Of a DNA stretch of 64,000 nt, positions 1 to 64,000 are shown piece after piece. The notes under the pieces were generated by a model. That model saw nothing but the letters and a program-made list of their open reading frames with translations, was not told the origin of the DNA and did not search any database. The DNA comes from Podospora anserina. Lineage: Eukaryota. The stretch covers positions 4,340,001-4,404,000 of the forward strand of contig CM030333.1 in NCBI GenBank assembly GCA_017654855.1. The letters run 5' to 3'. The translations under genes and the position numbers were made by a program. Numbering within the stretch: the stretch's first letter is position 1; each line of letters begins with the position of its first letter.

Positions 1-1272
1 GTGGGTACAATGTCGATCGTATCCTGCGTGCCAAGGCTGCTGAGGCCAGAATCGCGGAGGAAGCGAGACGCAAGGCTCTCGAGGCAGAACAGAGCAAGAT
101 TCGGGAGCGGGAACAGGAGTGGGAACAGAATCGTGCGGCAGAGGCTGCGCGTCAAGAGATTAAGACGCCCACTCGTGATCAGATGCCTGGTGCCTTCCAC
201 GATTCACCCGAAGATGACCATGCTTTGGCTCCTCCGCCGCAACAACAGAAATACAGAAGGGGCTTCTTTTCTGATTTGACCAGACGGCTGGGACTGGACA
301 CCGGGGATGACGGCGAGCAACAAAGGCAACTCGAAAACTTTGCACCTCCCTCCCAACCTGAACGAGACACCAAACGCCCTGTCTCCTCTGGAGAAAACAA
401 AACCCGCAAAGCAGACGACGGCCGGGTCACCTCCCCAGCAGTCGTCCAGCAAAACCTGCTCAACGCGATCAACTCGACCCGCGCTCACGACTCGACCAGC
501 CTCTTCTCTCCCCCTACCGAGAGGGAAGTCAAAGAAAAGGCTGTCTACTGCGACACCACCCCGGCACAAAACATCACTTTCGCGGCGGAGGCCCCCCGCG
601 GAATGCGAGTCTTTATCTCCAAAGACATCTCCACTGACGCCTCAACCTTTTTGGCGAACAATATCGCCGAAATCAAGCAGTTTGAGCTGTTGCTGAGTGA
701 CTGCGGGGAGATTTACCGGTTGCCGGCGAAGGCGCTACATATCTTTTATGATGAAACGGGTGGGACGATTGCTTTTAATGCGAACGGGAGTGTGTTTTGC
801 AATTTGAGGTTTTTTAACCAGCTTCATCGTGCTGTGGGGGATAATGGGATAGGGGTGGGGAGGGAGTTGAAGGGGCAGAAGAGGGTGGAGGCTACGACTT
901 GGTGGTGGGTTGTGTTGGCGCATGAGCTGGCGCATAATCTTGTGAGGGAGCATGATGCGAAGCATAGTTATTATACGTAAGTTCTCACTAGGGGGTTGGG
1001 ATGGGGATGGATGAATGGGGGCTAACATTGGGGATGACAGGGAGAGCTTTATTCAGCAGTATTTTCCGAGCATGATGGCCAAGGCTGTGGGTTGGATGGC
1101 TGAGGGTGGGAATGCTGGGAGTGCCTCCGGGGGTGGTTCGGTTTTGCCATCCTCGGGGAGACAGCAGGGTGTTCCTAGGGCTGGTACGCAGCAGAGCACC
1201 GCTAGTACTGCTGCTGCTGCTCCGCCGCCGCCGTATACCGAGGGACGGTTTGCGGGGGCAGCAGCCGAGTAA
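1..1272 (+). CDS. 3' part of a large conserved fungal protein (probably DUF3684/sacsin-like family) with C-terminal HELAH (HExxH) motif; 5' end outside window
   Basis: Frame 3 open from window start (GYNVDRILRAKAAEARIAEE...) to WWWVVLAHELAHNLVREHDAKHSYYT; intron 977-1040 (GTAAGT..GCTAAC..GACAG); last exon ESFIQQYF...AAE* ends 1272. Confidence 0.75.
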
Positions 1273-3340
1273 ACGGGCTAGTTATTGGTGAGGATGAGGT
1301 GAGGGTGTTGTTGGGATAGAGTATGCAGGACATTGGAGTTCTGATTTAGACACAGAGGGCTAGCTGGCTATACATGAGCACGGAGCAATGGTTTCTGGAT
1401 TCTTTTGCGAGAATTTCGGGATGGGATAGGATGAGACTTGATGGGTTCGGATAGGAACTGGATTAGTGCATACCGCAGTAGGTAGGAATACATGTAAACA
1501 TTATTAGATGAAGATCAGATGTTGGCGTCGGGGTGTGCTCGGTGTGTTGTTTGTGCACTGGGTAAGAGCGGGAGGCGAGGATGTTTTGTGTTATGAGAGA
1601 GAGTGTGGCGCTAGGATATTGCTTTGCCCCTGACAGGCACAAGACCTCCGTGGTTTCGGGGTGGGTTCCGCATAAGTTCTTCCAGTGTCAGCTTCCGGAC
1701 TCTTGAACGACAGGTCACGGTAGGCATGTACCTTGTGGGCGGAATGGCAGTTCGGACATGCGACGAACTTTGACAGGAAGCTTATTGTGCATTCAGTCTC
1801 GGTGGTTGCTCGGGGTGTTTCTTATTTCTAGATGGCGAATGGTTGTCATCAGGAGGTTGATGGCACTAGGTAGTGAGTGTGTGGGCATCACGGTGTCGGC
1901 AATAGTACACACAAGTTAGGTATCCAAGTACGTAGGTGCTCAACCATCCCTGAATTGACAACTTGTTATGATTTATCTATTTCGGGATGAACTTACCCCC
2001 ACACAAAACACACCTCTTCCACCACGCTCACACTTGTAACCGAGAGACAACTCTTTCCTAGGAGAGTATTCTGTGATCAGAAAGGCCGATTACTACCATG
2101 TTTTTTTTTGTAGGGCGTACCTAATGTGAATGATGGGAGTTTGAATGTCCGACGTTAGCCATACTGATACGTTACCCCGCTTCGGGCGTCATTGAAGAAA
2201 GGAAAGAGCGGGGCAGGGGGGATGGGATGTAAGGGGGGCGTTAGTCGTACTCGGGGGGGGCAAATGCCGAGTGAAGACCGAGAATGCCGTTCGTTTTGAA
2301 GTACCGGAAACCACCAGGCACGGGAATGAACTGACCGAGCGGTTGAAGAGAGACAGTGCGTTGCAGATGTCACTTTGATGATGGGAAGGTTTTTTGGTGA
2401 GGGGTTAGTGAGGACCTTGAGGGGTTGAGGTGACGGGATGGTCTGTGTGAATTGGGCATCGGATCGGAGGGTCAAACGGCGAACTACACCAATGATCGAT
2501 GTATGGCCTAGAGGTTGACCTCGGCTCTCAACCTTATCGTCATTGAATCCTTTTCAGAGTGCTTTGCCTGTTGCTCTGGTACTGATTTCATACTCTGGAT
2601 GAGAGATACTCAACATTCAACGGTTGAGTCGAGGTTCTTTCTTCCTTCAGGTGTACACAGTAAGTCCAGTCCTCCTAGTTTTCAAGCGTGTGACATTCCC
2701 CTAATTCATCCACCCGTCCATTGACGAATAGGAAACCGATTGGCAAATACCATCATCAACTGTATGAATTGGGGGCGTTGTCTGGTTCTGTTCCACATTC
2801 CCGAATCCCTTGTTTTTTCCCTCCAACCAACCGCCTTCCTTTCTTCCTTTCCAAGATGAGGGGAATGACCGTTAGAGGTCGCTTCGGGAGTCGATCGAAC
2901 GTGATACACGATCGGTTTTTGCTGAGAGCGAAGAGGAGGAGAAAGGCATGGCAGATGATCACGAACTAACTAATCGAACTGCTAATCGCTAGAGAAAGGG
3001 GGGCAATCACTTGGATGCATAAATACTCGCTGCTTCTTTCCCTCTTCTCAAAATATCAACCCCCTTCTCTTGCTCATTCTTTCTTCAATCTCAATTCAAT
3101 TACTCCTCGGTGCTTGTTCTGCGTCAAGGTAACAGTACCACCACTTACACGCAACAGATATACATCGTACGTCCCGTCCCGTCCTTTACAACTCCCGCCT
3201 CGCCGAGTCCAACCATCTCAGAATCTATATAAAGAGATCAACTCCTCTCCCGCCCTCCCGTTTGATCCTCAACCTGCCGGTACTCTTGGTTCATTCAACT
3301 TCTATTTCACACACTTCTTCTTCAACGGTAACAAGTCAAA

Positions 3341-3968
3341 ATGGTATTCTTCATCCCCCGTCTGGCCTCTCGTTCTTCTTCTTCTTCTGCCCTCCTCCCT
3401 TCCCTACTACGATCCTCCCTTTCGATCCCTCGTCCCGCTGCTACTCGGCTTCTCTTCCAACAAACCCGCCTGCTAACGACGCAACGTGAAAAGGTCAAAG
3501 TACTTGCCGTTCTGTACGATGGTGGGAAGCACGCTGAGGAGGTAACTAAACCGCCCCTTTCCTTCCTTCCTTTCCTTACCCTCTCTCCTCTTCTCAACTT
3601 TCGCAGTATGGAGGAATGTCAAATGCGGGGTCTGGTGGTTCAATCTGGGGAAGCACACCACACCTACCTTAGAGTGGTCTCGGCATACATTCGGGGAAGT
3701 GGGGCAAACATGCAATGGCGGGATACCCATCCCGTGCCGTGTGTTCGGCGCCGGTGGCATGTGGGGTGTGTAAAGGGAGTCGAAGGCTGACGGAACACAA
3801 AAATAGGTCCCCGGCCTCCTAGGCACCACCGAGAACGAGCTCGGAATCCGCAAGTGGCTCGAGGACCAGGGCCACACTCTGGTGACGACTTCTGACAAGG
3901 AGGGGGAGAACTCTACTTTTGACAAGGAGTTGGTCGACGCCGAGGTTATCATTACTACTCCGTATGTT

Positions 3969-4010
<42 letters not shown>

Positions 4011-5042
4011 ACCCAAAAAAAAAAGGGGGTCTGATGAGCCTCACAAGATGTTGATGCTTTGATACAAAAAAACAGATTCCACCCCGGCTACCTCACCGCC
4101 GAGCGCCTCGCCAAGGCAAAGAAGCTCAAGCTCGCCATCACGGCCGGCATCGGCTCCGACCATGTCGACCTCAACGCCGCCAACAAGACCAACGGCGGTA
4201 TCACGGTTGCCGAAGTCACCGGCTCCAACGTTGTTTCCGTTGCCGAGCACGTCGTCATGACCATCCTTGTTCTTGTCAGGAATTTCGTCCCCGCTCACGA
4301 GATGATTGAGCAAGGTCGTTGGGATGTTGCCGAGGCGGCCAAGAATGAGTTTGATCTCGAGGACAAGGTCGTCGGTACCGTGGCTGTTGGCCGCATCGGT
4401 GAGCGTGTGCTCCGCCGCCTCAAGGCGTTTGACTGCAAGGAGCTTCTCTACTACGACTACCAGCCTCTGAGCCCTGAGAAGGAGAAGGAGATTGGCTGCC
4501 GCAGGGTGGACTCGCTCGAGGAGATGCTTGCGCAGTGTGATGTTGTCACAATCAACTGCCCTCTTCACGAGAAGACCAAGGGATTGTTTAACAAGGATTT
4601 GATTGCCAAGATGAAGCCTGGTATGTTTTTCTGATGTCAGGACCAAGAAGGTGATAGCTAACAGATGATAGGCTCATGGCTCGTCAACACTGCCCGTGGC
4701 GCCATTGTCGTGAAGGAGGACGTCGCCGAGGCGCTCAAGTCTGGCCACCTCCGCGGCTATGGCGGTGATGTCTGGTTCCCCCAGCCCGCTCCTGCCGACC
4801 ACGTACTGCGGACGGCCAAGAACCCCTTTGGTGGTGGCAACGCCATGGTCCCCCACATGTCTGGTACTTCGCTCGATGCCCAGAAGAGGTACGCTCTCGG
4901 CACCAAGTCCATCTTGGAGAGCTACCTGTCGGGCAAGTTCGACTACAAGCCTGAGGATCTGATTGTACACGGCGGTGATTATGCCACCAAGGCTTATGGT
5001 GAGCGGGCCAAGCTTGTCAAGAAGGATGTCGCTGGTGCGTAA
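3341..5042 (+). CDS. fdh: NAD-dependent formate dehydrogenase
   Basis: Spliced protein [30 protein letters not shown]...[15 protein letters not shown]...GRIG...NTARG...[11 protein letters not shown]; introns 3344-3493, 3542-3806, 3962-4075, 4621-4671. Confidence 0.96.
3969..4012. repeat. (CT)n(CA)n compound microsatellite in FDH intron 3
   Basis: Direct reading of tctctc...cacaca run. Confidence 0.9.
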
Positions 5043-5198
5043 AGTGGTTGTTGAGGGCGGCGAATGGGATTTTTTAGCAAGCACGGGACTTGGAAGCCTC
5101 ACACAGGTAGCTGACCGCGGCTTTTTATGAGATATGAAGAATATGATATCGTTAATTCACATATGGGACCGATGCCTGTGAAGATAAGCTGTGAATAC

Positions 5199-6017
5199 TC
5201 AGCGCCGGCCCCGACTTCTGCTGCGCCGGCGATCGTGGTGCCTGGACCTTTCGTGCCTATCTCTGCTCCGGCTTCGACTTCTACTCCGGTGTCTGCGCTG
5301 GCCGGATTCGCGGGTGAATCTAGGTCCATCATTGTCGTCTTGTCTTGATCTGTGGCTGCGGCTGTGTCGATCATCGTCGCGTTCTGGGCTGCGACTCCTC
5401 CGGCGGTGTCTTCGCTCCCTGTCTTCCCCGTCTGGCCTGTCCCGTCTTCGTTCCCTGCTGCGACTGCGATCACGATGACCATCCCGGCTCCTGTGTCTCC
5501 TCCTGTGTCGTCTTTCCGAGTCCTCGTCTCTATCGAGATGCCGGTGCCGATGTCTGTGTTCCCTGTCACCCATGTCTCGCGGCGCCTCTGACCCCTTCTT
5601 ATCCTCCTCCTCCTTCTCTTCCTCCTCATACATAAGTGCCCTCGCAGGCCCCTTGACTACCCTCGCCGATGGTCCATCTGCCGGTACCTCCACCGCGTTC
5701 GCCCCGCTGGCATTCCTCACCGGGGGAGGTAGCCCTAGAGCCAGCGCAATCGCGTCCTCCTCGGCCTCCTTGATCTTGCGAATCTCATCGCGGCGCTCGC
5801 GGGCTGCTCTCTCTTCCTCTGTCTCGTTCGAGTCGGCGGCGGTGGCGTCGGCTTTGGCGTACCAGTTGAGGTCTCTGCCTTTGGCCCAACGGCCCACGGG
5901 GGCTTTGAGGGAGTGGCCTAGGTAGTTTTCTCTGTGGGCCGAGGTGGCTACTTCGTCCCAGGAGAAGTTGACGCCGCCGCGGGAGCCGGTTTTGCGAACT
6001 GTGGAAAGGAGGTCCAT
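5199..6017 (-). CDS. MMTAG2-like (multiple myeloma tumor-associated protein 2 family) RS-rich nuclear protein
   Basis: MDLLSTVRKTGSRGGVNFSWDEV...RENYLGHSLKAPVGRWAKGRDLNWYAK N-terminus and long R/S/D/H-rich tail; ATG at 6017. Confidence 0.85.
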   Translation of the reverse strand: MDLLSTVRKTGSRGGVNFSWDEVATSAHRENYLGHSLKAPVGRWAKGRDLNWYAKADATAADSNETEEERAARERRDEIRKIKEAEEDAIALALGLPPPVRNASGANAVEVPADGPSARVVKGPARALMYEEEEKEEEDKKGSEAPRDMGDREHRHRHRHLDRDEDSERRHRRRHRSRDGHRDRSRSRERRRDRPDGEDRERRHRRRSRSPERDDDRHSRSHRSRQDDNDGPRFTRESGQRRHRSRSRSRSRDRHERSRHHDRRRSRSRGRR

Positions 6018-6422
6018 GGCAGTTAGTTGCAGGGTTGTTGGTGGGGGAGATAGGTGGTTGGAAGGTCGCAACTTCCGGGGTTGGATGTTTGTGAATGTTG
6101 ACAGGAAGGAAGTCGCGACGTCAGAAAGTCGTTGAACTGGGGAAGGTGCCAAGAATGTGCATCCTGGGGGCTTGCAGGCTGCCCCACTTACCCAACGTTC
6201 TGGAAGGTGGCAGGGGTCTGCGGGGCATCGGGACTGCAGGGGAGCTGCCCGCCGCTGTTTACTTTCTGGAGCTCTCTTCTTCTGCTGATTGAAACTCGAA
6301 ACTTTACAACCATCTTCTCGACCAACCTCCCTTGACCGACAACATTCTCCCCCTTCTTCTCCTACTTGGACGAGTAGCTTACCTTCTATCATCACAAGCA
6401 AAATTCTAAGCGGCAGTGCACA

Positions 6423-7436
6423 ATGGCAACCACCTCCTCCAGGAGCGATCCTCTGGATGAGATCCGCTTCACCGGCCCAGTCGAGTTCGAGGGGGGCATC
6501 CACAACAACAGTGTGCTCTACTACTTCGCTACCTCGCCCTTTTACGACAAGACCTCCAACAATGAGGTTCTCTTTCAGCAGGGTCTCAACAATCCCAACA
6601 TGATGCAATTCCTGGCCACCCGAGAGGCTTTTGAGGGCCGCTTGCGCACCATGTCTGGCCTCGAGTTCATCGTTGCCCAGGAGCCAGCCGAGACAGGCCC
6701 CGGCGCGGGAACTGGCGTCTGGGTAATCAACAAACAGACACGCCGCAAGAGAAGAGAGGGCGAGGAGGATGAGATCGCTGTCCACTCGGTATACTATATT
6801 GTTGGAGAGCATATTCACATGGCTCCCAGCTTTGCTGACATTATGAGCGCTCGACTCGTAAGTTTGCTGATCTTCTTTCGGCTGCCTGCTGGGCCTCGAC
6901 ACGATGCTAATCATTGTTATTGCGATGTACAGGCAACCATCTCCAACTTCCTCAGCAATATTCTTCCGTCTTCAGCTTCCGTCCAAGCCTGGTCTCCTGC
7001 AACTGGCCGTGTCTACAACCAACCCTCCACTACCACGGCAGGCTCCAATTCTGTCAAAGCTATCACGGCCTCTGCTCAGCAACAATCTCAAGGTTCAAGA
7101 CAACAGAGCGACATCGGTCTCCCCACAACCCGCGACTTTGAAAAAGCTCTCTATCTTCATGAGCAATACGGCGATCAGTACATGGATGAGAACCCCATCA
7201 CCGGACGGCCGGGCGAATTTCACCTCTCCTCCACCGGCAGAGCCAAAGTTAACCTCTCTGCGGCTGCGGCTGCCAAGCCATTACCAGTCAAGCTCCCGAC
7301 AATCAACACCAAAGTGGCCGACAGTCCTCTCACATCAAAACCCACGGGCAAGGAAACCAAAAGCCCCAAAATCCCGGGCGGTCCGGGGAAGCTCAAGAGA
7401 AGGAAGAGCAGCAAAGCTGCTGTTACCCCGTCATAG
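6423..7436 (+). CDS. MED6: Mediator subunit Med6
   Basis: PLDEI...NSVLYYFATSPFYDKTSNN...LRTMSGLEFIV...VWVINKQTRR...YYIVGEHIHMAPS; intron 6858-6932 (GTAAGT..GCTAAT..TACAG). Confidence 0.92.
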   Translation: MATTSSRSDPLDEIRFTGPVEFEGGIHNNSVLYYFATSPFYDKTSNNEVLFQQGLNNPNMMQFLATREAFEGRLRTMSGLEFIVAQEPAETGPGAGTGVWVINKQTRRKRREGEEDEIAVHSVYYIVGEHIHMAPSFADIMSARLVSLLIFFRLPAGPRHDANHCYCDVQATISNFLSNILPSSASVQAWSPATGRVYNQPSTTTAGSNSVKAITASAQQQSQGSRQQSDIGLPTTRDFEKALYLHEQYGDQYMDENPITGRPGEFHLSSTGRAKVNLSAAAAAKPLPVKLPTINTKVADSPLTSKPTGKETKSPKIPGGPGKLKRRKSSKAAVTPS

Positions 7437-7626
7437 AGTAATGGGAATTCGCCTTCCTCAAAGGGCTCTCGAGAGGAGAAGCCAGGTGAAAGTGTTTAAC
7501 ACTTGAGGGATGGGAGTGGCACTGATTCAGGGCACAATTCAGACTCTGCTCAGAATCCCCCAAACCAGCCATCAACAATTCACGGCCAGCAATCAGGATT
7601 TCCAGGGCAATCTTCAAGTTCCCAAT

Positions 7627-8739
7627 ATGAGCTCACAGCCTGGGGCAAGCTCTCAGGTCAGTCAGCCCAATAACCAGACGCAGTCAGCGAACCAGAAAAA
7701 TAAACCACCCCACACCCCCGAGGATGATGACCACCCACCTCTCTTTTTGGGCTCCAGTTCCGCGAAGGATCCTATTTCTGATAAGGACCCTGCTTTTGAG
7801 AAGGACACCAGCTCTGGGGAGGATACCGATTCGAAAAAGGAGGTCAGCTCTGAGGAGGACGCTGACCCTGAGAAGGACTCAGGCCACGGGGAGTGCTCAG
7901 GTCACGAGGAAGATGCCGCTTCCGAGGAAAACGCCGATTCTAGGGAGGGCTCCGGTTCTGTAACCTCCAGTCCAGGAAGACTGGCCCATGTTTTCAGGGC
8001 GGTGCGGGATGACCGTGAAGTGAGACTTGCCTGCCCTTGGGAAGAAGGTTACCTTGATCTTCCAGGCGGGCCTCTTCGGCCTCCTGGCAAAATCTTCAAT
8101 CCTTTCGATCCCGGTTGGAATCTTGCTCGCAACAGAATGGATGCGCTTGGCCATCCCTATTGGTATTTCGACGGCCCTAAACCGGACAACAACACTGGGT
8201 ATAGATTCTGGAGACAAGCTCAAAGAGCGGCACGAGTGTGTATCTATCTTCTATGGGCGAGGGGCCCACTGAACCTAGTCACTAAGGACCTGGTGGGCCT
8301 CCTGAACATGGATTCGCGCCCAACTGGTGCAAGTGGCCTCCCGGTTTTGAAGCTATTAGCCATCAAGTGCTTTTTTACTATGCTCATGGACAACAGGATG
8401 AAAAGGCTGACGACGTGGCCGATGACGGATGATGCTAGTTACGCTCGGCGTAACCAATTCACGGCCTACGTGCTCTCTGATGTGTTTCTTTGTTTTGAAT
8501 TCACGGGCCGAGAGGGCGAGCCCACAGTGGGAAGGATGCGGAAAGACATGTATACTTACGATTGCATCAACACCTGGCACTTTGAAGGTTTGGCGGCCGG
8601 GAGCGACAAGAGGGGCGTCAAAAGAGCCCGGTTCTGGAACTTCAGGTTGGTGGAAGAGTTGGGAAGGCATCTTGACCGCTTTTTACTCCCCCCTAACCCG
8701 GACTACAAGGACTGGGCAAAGTATGAACACGACAATTGA
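7627..8739 (+). CDS. Hypothetical intronless protein (~370 aa) with acidic 6-residue repeat region; start could be 7510
   Basis: Uninterrupted ORF 7510..8739; low-complexity N-half and aromatic-rich globular-looking C-half; no family recognised. Confidence 0.6.
   Translation: MSSQPGASSQVSQPNNQTQSANQKNKPPHTPEDDDHPPLFLGSSSAKDPISDKDPAFEKDTSSGEDTDSKKEVSSEEDADPEKDSGHGECSGHEEDAASEENADSREGSGSVTSSPGRLAHVFRAVRDDREVRLACPWEEGYLDLPGGPLRPPGKIFNPFDPGWNLARNRMDALGHPYWYFDGPKPDNNTGYRFWRQAQRAARVCIYLLWARGPLNLVTKDLVGLLNMDSRPTGASGLPVLKLLAIKCFFTMLMDNRMKRLTTWPMTDDASYARRNQFTAYVLSDVFLCFEFTGREGEPTVGRMRKDMYTYDCINTWHFEGLAAGSDKRGVKRARFWNFRLVEELGRHLDRFLLPPNPDYKDWAKYEHDN
7762..7959 (+). repeat. Degenerate 18-bp coding minisatellite (~11 units)
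   Basis: Units such as gagaaggacaccagctct / gaggaggacgctgaccct / gagaaggactcaggccac / gaggaagatgccgcttcc in exact 18-nt register. Confidence 0.75.
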
Positions 8740-9504
8740 TGGTATGCACGTGATTGGTTTGAGAGGTCACAAGATGAGAGAGACAGGGAAAATTGCTGCA
8801 GTTATCTGGAAACCCTCTGAACGATATGGCGGATAAAGTGTTTGCGAGGCCGCCCGTGCGTGATGTAAAGGACGAGTACCCTGATGCGGACGCGGAGGAG
8901 CTGCCTGTTTTACGGTGGATGTGGCATCACCGGTTGATTGGGAGTCGAGCGAAAAGGATTGTGATTTGGAGCGAAAACAAAGGAGAAGGGGAAGGCGCAA
9001 GTTTGGACGAGGGAGGAGGTGAGGGGAGAGAAAAAAGAGAGGGAGAGGAGGTGGGAGGAGTTGAGGGTGCGGAGGGAGGCTTTCATGGCGGTTGGGTTAA
9101 TGGAAGGGGGAGGGGGGGAAGAGAGTGGGATCTTTTCGTAGAAGAGGGGGTGTATGTAGCGGAGAATCAAATTCGGAATAGAAGCGAATTAATAATGCAT
9201 GTTGACCATTTTTGGAGGCGTGTTGATAATCTTTCCAAGGTCTTTGCGTTATGTGGCAACTCTTGTCGATTTCTGTTTTTCTACACACACACCTCTTGAT
9301 CAGTCTAAGACCTGTTAACTATCTTAAAGGGCTGTTATTATATGTTTGATACTTGTTCAATTATCTTTGAAGGCGTACTGACTATTATACAAGGTTTTGG
9401 TATCTTGTTGCAGTGTCTACTTTTTTGTCTAAAATGTCTGGCAAGGGAGACGAGGGAGGTGTGTAATGATGGTGGACTTGATGGTGCTGATGTGGAGGTG
9501 ATTT

Positions 9505-9508
<4 letters not shown>

Positions 9509-9561
<53 letters not shown>
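9509..9561. repeat. (GT)n microsatellite
   Basis: Run of ~26 TG/GT units. Confidence 0.95.
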
Positions 9562-9564
<3 letters not shown>

Positions 9565-10189
9565 TGTGTTTGTGTGGGAGGGGGGGGGGATCTTGAGACT
9601 ACTCCCACTTGACGGACTTGGTTCTTTTTTTCTTATTCGTCAGGCGAATATAAAGTTGATATTGCCGCGCACGGCTTGCAGGTTTGTTGGATAGGTACCT
9701 CCTTCACGGCCCAGTTTGGGGGAATCAAGAAAACCAAGATGGGGCTGGAGAAGAGAGGTTGGAGGAAGACAAAAACTGAGCACTTTGGAGACGACGAAGA
9801 TCACTTACACCTTCCGAGGCGGAGCATTCTATTCTTTCCTGACTGGCCAGGTCCGGTGCCAGGACCTTTTGCTATCTTGAGAAACTTTAGACTGCGAAGC
9901 AAAGCAACATGTCGACACTTCTCGGGCTAATCTTTCAGATAACAGTCCACATCTTTCCCCTTCTAACTATCGGGCAGAGCAGAGACCAGCATCGTAAAAC
10001 AACAGACACAAGAACCACAAAATATAGGCAAAGAACAATACTGTGGAAGAAAATGGTACTCATATAATCTAGTTATTTTCCCTCGCAATGATACCCATAT
10101 TGTATTCTGACGCTAGGCAGTTAGCACCATTATCCAAAAGTTGCGATATTTGAAATAGAGTAACAGCTGGAAATATGCGGAGTGGTCAT

Positions 10190-10272
10190 TCAGAAAAAGA
10201 ACAATGTAGGTGATTGGTTATAATCATGGTAGATATAACTCATAAACAGCCTCTCTTGCGAGAATTCATCAT
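10190..10272 (-). ncRNA. Box C/D snoRNA copy 6 (LSU rRNA double guide)
   Basis: ATGATGA (C)...AGAGGCTGTTT-ATGA (guide+D')...ATGATT (C')...CTACATTGTTCTTTTT-CTGA (guide+D); terminal stem TGGTCA/TGACCA (10183-10188, 10274-10279). Confidence 0.88.
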
Positions 10273-10444
10273 TTGACCAAAGTTAAAACCGCGGGGGGGT
10301 GGGAACGTACCTTTGCTGGGGGGGAGCTATTGAGTTGACCGTGTGGAATACACAATGTCTATCTGACGAGATACTGGGCAAGTGTTAGGAACACAGACAG
10401 ACCAGAGTGATGAAATGAGGTGAATGCAAGGGGAAGATGGGGTG

Positions 10445-10528
10445 TCAGGAATAGAACAATGTAGGTGATGTGGTTATAATCATGGTAAGACATAACTCAT
10501 AAACAGCCTCTTTCGAGTAATTCATCAT
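10445..10528 (-). ncRNA. Box C/D snoRNA copy 5
   Basis: ATGATGA...AGAGGCTGTTT-ATGA...ATGATT...CTACATTGTTCTATTC-CTGA. Confidence 0.9.
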
Positions 10529-10698
10529 AGTGGAGATGGGGGCAGCAGAAGATGAAAGAAACGTACCATTGTTAAGGATATACCCCAGTTGATTATCGTT
10601 GAGTTGATGACTCGGCCGAATGAGCAGTTCCTCGAATCGTGTTAGCTTGGCCCAGACTCGAATCAGAGTAGAAAAGGAGGAAGTAAATAGTGTCATGA

Positions 10699-10780
10699 TC
10701 AGAAATAGAACAATGTATAGGTGATGAATGTAATCATGGTAAATTACTCATAAACAGCCTCGTGAGAGAATATGCATCAT
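10699..10780 (-). ncRNA. Box C/D snoRNA copy 4
   Basis: ATGATGC...GAGGCTGTTT-ATGA...ATGATT...TACATTGTTCTATTT-CTGA. Confidence 0.88.
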
Positions 10781-10949
10781 GTGGACCAGTAAAAAAGAGT
10801 GTGTGTCGGGGAGTGTGACATACTATGGCGGACGAGAAGGTGGTGGACCTCAGTGGTCATGGTCAAGAGACGGGCTGTGTTACTGTTGACAGGTTAGTCA
10901 CTGTGCAGTGAAGCGCATGAAAAGAGAAAAGTGTTTCGAGTGTGTCCGA

Positions 10950-11029
10950 TCAGAAATAGAACAATGTATAGGTGTATGTAAATCATCAAAAAAGATCTCA
11001 TAAACAGCCTCGTAAGAGAAATGCATCAT
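10950..11029 (-). ncRNA. Box C/D snoRNA copy 3
   Basis: ATGATGC...GAGGCTGTTT-ATGA...TGATGATT...TACATTGTTCTATTT-CTGA. Confidence 0.88.
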
Positions 11030-11203
11030 GGTGACAGTGTGAAGAATCGAAGAAGGATTGTTACGTACCAAAGAACCAGCAAATGAACTCGTGGCTGAAA
11101 CACGAGAGACGTTCAACTCGTAGGTATCTCCTCAGACTACTCCAGGTTAGCCAATGTGTTCCAGGTTAGGCAGAAGCAGATGAGTTGGCAGTTGATGGTG
11201 TAA

Positions 11204-11284
11204 TCAGAAATAGAACAATGTATAGGTGATAAATGCAATCATTAAAAAGATTTCATAAACAGCCTCGTGAGAGAAGTACATCAT
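11204..11284 (-). ncRNA. Box C/D snoRNA copy 2
   Basis: ATGATGT...GAGGCTGTTT-ATGA...ATGATT...TACATTGTTCTATTT-CTGA. Confidence 0.87.
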
Positions 11285-11428
11285 GGCAGGCGGGATGAAG
11301 GAAGATTGTACTATGGATACTTACTTTAATAAACAGCCCAAACATTGCAAACTCCATATCAACTATCGCCCAGTTAGCCAACCTGCCCAACGCCAATGCC
11401 GAAGAAAGAATAAAGGGTTTGAGTAGCC

Positions 11429-11507
11429 TCAGAAATAGAACAATGTATGGTGTTAAGTGTAATCATCAAAAGATTTCATAAACAGCCTCTTTCGAGAAAT
11501 GCATCAT
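11429..11507 (-). ncRNA. Box C/D snoRNA copy 1
   Basis: ATGATGCATTTCTCGAAAGAGGCTGTTTATGAAATCTTTTGATGATTACACTTAACACCATACATTGTTCTATTTCTGA. Confidence 0.88.
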
Positions 11508-11693
11508 AGAGCAATAGCATAACCAACAGCGCAAGTGAACTCCTTGCCGCCAGCCAGCCAGCCAAAAACGAGAGAAGAAAGGAATCAAAACTTACCTCCA
11601 ACACGACTTCCAGCGGGGGACCGCGGATGACAACAAATACCATCTCAAATTAAGAGTTATCCTATCGCTATATAAGTGTATCATAAGTCATTA

Positions 11694-14600
11694 TTACTCA
11701 ACAATCCAACCCTTCCCAGGAACCTTGCGTTGTGTCACTCTTCTTGCTGGCAATGGCCATCCCAGCCCTCCAGCGCCGCCCTCAGCCCGAAGATATGGGA
11801 TCACCCAGACCTCCTTCGTCTTGCCATCGGCACTTTCAGAGCCCTTGACCTCTTTGATGGGCTTGCCATACGTGAGAAGTGGCGTACCCTTGGCTAGAGA
11901 AGCGATCTGGCCTGCTGTCAAGTCCGTCAAAGCATGCATCCTCGTCTTGACCTTCTTCTCACCGTCTGCGCCTGTGTTGCCAGCCTTCTGGAGGTAGGCA
12001 TAGCAGATGTACTCGGGGCATTCGGCGGTGCTGAGATGAGCAAGAGGGGAAGTTGGATGTATGTATACCAGCCTGTCAAGAGGATCCTCAACCTTTTGAT
12101 CACCCTCAAGCGGGATGAGAGGGATGTATGGAACATCGATCGCACGACGTGGTTTCCTGTACGTCTCAGGCGGGTTGGGAGCCTTGTCAGCCCTGATGGC
12201 GACTTGATCAATGAAGCCTGCGGCAATCATCTGCTTGAGAGCTTGGACCTGTGTAGCAGAAGGAGGGTCCAGTTTCTCCTCAAGCTTGAAATTGGCGTGT
12301 TGTGGAATGTTGGTCCTCAGGAGATCCGCGATCTGGAATTGCAGCTGCCGAATTTCCTTTAGGATCTTGAACCGCACAAAGTGGCTTTCGCACCAGGCTT
12401 CTGTGGGCTCATGGGCAAACTCTCCTACGACCTGGAGCAGCTTGATGGCGTCACTCTTGTCGTCGAGGTAGCAAAAGTTCTTGTGGACAGCATTATATGC
12501 TTGACGAACTCTCGCTCGCTTTTCCTCGGCGACCACCTCTTCATTGGTACGGAAGTCTTCGGTGCTCTCCTCTAATGCTGGAATGGCTTGGTGTTCGTTG
12601 ATGAAAATCTCACCAGCAGACAGGGCGGCAACCAGAGCAATGGTATATGGCAGGCAGCCGTGAAGGTGTCCAACCAACAGGATGCGTGAGAAGCGAGGTG
12701 ACAAGGGGAAAATGGACATGGTCGAGCCTGTTGGCGTGATCTGCCCCTCAGGTGTGATGGCTGAAAGGTAGGTCAAAAGCTTCTCAGCCTTGACCAGGCT
12801 TTCTCGCTCTGGGGGTGTCGGGAATGGAAAGTTGACGACATGTTGCAAGTTCATGGCCTTCAGTTGTAGAACGACGCCCTCGATGGGCATGCGGAGCAGC
12901 TCTGGGTCGGCAAAGAGAGGGAAGTCCCTTTCGTAAATCGCAGACGAGTACAGCCTCCAGCAATGGCCAGGGCCAGTACGACCGGCACGACCGGCACGTT
13001 GTTGCGCACTTGCCTTGCTGATCCAATCGATCTGGAAGCTCTGGACGTTGCTCACAGGGTCATACCGGCGCTCCTTGGATCTGCCACAGTCGAAGACATA
13101 CCGAATACCAGGAATAGTCAAACTGGTCTCTGCAACGTTTGTCGACAAGATGACCAATCGCGAGCCGTCCGGGGGTGGCTCGAAGACCTTCATCTGCTCT
13201 TTTGTCGGAAGCATCGAGTACAAGGGCAAGATATGCATCTTTCTTGGTCCTGTGCCGGACTCCTCATCCTCAATGTCGAATTCCTTCTCCTCTTCTTCCT
13301 CGTCGGAAATCTCATCTTCATCCATATCGTGAACCGCTCTGTCATCGATATCGCCAAAGTCGATATCCTCAGCCTCGATAGGAGCTTCCTTGGCTGAAAT
13401 CTTGACCTTGGGCCCAGATGCAGTGTTCATGCCACCGCCAAAAGCAGCCTTCAGACGCTTGCTGAGTTGGGTGATCTCGCCTTGGCCAGTGAGAAACACA
13501 AGCATGCCACCTGGTGGCAGCTTTCGATGACCTCTGCTGATTTTGCGAAAGGCGTCCTCGACATAGTCGTGCCCTGTCTTCTTGGCGAAGTGGATGGTGA
13601 CCTCGTGTTGACGGCCCTCCACGTCGATAACTCGTGGCGGAGTCTCGAAGAGCGCGGTATTTTGTGTAAATTCTTCAACACGTAAAGTGGCAGACATGAT
13701 GATCAGCTTCAAAGGCTTTGTTGTGGGGTCTTCCTTGGCCAGCTCAGCTCTCAGCTTGACCACTCGGCTGAGCATTGCGATGAGGATATCGGTGTTGACA
13801 CTTCTCTCGTGGGCTTCATCGATAATAATGGCAGAGTACTTGCGAAGTGCAAAATCCTGGGCCGCCTCTCGGAGGAGAACACCATCAGTCATGAACTTGA
13901 TGGCTGTGTTGGGATCGACGGTGCCCTCGAACCGAATCTGGTAGGCGACGACCTTGGAAAAGTCTCCCATCTCCTGACCAACCCGTTTCGACATACTGAC
14001 AGCAGCCACACGTCTCGGCTGGGTGACGCCAATCATGCCAGGAGTAGGACCCTTCTGGTCACCGTAGCCAGCCTCAAACAAAAACTGCGGCAGTTGTGTT
14101 GTCTTTCCCGAGCCAGTGGCACCACAGATGACGACTACGTCGTTGTTGTGAATGGCCTCCATAATCTTCTGTTCCTCAGCCACGACAGGAAGCTTGAAAC
14201 GAGCCTCCTCAATCTCAGGGTTCCTTGTGACGGTGACGGCATGCGACTTTCTGGTGACATTGGTTGTTGGCTGCAACTCAATCGGTAGTGGCTCTTGCTC
14301 TAATGGGCGGGGCTGGAAGTTTTCTGGTCTGGGCATTTCGAGTATAGTGGAAGTTGTTGGTGTGTATCCCAGAGCTTCGTTTCGTTGCTGGTGTGCCCAA
14401 GCCTTGAAAGCAGATGATCTTTCTTTCCGCCGCTCTTTCATAGACTCCTCGTCTTCCTCGTCCTCCGAGCCGGACCCCTCTTCAGAACTCTCTTCGTCGT
14501 CATCCTCTTCCTCTTCGTCCTCTCCACTGCCAGCATCACTCATGTCCTCATCCGACTGCTCTTCACTTTTCTCCGACCCACCAGCATCAGACTCGTCCTC

Positions 14601-15380
14601 ATCCTCCTCACCCGACTCCTCTTCATCAGCGGAGCTGAACCCGCCAAATTCATCAGATACTGGTTCTTCGTGAACGACAGGCGCAGCTAATGAGAACTTC
14701 GACTTCACACCGCCTCTCTTTTGTCTCTTTGCAAGCACTGGGCGGCCAGAGTCGTCGACCTCGAGTGGCCGTTTCAGACCAGAGCCGACTGCCGATGTGG
14801 TAGGAGCTGCCGCGGTTGTAGAGGACTGTGGTTGATCTTGCTTGGCGCTGGTGCCCTGCTGTGTCGTCCTGGGTCCTTCCTCCTCAGGCTCGTCGGATTC
14901 CTCCGGTTGCCGATGTTGTGGGACCTCCCCCTTCTTAACAGTGCGCTTCTGGTAGAGCAGCGTCAAGTCTGACTTATCCACGCCGAGACCGGCATCCTTC
15001 TCCCTGAGAACGCGGCGGATGGCTTGCTTCTTGGTCTCCTTAACTTGACCAATTGACTTGGCACTGCTGAATAAACTGGTGTCGATCTTGTTGGCCTCGA
15101 GTTTTTTGAGGAGCTCTCGGTTCTCATCCTTCTTCAACTTGCTTTCGATGTACTTCTCCAGACGTTTGGCCTTTTTTCCAGTGACCTTGGTGCCATCGGG
15201 CTTTAGTGACTCGCGCAACTGTTTTCTCTTCTCCTCGGCCTCAGCCTGCTGCGCCGGGGTGATCTCAACAACATTGGAATCTGCATCGAGCTCTGTGTCG
15301 AGAGTAGCTCTCTCCTCGGCGCGTTGGCGCTCAAGATGCTTCCGCTTGCGCTGACGTGGGACGAATTTCTTGACGGCCAT
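11694..15380 (-). CDS. DHR1: DEAH-box RNA helicase Dhr1/Ecm16 (DHX37), SSU processome
   Basis: 1228-aa ORF; GATGSGKTTQ, TQPRRVAA, DEAH, SAT, STNVAETSLTIPGI, QRAGRAGRTGPG; N-terminal KFVPRQRK and acidic linker typical of Dhr1. Confidence 0.93.
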   Translation of the reverse strand: MAVKKFVPRQRKRKHLERQRAEERATLDTELDADSNVVEITPAQQAEAEEKRKQLRESLKPDGTKVTGKKAKRLEKYIESKLKKDENRELLKKLEANKIDTSLFSSAKSIGQVKETKKQAIRRVLREKDAGLGVDKSDLTLLYQKRTVKKGEVPQHRQPEESDEPEEEGPRTTQQGTSAKQDQPQSSTTAAAPTTSAVGSGLKRPLEVDDSGRPVLAKRQKRGGVKSKFSLAAPVVHEEPVSDEFGGFSSADEEESGEEDEDESDAGGSEKSEEQSDEDMSDAGSGEDEEEEDDDEESSEEGSGSEDEEDEESMKERRKERSSAFKAWAHQQRNEALGYTPTTSTILEMPRPENFQPRPLEQEPLPIELQPTTNVTRKSHAVTVTRNPEIEEARFKLPVVAEEQKIMEAIHNNDVVVICGATGSGKTTQLPQFLFEAGYGDQKGPTPGMIGVTQPRRVAAVSMSKRVGQEMGDFSKVVAYQIRFEGTVDPNTAIKFMTDGVLLREAAQDFALRKYSAIIIDEAHERSVNTDILIAMLSRVVKLRAELAKEDPTTKPLKLIIMSATLRVEEFTQNTALFETPPRVIDVEGRQHEVTIHFAKKTGHDYVEDAFRKISRGHRKLPPGGMLVFLTGQGEITQLSKRLKAAFGGGMNTASGPKVKISAKEAPIEAEDIDFGDIDDRAVHDMDEDEISDEEEEEKEFDIEDEESGTGPRKMHILPLYSMLPTKEQMKVFEPPPDGSRLVILSTNVAETSLTIPGIRYVFDCGRSKERRYDPVSNVQSFQIDWISKASAQQRAGRAGRTGPGHCWRLYSSAIYERDFPLFADPELLRMPIEGVVLQLKAMNLQHVVNFPFPTPPERESLVKAEKLLTYLSAITPEGQITPTGSTMSIFPLSPRFSRILLVGHLHGCLPYTIALVAALSAGEIFINEHQAIPALEESTEDFRTNEEVVAEEKRARVRQAYNAVHKNFCYLDDKSDAIKLLQVVGEFAHEPTEAWCESHFVRFKILKEIRQLQFQIADLLRTNIPQHANFKLEEKLDPPSATQVQALKQMIAAGFIDQVAIRADKAPNPPETYRKPRRAIDVPYIPLIPLEGDQKVEDPLDRLVYIHPTSPLAHLSTAECPEYICYAYLQKAGNTGADGEKKVKTRMHALTDLTAGQIASLAKGTPLLTYGKPIKEVKGSESADGKTKEVWVIPYLRAEGGAGGLGWPLPARRVTQRKVPGKGWIVE

Positions 15381-15711
15381 CTTTGTCGCCCGGAAACCAG
15401 CTCCCGTAATGTGTGTTTTGGCGACTTGGATCTGTTTAGACCACAGTGGAAATTCTCACAATCTCCAATCCTTCTTTGAGATTTCGAGACAAATCTTGTC
15501 CGCCCGGCAGAATTCTGGAGCTAAGCAACCACCCCACATTAAAGAGTGGGGCCAGGCATCACAGTGCATCTGACAGTGTGCGACATCATGCAGCCATATA
15601 GAGTGAATGAGAACGTTGGAGATGTTTGCCAGTTACAAGACTTTAAGACTAAGGCTTTCGTCCAAGGCTCATCAACGGCGGTAGTAACAAACTGATCTTA
15701 GTATCTTCAAC

Positions 15712-16207
15712 ATGGACGACACATCTATTCAGCAGGAGCCCTTTCCTGCCCCCTCGAAGACTGTTACTGGAATCATCAACGGTGTCCCAACCGAAGTGGA
15801 AGCAACCAGCTTCTCAGACAAGATCATGCTCACCGTGTCTCAAGGTGGCCGCCTTGCCCAATGGGTAAGCCAACCGATGATACATAAACCCTTATTCCAA
15901 TATGTCACTCACGTTCGAAAAGGTGTCAGTACCACTCTCAGCACCATCTTCAGCGTCTATCGATATGGCTCTTCCTGGCTCAAGCACTCTGCCTTCAGCA
16001 CACCTGACACCCAGCACATTACTTGGCGGCGGTGATTCTGATAGGGAGACGATGGGCCATCTGTACGCCACTCAGATCGCAAGTCATTTGGCTCTGCGTA
16101 ACCCAGATGAGAAGAGAACCCTCTTGTTAGGGTTAGGATTGGAGAAGGTGGATGGAGGAGGCGAAGCGTTTTTTGACTTTCTCGAGTTGGTGCTACAGGT
16201 TATCTGA
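15712..16207 (+). CDS. Proteasome assembly chaperone 3 (PAC3/PSMG3)-like protein
   Basis: PFPAPSK...FSDKIMLTVSQGGRLAQW / VSVPL...TLLGG...LYATQIAS...RTLLLGLGL; intron 15865-15922. Confidence 0.75.
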
Positions 16208-16459
16208 GGACGAAGAGAATGGGCCCAATTGGTATCCAAAGATGGAGAGTGTTGTCATGGGATTCTGCAGGACCGTTCTTTCCCCATGTAGCGAACTTCT
16301 GGAGCTCTAGGCTGATGTATTACTAGAGCCAAATGGCATGATATGGGGATAATGAATCGAAGCGTCGTAATTCACACAACTTGGCCAAGTGAAGCGTATC
16401 TCTGGTTCAGACCATGTTCAGGATAAGTTCGAGATCTCGGCCAAGACCTCACTCAGAGC

Positions 16460-16631
16460 AACCCTAACCCGGCTCAGCGAAGCCCCAACTGCCCCACAAA
16501 ACCTAACCTTTGCCCTTGCGCCAAGATTTCAGGGCAGACTGGCGGGCCCACTTTACAGCTGCACGCACCGGCAAAAATCCGGTGCTGGCTCTCAGGTCCT
16601 GTGCCCACCAAAAAAAAATACCCAGCCCTAA
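16460..16631 (+). promoter_or_regulatory. ARCCCTAA (Tbf1-type/telobox-like) elements upstream of ribosomal protein gene
   Basis: AACCCTAA 16460-16467 and AGCCCTAA 16624-16631, within 260 nt of the RPL28 ATG. Confidence 0.5.
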
Positions 16632-16716
16632 AATCTACGGCGGGACCCGAAATAGCTCTTTGCGAAGAGCATCACCGTCGACGAATTCCGGACATCGTCA
16701 CTAACCAGCAGCCACC

Positions 16717-17655
16717 ATGGTATGCCCACCGCAATCGCTGTCTCACGAGGAGAAGATGCTGACTATTGCAGCCTACCCGGTTTTCCAAGACAAGAAAGCA
16801 CCGCGGCCATGTACGTTCTCCCCGCCGACCGGAAATGCTGTTTGAATTGATTACTGACTGTGTGCTCTCCAGGTGTCCGCCGGTAAGGGGTATGTAACGA
16901 TCAATCGGCCGACCGCAACGAATTCACATTGACGAATAATTTTCCAGTCGCGTCGGCAAGCACAGAAAGCACCCGGGTGGTCGTGGTATGGCCGGTGGTC
17001 AGGTACGACGAAATCATCTCGAAGTTTGGATGGAGACAGGACATGGGCTAACTCGACGAAAAGCACCACCACCGCACCAACCTCGATAAGTGTACGAAAC
17101 CATCGCCCTGGGGATTGGATGGGGTTTGATGGCGGGAAAACTGGAGGAGACTCTAGCTTCACGCTTCAAGCCACCATGCCGCCCCGCGACAACGAGACTT
17201 GACAAATGCTAACGACTGGAATCAGACCATCCCGGTTACTTCGGAAAGGTCGGCATGAGACGTACGTTCCCCCCGCGATCGATAACGGCTTGAAGTGAAG
17301 GAATTAGGAATTGACTGTTTGGATAGACTTCCACCTTCTCCGCAACCACGAGTGGGCTCCTACCATCAACATCGAGAAGCTCTGGTCTCTCGTCCCCCTT
17401 GAGACCCGCGACAAGTACGTCAGCGGCGCCAAGACCGACTCTGCCCCCGTCATCGACCTCCTCGCCAACGGCTACGCCAAGCTCCTCGGCAAGGGTGAGT
17501 GATCTGGAAGTTCTTTTTGAGGAGGAATGCGTGGGCTAACTCTGTCCCCAGGCCGTCTCCCCGAGATCCCCGTCGTTGTCCGTGCCCGGTACGTCAGCGC
17601 CGAGGCTGAGCGCAAGATTGTTGAGGCTGGTGGTGTTATCGAGCTCGTCGCTTAA
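16717..17655 (+). CDS. RPL28: 60S ribosomal protein uL15 (L28/L27a, CYH2), 8 exons
   Basis: Exons 16717-16719, 16772-16810, 16873-16889, 16948-17002, 17063-17091, 17226-17261, 17327-17494, 17552-17655 give [62 protein letters not shown]...GGVIELVA*. Confidence 0.97.
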
Positions 17656-18809
17656 ATAGGAAGCGGGTTTGGGAAAATAAAGGCAGCGATTTGACATTTT
17701 CGGTCACGAGGGAAATACCGGATAGTGAACCCAATGGCATACGGATCGGGCGTTGAAACGTTCAGCTACGAGCTAGGTCCCGGCGTCCTGGTTGGTTCCT
17801 GGGGTGATGAAGATACACACCTCCAGATATTGCAGCATTTTGGGAATGGGATGTTTGATTTGCATCTTCCGGCCCCTCGGTCCCTCGACCGTTCATGTTA
17901 CTCCGTATCGAGGTGCGAACAATGACATCTCCTGCTGAGTTACGAACATGTTTTGATCCATCCAGCTGCCTTTGTGTTTTGGACCCTTGATGGATAATTC
18001 CGTCGTCTTGCTTAATACAGCGGCACTCCGCGCTTTCTCTTGCAGCAGTCACACAACTACCACCGCGCACTGAATCCATCATTGGCTGAACTGAGCGGTA
18101 CCGAGTCTTCATATCAGGTCATCAAATGCCAACATACGGCAGTCTTTTGCTTGGTACTTGGATGCTTTGTGTTACTAACCTCGACGAATAAAACTAACCT
18201 CTACCAAGTAACCCGCACATAGTCTGTACCACAAACTTCCGACATTATCGTGGCATTTTACAAATGCCGAGAAAGCGACGCTCGCACTCAGGAGCGCCAC
18301 GACCGAGCACGTATTTATCACCATGGATCGGACTGTCAGCCGTGGTGCATGATGGCGTTGCCGGCAGTGGGATGTTGAGTCAGCATATCCGCGGGAGAGC
18401 ATCCGTGAGGCCATAGGTCCTGAGATGGGTTCTATGAAGACAAATCATTCGGCGATAGGTGCATGCTGATGAATCTGACCATCTACGCCATGCATGAGAA
18501 AAGAAACAATCGGTCGCACAGGATAGACATTCGGTATAGGCCGTGGAGGACAGCCCGTGTTGTTTGGAGTTTGAAGAGCTCACCCCGCTTACGATCTGCT
18601 CTCGGGGTAGTACATCGCGAGGCTGGATGGTGTTTCGGTGGGTTTTGCATACGTACTGACGGGTATATATATGTTCTGTTATTCTACTTGTTATCCTTGG
18701 TGGTGTTCTATGGTTTCTTCATATGCACTCACACCCCTTCACAACTCACTTACACTAAATTATCTGCCCCCCCGCTATTCACTTAGACACCACACCGCAC
18801 CGCACCACC

Positions 18810-19989
18810 ATGCTTATCCTCCCCCTCCTTTTCCTCCTCCCCCTTTCCACCGCCAAACCACCAAAACTAAACTCCAACGGCATCCCCCCCTTCTCTTCCC
18901 TCCCCCTCAACCCCCCGGCCCCTTACCTCTCCGCATGGGGCCTCTACGGCCCCAACGACGAACTCGGCACCCTCAACCGCCTCTCCCCAGCCATCGTGGC
19001 AGCTGCCTCAAAGACAGAGATCAAGACAGGCGTGAGAGTGAGTCTCAACTGGGCGATGAACGCCCAAGGCAACGAATCCTTCATCAACCGCGGGAATTTC
19101 GGACACAGGATCTACCCCGCGGGGCCGTACTACGACGAGGTGTGGGATTATAACTCCCAGGTGAGCAGTCACTGGGATAGTTTAAGGCATTTTCCTTATA
19201 TACAAGAGAGGAAGTTTTACAACGGGGTTGAGGATGGGGATATTTTGGGGGAGGGGAACGGGACTAGGAATAGCATACATGTCTGGTCGGAAAGGGGGAT
19301 CGTCGGACGGGGGGTGTTGGTTGATTTTCACAGTTGGAGGCTGAAGCAGTTGGAAGGGAGAAATCCGGAGGAGAGGTTCAAGAGGTTTGATCCGTTTGTG
19401 GGGGAGACGAGTGGGATTTTGCTGGAGGATGTGAGGGCTGTGTTGAAGTGGCAGGGGACGAAGGTTAGGTTTGGGGATATTTTGATTGTGAGGTCTGGTA
19501 TGTTTCCCCCGACTGAAATTGAATATCCTACCTAGGTCATGTATCAGTTGCTTACATGAGAAAAGGGTGGACTGTCGGCTTCAACAACAAGACCCGCGAG
19601 GAGATCCTGGCTCTGCAGCGTGCTGGTTCGATCAGCGCTTCGGGTTTGGAACAGAGTCTTCCCATGATGAAGTTCCTCTGGGACAACTTTTCTGCTGTGG
19701 CGGGTGATATGCCGGGTGTGGAAGCTTATCCGGCGAGGGCAAACTTCACCATGCATGAGGTGTTGCTCGCTGGTTGGGGGTGTCCGATGGGCGAGTTGTT
19801 CGATCTGGAGGCGCTTGCTGCAGAGGCCAAGAGGCAGAAGCGATGGAGTTTCTTTTTGACGAGCGAGGTTATCAACCTGCCCGGCGCTTTGGCTAGGTGA
19901 GTTTATAGGTTTTGAGAACCATTGGCTGTTTGCGAGAGTCGAAACTGATGTGGGTGAGCAGTCCGATTAACGCGCTGGCTATCTTCTGA
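18810..19989 (+). CDS. Putative cyclase / kynurenine-formamidase-like metal-dependent hydrolase with N-terminal signal peptide
   Basis: AWGLYGPNDELGTLNRL, NSQVSSHWDSLRHF, GIVGRGVLVD, GDILIVRSG, HEVLLAGWGCPMGELFDLEAL, SPINALAIF*; introns ~19498-19565 and 19897-19961. Confidence 0.88.
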
Positions 19990-20458
19990 GGAGGAAAGCG
20001 GATGGCACCTAAATTGTGGGGGTATCAGAACACGTAGTTCATTGTTGATTGTGATTGATACTAATGAAATAGCAACACATCAACAACATACATAGAAATC
20101 AATGGAGTTGAATCAAACTGTCTAGTTGTTCAAGCGACAATGCCCTGATAGACCTGTAAGTGATAAGGTAAGATACCTGTAACAATGCGTAATGATACGC
20201 ATTCACCCATCCAATTCCGGAAAGCGGTAAAGGCCTGCAGAAATATTTCTCGCCGATAAGCAACTTTTGGTCTGACGATTGCGCCGATAACGACCTTCAG
20301 GATCCCTGCCAGACCAACCCACCTCCGATTTGACGACGCCGACGACACTCGCTCCCCCTTACCGGTGCCCGATCTGACGACCGACGAGTCCGGAGACCGA
20401 TTTCTTTCCTCTTTATCCCACCTCTCCCTCAACAGGCCACCCAGACACAACCACATCA

Positions 20459-21191
20459 ATGAACTTCCCAGGCGGCGGTGCGGGCGGGTTCCCCGGCGCA
20501 GGTGGTATCCCCTCGGCGGGAGGATCAGGGTCGTCAGCGACACCACCAATGCCCATGCCCCAGGGTGATCCAAACGTGAAGATGGCAGGCACCTCCTCCT
20601 AACCGTACTCTTCTCCGCACACCTTGTAGCTAACCCCATCTCCCACAGCTCCAAAATCTCATGGAATCCTGCTACGCCAAAACCGTCATGTCCGGCGGCG
20701 CAGGTTTCGCTCTTGGCGGTGTATTCGGCATGTTCATGGCCTCCGTACGTTCCCCCGTCTCTCCCTCTCCCCAATTCTCTCACTAATCCACCATTCTCCC
20801 ATCATAGATGGCCTACGACACCCCCTACCACTCCCCACAAACCGGCACCCCCGGCCAGCCCGCAATCCCAGGCATAAAACCCCCCGTCGACATCTCCACC
20901 CTCCCCCTCCGCAAGCAGCTCGCCCACGGCTTCAAAGACATGGGCGCCCGGTCCTGGTCCACCGCCAAAAACTTTGGCCAAGTAGGCGCCCTCTTCAGCG
21001 GCATCGAGTGCGGCATTGAAGGGTTAAGAGCAAAGAATGACTTGGCCAACGGTGTAGCGGCGGGTTGTCTGACGGGGGGGATTCTTGCCAGGAATGGGGG
21101 GCCCCAGGCGGCCGCGATTGGGTGTGCGGGTTTTGCGGCTTTCAGTGCCGCGATTGATGCTTGGATGAGGATGCCCAAGGATGAGGACTGA
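20459..21191 (+). CDS. TIM22: Mitochondrial inner membrane translocase Tim22
   Basis: MNFPGG...[34 protein letters not shown]...[26 protein letters not shown]...[11 protein letters not shown]; two introns. Confidence 0.94.
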
Positions 21192-21883
21192 TTGGTTCTA
21201 TCTGGGTATGTAGAGGCTGCGGTGGATAATGGAAGGTGTGTGCTGGAAGAGGAATGTAAGAAAAAAGAAGAGGGAGGCTGTATTATATGGATGGGGAGGG
21301 GGGTCTGTGTTTGTAATAGTTCATGTCTCATGGCATTGGCGTTGGCGGTTTGGCTTTGTTTCTCATGGGAGGCTGTTGTCGTGGCCTCTGGTTTTTGGAT
21401 CTAGAAAGGGGCAAAAAAGGGGCGCGGGAGGCTGTATAGACATGTTGGGCTGGCTGGGCTGGGGTTGGTCGAAGAAAAGCGATATACCATGTCTGTGGTC
21501 ACTTCGAGCAGGAATCTAGGGAGGAGGGCGAAAACACTCCACTTGGTTTTCATTTTTGTCTGCATATATATGCAAATTATGAGGCGTGGAGAATGTCGAC
21601 TACGAATTGACCGGCACTTATGACTACGCCTTTGTTACCAGCAGAAAAGGGGTCCTTATCCATGACAGTCTTCAGGGGCATTGCCCTCTATCATTCCGTC
21701 CAAAATGATCTCCCACCAAGGCACGTAAAAAATATCTAAAATATCTTAGGTAAATAAACCTAACCGAATTCCCGTCCCTGAGCGTACCAGAACCATCATG
21801 AGTATCACATTATCATTTCCTTGCTTCCATCATTACTCCTCCCTAACCTGCTCCCGCATTTCCTCCTTCAAATCGACGCCAGA

Positions 21884-23200
21884 TTACCTAGCCTCCCACA
21901 CCTGCCACGATCCAAACTCCCAGAATGCATCCGCAAAAGCCTGTGGGTTGTGGGCGATGAAATCCGTGCAGGTCATACCATCACGAGCTGTGGTTTCATC
22001 TAGTGAGCTTCATTGTCTTGGAAAAAGAGAGCTTCTTCTTGACTTACCGCAGCCGCTCCCGTTCCAGATATCCTCCGTGATGAAGTCACCGCAGATATTG
22101 ATATTGACAATCAAGCTCTGGTTCCTAAAGTGCTGCTCCATGTCGCACCTCGTGTTAGGAAAGTCCGCCAAAGGCAGTCCCCAGCTGCTGGGGTCCGGCT
22201 TTGCTGTCACGCCCCGACTGCCTTGTCCAAGAGCAGCAACGTCGAGGTTGATGTCAGTGGGGATGTCGCTTCTGGGCCAGATCCAACTCCTGATCCCCTC
22301 CTGTCTCCATTCCAACGCTACCACACCTCCTCCGGCGGCATTGAACTTGGGCCCAAATGTGTTCTTGGGGCCTTTGACTGTGCAACCTTCGTTGTGGTTG
22401 GTTTCATTCCAGCAGTCCTCTGCTCCGATGGTGCCGGTCAGTTCCCTGCGGACGCGCTTCACGTTGCAGCCCTCTGTGGTGTGAAGCGCAACAAGATTGC
22501 CGTCTGTGCCCTGGTTTACCGACTCCATGATGTCAATCTCTCCGTTGGCCGGCCAGGCGCCAGGCGAAGGATCGGTGAGCCAAAGGGCAGGCCAGGTACC
22601 GCATCCCACGGGGGTGTGCTTGACGTCAAAGATGAAAAGACCAGATTCGTACTGGCGGTTGGATTCCAGACGGACGGAGTGTCTCCCAGTGGTGGCATTG
22701 TCACGAGAAGTGTCGACCCGGATGTTGATGGTGTCTTGGTTGGCGGTGGTGAGGTTGTAGAGATCGGCATCCCCAGGCGAGACGTAGTGTACGAAACCAT
22801 GGGCTGGTGATGTTGTCAGTATAGAGCTCTTCAAACAAGACTCTCAGCAGCTAAAACTTACAAGGATCGTAAGTGTTGAAATAGGTGAACTTTTCAAAAA
22901 AGTTTGAGGGCAGGTCTATTACTCGGTCAGTAACCCGCCCTCAATAGGCAATCCCGAGCCCAAGCACAACTCACATGTCTCTACCAACTGGTAGTCCAAC
23001 TTAGTATAATTCGGATGCGCATCAATGAAGGGAAACTCGTCGCTCCCATTGTTGTTGTTATTCCTCGTCGCATTCACTCCCACCACAGTTGCCACCACAA
23101 CAATGACAATGATGATAATCACCGTCGCAAAGATCAGCCACGCCCTTCTCGTCCACGTCCTCGGGCTCCAAAAGGAGGGTTCCTTCTCGTCGTATGACAT
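21884..23200 (-). CDS. GH16 endo-1,3(4)-beta-glucanase-like protein with N-terminal membrane anchor
   Basis: N-terminal TM (LIFATVIIIIVIVVVATVVGV), GCGTWPALWL, catalytic GEIDIME, CGD, terminal AFADAFWEFGSWQVWEAR*; three introns. Confidence 0.9.
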
Positions 23201-24733
23201 CTTCTCAAGTCTTCCTCAATATCTCCGAAGTGCATCAAACAATCGAAACCAAAAGAGACCGGCTATGACTCCCAACCACCCAAAAGTGGAGTCTTGTGTG
23301 TTGGTATTTTGTCCAAAAGACAAACACCTGTCGAAGTTTGATGCAATTCACTTCTTCGCATGATGTTGAAACTCCCCACACAGAGAAAAAAACACGAGAA
23401 AGAAGGCGTCGTCAACAGATCGACAGGGGGGAAGCAACGACACGAGTTCTTATACCATAGGTAAGGTATCTACCTCACCCACCCCCCCAAACCCCGTATT
23501 CCGTATTCCGCTCCTTCCCCCCATGAATTAAACCACAGAAATCATCATGCTAGGAACGAATCCCTCCCATCATCACCTCCAAATCCGTATCCATCGTCCG
23601 TGGTCCCCACTCACACCATACCAAGGACACACGTTCCCAACAGGTTAGTGAACCATATTCAGTTTTGGGCAAGCACCTCCCATGCTCGCTGATACTGCTA
23701 ACCACAGACGGCCGAACCGCCCAAGTGACGAAAAGTCCCCAAGTTGGGTGGGTGAGCAAACGCAAAGCACAAGATCCTTACATTGAAGCATTAGGGTGCC
23801 ATTTTACCACGAAACTTGACTGCCAACAACATCTGGCTGCGCCACAACGGTCTTTTTTCTTTGCAGAAAAGTGATTTATTGCCGTGTATCCGTTCTTTCC
23901 ATAAGTTATCATATGGTAGCGGTTAATCAACAATGCAGAAAAAGCAATAGGCCTCCGTCCGTGGGATCGGCCGAGTATATGACGGGAATTTGTTGATTAG
24001 CAGAGTCGCACAACCACCAAACCAGCAACAACAAGCTTTTTTGCTACCCAGCCTTCGATTACCCATCTAGACAGTGACGAGCCTTCGGAAAACACTACAT
24101 TTTATTTCCGATGGTATGAGATATCGGGTTTAAGTCCGCGACATAAACCCGCCCCTCTGCTCCACATGACCAACGACAAGGTAAACCGCTATCAAATCAC
24201 ACATATCAAGTCCAAGCAGTCAGCCTTCCCCCAATGTCACACAACATAGCTTACCTTACCTACCTTATGCTTAATATCCCCTCTCCCACCCGCACAAGGA
24301 CCTTGCCACAAAGGCCCGATGACAACACACATATAAGGACCCCCCAAACCGTTACACCAAAACGGTTGTGAGAAACACCCCAGGCAGCGACATAGTTGTA
24401 GAGGGCATCAGGGTTACACAGCAGATAAAAGCCCGTATCTTCTACCCACCTTTCCTATAGAATGATGATATCTATGTTGCTGTATAACCACGTGTAAATA
24501 TCTCGCCAACGACACTGCCCTAGAAATATATGTCCGGACTACAGCTGTTACATCGTCAAGACCCTTGCAGCAAAGCCAAGACCACGACTCTGATAACCCC
24601 CAATCTCAACACTCTCACCAGAGCCTCATTCTTGTAACACAAAACAACGACAATGACCACGTACAAGAATCGTATCCGCTCAATTCACATCCTGCCTACC
24701 CCCGCCCCACCTATCAATTCAATCTCAACGCGC

Positions 24734-26557
24734 TCAATCATCCTCCTCCTCAACCCTAGTCCTCTTACTCCTCCTATCCCCCTCCTCCTGCTGCAATCCA
24801 TACCCCCTCTTCCCCGATCTCGCCGCCGCCGCAGCAGCAGCAGTCTCCTGCTGCACCTCCGACAAAAACTTGTCAACATTAAACGGATCACTAGTATCCT
24901 TCTCAAACTGCACCGGCCCCTCCCTCGGCTCATTGTCCTCCGTCCCCTTGAACTTTCCCCTCCCCAGCGCCTCCCCAAACCTATTCCCCTTGCTTATCCT
25001 GTCCATCGCCCTATCCCCAGCCCCCTCATCATCATCATCCTGATTAACCCTCGGTCTATAAATCGAATTAACCGCATCCTGCGCCGCAAAAAGCGGCTTG
25101 TCATACGGGTTATCCTCATTGAACCCACTGCTAAACCCGCTCGATTGGTTGAAAAGCCGCGAGTCGTACATCCCCTCCTTGGACTGCGTCGGCTTGGCCA
25201 GACCGAGAGCAATCTTTTCCGAAATGTCGCGGTCCATCTCGCGGGCCATGACCTGAGCCCTCCTCTCGGCACCCATGCGTGACTGCCTGAGCTTCCGCTC
25301 TTCCTCCTTGAGCCTCTCCTTCCGAGCCTCCCTCCTCGCACGCTCAGAGCTGTCGCTTTCCGAGCCAGAATAGTCAGAGCCGCTGTAAGACCGGGACCTA
25401 GACCGAGACCCAGATTGGGAGCGAGATGACCGTCTCCTGCTGCCACCCCCCGCCCTGTCGGCGCGGGCCTGTTGTGCCAGCTGACGAAGATTCTCCTCCT
25501 TTTGCAACCGCTCCTTCTCCGCTAGCCTCTGCTGCATCATGGCGCGCTGCCGTACCTCTTCTCTGGCGTGTCTATCAGCCACGAAGAGGGCTTCGGAAAA
25601 TTGAGCAAACTTGTCGTTGATCTGAACATCCTGGAGGTTGCGACCATCGGCGGCCAACCTCTTGTCAAGAGGAACAGTGAAACCCTTCGAGTTCTTCCAG
25701 AGCGAAACAGGGGGGGGGATACGCCACGCCTCCTGGTCCTCAGCCGTCAGTTTCCTCGGTGGCGAATGCATAACCGGCGGCGGCGGCGTCGGTGGTCCCC
25801 TCGGGATCTTCTTGTGCTTGAACTTGGGCGGCTCCATCGGATCCGCCTGCCTCTCCACCACCTTGATGATCCTCTCCTGCTTCTTGGAACTATCCCCCAT
25901 CTGCGACGACGGCGTGTACTTGACAAACGTCGGGTCCCTCCTCCCATTCACGTTCACATTCTTGGGCTTTTGCGCCGCAACCGCACCGCTGACCAGCTTG
26001 GCGAGGGCATTCTTCGTCCTTTCGGCCGTCTCCTGTACCGTCTCCTGGCTAGGTCTCGAGAGGTCCAACTCGCCCGCCTCGGCACGCTGTCGTAGTGGAA
26101 TCAGGTCCTTGAACGAAGTGTGAATGATGCGGTCTTTGCTGTGCCCTTGGCGCGCGATGGCGGAGTAATCGACCTTGCCCTCGCTGTTGACTTGCACCAC
26201 GAGCGCATTGGAAGTTGACGCGCCATCGCCTTTGCCCCAGGGGTATTGCGCGACGGGGATTTCAGGAAACGCGCCGCCATCGCCGAAATCCTCGGGCGCG
26301 CGAGGACGCCAACCTGCTCGGTTTCCATATGGGGGTGGTCCTGTTCTCTGTGGAGGAGAACAGCTGTTAGTAACCGGAATGGGTACAAAATTCAATGCAA
26401 TGTCGAGCTGGCTGACCTTTAGGACGAGCTGTGTGCTGTCGATTTCGTTGGCACCGACGATCCGAGGGCCGCGCTGCTGTGCCCGTAACTCTTCATCTTC
26501 GCCTGTATATTTTGGTTTTGGAAGGGCCTGAGTGAGGCCAGATGCTATCGAAACCAT
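24734..26557 (-). CDS. PRP45: Spliceosomal protein Prp45/SKIP (SNW1)
   Basis: EDFGDGGAFPEIPVAQYP, DPMEPPKFKHKKIPRGPP, WRIPPPVSLWKNSKGFTVPLDKRLAADGR, GPVQFEKD; one in-frame intron ~26348-26416. Confidence 0.95.
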   Translation of the reverse strand: MVSIASGLTQALPKPKYTGEDEELRAQQRGPRIVGANEIDSTQLVLKVSQLDIALNFVPIPVTNSCSPPQRTGPPPYGNRAGWRPRAPEDFGDGGAFPEIPVAQYPWGKGDGASTSNALVVQVNSEGKVDYSAIARQGHSKDRIIHTSFKDLIPLRQRAEAGELDLSRPSQETVQETAERTKNALAKLVSGAVAAQKPKNVNVNGRRDPTFVKYTPSSQMGDSSKKQERIIKVVERQADPMEPPKFKHKKIPRGPPTPPPPVMHSPPRKLTAEDQEAWRIPPPVSLWKNSKGFTVPLDKRLAADGRNLQDVQINDKFAQFSEALFVADRHAREEVRQRAMMQQRLAEKERLQKEENLRQLAQQARADRAGGGSRRRSSRSQSGSRSRSRSYSGSDYSGSESDSSERARREARKERLKEEERKLRQSRMGAERRAQVMAREMDRDISEKIALGLAKPTQSKEGMYDSRLFNQSSGFSSGFNEDNPYDKPLFAAQDAVNSIYRPRVNQDDDDEGAGDRAMDRISKGNRFGEALGRGKFKGTEDNEPREGPVQFEKDTSDPFNVDKFLSEVQQETAAAAAAARSGKRGYGLQQEEGDRRSKRTRVEEEDD

Positions 26558-27084
26558 CGTTGTTTATTTTGGAGTTGTTCGCGGTGACGGGCTGTCGCGA
26601 TACTGAGGTTTGACGGAGTGGAGATTCTGGTCTTAAATCTTGAAAAGTTCCAGGTGCTGTCGCAGCGAGGACAGAGAGGACGCAGAGCAGGCTGGAGAGG
26701 CTTATCGTATTTTTCTTATCGGGTCTTGGCACTAACAGTGGCCCGCGCTTCCAATCCATCCACAGTGTTCAAGATGAACTGCAAGGTCAACCTGACCTCG
26801 GTAACAATATCAAGGAAACAAGTTCAAAGGTTGAGTCTTGAAATTACAATCATCACACGTTTCCCGTATTCTACCAGACACTATAACCCAGAAAATGCGA
26901 TATCACGCCGAAAAGAGACAAACAAGGACCACCAGATATAAATAACCCACCCCTTCACAAGACCCATGAGCCACCCCTATGATACATAATCCTCATAGCA
27001 AGACATGCCCAATTCGTCAAGTTATACGCCCGGTCCAGACCAAACACGCTTTTATTTTTGCATTCCAAAAAAAGACAACACCCC

Positions 27085-27856
27085 TCATACGTAGCCCTTC
27101 CGCGCACCCTGGAAGAAGAAGCGGACAATAAACACCTGCAGAGCTCCCATGGCCATGATCATCAGAATCTGGACGATGCTGAAGTTGACGATTCTTTGTT
27201 CTGTGCTGCGGACGGTGCTGAAGTTGCGGTTCTCACGGGTGCGGAAGTATTTCTGGTTGCGGGTGATGGTGGACAGCTGGCCCGAGAGCTTGAACAGGGA
27301 CTCCTCGAGGGCTGATGTTTGTTCCGGTGACGAGCCCTGCTTCGAGGGAATGGTAACGCGCGCTTCGTTCTCGACCTAAAGTGCAAAGAGTAGATGTCAG
27401 TATATGCGCTGCGGTTTGCAGGTGAAGGGCCAGGGGTATGGCTTACAGCAATCTCAAAGTCGACAAACTTCTCGGTGTATGTGCTCATCTCGTTATTGAA
27501 ACAGAACGAGTATTCGCCAACCTCCCTGGCGGTGAAGACAAAGTCTCCCTGCCTCTCCTTCTGGCCATCCATGATGTATTTCCCATTGGGACCCGTCACT
27601 TCGTAATCGATATCGAAGGAACCACCGGATTGCACCTATAGAACCGTGTGAGTATCACCGCCAGAGAGTAAGTAGTCCAGAGTCCAACGATAGGTGCGCA
27701 TACGGCAAAGTAAAAGGCAATCTTCTCGTCCTTGTTCTGTGTTGCTGTGTAGAAGCACGCCCTCTCGTTCGCATGAACCTTGTAGGTCAGGGCTGTGGCG
27801 ACGACCTGGCTGGCCAGTAGGCCCAAGAGACCGCACGAAAGCAATGGCAGCTGCAT
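27085..27856 (-). CDS. p24/EMP24-GP25L family ER-Golgi cargo protein (Erp3-like)
   Basis: Signal peptide, ERACFY...FYFA/VQSGGSFDIDY...GEYSFCFNNEMST GOLD domain, YFRTRENRNFSTVRSTE, TM and FFQGARKGYV*; two introns. Confidence 0.9.
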
Positions 27857-28467
27857 GGTGAGCCGGCTGTGTGTTTTCGAGAAGAAGTGTCGTCGAGATG
27901 CTGCTGCTGGTATCGCAACGCTTCGGCTCGGCTTCAGGACAAGTCTCAATCGCGCGCGCCGGACCCTGCCACTCAGAGCCAACACCTCAGCCAATTGCCA
28001 AAGCGCTGAGCTGGACACTTTTGGCCGGAACAACCAAGTTCCTGGCCCGCTCCCATCCAGGGCGCCAGCTGCGGCAGGGGGCCCATGCACACCTGGCCCA
28101 AGCTCTATCCTGGTTCTTGGCCAACCACCGGGGTTTTGTTCCGCCCAGTGACATCAGCGGAATTAGTTGCGTTAAGAGCCTGAAGCTGGTGCACGCGCGG
28201 TGAGGCCTGTTTCTTCAGAGCCCGAATTTACACATATTCTTCCTTCTCATATTTACCTAGACCAAGTGACTGTTTGTTGAGTTCTTCTTGCTGGGAAACC
28301 GTTTGTTGTGGCCGGCCTTGCAATTTCAATTCCTACCGGCCATATTTGTCGAGACCCGCCATGACCCATCAAATTTCATAGTGACGACACAGACTGAGAA
28401 ACTCATAGAAAACACAATTACCCAGTCGTTATTTGAGTGAACCTCGCTACAGAGGGCATATCTCAAG

Positions 28468-30648
28468 ATGACGATACCACAAACGAAAGTCGCGACAGCG
28501 ACATCGGTCGCTATCAGGGCACTCAGTTACTTCTTTTTACGATGGGTAAGTGGGGGCGAAGCACAGCTACGAGGATCAAGACCATTCACTAACTACCTCT
28601 GGGATATCTAGGCTCTTGCTCCTGTAAGTAAACGATTATGCATTGCTGATTAGATGGAGCGAGTTTCTGACAGAGGGGTGATAGCCATTTCCCGCCCTTA
28701 TCTTTGCGTTATTCGCTGTCTACCTGCCATCATTTGTGTCGGGATATCTGCATGAGCCAAAGCAGGAACTAGTTGATCAAGTTGATGTCACAGTAACGGA
28801 CATTCCAATCGAGGTTGAGGTTCCCGAGAATGGCAGGAGAAACCGCGGGACCGAAAAGCTGGTGGCCGAACAGGTGGCTGTTGAGGAGACCCTCACGATC
28901 GAAGACAGACCCCTGAACCCCTTAAAGACACTGCTCTCTGGTGCCCCCAACCCGCGGAGTTTGCTTCTGTCAGCTACCACGCTTCTCATCAACGCTATCT
29001 GCGTCGGCATGGTCGCTGACCGTCTGTTCACCGAGCGCTATCACACTGGCGATGACCTCTCTTTTGCCAGACTCGGCTTTGTCTCTGAACATGAGGCCAA
29101 GCTTCTCATTAGAGAGCCAGACCAGTCCAAGATGCCCGTCACCGTCGAAGTACACATCAAGGACCCGGTGGCGCCTTTTGACAACCCCCTGTGGCAGAGC
29201 GCTGGTGGTATCAAGTTCACCACCAACGAAACCGACTACACCGCCGTTGTTCCCATCCCCCTCCGGAACTCCAAGATGCGCACCTACCAATGGCGCACCT
29301 CGAACAACCACACCGGAGAGTTCACCACCCCTCCTCCCGTCGGCCACGCTGAAGAGGCCACCACCGGCCCCTTCACCTTCCTCTCCACCTCCTGCATCGT
29401 CTCCCGACTCCCTTACTCGCCGTTTGACCACCCCTTGGCCATCCCAGGCTTCCGCTACCTCGCCAAGGTCCTCCCCACCCTCAACGCGCAATTCATGCTC
29501 TTCCTGGGAGATTTCATCTACGCCGACGTGCCCCGCTACTGGGGAAGTTCAAAGTCTGACTACAGGCAAAAATACCGCCAGGTCTACGCCTCGCCCGACT
29601 GGCCTTCTGTCGGTCAAAACCTCAGCTGGATTCACACCCTCGACGACCACGAAATCGCCAACGACTGGTCCGCCAACTCGACGGGCGTCTACAAGGCGGC
29701 TTTTGACCCCTTTGAGCACTACCAAGCAGCTGCCAACCCTCCCCCGGCACGCAGAGCAGGCGGCATCGCCGCTCGCAAATCGGCGACGTATTACTCCTTC
29801 ACCCAAGGTCCGGCGAGCTTTTTCCTGCTGGACACGAGGACGTTCCGGTCGGATAATCATCTTCCTGATACAGCCGAGGAACAAAAGACTATGCTTGGCC
29901 CTGAGCAGCTGGAGGACTTTTTGGCGTGGCTCAAGAAACCTGAGCCGAAAGGGGTCAAGTGGAAGATTGTGGCCAGCTCGGTGCCGTTTACGAAGAACTG
30001 GCCGGTTAACACTCAGGATACGTGGGGTGGGTTTTTGACGGAGAGGAGGAAGGTGCTGGAGGCGATGTGGGATGTTTCGAGGAGGGGGGTGGGGGTTGTG
30101 GTGCTTAGTGGGGATAGGCACGAGTTTGCTGCGACCAAGTTCCCGCCGCCGGTTCCCGTGCTGGTGGAGGGAGAGGGAGAGGGGGAAGTCCATGTGGAGG
30201 GGAGGGCGTGGCCGGAGGAGGCGACGGTGTGGGAGTTTTCGGCTAGTCCGTTGAGTCAGTTTTATAGTCCGGTTGGGACTTATAGGGAGAGGGATGGGGA
30301 GGATGTGATGGTCAAGTGAGTTTTTCCTTTTTCTTTTTTGTTTTTTTGTTGTTTTTTTTTTGTTTTTTTTGTTTTTTTTTTGTTTTTTTTTTGTTTTTTT
30401 TTGTTTTTTTTTGTTTCTTGATGAGAATGTTGAGTGGCTAATGTGAGGTGGTGAGCAGGTATATTCATAAGGGAAACTCCAAGTTTGGAGCGATCACTAT
30501 TGAGAATTTGGAGGGCGGTGATCAGAGCAGCTTGAAGTATAGGCTGTTTGTGGACGGGGAGGAGGTGTGGAACACGGTGCTTCTGTCGCCGAAGGGGGAC
30601 CAGGCTCCGGCGAGGGGGTCGTTTTGGAGTAAGTTGATTGGTGCTTAG
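28468..30648 (+). CDS. PhoD-like (alkaline phosphatase D family) metallophosphatase, membrane-anchored
   Basis: FLSTSC, FMLFLGDFIYAD, DDHEIANDW, FFLLDTR, DTWGGF, LSGDRHE; 5' exons from ATG 28468 including a 12-nt micro-exon (~28612-28623); last exon YIHKGNSKFG ends 30648. Confidence 0.88.
30320..30418. repeat. T-rich (GTn) low-complexity tract inside last PhoD intron
   Basis: ~100 nt of T runs punctuated by G. Confidence 0.85.
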
Positions 30649-31462
30649 GATGGGGGTTGGTGATGATCTTGTGGAGATGAGATTATTTCCATGCGATATG
30701 ATCGAAACATCTCGAGGAGGAGATCGAGAGGGGAATTTGCGGAGGAGGCTATCTGATGATCTTATACACGAGAGAGGGGGTGCGCCAGAAGAGGTTATCT
30801 GTTGATGTTATACACAAGGGAGGGAGGCATATGGGACTTTGGAAGGAGAAGGACGTCTGGAGTTTGGTGATTTCTACGGTGGATGAGATATCTAGATCTA
30901 GTCAATACCTTGCTTTTCTGCTTGGAACACCGACCGTCGTGAAGCAGGATAAAAGAGGGACCCTTTGTCGCCTCTAGAGCACAGCGAACCCTAACCCGTG
31001 ATATATACCTCGTTGGTGGAGAACAACGACATGCCCGACATGCCGCTCAGCAACACCACCTAGATATAGGCCCTCCGTTTAACCGACAGAGCAACAGGTT
31101 TGAGCAACTTGAATAAACCCTTTGTCTTGATAATATCTCAAGAAACAACTCATCATGGGTTCCTCACTTCGTGTCACCACCCCTACTGCCAGCAACCCTC
31201 TCTCTCTCCCATTCCAACTCTCATCTGCCGAGGTTCTACGAAACAGGACAGGAACGAGCGAATGATCCGGTTTTCTTGGCGGAGCCGGCTCCGTCACTTG
31301 TAAACCTGCGGTTAAGCTCGGCGCTCTTGTTATAATAAGCAAGCGGACGTGGAAACATCCAAAGTCATATGATGCTTTAAATCTCACTGTAACTGACTAA
31401 CTGTCGATACGCAAATTTTTAGTTTTTTTGGGGAATTATTTTGTAACACAATTTCTCCAAAA

Positions 31463-33366
31463 ATGAAGTCATTCCTAGCTTTGAGGCCAGTTTTGTTTAA
31501 AAGGGAACTGCTGCTTGCTGCTGCAAGGTGAGTGAAACATTGATCGATTTGAGGGAGGGGGTGGAGGGAGCTCATTCGTTAACGACACATGCGCGCAGCA
31601 GCCGTGGGAGGTCTTTTGCACTGTACACTGCCGCTGCCACCACCAGTCAGAACAGAGTCAAGCTCAGTGTGAGAGGGTACAGTACGAAGAAGAGTGTGAG
31701 TGTTGGGGGTGGTGGGCTCAAGGTGGAGGTTGAGGGGGGGAGGAAGAAGAGGGAGAGTTTGTAAGTCGCGAGGATAATATGATATGGTTGAGATGCTGAT
31801 GATAGTTCTTGTTCTTGTCTTATTTAGGCCGTACTTTTGGTTGAGGTGAGTATATGCACCTCTTTTCGGCTGAGCGACCTGCAATGCACAGAAGGACGAC
31901 TGAACGACCTGCAGGGACAACTGCCGGTGCGCGAGCTGCATTAATCAGGATACGAGGCAGAGGAATTTCAATACTTTTGCGGTGAGTCTTCTTGATGGCC
32001 TTTTGGGAGGGAGACAAATTTTTGCTGATGAAAATGAATGGTGGGTAGATTCCTGCGGATATCAAACCTGAGAGTGTTAGCTCGACGGCGGAGGGGGTTG
32101 CTGTCAAGTGTTTGTGATCTCTTACCCCCTCCTTCTTGAACACGTTTGGCATGCTGATGGGGAGATGTTAGGGTCCGACGGCCATGAGAGCAATTATGAC
32201 TGGGATTTCATCCAGCACTACGTGAAGGAGGACAAGAGGGACAGAAGCGTCACCCAGGAGTACGTCCTCATCTCAAACCCCAAAAAGATCGAGCTAACAC
32301 TCCCCAAGCCAGCACTACTGGGGCGCGGAAATAGCCTCCAACCCACCCACCGTCTCCTACAACGAAGTGATGAACTCTGACCAAGGCGTGGCCGACCTCA
32401 CAGCAAAGATCGTGAGTTCTCCCCTCCCCCCTTCCCTTCCCCCTTCCACACATGATACTTACACTTCCTCCCTCAGCAAAAATACGGCTTCTCCTTCATC
32501 TCCTCCACCCCCTCCCACGACCCGGACCCAACCCGCCAGGTCCTCGAGCGCATCGCCTTCATCCGCCTGACCCACTACGGCGGCTTCTACGACTTCATCC
32601 CCGACCTCGCCATGGCCGACACGGCCTACACCAACCTCGCCCTCCCCGCCCACACGGACAACACTTACTTCACCGATCCCTCCGGCCTCCAAGCGTTCCA
32701 CCTCCTCTCTCACACCCCTCCCCCGGGTGTTTCTGCCGAGACCGTCCAGGGCGGTGCTTCCTTGTTGGTGGACGGTTTCAACGCCGCCAAGGTGTTGAAA
32801 AAGGAGGACCCAAAGGCGTACGAGATTTTGACTCAAGTCCGACTGCCCTGGCATGCGAGCGGGAACGCGGGGATTACGATCACCCCGGATAGGTTGTATC
32901 CCGTGTTGGAGGTGGTGGATGGGGAGCTGGGGAGGGTGAGGTGGAATAATGATGATAGGGGGGTTGTGCCGTTTGGGGAGGGGTATACTCCCGAGGAGTG
33001 GTATGGGGCGGCGAGGAAGTGGGATGAGATGCTGAGGAGGAGGGAGAGTGAGTATTGGGTGCAGTTGACGCCGGGGAGGGTGCTTGGTGAGGTCTTTGAT
33101 GCTCTTAACTAGGGGGGGGGAAGAGATATGCTAACGATGCTGGGGTAGTGTTTGACAACTGGAGGGTTATGCATGGGAGGAGTGCGTTTGAGGGGATTAG
33201 GAGGATTTGTGGGGCTTATAGTAAGTTCTCTTTGGTTGTCTTGTTTCTATTGTTTGGTTTATGGTATGCTGATGGGTTGGAAATAGTCAACAGAGACGAT
33301 TGGATCTCGAGATGGAGAAACACCAACTTTGACAGGAAGAAGGTGTTGGACAGTGTAATCGGGTAG
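31463..33366 (+). CDS. Trimethyllysine dioxygenase (carnitine biosynthesis; TauD/GBBH family), multi-exon
   Basis: PYFWLR/DNCRCASCINQDTRQRNFNTF zinc motif, IAFIRLTHYGGFYDF, DTAYTNLALPAHTDNTYFTDPSGLQ, RVRWNNDDR, FDNWRVMHGRSAF; start at 31463 is inferred. Confidence 0.88.
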
Positions 33367-34072
33367 AGTGGTGCCGAGGGGGTTAGGTATCAATTTCTTA
33401 GGGCCAGCCCGAACCAGATACAAATCCCAGGGTCTGGTATGCATGCGCTGTAACGTTTGACTACATTTGATTGCTTGACAGGATTGACAAGTCAGTTCGA
33501 TGTGAGCTTGCATTTACCCCACCTCCGCATCGACTGACAGCTACCTATTTACCCGGCTGTTGTGTGTTTTCTTAATGCCATCTGGCAGACGTTTGAAGCT
33601 CTCGACTTGAGTTTCCCCGGGAACTTTTGGAGACACTTTCCATGTACTTAGTTTAAAGGCTAAAGTTATAAAATCGATAATTCCATAGATATCGGCCCTT
33701 CCCGCTCAACTCCAGTCCCCGGATTTACCCCTCGATCCCCACGCTCCACACCCATGGAGCCAGAAACAAAGACAACCCAAGGCCACGAATGGCATCATTG
33801 TGCATATGGGTATTGCCCACGAATCTTTGGGCACCATCCGCGGTATTCACGTAACCAAGCTCCACAAGACTTCGGAATCTGGCAAGGGGATCCGTCTTCC
33901 CCTCCACTTCTTGATCGAGTTTCCGCGCTGGACAGCTGGCAGCAGGGCAGCTGGACAAGCAGTAACAGACAAGATAGGTACAACGTAGCCGGGTAAGGGT
34001 ATGTAGGTATCCATCCGTTTCGAGGGACCATAGGAGCCGACATGGTCTCCGAAGGTAATCTGCGGGGTTGGC

Positions 34073-34073
<1 letters not shown>

Positions 34074-34101
<28 letters not shown>
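34074..34101. repeat. (GT)n microsatellite
   Basis: ~14 TG units followed nearby by a T-rich tract. Confidence 0.85.
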
Positions 34102-34105
<4 letters not shown>

Positions 34106-34253
34106 GGCCGAGATAGGTAGCTCCGCCTCGATCTTTGTAGATCTGCCTCGTCCCCCCTTTTCTTTTTTTCTTTTTTTTTCTTTTTTTCTTTTTTTCTCCG
34201 TTTCCTGCTTCTAGTTACTCAGTTCGAGATCAACAAACTCACCAAACTTCAAA

Positions 34254-35196
34254 ATGTCCCACGTTTCCCCAGCTGGGCTCTTCGCCCACGACTCTACCGC
34301 TCCTCCTGCCAGCAACAGAGTTCTGCCTCTGTTTTCCCTCGCTGGAAAGACCGCCATCGTCTCGGGCGCCACAGCTGGTATCGGTTACGCTGTTGCTCAG
34401 GGGTTCGCCGAAGCGGGCGCCAACGTGGCGATATGGTACAACTCCAAGAAGGAGCAGGCTGAGGCTGCCGCAGCCGAGATCGAGAAGGACTTTGGCGTCA
34501 AGTGTAAGCCCCTTTCTCAGTCACCTACCTTCACCACCATGGAAACCTAACACACAACCCTCCCAAACAGGCAAAGCCTACCAAGTAAACGTCGCCTCCT
34601 TCCCCGCCGTCTCCTCGGCCATCAACGACCACATCCTCCCCGAGTTCAACTCCCGCCTCGACATCTTCGTCGCCAACTCGGGCATCGCCTGGGAAGACGG
34701 CCCCATGCTCGACGGCGTGGCCGAGGACCGCATCAAGCGCTACAAGGAAATCATCGACACCAACCTCGACGGCACCTTCTACTGCGCCAGAGTGGCCGGG
34801 GAGATCTTCCGCCGGCAGAAGCAAGAGGGGCTCGAGGGGTTCACCTACGGCAGCTTCATTGCTACGGCGAGCATGAGCGGGAGCATTGTGAACATCCCCC
34901 AGCTGCAGACGGCGTATAATGCGAGCAAGGCGGGCGTGATTCACTTGGTCAAGAGTCTGGCGGTGGAGTGGGTTGGTTTCGCGAGGGCGAACACGGTGAG
35001 CCCGGGGTACATTGTTACGGAGATTAGCAAGTTTTGCGATGAGGGGACGAAGAGGGCTTGGAGGGATAAGATTCCGATGGGGAGGGAGGGGATGCCGAAT
35101 GAGTTGAAGGGGGCGTATTTGTATCTGGCGAGCGATGCGGCTTCGTATACTACGGGGATTGATTTGGTGGTGGATGGTGGGTATTGCGCTCCTTGA
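34254..35196 (+). CDS. Short-chain dehydrogenase, L-xylulose/sorbose reductase (NADP mannitol dehydrogenase)-like
   Basis: SGATAGIG, ANSG, ASMSG, YNASK, NTVSPGY, GREG..ELKGAYLYLASDAASYTTG; intron 34504-34570. Confidence 0.9.
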
Positions 35197-36187
35197 GGGG
35201 CTTCATAGAGAAACAGAGTTCGGTTTCTGATGTTCAATGCTCGGACTTGATCTGGTGTAAGTCAATGGACTGGTGCCAACTGGCAGTCAGCTGCTGCCGG
35301 TGAACCCCTAATATATGCCTTGGCAAGCCAGATACCAGACCGACCCAACCTCACCGCTGAGGCTCCAAAAGTTTGGAGCCTTGTGCTACCTGCCGATAAC
35401 GTTCTCTCAATTCGGGCACGCGATAGCATTTACATCAAGTTGCCTGTGCCCCGTGTCTACCTCCAGTGTTCCAGACGTATTTACTTGACAAAAGACTCTC
35501 TGTTTGGGCCTTCTGAATGGGCCAGACCCGAGCCCATTTTTAGCAGAAGCGGGCCTCTCTTATTCTCCCCCCCACTGTAAAGCCAGGGGACCGTGATAGT
35601 GTTAAAAGTTGGGTGGATTACACCTTTGAATAACTGTATCGTTGGTGATTTGCTTTGAAAGCAACAAACGCCAGAGGGAGGCAAAAAAACCACGAGACCC
35701 GATTCCGCCTTTCTCAGCTTTCTGGAAAAGCCAGTCTCGTCCCAACCACAGCTCACCTCTCGCCAATTCGGTGAAACAACCAAGGTACCCCTCCCCTCCT
35801 CCCGCCGCCCCAGCAGCTTTCTGGAGCTCGCCCACACCCACTCTCCTTGCTCCTTCGCAAGAGGACCAACTGGGAAAGTCGCCTCTCTCTCTGTCCGACC
35901 GCCGACCGCCCAACTGCTGCTTGCCTTCAGCCTTACCCATCTGACAATCCCAAAATCCGCTTTCAAACTTCAATCAAACGGCGGCTTTGGCGACTTGCAC
36001 ACACACCCCGCACCCTGCAACATTTTAAGGGGAGCCCGACCGACTGTCCAACCGGCGACCCCCTTTACAGCCTTACTCCCCGTAATCCTCCCTCTTTGCC
36101 GCCGATAGTAAGAGTATCGATAGTCGATAGTATCTTTTCCTCCTCCCACTCCCCCAGCCTATTCAGTTCTCAACGACGTCGATCAAC

Positions 36188-38058
36188 ATGGACACCGAGG
36201 ACGCCGGCGCCCAGGGCTTCGACCCCCGCACCCAGCAGGTCGACAACGCCATCCGCGCCATACAGCAGAAGAAGCCGCTCCCTGAGATTGACTTTACCAT
36301 TCATGTGATGGAGGATGGCACTCAGGTCAGCACCCAGGAGAGAGTCTGCAAAGGTAGAGAACAACTCTCTCGACCCATTCAAGTACTGGTACTGACATTG
36401 TTACCCCCTCCCATCCAGATGTGCAAGCTCCCGCCATGTACAAGCCCACCGACGACCAATTCTTCGAGGACGAGTCGCAACAAAAGCCCAACATTCAGTT
36501 CCTAAAGCAGCACTTCTACCGCGAGGGCCGCTTGACTGAGGAGCAGGCGCTATGGATCCTCAAGAAGGGCACCGAGATCCTCCGCGCCGAGCCCAACCTA
36601 CTCGAGATGGACGCGCCCATCACCGTCTGCGGTGACGTCCACGGCCAGTACTACGACTTGATGAAGCTGTTTGAGGTCGGCGGCGACCCGGCGGAGACGA
36701 GGTATCTGTTCTTGGGCGACTATGTCGACCGTGGCTACTTCAGTATCGAGTGCGTGTTGTACCTGTGGGCGCTCAAGATTCACTACCCCAAGTCTCTGTG
36801 GCTGCTGCGTGGCAACCACGAGTGTCGCCACCTGACGGATTACTTCACCTTCAAGCTCGAGTGCAAGCACAAGTACTCCGAGGCCATCTACGAGGCATGC
36901 ATGGAGTCGTTCTGTTCGTTGCCGCTGGCGGCTGTCATGAACAAGCAGTTTTTGTGCATCCACGGCGGTCTCAGCCCGGAGCTGCACACGCTGGATGACA
37001 TTAGAAATATCGACCGCTTCCGCGAACCCCCCACCCAAGGCCTAATGTGCGACATCCTCTGGGCCGACCCCCTCGAGGACTTTGGCCAAGAAAAAACCAC
37101 CGACTACTTCCACCACAACCACGTCCGCGGCTGCTCCTACTTCTTCTCCTACCCGGCCGCCTGCCACTTCCTCGAGAAGAACAATCTGCTCTCTGTCATC
37201 CGCGCCCACGAGGCCCAGGACGCGGGGTACCGAATGTACCGTAAGACCCGCACAACGGGCTTCCCCTCGGTCATGACCATCTTTTCCGCCCCCAACTATC
37301 TGGACGTGTACAACAACAAGGCGGCGGTTCTAAAGTACGAGAATAACGTCATGAACATTAGACAGTTCAACTGCACCCCCCACCCGTACTGGCTCCCCAA
37401 CTTCATGGACGTCTTCACCTGGTCGCTGCCCTTTGTGGGAGAAAAGATCACGGACATGTTGATTGCCATCCTGTCAACCTGCTCCGAGGAGGAACTCCGC
37501 GAGGAATCATCCGCCTCCTCGCCCGGTCCAGTATCCCCCCCCTTGCCCTCGGCCTCGAGCGTCGGGAGCCAAGATCCGGAATCGATCGAATTCAAGAGAC
37601 GTGCGATCAAGAACAAGATTTTGGCCATCGGACGACTGTCGAGGGTCTTCCAGGTTTTGAGAGAGGAATCCGAGAAGGTGTCGGAGCTCAAGACGGTCAG
37701 CGGCGGGAGATTGCCCGCCGGCACGCTGATGCTCGGCGCCGAGGGGATCAAGAATGCGATTTCGAGCTTTGAGGACGCCAGGAAGGTGGACATTCAGAAC
37801 GAGAGGCTGCCGCCTAGCCATGACGAGGTGCAGAAGCAGAAGGACGAGGAGCACGCCCAGGCGCTGGAGCGGGCGACGAGGGAGGCGGAGCAGGATAAGA
37901 AGTTGCAGACGCTGAGTAGGAGGTTGAGCACGTGAGTTTTTTCTCTTCTTTTTTCCCTTTCCCTCCAAGTCATGAGTTATTTTTTTTTTGGCTTGGTTGA
38001 TTTTGTTTTTGCGAGAAACTAATACGGGGTATCTTGGTACTAATACAGGGGTGAATAA
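36188..38058 (+). CDS. CNA1: Calcineurin catalytic subunit A (PP2B)
   Basis: [43 protein letters not shown], calmodulin-binding [10 protein letters not shown], autoinhibitory [17 protein letters not shown]; introns 36353-36418 and 37932-38048. Confidence 0.97.
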
Positions 38059-38738
38059 AATAGGGATCGCAAGCGGTAGTCGATTCCAAGCTTTTGCTCT
38101 TGTGTTTTTGGCTTTTGGAAGAAGAATGGAGGTGGTGATCAGGAAACGGGGAAAGAGTTGGCTGTGTTGGTTGGTTAAGTGGATGAATGATGGGCTGGAT
38201 CCGTGTACTGTCCAAGTCAGTGTGTGTGTGTGTGGGTTGTGTGAGTGTGTGTGGGTGTGTGTTCAATAAAGGGTCGCGGCGAGAAAGATACTACCTACAT
38301 ATTTTTCCTCTCTCAACTTCTCACACCTAAATCACACACAGTATCCGTATGAAAGTAATGTCAGATATATCGGGTATTTGTTGCAAACCTCTCTTTCACT
38401 GCGGTCACATGCAAAACAAACGAGGTTAAAAATAACAATCCATACAAGTTCCTATCGATCATGCCCCTCCCTATGAACCAAGTCCCATCCATCCATCGTC
38501 CGTCCATCTTTGCTTGCTCTCTCTCTCTCACAAATGTTCGCCATCAGGTCGTCCCACACTGCACAACCAAAACCTCCTTAGTCAAGGAGGCGAGGGCGTA
38601 TCCTTCACGCTCCTCCACTCTTCTCGACTTCACAAATATAACAAAATGAAAAACCACCCCCAACCACACACACCATCCATCATCCCAGAAAAAAATTGAA
38701 TGCCCCATTTTTCTTTCCATCAATAGGCCTGAGAAACC

Positions 38739-38739
38739 A

Positions 38740-38766
<27 letters not shown>
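38739..38766. repeat. Poly(A) tract between convergent CNA1 and UBP15 3' ends
   Basis: ~28 consecutive A. Confidence 0.85.
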
Positions 38767-38770
<4 letters not shown>

Positions 38771-38935
38771 AAAAAACCCAAGCTAACAAAACGAGCGCCC
38801 CGATAAAACACTGACAGGGATGTACATATACAACGCGCTGCCGCTGTGTCTCTAACAACATCGAGCAGCAACAACGATCATCATCTACATAAAACAATAA
38901 CCGCACCTTGTCTACTACTTCCAAAGTTTCAAAAC

Positions 38936-41900
38936 TCAGCCCTTGAGGAACAAGTCTCCAGCGCCGTTCCGTGTTGTTCGTGCCCGATCGGGGTGGTCTA
39001 ATCCCAACAGATCATCCGTGTTCGTTGCAATGTCCCACAGAATATCGTCTACATCAACGACATGTTAGCCGCCATAAACAAAGACAGAAAGAGAGAGGTC
39101 CAAAATAAAACTTACCATCTTCCAAATATTGAGGTCGTGAGAATGATGATCTCCGGATCACAGCAAATTTGATCTTCTCAAAACTCTTGCCCTTGATACC
39201 AGTGCGCTGTTCCAGCCGCTTCTTGGTGTCGGCAAACTTCTCTCCTTCCTTGACCAAGAATCGGAACGGGATTCCATGCGCTCTGCTGGGCTCGCCGTGG
39301 AAGTGGAAGCAGGAAATGAAGTTTGCTTGGTCCGAAACCGCAGCATCCTCAGCGGGCATCCGCTCAGCTATCACCGACGTGTAATCGTTAATGCTGAGCA
39401 CCGAATAGTCTCTGGCCAGATCTCTGAACCACTTGTGATGACTGCTAGTTTCATAGACGCGGATCTTGCCCGCCTCTTCCTCGCTGGGAATTTTGGCCTT
39501 CTTGACCAGAGCCTCGATAAGGTCTTCCACCTGGCCGCTCTTGGGCACCAACACATCGAACTGCTCCTCCTTGGTGATGCCCTCACTCAGCCACGTGATT
39601 TTGATGCTCTTCTTGGTATCCAACTCGGCCAAGCTCATGTCGAGCACCTCAAAATACAGAGCATCGTTACGCTGATTCATGTTAAGTTGTCCGTAACCGG
39701 CCGGGATGAGGATGTTGGCCAACGACTGATGCCCACGCTTCACCGCCGTCCGGGGGTTGTTAGAGCTAGCATTAACCGTGTAAAACCGCAGGTGCGTTGG
39801 CTCAACGTTGAGCTTCTCACCAACCTTCTCACACAGCTTGTCGTAGTTCATTTTCGTGTTGAGAACCAGACTGAACTCCGGGTACTGCTTGGGATCGCAC
39901 TTCTGGGGGTGAGCGTGGAAATCCACATTCTTCTTGTTGTTGAGAAAGTCGTAGTAATCCCGAACATCCTCGTAGCGATCGACCGCCCTGATCCTGACAA
40001 AGTAAGCCACTGTGTTCGAAAAGAAGATCAGGATAACAACTTACGTTTCTTCAGAGCCCTGCCTTTCGGCGCCGAGCCCCAATTTGTACTTCTTCTCGTC
40101 ACGGGTTCGCTGGAAGCAAATAATGTCTCCATCTTGAAGCTCGGCAGCTTTCAGCGTCAGCTTGACCTTGAGACCCTCGATCATGCTAGGCTTGATTTCC
40201 TCCCACAACATGATCTTTTCGTCACTGGGCAGCTTCTCGCCCCAGTTCATCTTTTTCAAAATGACCGGAATGAGATCCTCAACCTTCTTTTCCTTGCTGA
40301 AATAAATGTGGCCAACACCCCGCAAGCACTGCGACTCGACGTCGAACCATTTCAGGAAGAGTAGGATCAAGTCATTTTTGACAACCACACCATTCGGGAG
40401 CCCGGGATAGGTCGGCCAGACGGCAGCCCCATCAGCGTCGACTTCGTCAGCAATTTCAACCCACACACGGAGCGCTTGATCCCGGTGTGCCGTGGCTCTG
40501 CTGTACGTCTCTTCGACTGTCGGGCGAAGATCCATCACTGGCTGGTCTGGTCTGACTGTCTTGTTTTGCCGGTTCACCATGATCCATAATCGCACGCGTC
40601 TTGGATCCTCTCCAATGTCGGCGGCTATCTCGTTGGCCAAGTCTGCCATTGACGCCGTGCGAAGGAGCTTGTACTGCTTGTAGGAGCCCGGCTCCGAACC
40701 CACGGCGGCATCAAATGCCGTCAGGTCAACTCCGCCATGAGCCTTGAACGTCTCATCTGTGACGGCTTTGACCCCGAGGTAAAGGTGTTGTTCTTCTCTC
40801 TCCTTGCGCTTAGCTTCACGGGCAGCATGTTCTTGCTCGAACTTTTTCTGGAGGTGTTCCGGAGCATCGGCTGGCGTGACAGGGCAGAGAATCTTGTCCA
40901 ATCTCGACTTCCGGATGTAAACCAGCATGTAGGCGCTGTTTGGCCGCATGATGGGTTGTTTCTTGGCGTTGAGTTGGGGACGGCCACCAGTTGTCTTGTA
41001 GAAGCCGCCAAAGTTCTCCTCCAGGACCTCGCGTTTCGTGGCCTTGGTGACCTTATCATCGTCATATTTGTACCACCAGCCATCCTTTTCTGGTTTCAGG
41101 AACGCATAGTAGTGACCCGCATTGAGATCACCGCTGTGTACCAGAACACCGTGAAGCTCGTATTCCCATGGCTCGGACCTATCAGCCTCCTTTGACAGAT
41201 AGGCCGAGGCATCAAACTCCTCGGGAAACTCGTAGCGATCATTGATCTTCATCATAGTGTCGAGGTTGATGTCGTACTCGAACCGCTTCAGCTGCAAATG
41301 GAGGACGTCCGGGAAGCTGTTGAAGATGACTCCCTTGTCGGCGTCCTGCAACTTGTACGTGTCTCCGGCAAAGTACTGGTTTTCTCCGTCGAGCTTCTCC
41401 ACCTGGATGTAGTCTTGAAAACTATCCAGCAGATTCGCGTTCCCGCTGACATTAAGCTGAACGTCCCAAAAGTCCTCGACGCGACTTGATTCGTAGGGGA
41501 CGTTGATGCAGGAGATGTAGGTTTTGATCTTGCCGCTGAACATCATGGGAAGCGCCTTTTCCAGGTCGGTGCCCTTCATCTTGTCCTCCATACGCTCCAT
41601 GAGCTTCCTAGAAAGCTCTTGCACATCTTGCTGCTCAAAAATGTGCCGCGTTTCCCAGCCAAAAGACTTGGTGAGCTCGTTGGTGCTAACAGCGACGTTC
41701 GAAGTCTGAAGTTGGTAGAAGAGTCTCTGCAGTGTATAAGCGCTGTTTTTCATATCCTCTTCGTGCTCTGTGGGGATGCTGTAAATGGCCTTGCGGAACG
41801 CATTGGTAAAGTATAATGACTGGAGGAGTGAGTTGAGGTAACAGGTAGCGCCTTGGTTCTTAAGACCAACGTAGCCAGTCTCCTTCTTGGAATCGTAGTT

Positions 41901-42962
41901 GTTGAAGTTGTGCCATAAAACGCCCGTTTCGTCCTCGACAACTCTGACGAAAGCGGTGATGTTGGCAGCATCGTTTTCCACCAGAGGCCTGTCTGCAGTC
42001 TCCCAGACAACATTGAACATCTTCCGGCACTCCAGAAACCTAGTGAAGCCCCAGTCGCTCTCCTCCTTGGTGAATCGATGATGCGCCGAGTGATGAAACA
42101 TTAAGGATGGGTCTTTGGGATTCCACAGGACGAGGGCAAACTGCACACAGCAGCTCCAGTTGTCGGGAACACTGTTGGTGTCGAAACCATGCTCCAGGTA
42201 AATGGAGCACTGGTCCAAGACATTATTGCCGTGTGGAAAGAGTAGGATCCGCCTGTCGAGTGTCAGAAAAAAAACCAAAACCAATCAGATAGCCATTGCT
42301 CACCATGGGTAACCTCCAGCCTGGAATATGGGCCCTCGCTCCTTCTTATTCATCGTGCGCCATCCTTGCACTTCCCAGGTGTGGACGACATCTTCGAGAA
42401 TCCGGGGCTCTTCGGCGAGCGGAGGAAGCACTATTTCCTTCATGGCATCACCTATCACGGGGTCAGCACTGCCGGGCGTGGGACAACAAGTGGCAGGTCG
42501 GGTGTGTTCAAACATACTATCTGTGGCGAGTACAACATCCGTCTCCATGCTGTCGGGATTGATGATGGCGACATCTTCGGACTCGGTGCCGTTTGGCTCG
42601 ACGATATGTTCTTCGGGTTGGTCTAGCAGCATGGCATTCGGCGACACAGCGTCGCCATTGTGCTGGTTGTCGGCCTGAAGAGTCAGGTTAGCAAAGCCGG
42701 GGATTGGTGAGGCCGAGAGGAGGGGATCGGGCCCAGTCATGACGGCAATCTTGGGGAATAGTTGCAAAATGATTTGGTGGGAAATGTGTCGCAGAGAGTA
42801 TTGTGTAGAACTGCTCAAGGGCTGTTGGTGGAGGGGGAGGAGTGGTTGTCGAGAAAGCAGAAGCGGAGAGTGCGAGAGTGAGAGGGAAAGTCAAAAAACA
42901 AGCAACGAGCGCCTGCTTGTACCTGCAGAATCTTCTTTTCAGACAAGGAAAAGGCTTACCAT
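38936..42962 (-). CDS. UBP15: Ubiquitin-specific protease Ubp15/USP7 (MATH + USP + UBL domains)
   Basis: GGYPW/RILLFPHGN...DWGFTRF (MATH), GLKNQGATCYLNSLLQ, QQDVQE, HSGDLNAGHYY; ends GDLFLKG*; ATG-only first exon at 42962 is inferred. Confidence 0.92.
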
Positions 42963-44445
42963 ATCCTACGACCAAAAGCTACTCTGGCAGTCACTGAGGA
43001 GCAACGTTGATTTCTTTGGGAAGGGGCGACGTCGTGAGCAGGTGACGGAGGTTGCTGGCGACTGTCTAGCTTCCTTGTGAGCCAGTGGGGAGAGAGGGGT
43101 CCACGGATTGGGTGGTTGACGGCTGTCGGGCGATCCGGCACAGCAACTGCAAGCAGCTGTTACGGGGCCAAATTCACCAAGATTCTGGGGGGGCCGGAAC
43201 ACGTCTCTTTCAGGAATCGCGACTTTGCTTCAGGTGGGCGGGATCAAGGGTTGGATGCCCGGCACTCGTGGTGGACTGGGGAAATATGTCCAGGTGGAAT
43301 GGGATCTGGGGAAGGCAAAAAGAAACCCACCTGAACCTCTCTGCTGCCAAATGGCCAAGCGGGCGCAGCATCTGGGCTTGGCCTGACTGTTAAGTCACAA
43401 CCGGTGCATGTGGCGTTCACCACGCTCGCCACTATTGTACAGAGAGCCAGTTCATGTAGCTCCTTAACATGCACAGTTTGAGCCCCGCCATGACGTGGGG
43501 ACAACGAACTAGAAGATAATATCCACAACAGCTTACAAAACGCTGTCAATGTCGCTGTCAATCCTTCTCCAATAATATGGGTGCAAAGTTAACATTTTGA
43601 TTCTTCTTTTTATTCTATAGCCACAAGACATGCTTGCCAAAGACTACAGGTATGAGGTATGTTGTGTCCGTGCTCTTTCAAAAGACAGCTAAGTGGGGAG
43701 CACCGTGTGAATGTACCTACTTGCACACACCTGTGCTTTCAAGGCTCTATGACACTCAGCTTTACAAGCAGTGAAATGAGCTTAGATTCTCTATGGTAGG
43801 TTCTAAATGTCTTTTTCTAAAGATGAAAGCTATGAGAGACTGATCTCTGAGCTAGGAATGAGGCGATATTCAAGCCTGAGGCTGGGCCAACGGCAATAGT
43901 TTTCAGCCACACAAGACACATCTCTCGCAGAGCACAGGCTGAGATCTTGCACAACTCGAGTGGCAATACGTAGGACAAGTACCTGAAAGCCATCCTCAGC
44001 CGAAGTCGAACAACAGCATGTTCAACCGCCTTCTTGTCAGAGCAACGGCAACAGATGAAAGCACATGTCCAAAAGACTTACAAGGCCAGGCGCACGGATC
44101 ATAAGTAACATGTGGGGTAATTAGGTAGATGCCGGTTCCCGTCAGGAAGGAACTACCTCGGGGGAGAGGGCCTGATCTGACTCCCATGCCGCATTGCAAC
44201 CTACTGTGGGCAGACATCATTGTCTTTGAAAGAGAGCTCATGCAACTGCACCATGGCCGCCGGAGCAACGTGTGCGTGTGCTTTTAGAAATAACACCTTC
44301 TCTCCTTGAAACCTGCTCCATGTTGTAGCACCTCCTCCTCTCCACTTTCGCGCCCAATGTAAGACATCTTCATACTGAACGGCTTTGTGAACCAATTCCG
44401 ATCTCGGCCGCCACCTTTTCCTTCACATCGCATGGCACCGACGGT

Positions 44446-45976
44446 ATGCGGCGCCTTCAACATGTCACGGCCGCCGTCCGGTTGAGTAGTAGAGCGGGGG
44501 AGCTGAGAACCTTGGGCGCGGCGGCGGCGGCGGCACTCATTCAGCTGCCAAATCGGCGACACAGTCATAGCAGCAGCCAAAGTCATGCCCATAGTCCAAA
44601 GTGGCGTCCGGTGTCAGTGTTGGATGAGTATGTTGCGCAACCTCAGAGATCCATGTTTCCAAACCTCCAGCCAGTGATCAGTTTCTAACCTTCTTCCTTG
44701 CAGATGGGTTGCAAAAGAGGCCAGGCCCATCAGCCTGCGCCAGCTCATGGTGTTTGGCCGGTCGTTGACAGAATCAAGACTCATCAGCTCAGCCAACTAT
44801 GTTCGGACCGAGCTACCAACACGAATCGCCCACCGTATCCGGGACATGCAGAAGCTCCCCTACGTTGTAGTCACCAACAAGCACTTCAACGAAGTATACG
44901 ACCTATACTACACTGCCTTTGACACCTTCCGCAAAGTCCGCGAGGTCAAAAACTTGGACGACAATGACCGTCTCTGTGCCACCATCCGAACCATGCTCAA
45001 CGCCCACCTAACCGTCATCCCCAAACTCGCCATGGGTATCCTCGAGTGCAACGGCCTCAAAGACGCGGCCGAGCTCGACAAGTTCATGAACACCATCCTC
45101 CGCTCCCGCATCTCCCGAAGAGTAATAGCAGAACAACACCTAGCCCTAACCGAAACCTTTCACGCCCCTTGGTTCTCCCCGGGGGCAAAACTCTCCGAAT
45201 CCGACTTCATAGGCGAGGTCTTTTTGAGATGCGTAGCCAAAGACGTCGTCTCCCGCTGCGGCGACGCCGTCACCTCCATCGCCCGCCGCGCCTACGGCCC
45301 TGACATCGCCCTCCCCGAAATCAAAATCGTCGGCCATCTCGAGGCGAACTTTCCGTACATCCTCTCCCACCTCGAGTACATCATCGGGGAGCTCCTCCGG
45401 AATTCTGTCCAGGCCGTGGTGGAAAAACATCAGAAATCAAAGAACAAATCGGCACAGCCTCCCCCGATAGAGGTCACAATCTGCGAATCAAACCAACACG
45501 TCATCATCCGGATTTCTGACCAAGGAGGGGGGATACCAAGGGAGAGCATGCCCTACCTCTGGTCCTTCTCCAAGGGTCCGGCATCAAAAGAAATCCTTGC
45601 CAACCTGGGGCAAGTCCCCAAGATGGCGGCCACGATGCAGGAGCTCCAGATTGACGACATTAACCCGGAAAGCAACAAGAAAATTGAGACTTTGCATCAG
45701 AAGTACGGGCATCAGAGTGTGCAGTCTTTATCAGCGGAGGAGAAGGAAAGGGAGGACAGGGCCAAGTATAGTTCCTTGGCCAGTCTGTCGTCGAGGCCCC
45801 CGAATTTGAGGTTGGGGATGGGCTTACCGCTGAGCAGGGTGTATGCAGAGTATTGGGCCGGCTCGCTGGCGCTGCACAGCCTGGAGGGGTATGGGGTGGA
45901 TGCGTTTTTGCAGATTAGCAAGCTGGGGAACAAGAATGAGCAGCTGACTACGAGGGCGACGATGGATGCTGTTTAG
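44446..45976 (+). CDS. Mitochondrial branched-chain ketoacid/pyruvate dehydrogenase kinase family (Pkp2-like)
   Basis: ELPTRIAHRIRDMQKLPY, RISRRVIAEQHLAL, ELLRNS, ISDQGGGI, GMGLPLSRVYAEYWAGSL; presequence-like N-terminus; intron ~44628-44703. Confidence 0.9.
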
Positions 45977-46885
45977 TGGGTATCAGTCGGTCTTCCCTGT
46001 CTCGAGCAATATAAAGCGTTTTTGAACACCACCAACAACAAAAAAAGCTGGGGCCGGTAATGAAGAAAGGGTTGTTGAGGCCTCTTGTTTACCGGGTATT
46101 TTGGTTGGGGAATTATGTATACACAAGACACCAAGTTGCTAATGAAATCAATAAAGGTTGGAAATCATCCTGGGCTTTTTATTAACCAAGAATCAGGTTG
46201 GATTGATATGCTGAAATACTTTTCAACCGACAGAGCTTGTCTACTCACACTTTGTCGCCAGCAATGCAATTACAAGTGCCGCCGCATCTTCAAACAAAAA
46301 CTCCCACGCAATGTGTAACAGCCTTTCTCATTATTTGGTATCATGAAAGGGGGAGGGGGAAGGGGTGACTAGACAGACGACTAAAAGACGACTAAATTAC
46401 ATCGTGACTAAGTCTCAAAAAAAAAGTTGTAAAAAAGGAGATAAAAAAAGGGGGAGTTGCTTTCTTTCGCGAGAGAAACAAAAAAAAAAGCTCGATAAAA
46501 AAAGAGAAGAAGGCAGGACGACAAAAAAGAGATATCAAGTATATCTTTTTCCCTCCCCTTTCCCCCCAATGTGTGTAGTCTTTCTTTCTCCGAACACCTT
46601 GCGCATCCTTTTCGAATAAATTTGGCGGAGCAAAAAAAGAAACAACAGCAACGATAGAAAAGTGAAACCCCCGGAGATTATAGGCAACCCAACCAAATCC
46701 GCTTAATCACCGCCGCATCACCCCATAGCAAATTCGTGAGCATATCCATGAAGGCCGAAAGTCGTCACTGTTTGGACAAACAAACGGGCCAAAATGTGTG
46801 TGGTGTCCGGAGGCAGTGGTTTGAAGCAAGGTTGCCCCTGAGAGTCGCCACAAGCTCATCCCAAAGCTCCGGTGGAGACTGCCGT

Positions 46886-48223
46886 TTAGCGGCGCCCGTG
46901 GCTGCGGACAGCGCTGCCTTGCAGCTGCTCCAGATCGCCCTCCAACTGTTTGATCTGGGCATGAGTCTGCTCGAGGTCCTTGTTGAGGCGGTCGCGCTCG
47001 GCAATGAGTTTCTGCTCCCATTGCCTGAAGCGCTGCTCCTCGATCTTGACCTGCTCGGTGAAGCGCTTGCGGAGCGCCTCCTCCTCCTCCTTGAACTTGG
47101 GGTTGTCCAACTTCCGGGGGCGGGCCTCGCCAAACTTGCGCGTCTCCATCTGCTGGGCGCGGTACGCCTCGTAGTGCAACTCCTCGGTCGTGTGGATGAG
47201 GTCCAACATGTGGGTGCGGATCAGGATCGACCGAAGCTTCTTGAAGTCGCAGTGGTCCTCATTCTCAACCTCGGCAACGCCCCACGAATATTGCCGGCCC
47301 TTGACAATACGCCCGTCATTAGTCTTGACGTCCTTCTCAGAGCCGATAACAGCGAAAGGCATAGCCGCCATAAGAGTGCGGGCGTGCTGGGCAGCTGGTT
47401 CGTCGTCCTCCTCAATAGGGGGCTGGTAGATCTTGATGTTTTGGGCCTCGATGACAGCGCGGATCTGAAAGCGGTTGAGTCAGCATGGAGCTCCGCCAAA
47501 CACGGGCAAATTAGGTGTCTCACTCTTGACTTGAACTTGGCCAAGTCGGCCGGACTGAGGGTGTCAGCCTTGGCAATAACTGGGATAAGGTTGACGCGGG
47601 AGCACAGGCGCTTCATGACCTCGATATCGAGAGGCTTAAGAGTGTGGCCGGTGGGGCGGATGAAATACAAGCAGGCGTGTACACGGAGATCGATCTTGTC
47701 CTGACGACGGGGTTGCTGCTCCTGAAGCATGTAGGACTCGTGCTGGTCGTCGAGGAACTCGATAATGGGCATCCACGAGTCTCTGTTGTTGACATAGTCG
47801 CCGAAGCCAGGGGTGTCAATAACGGTGAGGCGGACTGGAACCTAGGTCAGCCATGATCCCGACATCGTTGACTTTGTTTGCCATTATACCCTTGAAGAAC
47901 TTCTCCTCCAACTCGGCCTTGGTGATCTCAATCTCGACGGTCTTGTCCACTTGCTTCTGGTGGCGGCGCTTGTGGTCGGCATAGTTCTTGATGGTGGTGG
48001 AGAAGAGCGTGTTAATGAATGTTGTCTTTCCCAACCCGGACTCGCCAGCAACCTAGATTTTGAAATGACAATAGTAAGCAAACGTCCTCCCCTAACTCTG
48101 TATAACAGTTATGCTCACCATGATGGTGAAAGCGGCGCCCCTCTTCGCAACGATCTTGTGGCGCTGGTTGGGCAGGTTGGCAATGCCAATTGGCGAGGCG
48201 CTCTCCGCGTTAGAAGGGGCCAT
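46886..48223 (-). CDS. CDC12: Septin Cdc12 (AspC)
   Basis: MAPSNAESASPIGIANLPNQRHKIVAKRGAAFTIM/VAGESGLGKTT, DTPGFGD, AKAD, GRQYSWG, C-terminal coiled coil; three introns. Confidence 0.93.
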
Positions 48224-48722
48224 CTTGTCGACGCGACAGGTTGATGGGGATGTAGCGTGTGTTTGTGAGGATTGGGGTGTCGGCTGCTACGGGGACAGCG
48301 TGTAGAAGTACAAGAGGGTATCGCAGGAAAGGGAAATGCGTCTCGGGCAGTTGTTTACGGGCGGTGGGAGAGAATGGAGAGCTCTGTGCTTCAGGGGAAT
48401 TTCGCTGTCAAATTTCCAGACCAATGCAGCAGGTGGTGCACGGATCAGCACGAGAACCCACGGCTGAGCAACGGGAAGCAAATTGAGTGGGTCCCCATCA
48501 CCCCCTTTCCACTTTCCCCAGCTACGAAGTGCCTCAAGTGCCAATGGGCTGCCAAGGGTCCCTCGCCGAGCTAAACGCATTCAAGACATCGGATGTTAGG
48601 AGAAAGAATTCGCCGACCCCGCCAAAATATTCAAGCTTGGCGATAGCAGCTATCAAGGTTATTTTTTTGATTTGATCGTTATCAGTCTCGTCTCGGTAGA
48701 GAAAACACCACCACCACCGACC

Positions 48723-51425
48723 ATGAAGACGGATTTCAAGTTCTCCAATCTGCTGGGGACAGTCTACTGCCAGGGCAATCTGCTGTTCAGTCCCGACGGC
48801 ACCCATCTCTTCTCTCCTGTCGGCAACAGGGTCACAGTCTTCAACCTTGTCGACAACAAGTCATACACGCTCCCCTTCGCCCACCGAAAGAACATCTCGA
48901 GGATAGGCCTGACCCCCCAGGGAAATATTCTCCTCTCTGTCGACGAAGATGGCCATGCCATTCTCACCAACATCCCGCGTCGTGTCGTACTATACCACTT
49001 TTCCTTCAAGTCAAAAGTAACCGCCCTCTCGTTTGCGCCATCGGGTCGCCATTTCGCAGTTGGATTGGGGAGGAAAATCGAGGTCTGGCACGTCCCATCG
49101 ACTCCAGATACCAACGAGGAAGGCGATCTCGAATTTGCGCCGTTTGTGCGCCACCACACACACACACAACACTTTGACGATGTCCGGCACATCGAGTGGT
49201 CGCACGACTCCCGCTTCTTCCTCAGCGCATCCAAGGATCTGACTGCGAGGATATGGAGCTTGAACGCAGAAGAAGGGTTCACGCCCTCGGTTTTGTCGGG
49301 ACATAAGCAGGGCGTGGTCGCTGCCTGGTTCTCCAAGGACCAAGAAACAATCTACACAGTCAGCAAGGACGGAGCCGTCTTTGACTGGCAGTACGTCGCA
49401 AAGCCGGGGCAAGACGAGGATGAGATCATGGATGAGGAGGATATGCAATGGCGGATCGTTGACAAGCACTACTTTATGCAAAACGGCGCAACCCTTCGAT
49501 GCGCCGCCTTTCACCCCGAATCAAATCTTTTGGTCGCTGGTTTCTCGAACGGTATCTTTGGATTGTACGAGATGCCCGATTTCAACCAGATTCACACCCT
49601 TAATATCTCGCAAAACGAAATCGACTTCGTAACGATAAACAAGAGTGGCGAGTGGCTCGCTTTCGGTGCGTCAAAGTTGGGTCAGCTTTTGGTGTGGGAG
49701 TGGCAGTCAGAATCATACATCCTGAAGCAACAAGGGCACTTTGACGCCATGAATGCGCTGGTCTACTCCCCAGATGGCCAAAGAATTGTCACGACGGCCG
49801 ACGACGGCAAGATCAAGGTGTGGGATATCGAGTCTGGGTTCTGCATAGTAACGTTTACCGAGCACACAAGCGGCATTACAGCGTGCGAGTTCGCCAAGAA
49901 GGGCAATGTTCTTTTCACAGCCAGTTTGGACGGGTCCATCAGAGCGTGGGATTTGATCAGATACAGAAACTTCAGGACGTTTACCGCCCCTGAAAGATTA
50001 TCCTTCTCCTGCATGGCAGTTGATCCAAGCGGTGAAGTTGTTGCGGCTGGTTCTATCGACTCTTTCGACATTCACATTTGGTCCGTCCAGACCGGCCAGC
50101 TCCTAGACAGACTTACCGGGCACGAGGGGCCGGTTTCTTCGCTTGTCTTTGCCCCCAACGGTGGTCTCTTGGTTAGTGGCAGTTGGGACAAGACGGCCAG
50201 GATATGGTCCATCTTCAACCGAACACAAACCAGCGAGCCTCTGCAGCTCATGTCGGATGTCTTGGACATTGCCTTCAGACCAGACTCCCTACAGATTGCC
50301 ATCTCCACACTAGACGGCCAGCTGACGTTTTGGTCTGTATCAGAAGCCACCCAAGTCTCCGGTGTCGACGGACGCCGCGATGTATCAGGCGGCCGCAGAA
50401 TCACAGATCGCCGGACGGCAGCTAACGTCTCGGGCACCAAGAGCTTCAACACCATCCGCTACAGCATGGACGGCTCCTGCGTCCTCGCGGGCGGCAACAG
50501 CAAGTACATCTGCCTCTACTCGGCCACAACAATGGTGCTCCTCAAGAAATTCACCGTCAGCGTCAACCTCGCGCTGTCGGGCACGCAAGAGTTCCTCAAC
50601 AGCAAGCTCGTCACCGAAGCCGGCCCCGCCACCCTCCTCGACGACCAAGGCGAGGCTTCCGATCTGGAAGACCGCATCGACAGGTCGCTGCCCGGCGCCA
50701 AGAGGGGCGATCCCGGCGCGAGGAGGAAGAACCCAGAGGTCAGAGTCACGGGCGTGGCTTTCTCGCCGAGCGGGACATCCTTCTGCGCCTGCTCGACAGA
50801 AGGCCTGTTGATTTACAGTCTGGACAGCACCGTTCAGTTTGATCCGTTTGATCTCAACATGGAGATCACGCCCGCTTCGACGCTGGGTGTTTTGCAGAAT
50901 GAAAAGGATTACCTCAAGGCGCTGGTCATGGCGTTCCGTCTCAATGAGGCGGGGTTGGTCCAAAGGGTGTTCCAGGCCATCCCTTACAAAGATATTGGTT
51001 TGGTGGTGGAAAACTTCCCTACTGTTTACGTGGCGAGGCTGCTGCGGTATGTGGCCGCCCAGACGGAGCAGTCCCCTCACGTGGAGTTCTGCATGCTGTG
51101 GATCAAGGCTCTTGTGGACAAGCACGGCGCGTGGTTGATGGCCAACCGGGGCAAGGTCGATGTCGAGTTGAGGATTGTGTCGAGGGCGGTGGCCAAGATG
51201 AGGGACGAGATTAGACGGCTGGCGGATGATAACGTCTACACGGTTGAGTACCTGATTGGGCAGGCCAACAACAAGGCGGCGCAGGCTGGAAAGGGGCCCA
51301 AGACTATCGAATGGAATGCTAATGGGGATTTGGAGGTCAAGGCTCTGCCGTCGACGCAGAAGGAGGTCACGATGGATAATATACTGGAGGAAGAAAGTGA
51401 AGGGGAGTGGATCGGGATAGAGTGA
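48723..51425 (+). CDS. PWP2: Periodic tryptophan protein 2 (Pwp2/Utp1), SSU processome WD40 protein
   Basis: MKTDFKFSNLLGTVYCQGNLLFSPDG; LGQLLVWEWQSESYILKQQGH; Utp12-type C-terminus; intronless. Confidence 0.96.
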   Translation: MKTDFKFSNLLGTVYCQGNLLFSPDGTHLFSPVGNRVTVFNLVDNKSYTLPFAHRKNISRIGLTPQGNILLSVDEDGHAILTNIPRRVVLYHFSFKSKVTALSFAPSGRHFAVGLGRKIEVWHVPSTPDTNEEGDLEFAPFVRHHTHTQHFDDVRHIEWSHDSRFFLSASKDLTARIWSLNAEEGFTPSVLSGHKQGVVAAWFSKDQETIYTVSKDGAVFDWQYVAKPGQDEDEIMDEEDMQWRIVDKHYFMQNGATLRCAAFHPESNLLVAGFSNGIFGLYEMPDFNQIHTLNISQNEIDFVTINKSGEWLAFGASKLGQLLVWEWQSESYILKQQGHFDAMNALVYSPDGQRIVTTADDGKIKVWDIESGFCIVTFTEHTSGITACEFAKKGNVLFTASLDGSIRAWDLIRYRNFRTFTAPERLSFSCMAVDPSGEVVAAGSIDSFDIHIWSVQTGQLLDRLTGHEGPVSSLVFAPNGGLLVSGSWDKTARIWSIFNRTQTSEPLQLMSDVLDIAFRPDSLQIAISTLDGQLTFWSVSEATQVSGVDGRRDVSGGRRITDRRTAANVSGTKSFNTIRYSMDGSCVLAGGNSKYICLYSATTMVLLKKFTVSVNLALSGTQEFLNSKLVTEAGPATLLDDQGEASDLEDRIDRSLPGAKRGDPGARRKNPEVRVTGVAFSPSGTSFCACSTEGLLIYSLDSTVQFDPFDLNMEITPASTLGVLQNEKDYLKALVMAFRLNEAGLVQRVFQAIPYKDIGLVVENFPTVYVARLLRYVAAQTEQSPHVEFCMLWIKALVDKHGAWLMANRGKVDVELRIVSRAVAKMRDEIRRLADDNVYTVEYLIGQANNKAAQAGKGPKTIEWNANGDLEVKALPSTQKEVTMDNILEEESEGEWIGIE

Positions 51426-51538
51426 AGGGAATTTGGATGATTTCGGTTTAATATTATGTTGTACTAGGTTAAAGGCAAAAGGCTGGCGTCGGAAAAAAAA
51501 GATTGATACCATTTTGATACCACATCCTGTTTTTCTCT

Positions 51539-53072
51539 CTACAACTTGCTGTCGTCGACGTTGGGTATGTCCTGCTCTTTGTTAGCCTGCCTTCTCTCGG
51601 AAAGGGAAACATGAGAGACATACCTTCCAAGCCTCCTCAAACCCGGCACTCCTCACCCAATGCTCCCCCGGCGCCTCAACCGAGTCAACAATCAAGTGGC
51701 ATATCTTCTCCCATAACCCTCCTTTAATCATGAACCCTTCTTTCTCTTCATACTCCCGACAAATATTCCTACAAACCACCGTCGCCCTCCCCAGCTTGAT
51801 AGCATGCCCATCATCCCCAAACCCATGCAACCTACTCACAATCTCCTCCACCATCTTCGCCTTTCCAGGCTGCTTCGGCTCATACCCCTCCAACCTTTCC
51901 ACCCTCAACTCAGGACACCCCCTAGCCACATACTGCAACAAATCCATCCTAATCTTCCACTCCAACAACCTCCTTTTTGTTTTCTCCGGCACCCAATCCA
52001 TCTTGTTCATCGTGACAAAAAACGGCGCCGCGTTGACATGGTGCATCAGAAAAAAATCAAACTTCGGCACCTTTTTTTGGTCAGTCATGCTCACCGCCGC
52101 CCCAGCCGCGACATAAACCGCCCCATTAAACATCTCCCTCGTCCTCCCCTCCACCTCCCCCTCCTCCACCTTGACCCTCCCAGCCAAGTCAACCATCTCC
52201 CCCTTTGCCCGCACCAAAACCCCATCCCGGATCTTATTCCCATCCTCCGACCTCGCCGCCCCTTTCAGTCCCTCCGCCTCCCGTAACAACCCCAGCACCG
52301 TCTCCCCTTCTTCCCGCCCCCGTCCCTTTTCTTCAGCAGTCAACAAAAACTCCCTGAGATCATCCCTATGAACAGCCGCCTGCGCCAACCCCTCCGCCAC
52401 CACCCCAGTCAGCCCCCACTCAAGCCCATACATGAGCTGAATCAGCGGGTGCAAAAACCCTCCAAACAACCTGATTATCAAATCCTCCTTTCCCTCCCCC
52501 TCTTCAAATAAATGCCTCGTCACTGTCTCCTTCCATCCCAACCGGTCGATCTCAGATTGGAAAAATGTTAAAAAGTCCGGGTAGTACTCTTCTTTACCGT
52601 AGTATTCTGTCAATGTCTCCGGTGTGAGAGTCACTGACTTATGAACAGGCAACACCGGCCGTTGGTACGAAGCGTTGGTGTCATAGGCAGACTGGAGGTG
52701 TGATGGCCCCGCGCCGGTGCCGTACAAGGCGAGGAGGTGGTGGGGGATGTGGTTGTGGAAGCCGGACTGGTTGAAGAAGACGTGGTGGTTCTTTCGGGGG
52801 GGATAGCTATGGGGAAAATACCTAGGTAAAAAGGGGAGAGAGAGGGAACAAACCTCCATGTCTTGCTGTAATAGCTCCGAGGTTTTGGCTGCGGCGGAGG
52901 GGGTTTGGGTTATCCCCCAGAGGCCCGTGTTGTCGGGTGAGAGGTGCATTGTTTGGGTGGAAGAAGACATCCTGAGCTGGTGGTGGTGATGAGATGGTCT
53001 AATATTGATGAGTGATACACGGGCGAGGTGTCTTGCTTTGGGAGCAGAGCCGAAGAGACGGAGGGAGGTCAT
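51539..53072 (-). CDS. Questin oxidase-like / AflY-HypA family oxidoreductase ending in PTS1 (SKL)
   Basis: HHVFFNQSGFHNHIPHHLL, GFLHPLIQLMYGLE, AEGLAQAAVH, FDFFLMHHVN, DDGHAIKL; last intron 51623-51572 then DIPNVDDSKL*. Confidence 0.87.
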
Positions 53073-53639
53073 TCATGTAGTTAGTTACCTATCGGCAGGT
53101 ACAGAGAGCTGACATCAAGGCAAGAAGGATTAGATGGCAGGTGTTGCAGAGAAAAGGTTGTATTGAGTGATTAATAGAACTTGTACTGACGTTGAACCGA
53201 GAGAGGACCGTGATACCTCTATAAGGTATGCTTAGCAATCAACCCCAAAGCCCGAGGCCGAAAAGACCGACAATTATTCATCTACGCCATCTCACCCTCT
53301 CACTTGCCTCACCCATCCATAGCTCCCATCTTTTACTTGTTCTATCCTCGCAGCTGACCACCCATTGTAACAATGACATCATCAAACTCCCCAACCCCAC
53401 AGCATTATGCAGGAACAAACGACCCTTTTGAACACAGCATCCTTTATATTATGTAAGTCATATCATCCTCAGTTCATCTCATCCCATCTACACATTAGAT
53501 ATTCATCTCTTCAATTATCATCTTGTCTTTTTGACCACCCATCCATCTTGAATCCAATTGCAGACAGCAGCAATCATAAAAACAGGCTCTCTAAAAACAC
53601 CACAAACGCATCGCTTCCCCTGTCTATGCTTCCGATATA

Positions 53640-53640
<1 letters not shown>

Positions 53641-53696
<56 letters not shown>
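53641..53696. repeat. (GTT)n trinucleotide microsatellite
   Basis: ~18 perfect GTT units downstream of the 5-phosphatase stop. Confidence 0.95.
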
Positions 53697-53760
53697 ATGT
53701 ATGGCTGTTCGGTTTATCTCGTCGCTGCTGTCGCCATTACCCCCCTTTTCTCTCATTTCT

Positions 53761-56700
53761 TCATTCCCTTTGTCCACTAGGACTTCTATGATCTCTCCTC
53801 CCACCAACAGCAGACCTGCTCGACCGCTGCTGCTGCTCGATTAATTGTGTTGCCGTTGATTCGTCGTACCCAATCACGTTCGTCAAGTAGAAGAATCTGT
53901 TGCGGGTGTTAGTCCTTACTCCAAGGTTGAGAAGTTGAAATGAAAAAAAAAATGAAAAAAAAAACTCACTTCTCCCCTCTTCCCTCCCTCCCCCTCAGAT
54001 CCTCAAACTCCTGCTGGCACTCCATCCAAACCTGTGCCCTCTCCTTGCCCCTCACCTTCTTCACCTCAAACCTGAATCTCCCGCTCACTGGCCTGTGATC
54101 CGACACTCGCACCTCATGCCGTCTGTAATCCAACTGCTCTATCCTTCCCCTGCCGGCCCCGCACCTGAAGAGCAACCGATCACACCACGCTGGGCTTCTT
54201 CTCTTCTCCGACGTGTCATAGTTGTCCGTCCCAACATCATACTTGTACGTTGGCGCAAAGGTGATGGGAAGCTCTTCAAATGCCCTGAGTCTGAACCCGG
54301 GGTTCCTTCGCCTAGCCACGAGCAGCTGATCACGCTCCAGGAGCTTGGCGAGATTGCCCGCCTTGACAGCTGTGACGACAGTGTCTCGCGACATGGTGTC
54401 GATTCTGTAGTTGAGATCTCCGTTGAGAAGACACAGCTCATGGTCTAGGATCATTGTGCCGTCCCCGCCACCGACAAAGCTGTCGAACCGCACCGAGGCG
54501 TCCCTCTCACCTGGCAGGAGGGACGCCTCCAAAATAGCGGCAATGTCGTTGTGTCTTTGATTCGCCCCCGATTGTCCAGCTGCCAAGTGGCAGTTGATAA
54601 AACAGAGCGAGGTATCATCCACCATGAACCTCACCACAATGGCACCTTTGTTTCCATGAAGACCACCCATGCCTCTCTTGACCTCAGCGCTGTTAAGATT
54701 GCTGATCCGGCCCAGGAGGTCTGCCTTGACAAAAATGGCAGTGAACAGCCCCACGAGCGGCGCGGAATGCAGCACGTGGTACAACTCCCCATCCATATGC
54801 TGATCCAGGCTCTGCTTCAGATGCGCCAGCCAGTTCCGATACTGATGGCTCATCCGTTCCTGGTCCGTCCCCTCCTTCTTCTTCGGCTTCAGGAACCTCT
54901 TCGCAGTCAAAGTCTTATCCTCCAAATCAACCAGCTCTTGGAACCCAAAGACAATGATGTCTGGCGAGTCACTGCTCCTCAGCAAATTCTCGATGAACAC
55001 TCTGTCATCATTCGAATAGTTGAGACTATTCGGCGTCGAAGCTCCCGCATTCCACGTCAGAATCAACGCCTTGATCTTTTCAAAGTGGCAGTACCTCGCA
55101 TCATGCTGCTTCATCTTGGCCTGCAGCCAGTCGTCTTGAAGTAAACCATCCCAAACACGCAACATATTATCCGCGCCGAGGGAGACCACCTGGTGACGAT
55201 CCAGCTTGTAAAAGCTCGACTGGTCAGAGATCAGCTTCACAACCGGGTTATCATGGGCTTGCCAGTCCTTCTTAACGGCCCATGGCGTTTGGCCCATGTC
55301 GTAGACCGAGATTTTGCCAGTGTTGTATCCTGCCCAGAGGTATCGTCCCGCACCAGTAAGGGAGTTGATCTTGTATTGGCTGATATTCATCACGCCAAGG
55401 CAAGCGTAGTTTTTCCTCGAATAAATGCTGACTTTGCCGTCGTTGTGGCCAAAGAACACCTTGTCCGGCTCTGAGGCGAGAAGAGTACCCGACGTAACTT
55501 CACCAGCGCCATCTTGAATTAGAGGTCGGATGAGAACCTGGAACTGTGTCCTGCCGTCAAGAGTTGGTAGGAAAACCCTGATTTCCTTGCCTGTGGCGTG
55601 CCAGAGTTCATCACCAACCACCATGGAAAATACATGACCCTTAGGCACGCGAAAGGTCTGTGTAGGAGGGTAAGCCAAACTGGGCAGATTGCTACCATCG
55701 GCCGGCCCCCAAACGTGAAGTGTCCCACTGTCGTCCAAAGTCCACAGCTCGTTGAAATGCCTGTATATCCTGATAATCTCGTAGCGGCCGTGTGCGTTTG
55801 GTCTGTTGTTGACAATACTTTGCGACAAGACATCGGCTTCCAACAACTCGCCATTGTTGGTTCCGATCCATATCCTCGCGCCCTCCTCGTCGACGCTCTC
55901 TCCCGGTTTGAAGGCCACGGATGCGCCCTTCATGCCCTCGCTCATGGCCAAGCTCATAACCAGCTCCCCGTCCATAACATTCCACGCCCTTGTATAACCG
56001 CCTGTTGTGCAGACAAAGGCCCCGCAGACATCAAACATGCGGCTGTCGTATTTTGTGGCAATTTCGTGAGCCCCTTTATGCAAGTATGGCTTGCTTCGGT
56101 TCGTTCTTGACGTGTCTGGATATCCCAAATCGGCCTTGTGTGAGCCCGCGATTTGAGCTTCAGCGGGCCTAGCTTCCACGGGTGTTGGAGGAGGCGGAGC
56201 GTGATATTCGTTGGACACTCTCCCGGGCATCCGATCCGCCGCCGTCACGGACCTACCGTTGAGCCGTGGAATAGGAGGGGGCGCCTGTGTTACTGGTGTC
56301 GAGGATATCCGCTTCTGTTGGATTGCTGTCGCTACGCTCGTGTTGACTCCTGGCCGTGGAGGCCGTGGAGGTGGTGCTGAGACAGAATTTGCAGCGCGGA
56401 CCGACTCGATGATACTCTGTGGTCGTGCAGGCAGCGCAGGCCGGTCGCCAGTGATTTGCGGTGTTAGAGGCTCGTCCTTGCCTCGTCTCTTTGCGGCTAA
56501 TGAATGGTGCTGAGGTGGCGGGTCGAAACCGACGTGGAAGGTATTTGACCTCTTTACACCGACAGAGGGCTGATGCTGATTTCCGTGCTGCTGGTGAAGA
56601 CTATGTTGCTGTTGGTGATGCGGTTGCTGTTGTCGCGGCCTCGTAGGCAAGACTGGGGGAACATCTTCCTCACCTGGCGATCCTCCGCTGCTAGGTGGAC

Positions 56701-57557
56701 TGTTGAAAGGTGACACCTTGGGACTCGACCTCTTCTGAATATCAATAGGCTGACTCGACTGAGCGGGTCTGCTCGGTTGCTCGAACAGAGTGAAACGTGA
56801 ATTAGGTTTCTCTGCCCGGTTGATCGGAGGCGGTACTGGCTTATGGCCCATCTCTCGTTCCCGCCGCAACTCTACCGACCGTCTAGGTGGAGGAGGTGAC
56901 GGGGGGCGGGCAGGCGCCACACGCGGGGACTTTCGGGGTTCCGCCGATGGCGTCTGAGTTCTGCTCGGCAAGTTGAACTGGTTCCCCGCCTTCGCCGGAG
57001 ATGAGGACTTTACAAGAGAATCGGTGCTAACAAATGCCGGACGGTCACCGGTAGGAATGCCTCCTACGCCTCTCTTCGGGGGTGAATGCGGGGGCTCAAC
57101 GGTGAGCGCCGGGGCGTTCGTGGGTTTGGCCCTCGGGCTAACAGGAGGAGGAACAGTTCGTACTGGCGAGCTCGAAGCACTGGCGTTCGCGGATGCAGGG
57201 TGAAGGCTCTGGAGCGTCAACTTGTCTTTGGGTCGCATCGCTGGTATTGGAGGGGGCTCACGGGGCGTTGTGGTCGAGGGACTCGGATCCCGCTCACGGA
57301 GTCGACCAGGCTTCGGGGCCGGCGCCGGCGCCGGGGTTGGGGATGCATTTCGGGTTGGTGTACCGGGTTGCGAGTCGCCGGGCTTGGTGGTCAAGCCTTC
57401 AAACTTTGCCAATAGCGACGAGACAGGTCTCTGTGAAAGACGGACATGGTCAGCTCTGAGATCTACCATAGTACCCCAGCAACACCAGAACAACACCGCC
57501 TTTGACCTCACTCACAATGGACGAGCCGTCAGTCCCGTTGTCAGCTGGGGGATCCAT
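53761..57557 (-). CDS. Inositol polyphosphate 5-phosphatase with Pro-rich N-terminus and WD40-like region
   Basis: TWNAG, FGFQE, GNKG, NCHLAAG, GDLNYRI, PTYKYD, PAWCDR, SDHRPV; first exon MDPPADNGTDGSSI; last exon ends ...SGQRE* at 53761. Confidence 0.9.
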
Positions 57558-60013
57558 GGTGATCTAGGTCCGTTGCGAACTATGGTTTCTGGATCGCTCT
57601 ACCCATAACACTCTTTGAAGCTCCTTCAGCCAGAGCGTATCCGTATTGTTGGGTGTTTTGTGTATCGTTGGTGATGCTGAACGGAGCGTGCGATGAGTAG
57701 CAGAACGGTTGAGAGAGCGAGGCGGACCAGGAGCAGAGCGGTCGCGTGTTTGTCGTCAATGCCAATACCCGAAATTCCAAGGGAGACGGTTGATGGTTGT
57801 GTTCTATGCGAACCGCTGCGGCGGGCGGGTGGAGGGGGCTCTTTTGGCTGGGGCAGGGCAGTGTTGGTGCTGGATCTGGATACTAGATACGGATAGTGGG
57901 GACGTGAGTGCCCCGTGGCCGATCCGGGACTGCGTGTTAGGGGATAGAATGACGATGTTCCGTAAAGGTACTTCAAAGAGAGGTCCGAGACGCACACTTG
58001 ATCCGAAGTTTCGAACAGGAACAACTCATACTCTAGTAACTCTACGTCTGTCCAGCCCCACTTAGACTGTAAAGAGCCCCTTTTGGCCGCCGCAAGCAGC
58101 CACTCTGGAAAGCGAAACACGTATGGAAGTCCAGATGGAAGACTTCGGCCACTTTTGTTGGCAGGCTAATTTTGGGTCTGGATTGGCCGTGTAATGTCGT
58201 GCCTGTCCATTCGATGCACATAGCTTGCTTCCAGAAACTCTTGGCTGTAATGCGTTCTCAGCCAGAGTCGTTTCCCCTGAAAATTGTTCGCAAATGTTGG
58301 ATTGAGCAATGAGCCCGCGCCAACAGGCGGCCCAGTGAACGTTTTCAAGCCACTGAGGACGCCCTTTCCATGTCAAATCACAAGAAAGGAGGCACTAGGT
58401 ACGAGTACATGAACAATGACCATGTGTAAATAACAGGTGAGCCTGTGTTTTATATCAGAGAAAGATGGAGGCCTGCATGGTGAGCACCCCCCAACAAATC
58501 CATGTTTCAAAGATGGTGGTGAGGTTCCGGTGCGCCACAGCCCACTATAAATGGCGGGGTGGTCCAAGCTTGCTGCACGCTGGCAAAGCCGTTGAGACTG
58601 TCGGGCGGCGGGACCCTAATGGCCGAGGCCTACTCAACTCTACGGTGCCGCACTGACCACTCAGATCAGTCGACGGGAGCTGGGCCCTTATCCTGCACAT
58701 CACCCCATTATGAAGTATTGTCGACAAAGGTCTTTTTAGACGAAGATAGCTCGGGACCTGCATCCATTGGCGTGGATTTTTCTCTCTCTCTCTCTGTCTC
58801 TCCCTCGCAACGGATCTCACGGCAAAGTTGACTTCCTACCATCATCCAAACCATATAGTTCTGGTACAGACAGCAAAATGAACACTGTACGTATTTCTCT
58901 GAAGATATTATGACGTAGCAGTTTTGACTGACAACCTGCGCTCTCTAGGTTAAATCTTTCTGGTACGCTCCGAGATACGGACTCCATGCAGAACCTGCTG
59001 ATTGACACGGCGAACTAGGGCGGGCTGGGGCGCATTGTGCTTGGGTATACCAGTCCCAGTTCTCAACATGTAGAGCACACTTGCTGACCTTGCATAGCCG
59101 GCGGCGGCGCATACTACTTCGCGAAGCAAGGCATCGATGCTGACAGGCGTGCTCGCCTCGAGGAGCAGCGCAAGAGAAAGAGCATGGTTGAATCGCTCGA
59201 GTACTCGCAGAATGTCCCGACCCAGCCAATTTCTTCTTCAGCAATGGGTGGTTCTGCCTCAGTCCCACCTCGCCAGGGCACACCAGCGAGGACAGACACA
59301 GTCGGCTCACCAAGCCTAGAGACGGGCAATGATCCGGCGCCTACAAGGCATGCGCCTGCTACCGAGGCCGAGAGGGTAGTCGAGAAGAGCAAGTACGAAG
59401 CCAGTGTGCCGTTCCGCAGTCCGAAGGGTGACCGGTTCTCATAAGGGGTTTGGTGGTGGACTGGCTGGGTTTAGGTGGACAGACAGGTGGTGGATGACGG
59501 GTTGAACACGAGTCGTGGACCTTGACTAGCCGAACATCGGAAGACACCGGAGGGATAGCCAGAATCGAATTTGAGATTGTATAAGACAGCAGCAACCTTC
59601 CTCTCTCTTGATTAATAGCCCTCACGATTCGGTCCTTCGGATGATGAGAGACCTAGCATCTCTTCATCCAACCTGAAGATTTTGGCAGGCATACTTGCCT
59701 ACTGGAAACAAAAAGCCTCACGTGGTAAGGTAGTTGTCATTTCCCAGTTCAAATGAAGATTGTATCAAATCATAGCAGCAAATATTTTGTCCCCGAGGCT
59801 CACCTACCGTGTGCACACTGTACTGGGTGAATTAAGCATGCATAGATGTGGGGCTATTGTGCCGGGGTAAGGGTGCTGTGAGCCGGCTTGGCGCGACTTG
59901 ACTTGGTTCAACCTCCTCCAAATAATTATTTGCGAATCTACCGAAACCACAAGGGTGCTCACTCAGTATCAACAGAACCCCAAGCGTGGCAGCAACGCCC
60001 CCCAGCCTTCACG

Positions 60014-62036
60014 ATGGAGTCGGCGTCCAAAGAGTTGACCATCTCAAAGACGCTGCTCACCTCGGCTCTCTTTCGCCCTGATCCAGTCTCCTGTCCGCGC
60101 AATGACATCGAGTCTATGCTCGCGCTCCTCAACTCGACCATCGCCGAGTGCTCGCCAACCAATGTCCAGGTTTGATAATACGCTTTGTTCCATAGCTTGT
60201 TTGCCCGTTGAGAGACCTGATGGCTAAGTCGCACCGCGTCAGAGATGCAAACAATGGGCTCTGAACAATCTGATTCCTTCGCCGAACCGGATCTCCAACT
60301 TTTGCAAATACTTGGTCGCCCTTTCCAAGTCGATTGGCCAGGACAAAGATGTCACCGCACAATCAGCAAGGAATCGCGTGCCCTCGGCAAGGCGACGCCG
60401 GCTACACATACTCTTCATTCTCAACGACTTGCTCTATCACGTCAAGTATCGAAACCGCGATGACGGCTTTGCCCAGAAGCTAGAGCCCGCATTGCCTGCT
60501 TTGTTCAAGAGCGCTGCCGCCTTCAACAATTGCCCCAAACACATTCGAAAACTACGAGACCTGGTCAGCCTGTGGGAAGAGAACCAGTACTTTCTCCAGG
60601 GACACATTCACGAGCTCCGAACAGCAGTGGAAACGCCAGTCGAGGAGGACGCAGCTAAGGACGCCGAGCAGACTGTCGCCTCAGACGCTTCTGCGGCTAA
60701 GCTGGCAAAATCAGCCCCATTCATCATGCCAGCAATGCACGGAGACCCTTCGGTGCCGTGGTACGACCTTCCTGCAGGCACTTGGCTTCCACATCTCCAA
60801 AAGAACTCGACCAAGTCGATAAACCCGTCGGTAATCAAGCCGCTGGAGTTGGTCAAGGGACCAGCGGAACCGAACCTAGTGGAAGCAGTCAAGAGCCTCC
60901 TTCTCGATATCGACAAGATCTACTCTAATGAAGCGGACTTTGGCGAGACGCCACGAGACATTGGTCAGATGGGAGAGATGGTCGAGATCGACGAAATCAC
61001 GGGCGATATCATTGGAGGTGACACCTACTATGGCTGGTCTCGGCAGTTTTGCAATAACATGAAGGCGCGGAAGCGGAACGGTGGGCGACAGAACGAGCGG
61101 GATGATAGTAGAGGAAGAAGACAGACGCGATCATCGCGTTCGTACAGCCGGTCACGCAGTCGATCTCGCAGTCGTAGTGGACGCCGCCGCGGCCACAGTG
61201 TGTCGAGCAGGAGCTCAGATCGGCCTGCTTTCAAACGCCAGCGAGTCTCGGAATCACCACGCAGCGGTAGAAGTCGGTCTAGACGTCGACGCAGAGATGC
61301 GAGCATGAGCAGGAGCAGGAGCGGGAGCAGAAACAGATCTAGATCCTACACTGATCAATCACGGTCACGATCAAGATCAAGATCACACTCCAGCCGGGGC
61401 GCTCGTTCAAGAAGACATCGCAGCCGGAGTTACTCCCGATCCCGGTCCAGATCAAGGTCTCGTTCTCGTTCTCGATCCCTCTCCAGATCCCGTAGCCACA
61501 GCGGCCGAAGCAGAAGCCCAATAGGAAGCTTCCCCAAAAGCCCAAGCTACTTCCCACCACCGTCCAGAGATCGGATATCACAACCTGGCCATCAAGCTTA
61601 TCCAAGTCAACCACCGCCGCCACTGCAAACCCAGCCGGTTTATGCACCGCCCACTGGCAACTTTCCCGGCGGATATCTTCCGCCGAACTACCTAGGGGCA
61701 GGATTACCGATGCCGCTCCCGCCACCGCCGAATTACACCGGGCCTTGGCCTCCTGCGCCTCCGCCACCGGGTGGTATACCTCAGGGGTTTTTCTCTGGGA
61801 TTCCGCCGCCTCCTCCTCCTCCTCCTCCTCCGGGAATGGGGATGGGATTTCAGGGGGGTTGGGCTGGGAGGGGGGGTCATGGAGTGCTGCCTCCTCTTTC
61901 GCCGCCGACGGGGCCGCAGGAGGGGTATCAGGGTGGGTGGCAGCAGGGACGTGGGGGAAATAATGGGGGGTATAATGGTAGGGGTGGTGGGAGGGGAGGT
62001 GGTAATAGGGGGGGCTATGGACAGAAGAGGTGGTGA
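60014..62036 (+). CDS. CID (RNA Pol II CTD-interacting domain)-like protein with RS domain and Pro/RGG-rich tail
   Basis: CSPTNVQ/RCKQW...RRLHILFILNDLLYH...LVSLWEEN; long RSRS tract; PPPP and RGG C-terminus; intron ~60170-60244. Confidence 0.75.
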
Positions 62037-63806
62037 GATGTCTGATCAGGGGAGTGGGGTATTAGACATGGCTTTTGGTGCCCAATCTGTACAGCCACTG
62101 ATTGACAGAATGGGAAGAGTTTGAGAAAATATATCATGTTTTTTGGACTTTGGTAAACACCTGAAGCGTTTTTTTTTATTTGACCAGTATGTTGCCGTCT
62201 TGGTGATCGGATACCTCTTTGGAAGGATACACACAAGGCCGGCAAGGTTAAGAAAACAACGTCATGGATGACGGCCGGACGAAAGTCTAGCCTGATAGCA
62301 AGGGAATGACTATATATAATTCAAAAAGCAACTGGATGCTGGGAAAGGAAGGGTATTTTGTCGTTTGATTGCGAGGGATATACCTATGCGGCCTTTTGGC
62401 GGCAGGATATAGAGTATGTCTTGTGGTGTGAGTCACTGTCACTGTATTGGCTGGAGGTATTAATTCTGGGTTTGGGGGGTGGGTGAGTGGGCTCTTGTGG
62501 GTGGAAAATACGGCAGTGTGGAGCGTTGACCAAGTTGACGGGTTAATGTTTGATGTGGTTCACGTCATAAAACACATACACATTCTTCAGCAGCCCATGT
62601 GACATTTCAATCACTTCGACTTCTTCTCCCTTGTACACCATCTAACTCATTGCCACTACCACTACCAACTACAGCTACGAATACAGCTACTTTTTTTCTT
62701 TTTTTCTTACAGCACGTGAGCAGTGGGTGGGGAGCGGGAATCGTGAACGGTCTTCATCAGGGCAGGCAGGCCATACGTAGGTAGTCGTCAGGTTTCTCGT
62801 CACCATTGCAAAAAAGAAGAAGCCATACCATCCATTCATTGTAGTAGGGCCCCCGCTATAGAAGGAAGAACGAGCAGGTCTTTGAATAATAGAAGAAACG
62901 ACAAACAAAAGTAACCGAAAAAAAAAGATAAAGTAGAAGAAGAAGAAGCAAAAAAAAAAGAGTGAGACACATAGTCGTCCGGAGAAGAAGAATAGGAAAA
63001 GAAAGAAAAAAAGGGAAGAGAGGAAAATAACAACAATATTCGTCCAGAAGCTTCTCGGAAAGCAACCACACCCCCATTCTATTGCAACCCAAACCAATTT
63101 CCCCTTCCTCCCTCCGCTCTCCCCTCTTTTTCGCTTTTCCCTCTCTCCCTCCTCCAGCAGCCGTCCCCTCCCTTGACCAGCCAACAAACACTTGCCTCTG
63201 TGATTTCATCTGGTGTCCCAAGTAGTAAACCCGGCACACAAGACTTTTCTGTATCTGCAGTCCGGCCCACTCTTTCCGTCCCGGTGTACCTTGCCCATTG
63301 AAAGGCGGAGAAACGGAGCGGAAAAAGGCTGAATGATTCTTGAGGATCGATTATTGATTCGAGGCGCAATGGCCAATAGCCCTTTTTGTTGTAATTTTGC
63401 CCACCACTCCAACCACCCATCCAGCCACCCTGAGCCCACTGAAAGCCAACCACCAAAAGCAGCAAGATAATAGCATACTCCCTCGCGTAGACTGAAATGA
63501 AGTAACCCCGATGCTATGTACTTCGTCGAAATCTGAATTATTAACAACAAAATCATCAGCATTCATGCCCCGCCTGAGCGGTCGTTGAACCGACTGGGTG
63601 CCGCCGTCTAATAAGCTCCAGTATCATTTTCGTCAACAGACATTGCGAGGTATTGGTAAAGCCAAACGCAGGGCTCGCGGCATGAGCCAAGGGGGAAGAG
63701 TGGTCGTGTGAATTGGGATGGGATGGAGATGACGACTTTCAGGAAAGGATGACCGCCTGTTGCCGAAGAGACTGTAATTATTTATGCAGACCGATCGATC
63801 CAAAGA

Positions 63807-64000
63807 TCACCGCTGCCCCCTGCCAGAGCCCGCCGAGTTCTGTCTCTCGTGCGTGGGCCGACGGTCTCTCCGGTCACCGTCCTGGAGGTTGAGTGAATCC
63901 AGCCTCATCTGGTTGTCCTCGGTTGCGTCCACTTCGTTCAAAGCGGGCATTTGGGTTACGGCGGTCCGGGTTGGTGGGCCCCCAGCAGCCGAGCTCGTTC
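63807..64000 (-). CDS. C-terminal end of a gene entering from the right; possibly PP2A B' (B56/Rts1) regulatory subunit
   Basis: Open minus frame ...EVDATEDNQMRLDSLNLQDGDRRDRRPTHERQNSAGSGRGQR*; family guess is from recollection of a low-conservation tail only. Confidence 0.4.
   Translation of the reverse strand, partial: TSSAAGGPPTRTAVTQMPALNEVDATEDNQMRLDSLNLQDGDRRDRRPTHERQNSAGSGRGQR

What the first reader, a model, noticed from the sequence alone, without database searches (positions are those of the whole stretch)
10107..11595. Hidden array of six paralogous box C/D snoRNAs, one per intron, in a non-coding host gene
Seen: a ~80-nt unit recurs six times at ~250-nt spacing with unrelated spacers. 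On the minus strand each reads C box (ATGATG[A/C/T]) - GAGGCTGTTT - D' (ATGA) - C' (ATGATT) - TACATTGTTCT(A/T)TT - D (CTGA). Each copy is bracketed by its own donor (GTAAGT/GTACGT/GTATGT), a CTAAC branch point 55-69 nt downstream of box D, and an AG about 10-11 nt further (8 or 14 nt in the last intron). Exons are 38-68 nt, and joined exons 2-3 give only an 18-codon ORF. Established: intronic C/D snoRNAs are released by splicing and sit at a constrained distance from the branch point; fungal clusters usually carry different snoRNAs. Inference: a homo-polycistronic host amplifying one snoRNA six-fold, invisible to ORF annotation. Whether the family is already catalogued cannot be determined here.
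Basis: partly seen in the sequence, partly recalled or inferred. Interest (0 to 1): 0.92.

Follow-up and report, generated by a model that had tools for sequence, protein, structure and literature searches.

The report
Six snoRNA copies behind DHR1
Six copies of a known fungal rRNA-methylation guide RNA each sit in their own spliced intron just behind the DHR1 helicase gene of a Podospora fungus, a real but fairly ordinary snoRNA cluster whose host looks like the helicase's own mRNA tail.

Summary
Six 79-84-nt units on the minus strand share invariant C, D', C' and D boxes and two invariant guide blocks. The 14-nt core motif occurs 6 times against 0.01 expected.

The family is already catalogued. 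Its two guides, size and intronic position fit Neurospora crassa CD28: D' guide to 26S-Am1845, D guide to Am1859, D' guide homologous to plant snoR33 and human U95 (Liu 2009, Table 1). Canzler 2018 already notes that CD_28 paralogs persist in Sordariomycetes.

The "non-coding host gene" is probably wrong. Contigs of two studies run from the upstream DHR1/DHX37 ORF straight into the spliced exons. In 7 of 15 related metagenome loci a CD28-like copy lies behind DHR1, and one consensus donor lies 20-73 nt after the stop in the six analysed. The host is most likely the DHR1 3'UTR, grown from one snoRNA intron in relatives to six here.

No small-RNA, methylation or own-rRNA data were available. Interest is moderate to low.

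The parts
11694..15380 (-). DHR1/DHX37 DEAH-box helicase ORF (1228 aa plus stop TAA at 11694-11696); the likely host gene
   Evidence: ORF list. Pfam hits DEAD, Helicase_C, HA2_N, HA2_C and OB_NTP_bind. 99% identical to proteins that sources name RNA helicase / DHR1 of Podospora comata and P. bellae-mahoneyi.
11596..11693 (-). 98 nt between the DHR1 stop and the first donor (first part of the 3'UTR, or exon 1 of the host); holds TATATAG at 11668-11674
   Evidence: X1 and X3 contigs are continuous from the ORF to 11596.
11363..11595 (-). intron 1 (233 nt, GTAAGT..TAG) carrying snoRNA copy 1 at 11429-11507
   Evidence: Joint in X1 and X3, plus a 14-letter loose end in X6; boxes and guides.
11325..11362 (-). 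exon 2 (38 nt)
11137..11324 (-). intron 2 (188 nt, GTAAGT..TAG) carrying snoRNA copy 2 at 11204-11284
   Evidence: Joint in 4 of 4 runs.
11069..11136 (-). exon 3 (68 nt)
10883..11068 (-). intron 3 (186 nt, GTACGT..CAG) carrying snoRNA copy 3 at 10950-11029
   Evidence: Joint in 4 of 4 runs.
10824..10882 (-). exon 4 (59 nt)
   Evidence: with the cut moved by 1 as the tool notes
10631..10823 (-). intron 4 (193 nt, GTATGT..GAG) carrying snoRNA copy 4 at 10699-10780
   Evidence: Joint in 4 of 4 runs, 'cut +1'; sequence read.
10567..10630 (-). exon 5 (64 nt)
10374..10566 (-). intron 5 (193 nt, GTACGT..CAG) carrying snoRNA copy 5 at 10445-10528
   Evidence: Joint in 4 of 4 runs.
10311..10373 (-). 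exon 6 (63 nt)
10107..10310 (-). intron 6 (204 nt, GTACGT..CAG) carrying snoRNA copy 6 at 10190-10272; the only copy with a clear external stem
   Evidence: Joint in 4 of 4 runs. The 15-nt flanks form a 6-bp duplex of -8.5 kcal/mol against -2.5 +/- 1.7 for shuffles.
9819..10106 (-). terminal exon (about 288 nt); contigs of three studies stop at 9815-9819
   Evidence: X3 record 6, X6 record 9 and X7 record 13. This is only a weak hint of a poly(A) site.

Best explanation
The interval holds six paralogous intron-encoded box C/D snoRNAs of the fungal CD_28 family (N. crassa CD28). Each carries two guides for 2'-O-methylation of two adenosines 14 nt apart in the large-subunit rRNA (N. crassa 26S-Am1845 through D', Am1859 through D). 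Each copy lies in its own GT-AG intron, 38-88 nt after the donor and 55-69 nt before the branch A. This is the geometry under which snoRNPs assemble on the pre-mRNA and the snoRNA is trimmed out of the spliced, debranched intron. The spliced RNA is most likely not an independent non-coding gene but the extended 3'UTR of the DHR1/DHX37 helicase mRNA. A single CD28 intron just after the DHR1 stop codon looks ancestral in Sordariales. In the Podospora lineage the intron-exon unit was duplicated to six, after which everything except the snoRNAs diverged to background. Shown: the repeat, the box and guide conservation, all six splice junctions, contig continuity with the DHR1 ORF, and synteny in relatives. 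Inferred: stable about-80-nt RNAs, the rRNA targets, the single-molecule link to DHR1, and dosage as the reason for six copies.
For: Boxes and both guide blocks are invariant in 6 of 6 copies while the linkers vary. GAGGCTGTTT is kept in 24 of 24, and ACATTGTTCT in 23 of 24, distinct homologous sequences from the window and 15 metagenome loci. One homolog reads CTGA where the others read ATGA, which confirms that position as D'. Liu et al. 2009, Table 1 (passages seen) lists Nc CD28 as 78 nt, cDNA-cloned and intronic, with D' to 26S-Am1845 (12/0; At snoR33, Hs U95) and D to 26S-Am1859 (14/0). The window copies are likewise double guides, with a 10-12-nt block before D' and a 14-15-nt block before D, and the fifth nucleotide before each box is U, which implies an A target. 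All six joints have GT..AG ends: joints 2-6 in 4 of 4 runs and joint 1 in 2 of 4 runs plus a loose end in a third. X3 record 8 (3537 letters) runs from the ORF through exon 6, and X1 record 4 (4040 letters) from the ORF through exon 4. DHR1 lies directly upstream on the same strand in 7 of 15 related loci. One consensus donor lies 98 nt after the stop in the window and 73, 66, 68, 73, 21 and 20 nt after it in six distinct loci. L011, L012 and L013 have a single copy with at least 2 kb of downstream flank; L010, the closest relative at 86% DHR1 identity over the aligned C-terminal stretch, has at least 2. Similarity is confined to the snoRNA.
Against: No rRNA sequence of this organism or a relative could be obtained, so guide-target pairing was not computed here. 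Assignment to CD28 rests on the published table and on recalled knowledge of the LSU region; the Nc CD28 sequence itself is in a supplement I could not open. Rfam 15 gives no match at E <= 1. The runs are labelled 'RNA?' (a guess), and contigs cannot prove that a single molecule joins the ORF to the spliced exons; the tool warns of this. TATATAG lies 20 nt after the stop and could be a promoter for a separate host transcript. In X7 the ORF contig stops at 11628 and in X6 at 11737, so DHR1 mRNAs may end before the first donor. Box C has a non-consensus seventh base in 4 of 6 copies, and 5 of 6 copies lack a terminal stem. Copies 2-4 carry C instead of A just 5' of the D' guide block, so they may pair more weakly. 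No small-RNA data were seen.
Confidence: 0.68

Rival explanations
1. One reading: the six snoRNA introns belong to an independent UHG/GAS5-like non-coding host gene. Its transcription starts in the 98 nt after the DHR1 stop (or inside the end of the ORF) and merely overlaps the DHR1 3'UTR.
For: TATATAG lies at 11668-11674, 20 nt after the stop. The ORF-side contigs of X7 and X6 end at 11628 and 11737. The spliced tail has no ORF longer than 57 codons. N. crassa clusters I-V sit in non-coding UHG-like hosts (Liu 2009, Results). Contigs cannot separate overlapping transcripts.
Against: Two contigs from two studies are continuous from the ORF into the exons. In L008 and L017 the donor is only 21 and 20 nt after the DHR1 stop, and the same-strand DHR1-snoRNA linkage is kept in 7 of 15 loci down to about 65-75% DHR1 identity. 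That is hard to reconcile with a separate promoter downstream of the stop.
Confidence: 0.25
2. Only some copies are functional; the others are decaying duplicates (snoRNA pseudogenes) that are still spliced out but not stabilised.
For: Box C position 7 is C or T in 4 of 6 copies. Copies 2-4 share a derived CACGAGG and a TA insertion before the D guide, relative to the form seen in most homologs. Only copy 6 has an external stem.
Against: Both guide blocks and all four boxes are invariant in 6 of 6 copies while the flanking intron and exon sequence has drifted to background. That argues for purifying selection on every copy. The D-box-to-branch-point distance is also kept in all six.
Confidence: 0.15
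3. The repeat is not a snoRNA but another intronic repeated element, such as a splicing regulator or a mobile-element remnant.
For: No Rfam match; no direct RNA or protein-binding evidence here.
Against: The element order C - guide - D' - C' - guide - D, the size, the intron position, the conservation across many fungi and the fit to a cDNA-cloned N. crassa snoRNA all point to a box C/D snoRNA.
Confidence: 0.02

Closest known systems
Neurospora crassa CD28 (family CD_28 / Nc_CD_28 of 'The fungal snoRNAome')
   Same: Intron-encoded double-guide box C/D snoRNA of about 80 nt. A D' guide targets one LSU adenosine and a D guide targets an adenosine 14 nt downstream. It occurs in Sordariomycetes, where paralogs are reported to persist.
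   Different: Liu 2009 lists one CD28 gene and stresses that N. crassa snoRNAs are mostly singletons; here there are six copies in tandem. Host gene and copy numbers per species are not in the main texts I read. The supplements were closed, so the six copies may already be tabulated there.
Human SNORD95 (U95) and plant snoR33
   Same: Liu 2009, Table 1 gives them as homologs of the D' guide function.
   Different: No Rfam model matched any copy at E <= 1, so there is no detectable sequence-family membership. The D guide (Am1859) has no listed homolog outside N. crassa.
UHG/GAS5-like non-coding snoRNA host genes, including N. crassa clusters I-V
   Same: One snoRNA per intron, short poorly conserved exons, spliced host RNA.
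   Different: Those clusters carry different snoRNAs and are separate non-coding genes. This one carries six paralogs of a single snoRNA and appears to be the 3'UTR of a protein-coding gene.
Tandem one-per-intron arrays of one snoRNA in animals (mammalian SNORD115/SNORD116, Drosophila Uhg isoform clusters); recalled, not looked up here
   Same: Repeated intron-exon units, each intron holding a copy of the same box C/D snoRNA.
   Different: The mammalian arrays are orphan, imprinted and tens of copies long, with whole units conserved. Here there are six copies, canonical rRNA guides, and only the snoRNA is conserved.
3'UTR-intron genes subject to EJC-dependent NMD in N. crassa and P. anserina
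   Same: Splice junctions lie downstream of a stop codon. Lelandais 2022 counts 344 P. anserina genes with 3'UTR introns and suggests NMD regulation (passages).
   Different: The word snoRNA does not occur in that main text. NMD sensitivity of this transcript is untested.

Membership tests
box C/D snoRNA | C box (RUGAUGA) near the 5' end and D box (CUGA) near the 3' end | tested here: met
   ATGATG and CTGA are invariant in 6 of 6 copies. The seventh C-box base is A in 2, C in 3 and T in 1.
box C/D snoRNA | Internal D' and C' boxes | tested here: met
   ATGA (D') and ATGATT (C') are invariant in 6 of 6 copies but degenerate. One homolog, L018:9184-9262, reads CTGA at D'.
box C/D snoRNA | Antisense element of at least 10 nt directly upstream of D or D', complementary to rRNA, with the target opposite the fifth nucleotide | tested here: inconclusive
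   The two blocks are invariant in 6 of 6 copies, and in 24 of 24 and 23 of 24 distinct homologs. Their positions fit the D' 12/0 and D 14/0 guides of Nc CD28. No rRNA sequence could be fetched; some searches found only chance matches.
box C/D snoRNA | Length about 60-120 nt; for intronic copies, about 50-70 nt upstream of the branch point | tested here: met
   79-84 nt; box D to branch A is 55-69 nt.
box C/D snoRNA | Terminal stem bringing C and D together | tested here: not met
   Only copy 6 has a flank duplex beyond shuffles (-8.5 against -2.5 +/- 1.7); 5 of 6 do not. From recalled knowledge, many intronic snoRNAs lack such a stem, so this is not disqualifying.
box C/D snoRNA | Stable small RNA bound by Nop1/fibrillarin, Nop56, Nop58 and Snu13 | not testable with these tools
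   No small-RNA or RIP data. Family expression is shown only for Nc CD28, by cDNA cloning.
Nc CD28 / CD_28 | Double guide: D' to 26S-Am1845 and D to 26S-Am1859 | tested here: inconclusive
   Both guides predict A targets, because U is fifth before each box. The published sites are 14 nt apart, next to the Um1866 site of CD22. I recall that the LSU region fits this, but neither the Nc CD28 sequence nor an rDNA was available to align.
Nc CD28 / CD_28 | Intronic, about 78 nt, present with paralogs in Sordariomycetes | tested here: met
   The window is a Podospora. It has six intronic copies. The paralogy statement is in Canzler 2018.
SNORD95 / snoR33 (Rfam families) | Match to the curated covariance model | tested here: not met
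   No Rfam 15 family matched 8000-14000 at E <= 1 or the whole window at gathering score.
UHG/GAS5-like non-coding host gene | Independent transcription unit without a protein product | tested here: inconclusive
   The spliced tail has no ORF above 57 codons. However, contigs join it to the DHR1 ORF, and donors lie 20-98 nt after the stop in the window and six distinct loci.

The most novel reading that the evidence does not exclude
DHR1, the helicase that releases U3 snoRNA from pre-ribosomes, has carried a methylation-guide snoRNA in a 3'UTR intron since before Sordariales diversified. In Podospora that 3'UTR has grown to six snoRNA introns. Every long-isoform DHR1 transcript is then marked by six exon junctions downstream of its stop codon and behaves like a GAS5-type, NMD-sensitive snoRNA host. 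A proximal poly(A) site near 11628 (after the TATATA element) would yield the translatable helicase mRNA. The choice of 3' end would then set the ratio of helicase to snoRNA output from one ribosome-biogenesis promoter.
Probability: 0.15. Interest if true: 0.6.

Novelty: new member of a known kind. Interest (0 to 1): 0.35.

Why it matters
The finding adds a validated, correctly bounded annotation to a model fungus: six snoRNA genes, six introns, and a roughly 1.9-kb 3' extension of the DHR1 transcription unit. It gives a clean case of local snoRNA amplification, from one copy to at least two to six, inside a conserved syntenic slot. The repeat unit is about 250 nt and only about 80 nt of it is similar; Liu 2009 puts the RIP threshold at about 400 bp, so my inference is that the array escapes RIP. 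If the 3'UTR reading is right, it is also a tractable system for asking how a protein-coding ribosome-biogenesis gene doubles as a snoRNA host, and whether NMD or alternative polyadenylation balances the two outputs. It does not reveal a new class of RNA or mechanism.

Tried and rejected
- Rfam 15 search of 8000-14000 at E <= 1, and of the whole window at gathering score: no match.
- Whole genome of the window: not held, so copy number elsewhere in the genome and the organism's own rDNA could not be examined.
- rRNA target search: I scanned viral contigs with a gapped pattern made of the two plus-strand guide complements. Six loci were returned. The three with the shortest gaps (L002-L004) had no Rfam rRNA match, and the two I read (L002, L003) are unrelated coding-like sequence. 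These are chance matches, and L001, L005 and L006 were not inspected.
- The look-up of sequencing runs: no RNA holder listed. The 14 partial holders are 'RNA?' by guess.
- Zhang & Sachs 2015 (PMC4574236): not held.
- A search for 'intronic snoRNA' + UTR + DHX37 returned one unrelated paper, seen as a listing only. A search on snoRNA, '3 UTR intron', host gene and fungi listed no paper on a DHR1-hosted snoRNA, seen as listings only.
- Bacterial-type promoter and terminator scan: not meaningful for a fungus.
- Terminal-stem search: positive only for copy 6.
- Simple donor regex in the non-DHR1 arrays: it found no consensus donor for 3 of the 10 copies examined (L018 copies 2 and 3, L007 copy 1). 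One-per-intron organisation is therefore only suggested there.
- Neighbouring ORFs 7510-8739, 8793-9299 and 9342-9596: no Pfam family.
Full report

Yes. On the minus strand of 10190-11507, six units of 79-84 nt align with 49-50 invariant columns. The invariant elements are, in order:
- ATGATG (box C);
- GAGGCTGTTT followed directly by ATGA (first guide and D');
- ATGATT (C');
- TACATTGTTCT, then three more bases, then CTGA (second guide and D).

The repeat finder recovers the families at 223-257-nt spacing. The 14-nt core GAGGCTGTTTATGA occurs six times in the 64-kb window, all here and all on the minus strand, against 0.01 expected; 0 of 100 shuffles reached six. A sequence-only covariance model built from the six finds no further copy in the window.

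Similarity stops at the snoRNA borders:

| Segment | Mean pairwise identity | Shuffled |
|---|---|---|
| snoRNA | 0.83 | 0.57 |
| 5' intron flanks | 0.49 | 0.47 |
| 3' intron flanks | 0.59 | 0.52 |
| exons | 0.48 | 0.48 |

**2. Are the introns real?**

I laid contigs of four coded runs from four studies on 9300-12300. The runs are labelled 'RNA?' by guess. All six predicted introns appear as joints with CT..AC ends on the plus strand, which is GT..AG on the minus strand:
- 11363-11595: X1 and X3, plus a 14-letter loose end in X6 that reads as the end of the upstream exon;
- 11137-11324, 10883-11068, 10631-10823 (tool note 'cut +1'), 10374-10566 and 10107-10310: 4 of 4 runs each.

Internal exons are 38, 68, 59, 64 and 63 nt. 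The terminal exon runs to about 9819, where contigs of three studies stop (9815-9819); this is only a weak hint of a 3' end. Unspliced pieces covering introns 2, 4, 5 and 6 are also present in single runs.

Within the introns:
- the donor lies 38-88 nt before box C;
- the CTAAC branch A lies 55, 57, 56, 57, 60 and 69 nt after box D;
- the AG follows 10-14 nt later.

From established knowledge of intronic box C/D snoRNAs, this is the constrained position upstream of the branch point expected for splicing-coupled snoRNP assembly. Liu 2009 describes comparable distances in N. crassa.

**3. What organism and what neighbours?**

The 1228-codon ORF directly upstream on the same strand (11694-15380) has the DEAH/HA2/OB domain set. 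It is 99% identical to proteins that sources name RNA helicase or DHR1 in Podospora comata and P. bellae-mahoneyi, and 70-95% identical to DHR1/DHX37 of other Sordariales. The window is therefore from the Podospora anserina species complex. Its GC content is 52.8%.

**4. What is the snoRNA?**

Rfam 15 has no match. The N. crassa survey (Liu et al. 2009, PMC2780460; Table 1 seen as passages) lists Nc CD28 as follows:
- 78 nt, cDNA-cloned and intronic;
- D' guide for 26S-Am1845 (12/0), with A. thaliana snoR33 and human U95 as homologs;
- D guide for 26S-Am1859 (14/0), with no listed homolog.

The window copies have the same layout. A 10-12-nt block sits before D' and a 14-15-nt block before D. 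U is the fifth nucleotide before each box, so both targets are adenosines. From memory of the LSU rRNA region around the neighbouring conserved Um1866 site (Nc CD22 / snR62 / U34), the complements of the two blocks lie 14 nt apart there, as the published positions require. I could not verify this against a sequence supplied by a tool, so it is recalled.

Canzler, Stadler & Schor 2018 (PMC5824354, passages) state that fungal snoRNA families normally have one member per species. [quoted passage not shown] Nc_CD_28 (CD_28) in Sordariomycetes'. The family is therefore catalogued and its paralogy is in print. Copy numbers and hosts would be in supplements that I could not open.

**5. Relatives**

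One metagenome scan with a gapped pattern of the conserved motifs returned 15 loci. The model found 25 copies in them. Four pairs of loci look like duplicates of the same organism, leaving about 11 distinct loci.

The guide blocks are kept in 24 of 24 and 23 of 24 distinct sequences, while linkers vary. This is the signature of guides held by a conserved target. One homolog has the canonical CTGA at D'.

Copy numbers per locus:
- 3: L007 (= L021);
- 3: L018 (= L019; the contig ends 151 nt after the last copy);
- 2: L010 (contig cut);
- 2, weak: L020;
- 1: the remaining loci.

Most of these copies also have a donor 35-48 nt upstream and a branch-like motif 54-68 nt downstream. No consensus donor was found for 3 of the 10 copies examined. 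Small same-snoRNA arrays are therefore a property of this family, and six is the largest seen here.

**6. Who is the host?**

In 7 of 15 loci (6 distinct), DHR1 at 65-86% identity lies immediately upstream on the same strand. After fixing the true stop codons (the Chaetomiaceae-like loci have one extra small C-terminal intron), exactly one consensus donor lies between the stop and the first snoRNA. It is 98 nt after the stop in the window, and 73, 66, 68, 73, 21 and 20 nt after it in L010, L013, L011, L012, L008 and L017. Twenty nucleotides leave no room for a poly(A) site plus a new promoter.

In the window itself, X3 record 8 (3537 letters) is continuous from inside the ORF through exon 6. 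X1 record 4 (4040 letters, about a full-length DHR1 message) is continuous through exon 4.

I therefore read the 'host gene' as the 3'UTR of DHR1. One snoRNA intron is ancestral (L011, L012 and L013 have a single copy with at least 2 kb of flank), and the number grew to at least 2 in L010 and to 6 in Podospora.

Caveats:
- Contigs cannot prove single molecules.
- A TATATAG lies 20 nt after the stop.
- ORF-side contigs end at 11628 (X7) and 11737 (X6).

An overlapping independent transcript, or a proximal poly(A) site for the helicase mRNA, therefore remains possible.

**7. Mechanism**

- Shown: transcription and splicing of six introns, each holding one conserved C/D unit at the canonical distance from the branch point.
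- Inferred from established snoRNA biology: snoRNP proteins assemble on each unit during splicing; the debranched introns are trimmed to about 80-nt snoRNAs; these guide Nop1-dependent 2'-O-methylation of two LSU adenosines.
- Inferred: six copies give six snoRNAs per host transcript, which may compensate for the modest expression expected of a helicase gene.

Copies fall into subgroups. Copies 5 and 6 are 93% identical and resemble the form common in other fungi. Copies 2-4 share derived changes. This points to successive local duplications. Only about 80 nt of each 250-nt unit is similar, below the roughly 400-bp RIP threshold quoted by Liu 2009, so my inference is that the array escapes RIP.

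**8. Comparison and novelty**

The array works like a UHG/GAS5-type host with one snoRNA per intron, and like animal same-snoRNA arrays (recalled). The snoRNA belongs, as far as I could test, to CD_28.

Two points appear in none of the main texts I read: the six-copy array, and the conserved placement in the DHR1 3'UTR. Those texts were Liu 2009 Results and Discussion sections, and passages of Canzler 2018, Espagne 2008 and Lelandais 2022. Espagne 2008 lists only 13-15 snoRNAs found by homology. Lelandais 2022 counts 344 genes with 3'UTR introns and never uses the word snoRNA. Supplements may hold more.

**Verdict:** a real, well-supported snoRNA cluster. It is a new member, with an unusual host arrangement, of a known kind, and its interest is moderate to low.

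Noticed in passing
window 11668-11674 (minus) and 11628: TATATAG lies 20 nt after the DHR1 stop codon, and the ORF-side contig of run X7 ends at 11628, about 45 nt downstream. This could be a proximal poly(A) signal and site for DHR1, or a TATA box for a separate host transcript.
   Followed up: partly
L008, L011, L012, L013/L014, L017 (C-terminal end of DHR1): The DHR1 relatives at about 65-75% identity have an extra small intron between the GW and PLP residues, about 20 codons before the stop. It is absent from the window and from L010.
   Followed up: partly
L018 9184-9868 (= L019) and L007 1714-2541 (= L021): Three-copy arrays of the same snoRNA family sit at loci without DHR1. In L018 the array follows a Tim17/22/23-family ORF on the same strand. 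In L007 an acyl-CoA dehydrogenase ORF lies nearby. The family has apparently moved between hosts in other fungal lineages.
   Followed up: partly
L015 1164-1244 and L009 2266-2344: In these homologs box D sits two nucleotides closer to the conserved guide block. That would shift the predicted methylated nucleotide by two positions.
   Followed up: no
window 5199-6914 (minus): A 571-codon ORF has an MMtag (PF10159) domain. The plus-strand ORFs 7510-8739, 8793-9299 and 9342-9596, between it and the array, have no Pfam family. A short X1 contig covers 9592-9730.
   Followed up: no
window 10079-10340, 10601-10852, 10429-10591, 11116-11266: Contigs that run unspliced across introns 6, 4, 5 and 2 are present in single runs, beside the spliced forms. 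They may be intron retention, pre-mRNA or excised introns.
   Followed up: no

What the first reader, a model, noticed from the sequence alone, without database searches (positions are those of the whole stretch)
10190..11507. Both guides target two adenosines ~14 nt apart in one LSU rRNA segment
Seen: the near-invariant parts of all copies are the reverse complements of AACAGCCTC(T) and ATAGAACAATGTA(G). From recalled rRNA sequence, fungal LSU contains ...CCAAGGUGAACAGCCUCUxGUUGAUAGAAyAAUGUAGAUAAGGG..., carrying both segments back to back. The D+5 rule predicts Am in AAC[A]GCCUC from the D' guide (equivalent to human Am2802, guided by U95/SNORD95) and Am in GAU[A]GAACAAU from the D guide. The second site is not the nearby Um guided by yeast snR62/human U34. 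Inference: a dual guide binding one ~30-nt rRNA stretch, methylating sites I do not recall from S. cerevisiae 25S and possibly chaperoning folding, which could explain dosage amplification.
Basis: partly seen in the sequence, partly recalled or inferred. Interest (0 to 1): 0.75.

Follow-up and report, generated by a model that had tools for sequence, protein, structure and literature searches.

The report
Six-copy intronic snoRNA array, known family
Six diverged copies of one small nucleolar guide RNA sit in six successive introns of a spliced transcript in a Podospora fungus, and they match a two-target guide (CD28) already described in Neurospora, so the finding is correct but largely ordinary.

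Summary
Six box C/D snoRNA copies lie on the minus strand between 10190 and 11507. Their D' and D guide elements are invariant or nearly so.

RNA-like contigs from four studies show six GT..AG introns, each holding one copy. The window is from the genus Podospora.

On a complete environmental eukaryotic rDNA unit, the best duplexes anchored by the box+5 rule fall on two adenosines 14 nt apart in the LSU rRNA. The D duplex has 14-15 bp, and 0 of 1000 shuffled guides equalled it. The D' duplex has only 10-11 bp, and 267 of 1000 shuffles equalled it.

This dual guide is already published as Neurospora crassa Nc CD28. Its D' guide targets 26S-Am1845 (homologues At snoR33, human U95) and its D guide targets 26S-Am1859. 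The snR62/U34 site lies 7 nt further on.

"The fungal snoRNAome" already notes that CD_28 paralogues persist in Sordariomycetes.

Methylation, a chaperone role and a dosage benefit remain untested. The small increments are the six-intron architecture and its position directly behind, and possibly co-transcribed with, the DHR1 helicase gene.

The parts
11429..11507 (-). snoRNA copy c6, box C to box D, 79 nt. It lies in the first intron.
   Evidence: Box C is ATGATGC, D' is ATGA, C' is GATGATT and D is CTGA. The D' duplex is 11 bp and the D duplex 14 bp on the L016 LSU.
11204..11284 (-). snoRNA copy c5, 81 nt
   Evidence: The D' duplex is 10 bp and the D duplex 14 bp.
10950..11029 (-). snoRNA copy c4, 80 nt
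   Evidence: The D' duplex is 10 bp and the D duplex 14 bp. A 4-bp flanking stem is present.
10699..10780 (-). snoRNA copy c3, 82 nt
   Evidence: The D' duplex is 10 bp and the D duplex 14 bp.
10445..10528 (-). snoRNA copy c2, 84 nt
   Evidence: Box C is the canonical ATGATGA. The D' duplex is 11 bp and the D duplex 15 bp.
10190..10272 (-). snoRNA copy c1, 83 nt. Its D guide carries a change at guide position 4, next to the predicted target.
   Evidence: The D' duplex is 11 bp. The D duplex is cut to 12 bp, guide positions 5-16. A 6-bp terminal stem is present.
11363..11595 (-). Intron 1 (233 nt, GTAAGT...TAG), holding c6
   Evidence: The joint 11362->11596 appears in contigs of 2 of 4 runs.
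11137..11324 (-). Intron 2 (188 nt), holding c5
   Evidence: The joint appears in 4 of 4 runs.
10883..11068 (-). Intron 3 (186 nt), holding c4
   Evidence: The joint appears in 4 of 4 runs.
10631..10823 (-). Intron 4 (193 nt), holding c3. The joint was reported as 10629->10823 with 'cut +1', which gives GT..AG ends at these coordinates.
   Evidence: The joint appears in 4 of 4 runs.
10374..10566 (-). Intron 5 (193 nt), holding c2
   Evidence: The joint appears in 4 of 4 runs.
10107..10310 (-). Intron 6 (204 nt), holding c1
   Evidence: The joint appears in 4 of 4 runs.
9819..11693 (-). Host transcript span. A first exon ends at 11596. Internal exons are 11325-11362, 11069-11136, 10824-10882, 10567-10630 and 10311-10373. 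A last exon runs from 10106 to about 9819.
   Evidence: Contig pieces are. Contigs end at 9815-9819 in 3 of 4 runs. The spliced RNA from the DHR1 stop to 9819 is 678 nt, and its longest ATG ORF is 57 aa.
11694..15380 (-). DHR1/DHX37-type DEAH helicase gene, 1228 aa plus stop. It lies directly upstream on the same strand, with about 98 nt between its stop codon and the first 5' splice site.
   Evidence: ORF. E 1.3e-258 to yeast DHR1 chains in PDB. Pfam helicase domains. Contigs of 2 of 4 runs continue from this CDS into the spliced host exons.

Best explanation
The region is a tandem array of six paralogous box C/D snoRNA genes on the minus strand. Each lies in its own intron of a seven-exon, essentially non-coding host transcript in a Podospora species.

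The snoRNA is the counterpart of Neurospora crassa Nc CD28, family CD_28 of the fungal snoRNAome. Its D' guide (GAGGCUGUUU, then AUGA) pairs with LSU rRNA so that the fifth base upstream of D' faces the A of AAC[A]GCC. That site is Nc 26S-A1845, the U95/snoR33 site. Its D guide (UACAUUGUUCUAUUU, then CUGA) faces the A of GAU[A]GAAC, 14 nt downstream. That site is Nc 26S-A1859.

Each snoRNA is presumably released from the excised, debranched intron by exonucleolytic trimming. It would then direct fibrillarin-type 2'-O-methylation at the two adenosines.

Shown here: the six copies, their box and guide anatomy, the splicing of all six introns, and the complementarity to a eukaryotic LSU. Taken from print: the target assignment in Neurospora. 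Inferred: mature snoRNA accumulation, snoRNP assembly and actual methylation.
For: - **Anatomy.** Boxes C, D', C' and D plus two guides are present in 6 of 6 copies.
- **Selection.** The box-to-box cores are 73-91% identical between pairs. The intron flanks (0.50 and 0.56) and exons (0.46) are at the level of shuffled controls (0.44-0.51). Only the snoRNA is conserved, and within it the 14-nt guide-plus-D' block and the D guide are invariant or nearly so.
- **Splicing.** Six joints with GT..AG ends on the minus strand appear in contigs from four different studies. Five joints are in 4 of 4 runs and one is in 2 of 4.
- **Intron geometry.** The 5' splice site to box C distance is 38-42 nt, or 88 nt in intron 1. 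Box D to the branch-point A is 54-59 nt, or 68 nt in intron 6. The branch point to the 3' splice site is 10-14 nt. The 5' distances lie just under the 41-60 nt main range that Liu et al. report for intronic N. crassa snoRNAs.
- **Targets.** On a complete environmental rDNA unit (L016: SSU, 5.8S and LSU), the best box+5-anchored duplex of every copy's D' guide is at LSU 1905 and of every D guide at LSU 1919. The D duplex has 14-15 bp with one G.U. 0 of 1000 shuffled guides reached its 13 Watson-Crick pairs.
- **Adjacency.** The best sites of two shuffled guides fell within 30 nt of each other in 19 of 1000 trials.
- **Literature.** Nc CD28 is 78 nt, cloned and intronic, with Am1845 through D' (12/0) and Am1859 through D (14/0). 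CD_28 paralogues persist in Sordariomycetes, and P. anserina was among the 147 genomes analysed.
- **Taxon.** The exact DHR1 protein clusters with Podospora comata, pseudocomata, anserina and related species.
Against: - **Weak D' duplex.** It has 10-11 bp including a G.U, which alone is no better than chance. 267 of 1000 shuffles of the c3 guide reach 9 or more Watson-Crick pairs. In c3-c5 a second 10-bp site (LSU 452, two G.U) ties in length.
- **Non-canonical boxes.** D' is AUGA, not CUGA. Box C ends in C or U rather than A in 4 of 6 copies.
- **Terminal stems.** They are present only in c1 (6 bp) and c4 (4 bp).
- **Copy c1.** It has a mismatch at guide position 4, beside the D target.
- **No Rfam match.** No Rfam 15 family, SNORD95 included, matches the region even at E up to 10.
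- **Proxy rRNA.** The rRNA used is from an unnamed environmental eukaryote, not this species.
- **No direct alignment.** No Neurospora CD28 sequence was available to align.
- **Methylation unverified.** In the passages I read, Liu et al. verified methylation by primer extension for CD11 and CD29, not CD28.
- **Mature RNA not shown.** No run on record as RNA was listed, and contigs cannot show a mature small RNA.
Confidence: 0.88

Rival explanations
1. The RNA is effectively a single guide. Only the D guide (14-15 bp) directs methylation. The conserved D'-side element serves as adjacent 'extra base-pairing' that docks the snoRNP on the same rRNA stretch and stimulates the D-guided reaction, rather than methylating the A of AACAGCC.
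For: The D' duplex is short and not beyond chance on its own (267 of 1000 shuffles), and the D' box is AUGA. Van Nues et al. 2011 (PMC3116282, passages read) show that complementarity next to a target can raise methylation up to about five-fold. Canzler et al. do not name CD_28 among the conserved double-guide C/D families they list in the text of section 25.
Against: The 14-nt block GAGGCTGTTTATGA is identical in six paralogues whose other parts have diverged. The register places a canonical box+5 adenosine at a site that Liu et al. equate with the U95/snoR33 site, with 12/0 pairing in Neurospora. Human SNORD95 is listed as guiding A2802.
Confidence: 0.12
2. The six-fold copy number is a neutral product of tandem duplication of a unit of about 250 bp in a genome with weak repeat-induced point mutation. 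It is not an adaptation for dosage or chaperoning, and some copies, c1 above all, are decaying.
For: c1 has a mismatch next to its D target, and box C departs from consensus in 4 of 6 copies. N. crassa manages with a single CD28. Liu et al. attribute the rarity of snoRNA isoforms there to RIP, while the P. anserina genome paper describes RIP as weak in Podospora.
Against: The flanks and exons have diverged to shuffle level while every core keeps its boxes and guides. That pattern argues for long-term purifying selection on each copy. All six introns are still spliced.
Confidence: 0.3
3. The repeats are not snoRNAs. They are a repeated intronic element of another kind, such as a splicing or regulatory element or a small mobile element, that resembles rRNA antisense by chance.
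For: There is no Rfam hit, terminal stems are mostly weak, and no mature small RNA was shown.
Against: The full C, D', C', D box order with correct spacing is present in 6 of 6 copies. The D guide has 14-15 bp of complementarity, reached by 0 of 1000 shuffles. The match to a cloned Neurospora snoRNA's size, intronic location and both predicted targets is exact.
Confidence: 0.02

Closest known systems
Neurospora crassa Nc CD28, family CD_28 of 'The fungal snoRNAome' (Liu et al. 2009, PMC2780460; Canzler et al. 2018, PMC5824354)
   Same: It is a box C/D snoRNA of about 78-84 nt and is intron-encoded. Its D' guide is predicted to target an LSU adenosine and its D guide a second adenosine exactly 14 nt downstream, 7 nt before the snR62/U34 uridine. 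Both organisms are Sordariales. Paralogues are noted for Sordariomycetes.
   Different: Neurospora is listed with one gene and D' pairing of 12/0. Here there are six diverged copies in six consecutive introns, with D' pairing of 10-11 bp. Direct sequence alignment to Nc CD28 could not be done. The supplements that would list the Podospora copies were closed.
Human SNORD95 (U95) and Arabidopsis snoR33
   Same: Liu et al. list both as functional homologues of the D' guide. SNORD95 is also a double guide acting on one short stretch, 28S A2802 and C2811, which are 9 nt apart. It is intronic in a host gene, RACK1.
   Different: The second target differs: a C 9 nt downstream in human against an A 14 nt downstream here. 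No Rfam model matches the window copies at E up to 10, so sequence-level membership is not shown.
UHG/GAS5-type non-coding snoRNA host genes, and N. crassa snoRNA clusters I-V
   Same: There is one snoRNA per intron of a multi-exon transcript with short exons and little coding potential. The longest ORF is 57 aa here, against 159-267 bp ORFs in the Neurospora hosts.
   Different: Those hosts carry different snoRNAs in their introns. This one carries six paralogues of a single snoRNA. It starts within about 100 nt of the stop codon of a protein gene (DHR1) and may be transcribed together with it.
Yeast snR62 / human U34 / Nc CD22
   Same: It acts on the same rRNA stretch. Its uridine lies 7 nt downstream of the D target and inside the D-guide duplex.
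   Different: It is a different snoRNA with a different target nucleotide. Its binding site overlaps that of the CD28 D guide, so the two snoRNPs presumably cannot occupy the stretch at once. This is inference.

Membership tests
Box C/D snoRNA (class) | Box C (RUGAUGA) near the 5' end and box D (CUGA) near the 3' end | tested here: met
   CTGA is present in 6 of 6 copies. Box C is ATGATGA in c1 and c2. It is ATGATGC or ATGATGT in c3-c6, where the last position deviates.
Box C/D snoRNA (class) | Internal D' and C' boxes in the order C, guide, D', C', guide, D | tested here: met
   D' is ATGA in 6 of 6 copies, one change from CUGA. C' is xATGATT, giving TGATGA in c4 and c6.
Box C/D snoRNA (class) | Terminal stem bringing boxes C and D together | tested here: inconclusive
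   The flanks give 6 bp in c1 and 4 bp in c4, and 2 or fewer contiguous pairs in the other four.
Box C/D snoRNA (class) | At least 10 bp of guide-rRNA complementarity ending next to box D or D', with the target opposite the fifth upstream base | tested here: met
   On environmental rDNA L016, D' gives 10-11 bp at LSU 1905. D gives 14-15 bp at LSU 1919, or 12 bp in c1. The D guide beats 1000 of 1000 shuffles. The D' guide does not stand out (267 of 1000). The species' own rRNA was not available.
Box C/D snoRNA (class) | A stable small RNA in a fibrillarin/Nop56/Nop58/Snu13 particle, with the target 2'-O-methylated | not testable with these tools
   The laid runs are contigs and cannot show a small RNA or a modification.
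Nc CD28 / CD_28 | D' target at the U95/snoR33 adenosine, and D target 14 nt downstream and 7 nt upstream of the snR62/U34 uridine | tested here: met
   Targets 1905 and 1919 on L016 are 14 nt apart, and a U lies at +7 in the segment printed. Liu Table 1 gives Am1845, Am1859 and Um1866. Equivalence of numbering is inferred from these spacings.
Nc CD28 / CD_28 | Sequence homology to the Neurospora CD28 gene | not tested
Nc CD28 / CD_28 | Intron-encoded, in a Sordariomycete | tested here: met
   Six spliced introns are shown. The genus Podospora follows from the exact protein cluster.
SNORD95 (U95), as an Rfam sequence/structure family | A match to the family covariance model | tested here: not met
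   cmscan of 9000-13000 at E up to 10 returned only one unrelated weak hit. The whole window gave nothing at gathering score. I did not check separately that the family is in release 15.

The most novel reading that the evidence does not exclude
The six-intron CD28 array is not an independent host gene but the spliced 3' UTR of the DHR1 helicase mRNA. Output of a high-dosage LSU guide would then be tied to transcription of a ribosome-biogenesis helicase, and, through six introns downstream of the stop codon, to its nonsense-mediated decay.

In addition, the two guides would clamp one contiguous rRNA stretch of about 30 nt as a folding aid. That stretch must be shared in time with the overlapping snR62-type snoRNP, which would be why dosage was amplified.
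Probability: 0.1. Interest if true: 0.5.

Novelty: new member of a known kind. Interest (0 to 1): 0.2.

Why it matters
The finding has limited reach. It confirms that the CD28 double guide, with two 2'-O-methyl adenosines 14 nt apart that budding and fission yeast lack, extends from Neurospora to Podospora. It also gives a clean example of snoRNA paralogues kept under selection while their introns and exons drift.

It offers a tractable system in a harmless laboratory fungus with weak RIP. Two questions could be asked there: whether snoRNA copy number matters for methylation stoichiometry, and whether a snoRNA host can be the 3' UTR of a ribosome-biogenesis gene.

It does not open a new class of mechanism.

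Tried and rejected
- **Rfam.** Nothing matched the array at E up to 10, and nothing in the whole window reached gathering score.
- **Own genome.** None is held for the window, so the species' own rRNA could not be aligned.
- **Tandem Repeats Finder.** It sees only a (TG)n tract, because the 250-bp units are too diverged outside the cores.
- **Sequencing runs.** No RNA holder was listed; six runs are only guessed to be RNA. I laid four of these, from four studies. As contigs they cannot show mature snoRNAs, strand or level.
- **Link to DHR1.** Contigs bridge the DHR1 CDS and the spliced exons in 2 of 4 runs (X15, X17). They break between about 11610 and 11737 in the other two (X18, X20). De Bruijn contigs can merge overlapping transcripts, so co-transcription stays open.
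- **Simultaneous binding.** Unconstrained co-folding of each core with a 51-nt LSU segment never formed both guide duplexes at once. c1 formed the D' duplex and c2-c6 the D duplex. This ignores the snoRNP proteins and is not evidence either way.
- **Degenerate extra copies.** None were found in the window.
- **Literature on methylation.** A search for RiboMeth-seq together with Neurospora gave two papers, neither of which, by its listing, maps methylation in a filamentous fungus. A looser search was uninformative. I therefore found no printed experimental mapping of these two sites, within those searches only.
- **Other papers.** PMC3596301 does not mention CD28.

Full report
**What is there.** Read on the minus strand, the stretch 10190-11507 holds six copies of one element of about 80 nt. 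A combined pattern of the two conserved blocks finds exactly these six in the 64-kb window. None appeared in 100 shuffles.

Each copy has the same layout:
- box C (ATGATGA in c1 and c2; ATGATGC or ATGATGT in c3-c6);
- an 11-12 nt spacer;
- the invariant block GAGGCTGTTT followed by ATGA (box D');
- a short spacer;
- a C'-like xATGATT;
- a spacer;
- TACATTGTTCTATTT followed by CTGA (box D).

The D'-side 14-mer is identical in 6 of 6 copies. The D-side 18-mer is exact in 4 of 6, with one change each in c1 and c2. Tandem Repeats Finder misses the array, because only the cores are alike.

Pairwise identity is 73-91% for the cores. It is 0.50 and 0.56 for the intron flanks and 0.46 for the exons, against 0.44-0.51 for shuffled controls. 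The duplications are therefore old, and selection has held each snoRNA, and within it the boxes and guides, while everything around it drifted.

**The copies are intronic and the introns are spliced.** I laid contigs of four runs from four studies on 9600-11900. The run kind is only guessed to be RNA. They show six joints whose skipped parts have GT..AG ends on the minus strand: 10107-10310, 10374-10566, 10631-10823, 10883-11068, 11137-11324 and 11363-11595. Five joints are seen in 4 of 4 runs, and the first intron in 2 of 4. Each intron holds one copy.

The geometry is strikingly uniform:
- 5' splice site to box C: 38-42 nt, or 88 nt in intron 1;
- box D to a CTAAC-type branch point: 54-59 nt, or 68 nt in intron 6;
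- branch point to 3' splice site: 10-14 nt.

Liu et al. report 41-60 nt as the main range of 5' distances for intronic snoRNAs in Neurospora. Internal exons are 38-68 nt long. Contigs end at 9815-9819 in three runs. The spliced RNA downstream of the DHR1 stop is 678 nt, with a longest ATG ORF of 57 aa. This is a UHG/GAS5-like host.

**Targets.** No genome is held for the window and no rRNA lies in it. I therefore searched metagenome contigs with the two target-sense motifs joined by a gap. The commonest context was ...CCAAGGTG-AACAGCCTCT[A/G]GT[T/C]G-ATAGAACAATGTA-G[A/G]TAAGGG. 5 of 5 loci tested are LSU_rRNA_eukarya by Rfam. These loci were selected by the pattern. They show that such an LSU segment exists, not how common it is.

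I then scanned one complete unit (L016: SSU, 5.8S, LSU) with every copy's guides, under the rule that the fifth base upstream of the box must pair.
- The best D' site is LSU 1905 in 6 of 6 copies, with 10-11 bp including one G.U.
- The best D site is LSU 1919 in 6 of 6 copies, with 14 bp in c3-c6, 15 bp in c2 and 12 bp in c1.
- c1's duplex is shorter because of a mismatch at guide position 4.
- Runners-up have 9-11 bp with 1-6 G.U pairs.

In 1000 shuffles of the c3 guides, none reached the D guide's 13 Watson-Crick pairs. However, 267 reached the D' guide's 9. The two best sites fell within 30 nt of each other in 19 of 1000 trials. Duplex energies are -16.8 to -18.1 kcal/mol for D' and -16.8 to -20.5 kcal/mol for D.

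The D assignment therefore stands on its own. The D' assignment rests on invariance, adjacency and the literature.

**It is a known snoRNA.** Table 1 of Liu et al. 2009 (PMC2780460; passages and section 7 read) lists Nc CD28 as 78 nt, on chromosome II, cloned and intronic. Its D' guide gives 26S-Am1845 (12/0), with homologues A. thaliana snoR33 and human U95 and none in S. cerevisiae or S. pombe. Its D guide gives 26S-Am1859 (14/0), with no homologue. Nc CD22 is the snR62/U34 equivalent at Um1866.

The spacings of 14 and 7 nt are the ones found here. A U lies 7 nt after the D target in the segment printed. A table in PMC3511933 gives human SNORD95 the targets 28S A2802 and C2811. A double guide on one short stretch is thus a trait already seen in the family's human counterpart.

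In the passages I read, primer-extension verification in Neurospora concerned CD11 and CD29, not CD28.

Canzler et al. [quoted passage not shown] Nc_CD_28 (CD_28) in Sordariomycetes". They analysed P. anserina among 147 genomes. They do not name CD_28 among the conserved double-guide families listed in the text.

**Organism and neighbour.** The minus-strand ORF 11697-15380 is a DHR1/DHX37 DEAH helicase. It scores E 1.3e-258 to yeast DHR1 chains and carries the expected Pfam domains. Its exact sequence sits in a cluster of Podospora comata, pseudocomata, anserina, pseudoanserina and pseudopauciseta proteins. The window is therefore a Podospora, order Sordariales, like Neurospora.

The P. anserina genome paper lists only 13 snoRNA genes and describes RIP as weak. 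Liu et al. blame strong RIP for the lack of snoRNA isoforms in Neurospora. That contrast fits one copy there and six here. It remains an inference.

**An open point.** Only about 98 nt separate the DHR1 stop codon from the first 5' splice site. A TATA-like motif lies in between. Contigs of two runs (4040 and 3537 nt) run from the DHR1 CDS straight into the spliced exons. In the other two runs the contigs break between about 11610 and 11737.

Either the array is a spliced 3' UTR or read-through of DHR1, or two overlapping transcripts were merged by assembly. I put this near even odds.

**Mechanism and rivals.** The most likely mechanism (0.88) has three steps. The host transcript is spliced. 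Each debranched intron is trimmed to a C/D snoRNP. Each snoRNP methylates the two adenosines 14 nt apart.

- That both sites are really methylated I would put nearer 0.6-0.7.
- Rival one (0.12) holds that only the D guide methylates and the D' element acts as adjacent extra base-pairing, in the sense of van Nues et al. 2011.
- Rival two (0.3, not exclusive with the main reading) holds that copy number is neutral and c1 is decaying.
The D-guide duplex covers the snR62-type uridine, so the two snoRNPs must take turns. This is inference.

**Verdict.** The increments are the six-intron single-snoRNA host architecture and its position behind DHR1. Interest is low.

Noticed in passing
window 11694-15380 (-): An intron-free DHR1/DHX37-type DEAH helicase gene of 1228 aa ends about 98 nt upstream of the snoRNA host's first 5' splice site. 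Contigs of 2 of 4 runs join the two.
   Followed up: partly
window 9505-9576: A (TG)n microsatellite of about 18 units lies just downstream of the host transcript's apparent 3' end at about 9819.
   Followed up: no
window 11328-11338 (-), host exon 2: Exon 2 contains GGGCTGTTTAT, which resembles the D' guide block GAGGCTGTTTAT. This may be chance or a relic of a lost copy. It was not picked up within 2 mismatches over the 14-mer.
   Followed up: partly
window 10079-10340, 10429-10591, 10601-10852, 11116-11266: Besides the spliced contigs, several runs hold unspliced contigs that cover introns with c1, c2, c3 and part of c5. These could be pre-RNA, retained introns or intron-derived RNA. Contigs cannot tell which.
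   Followed up: no
L043 and L064 (metagenome rDNA loci): Two of the five environmental rDNA units checked carry group I introns in their rRNA genes. L043 also has a tRNA-like hit inside the LSU span.
   Followed up: no
window 10285-10305 and 10318-10326: Runs of G on the + strand (C on the transcript strand) flank the 5' splice site of intron 6. No function was looked for.
   Followed up: no
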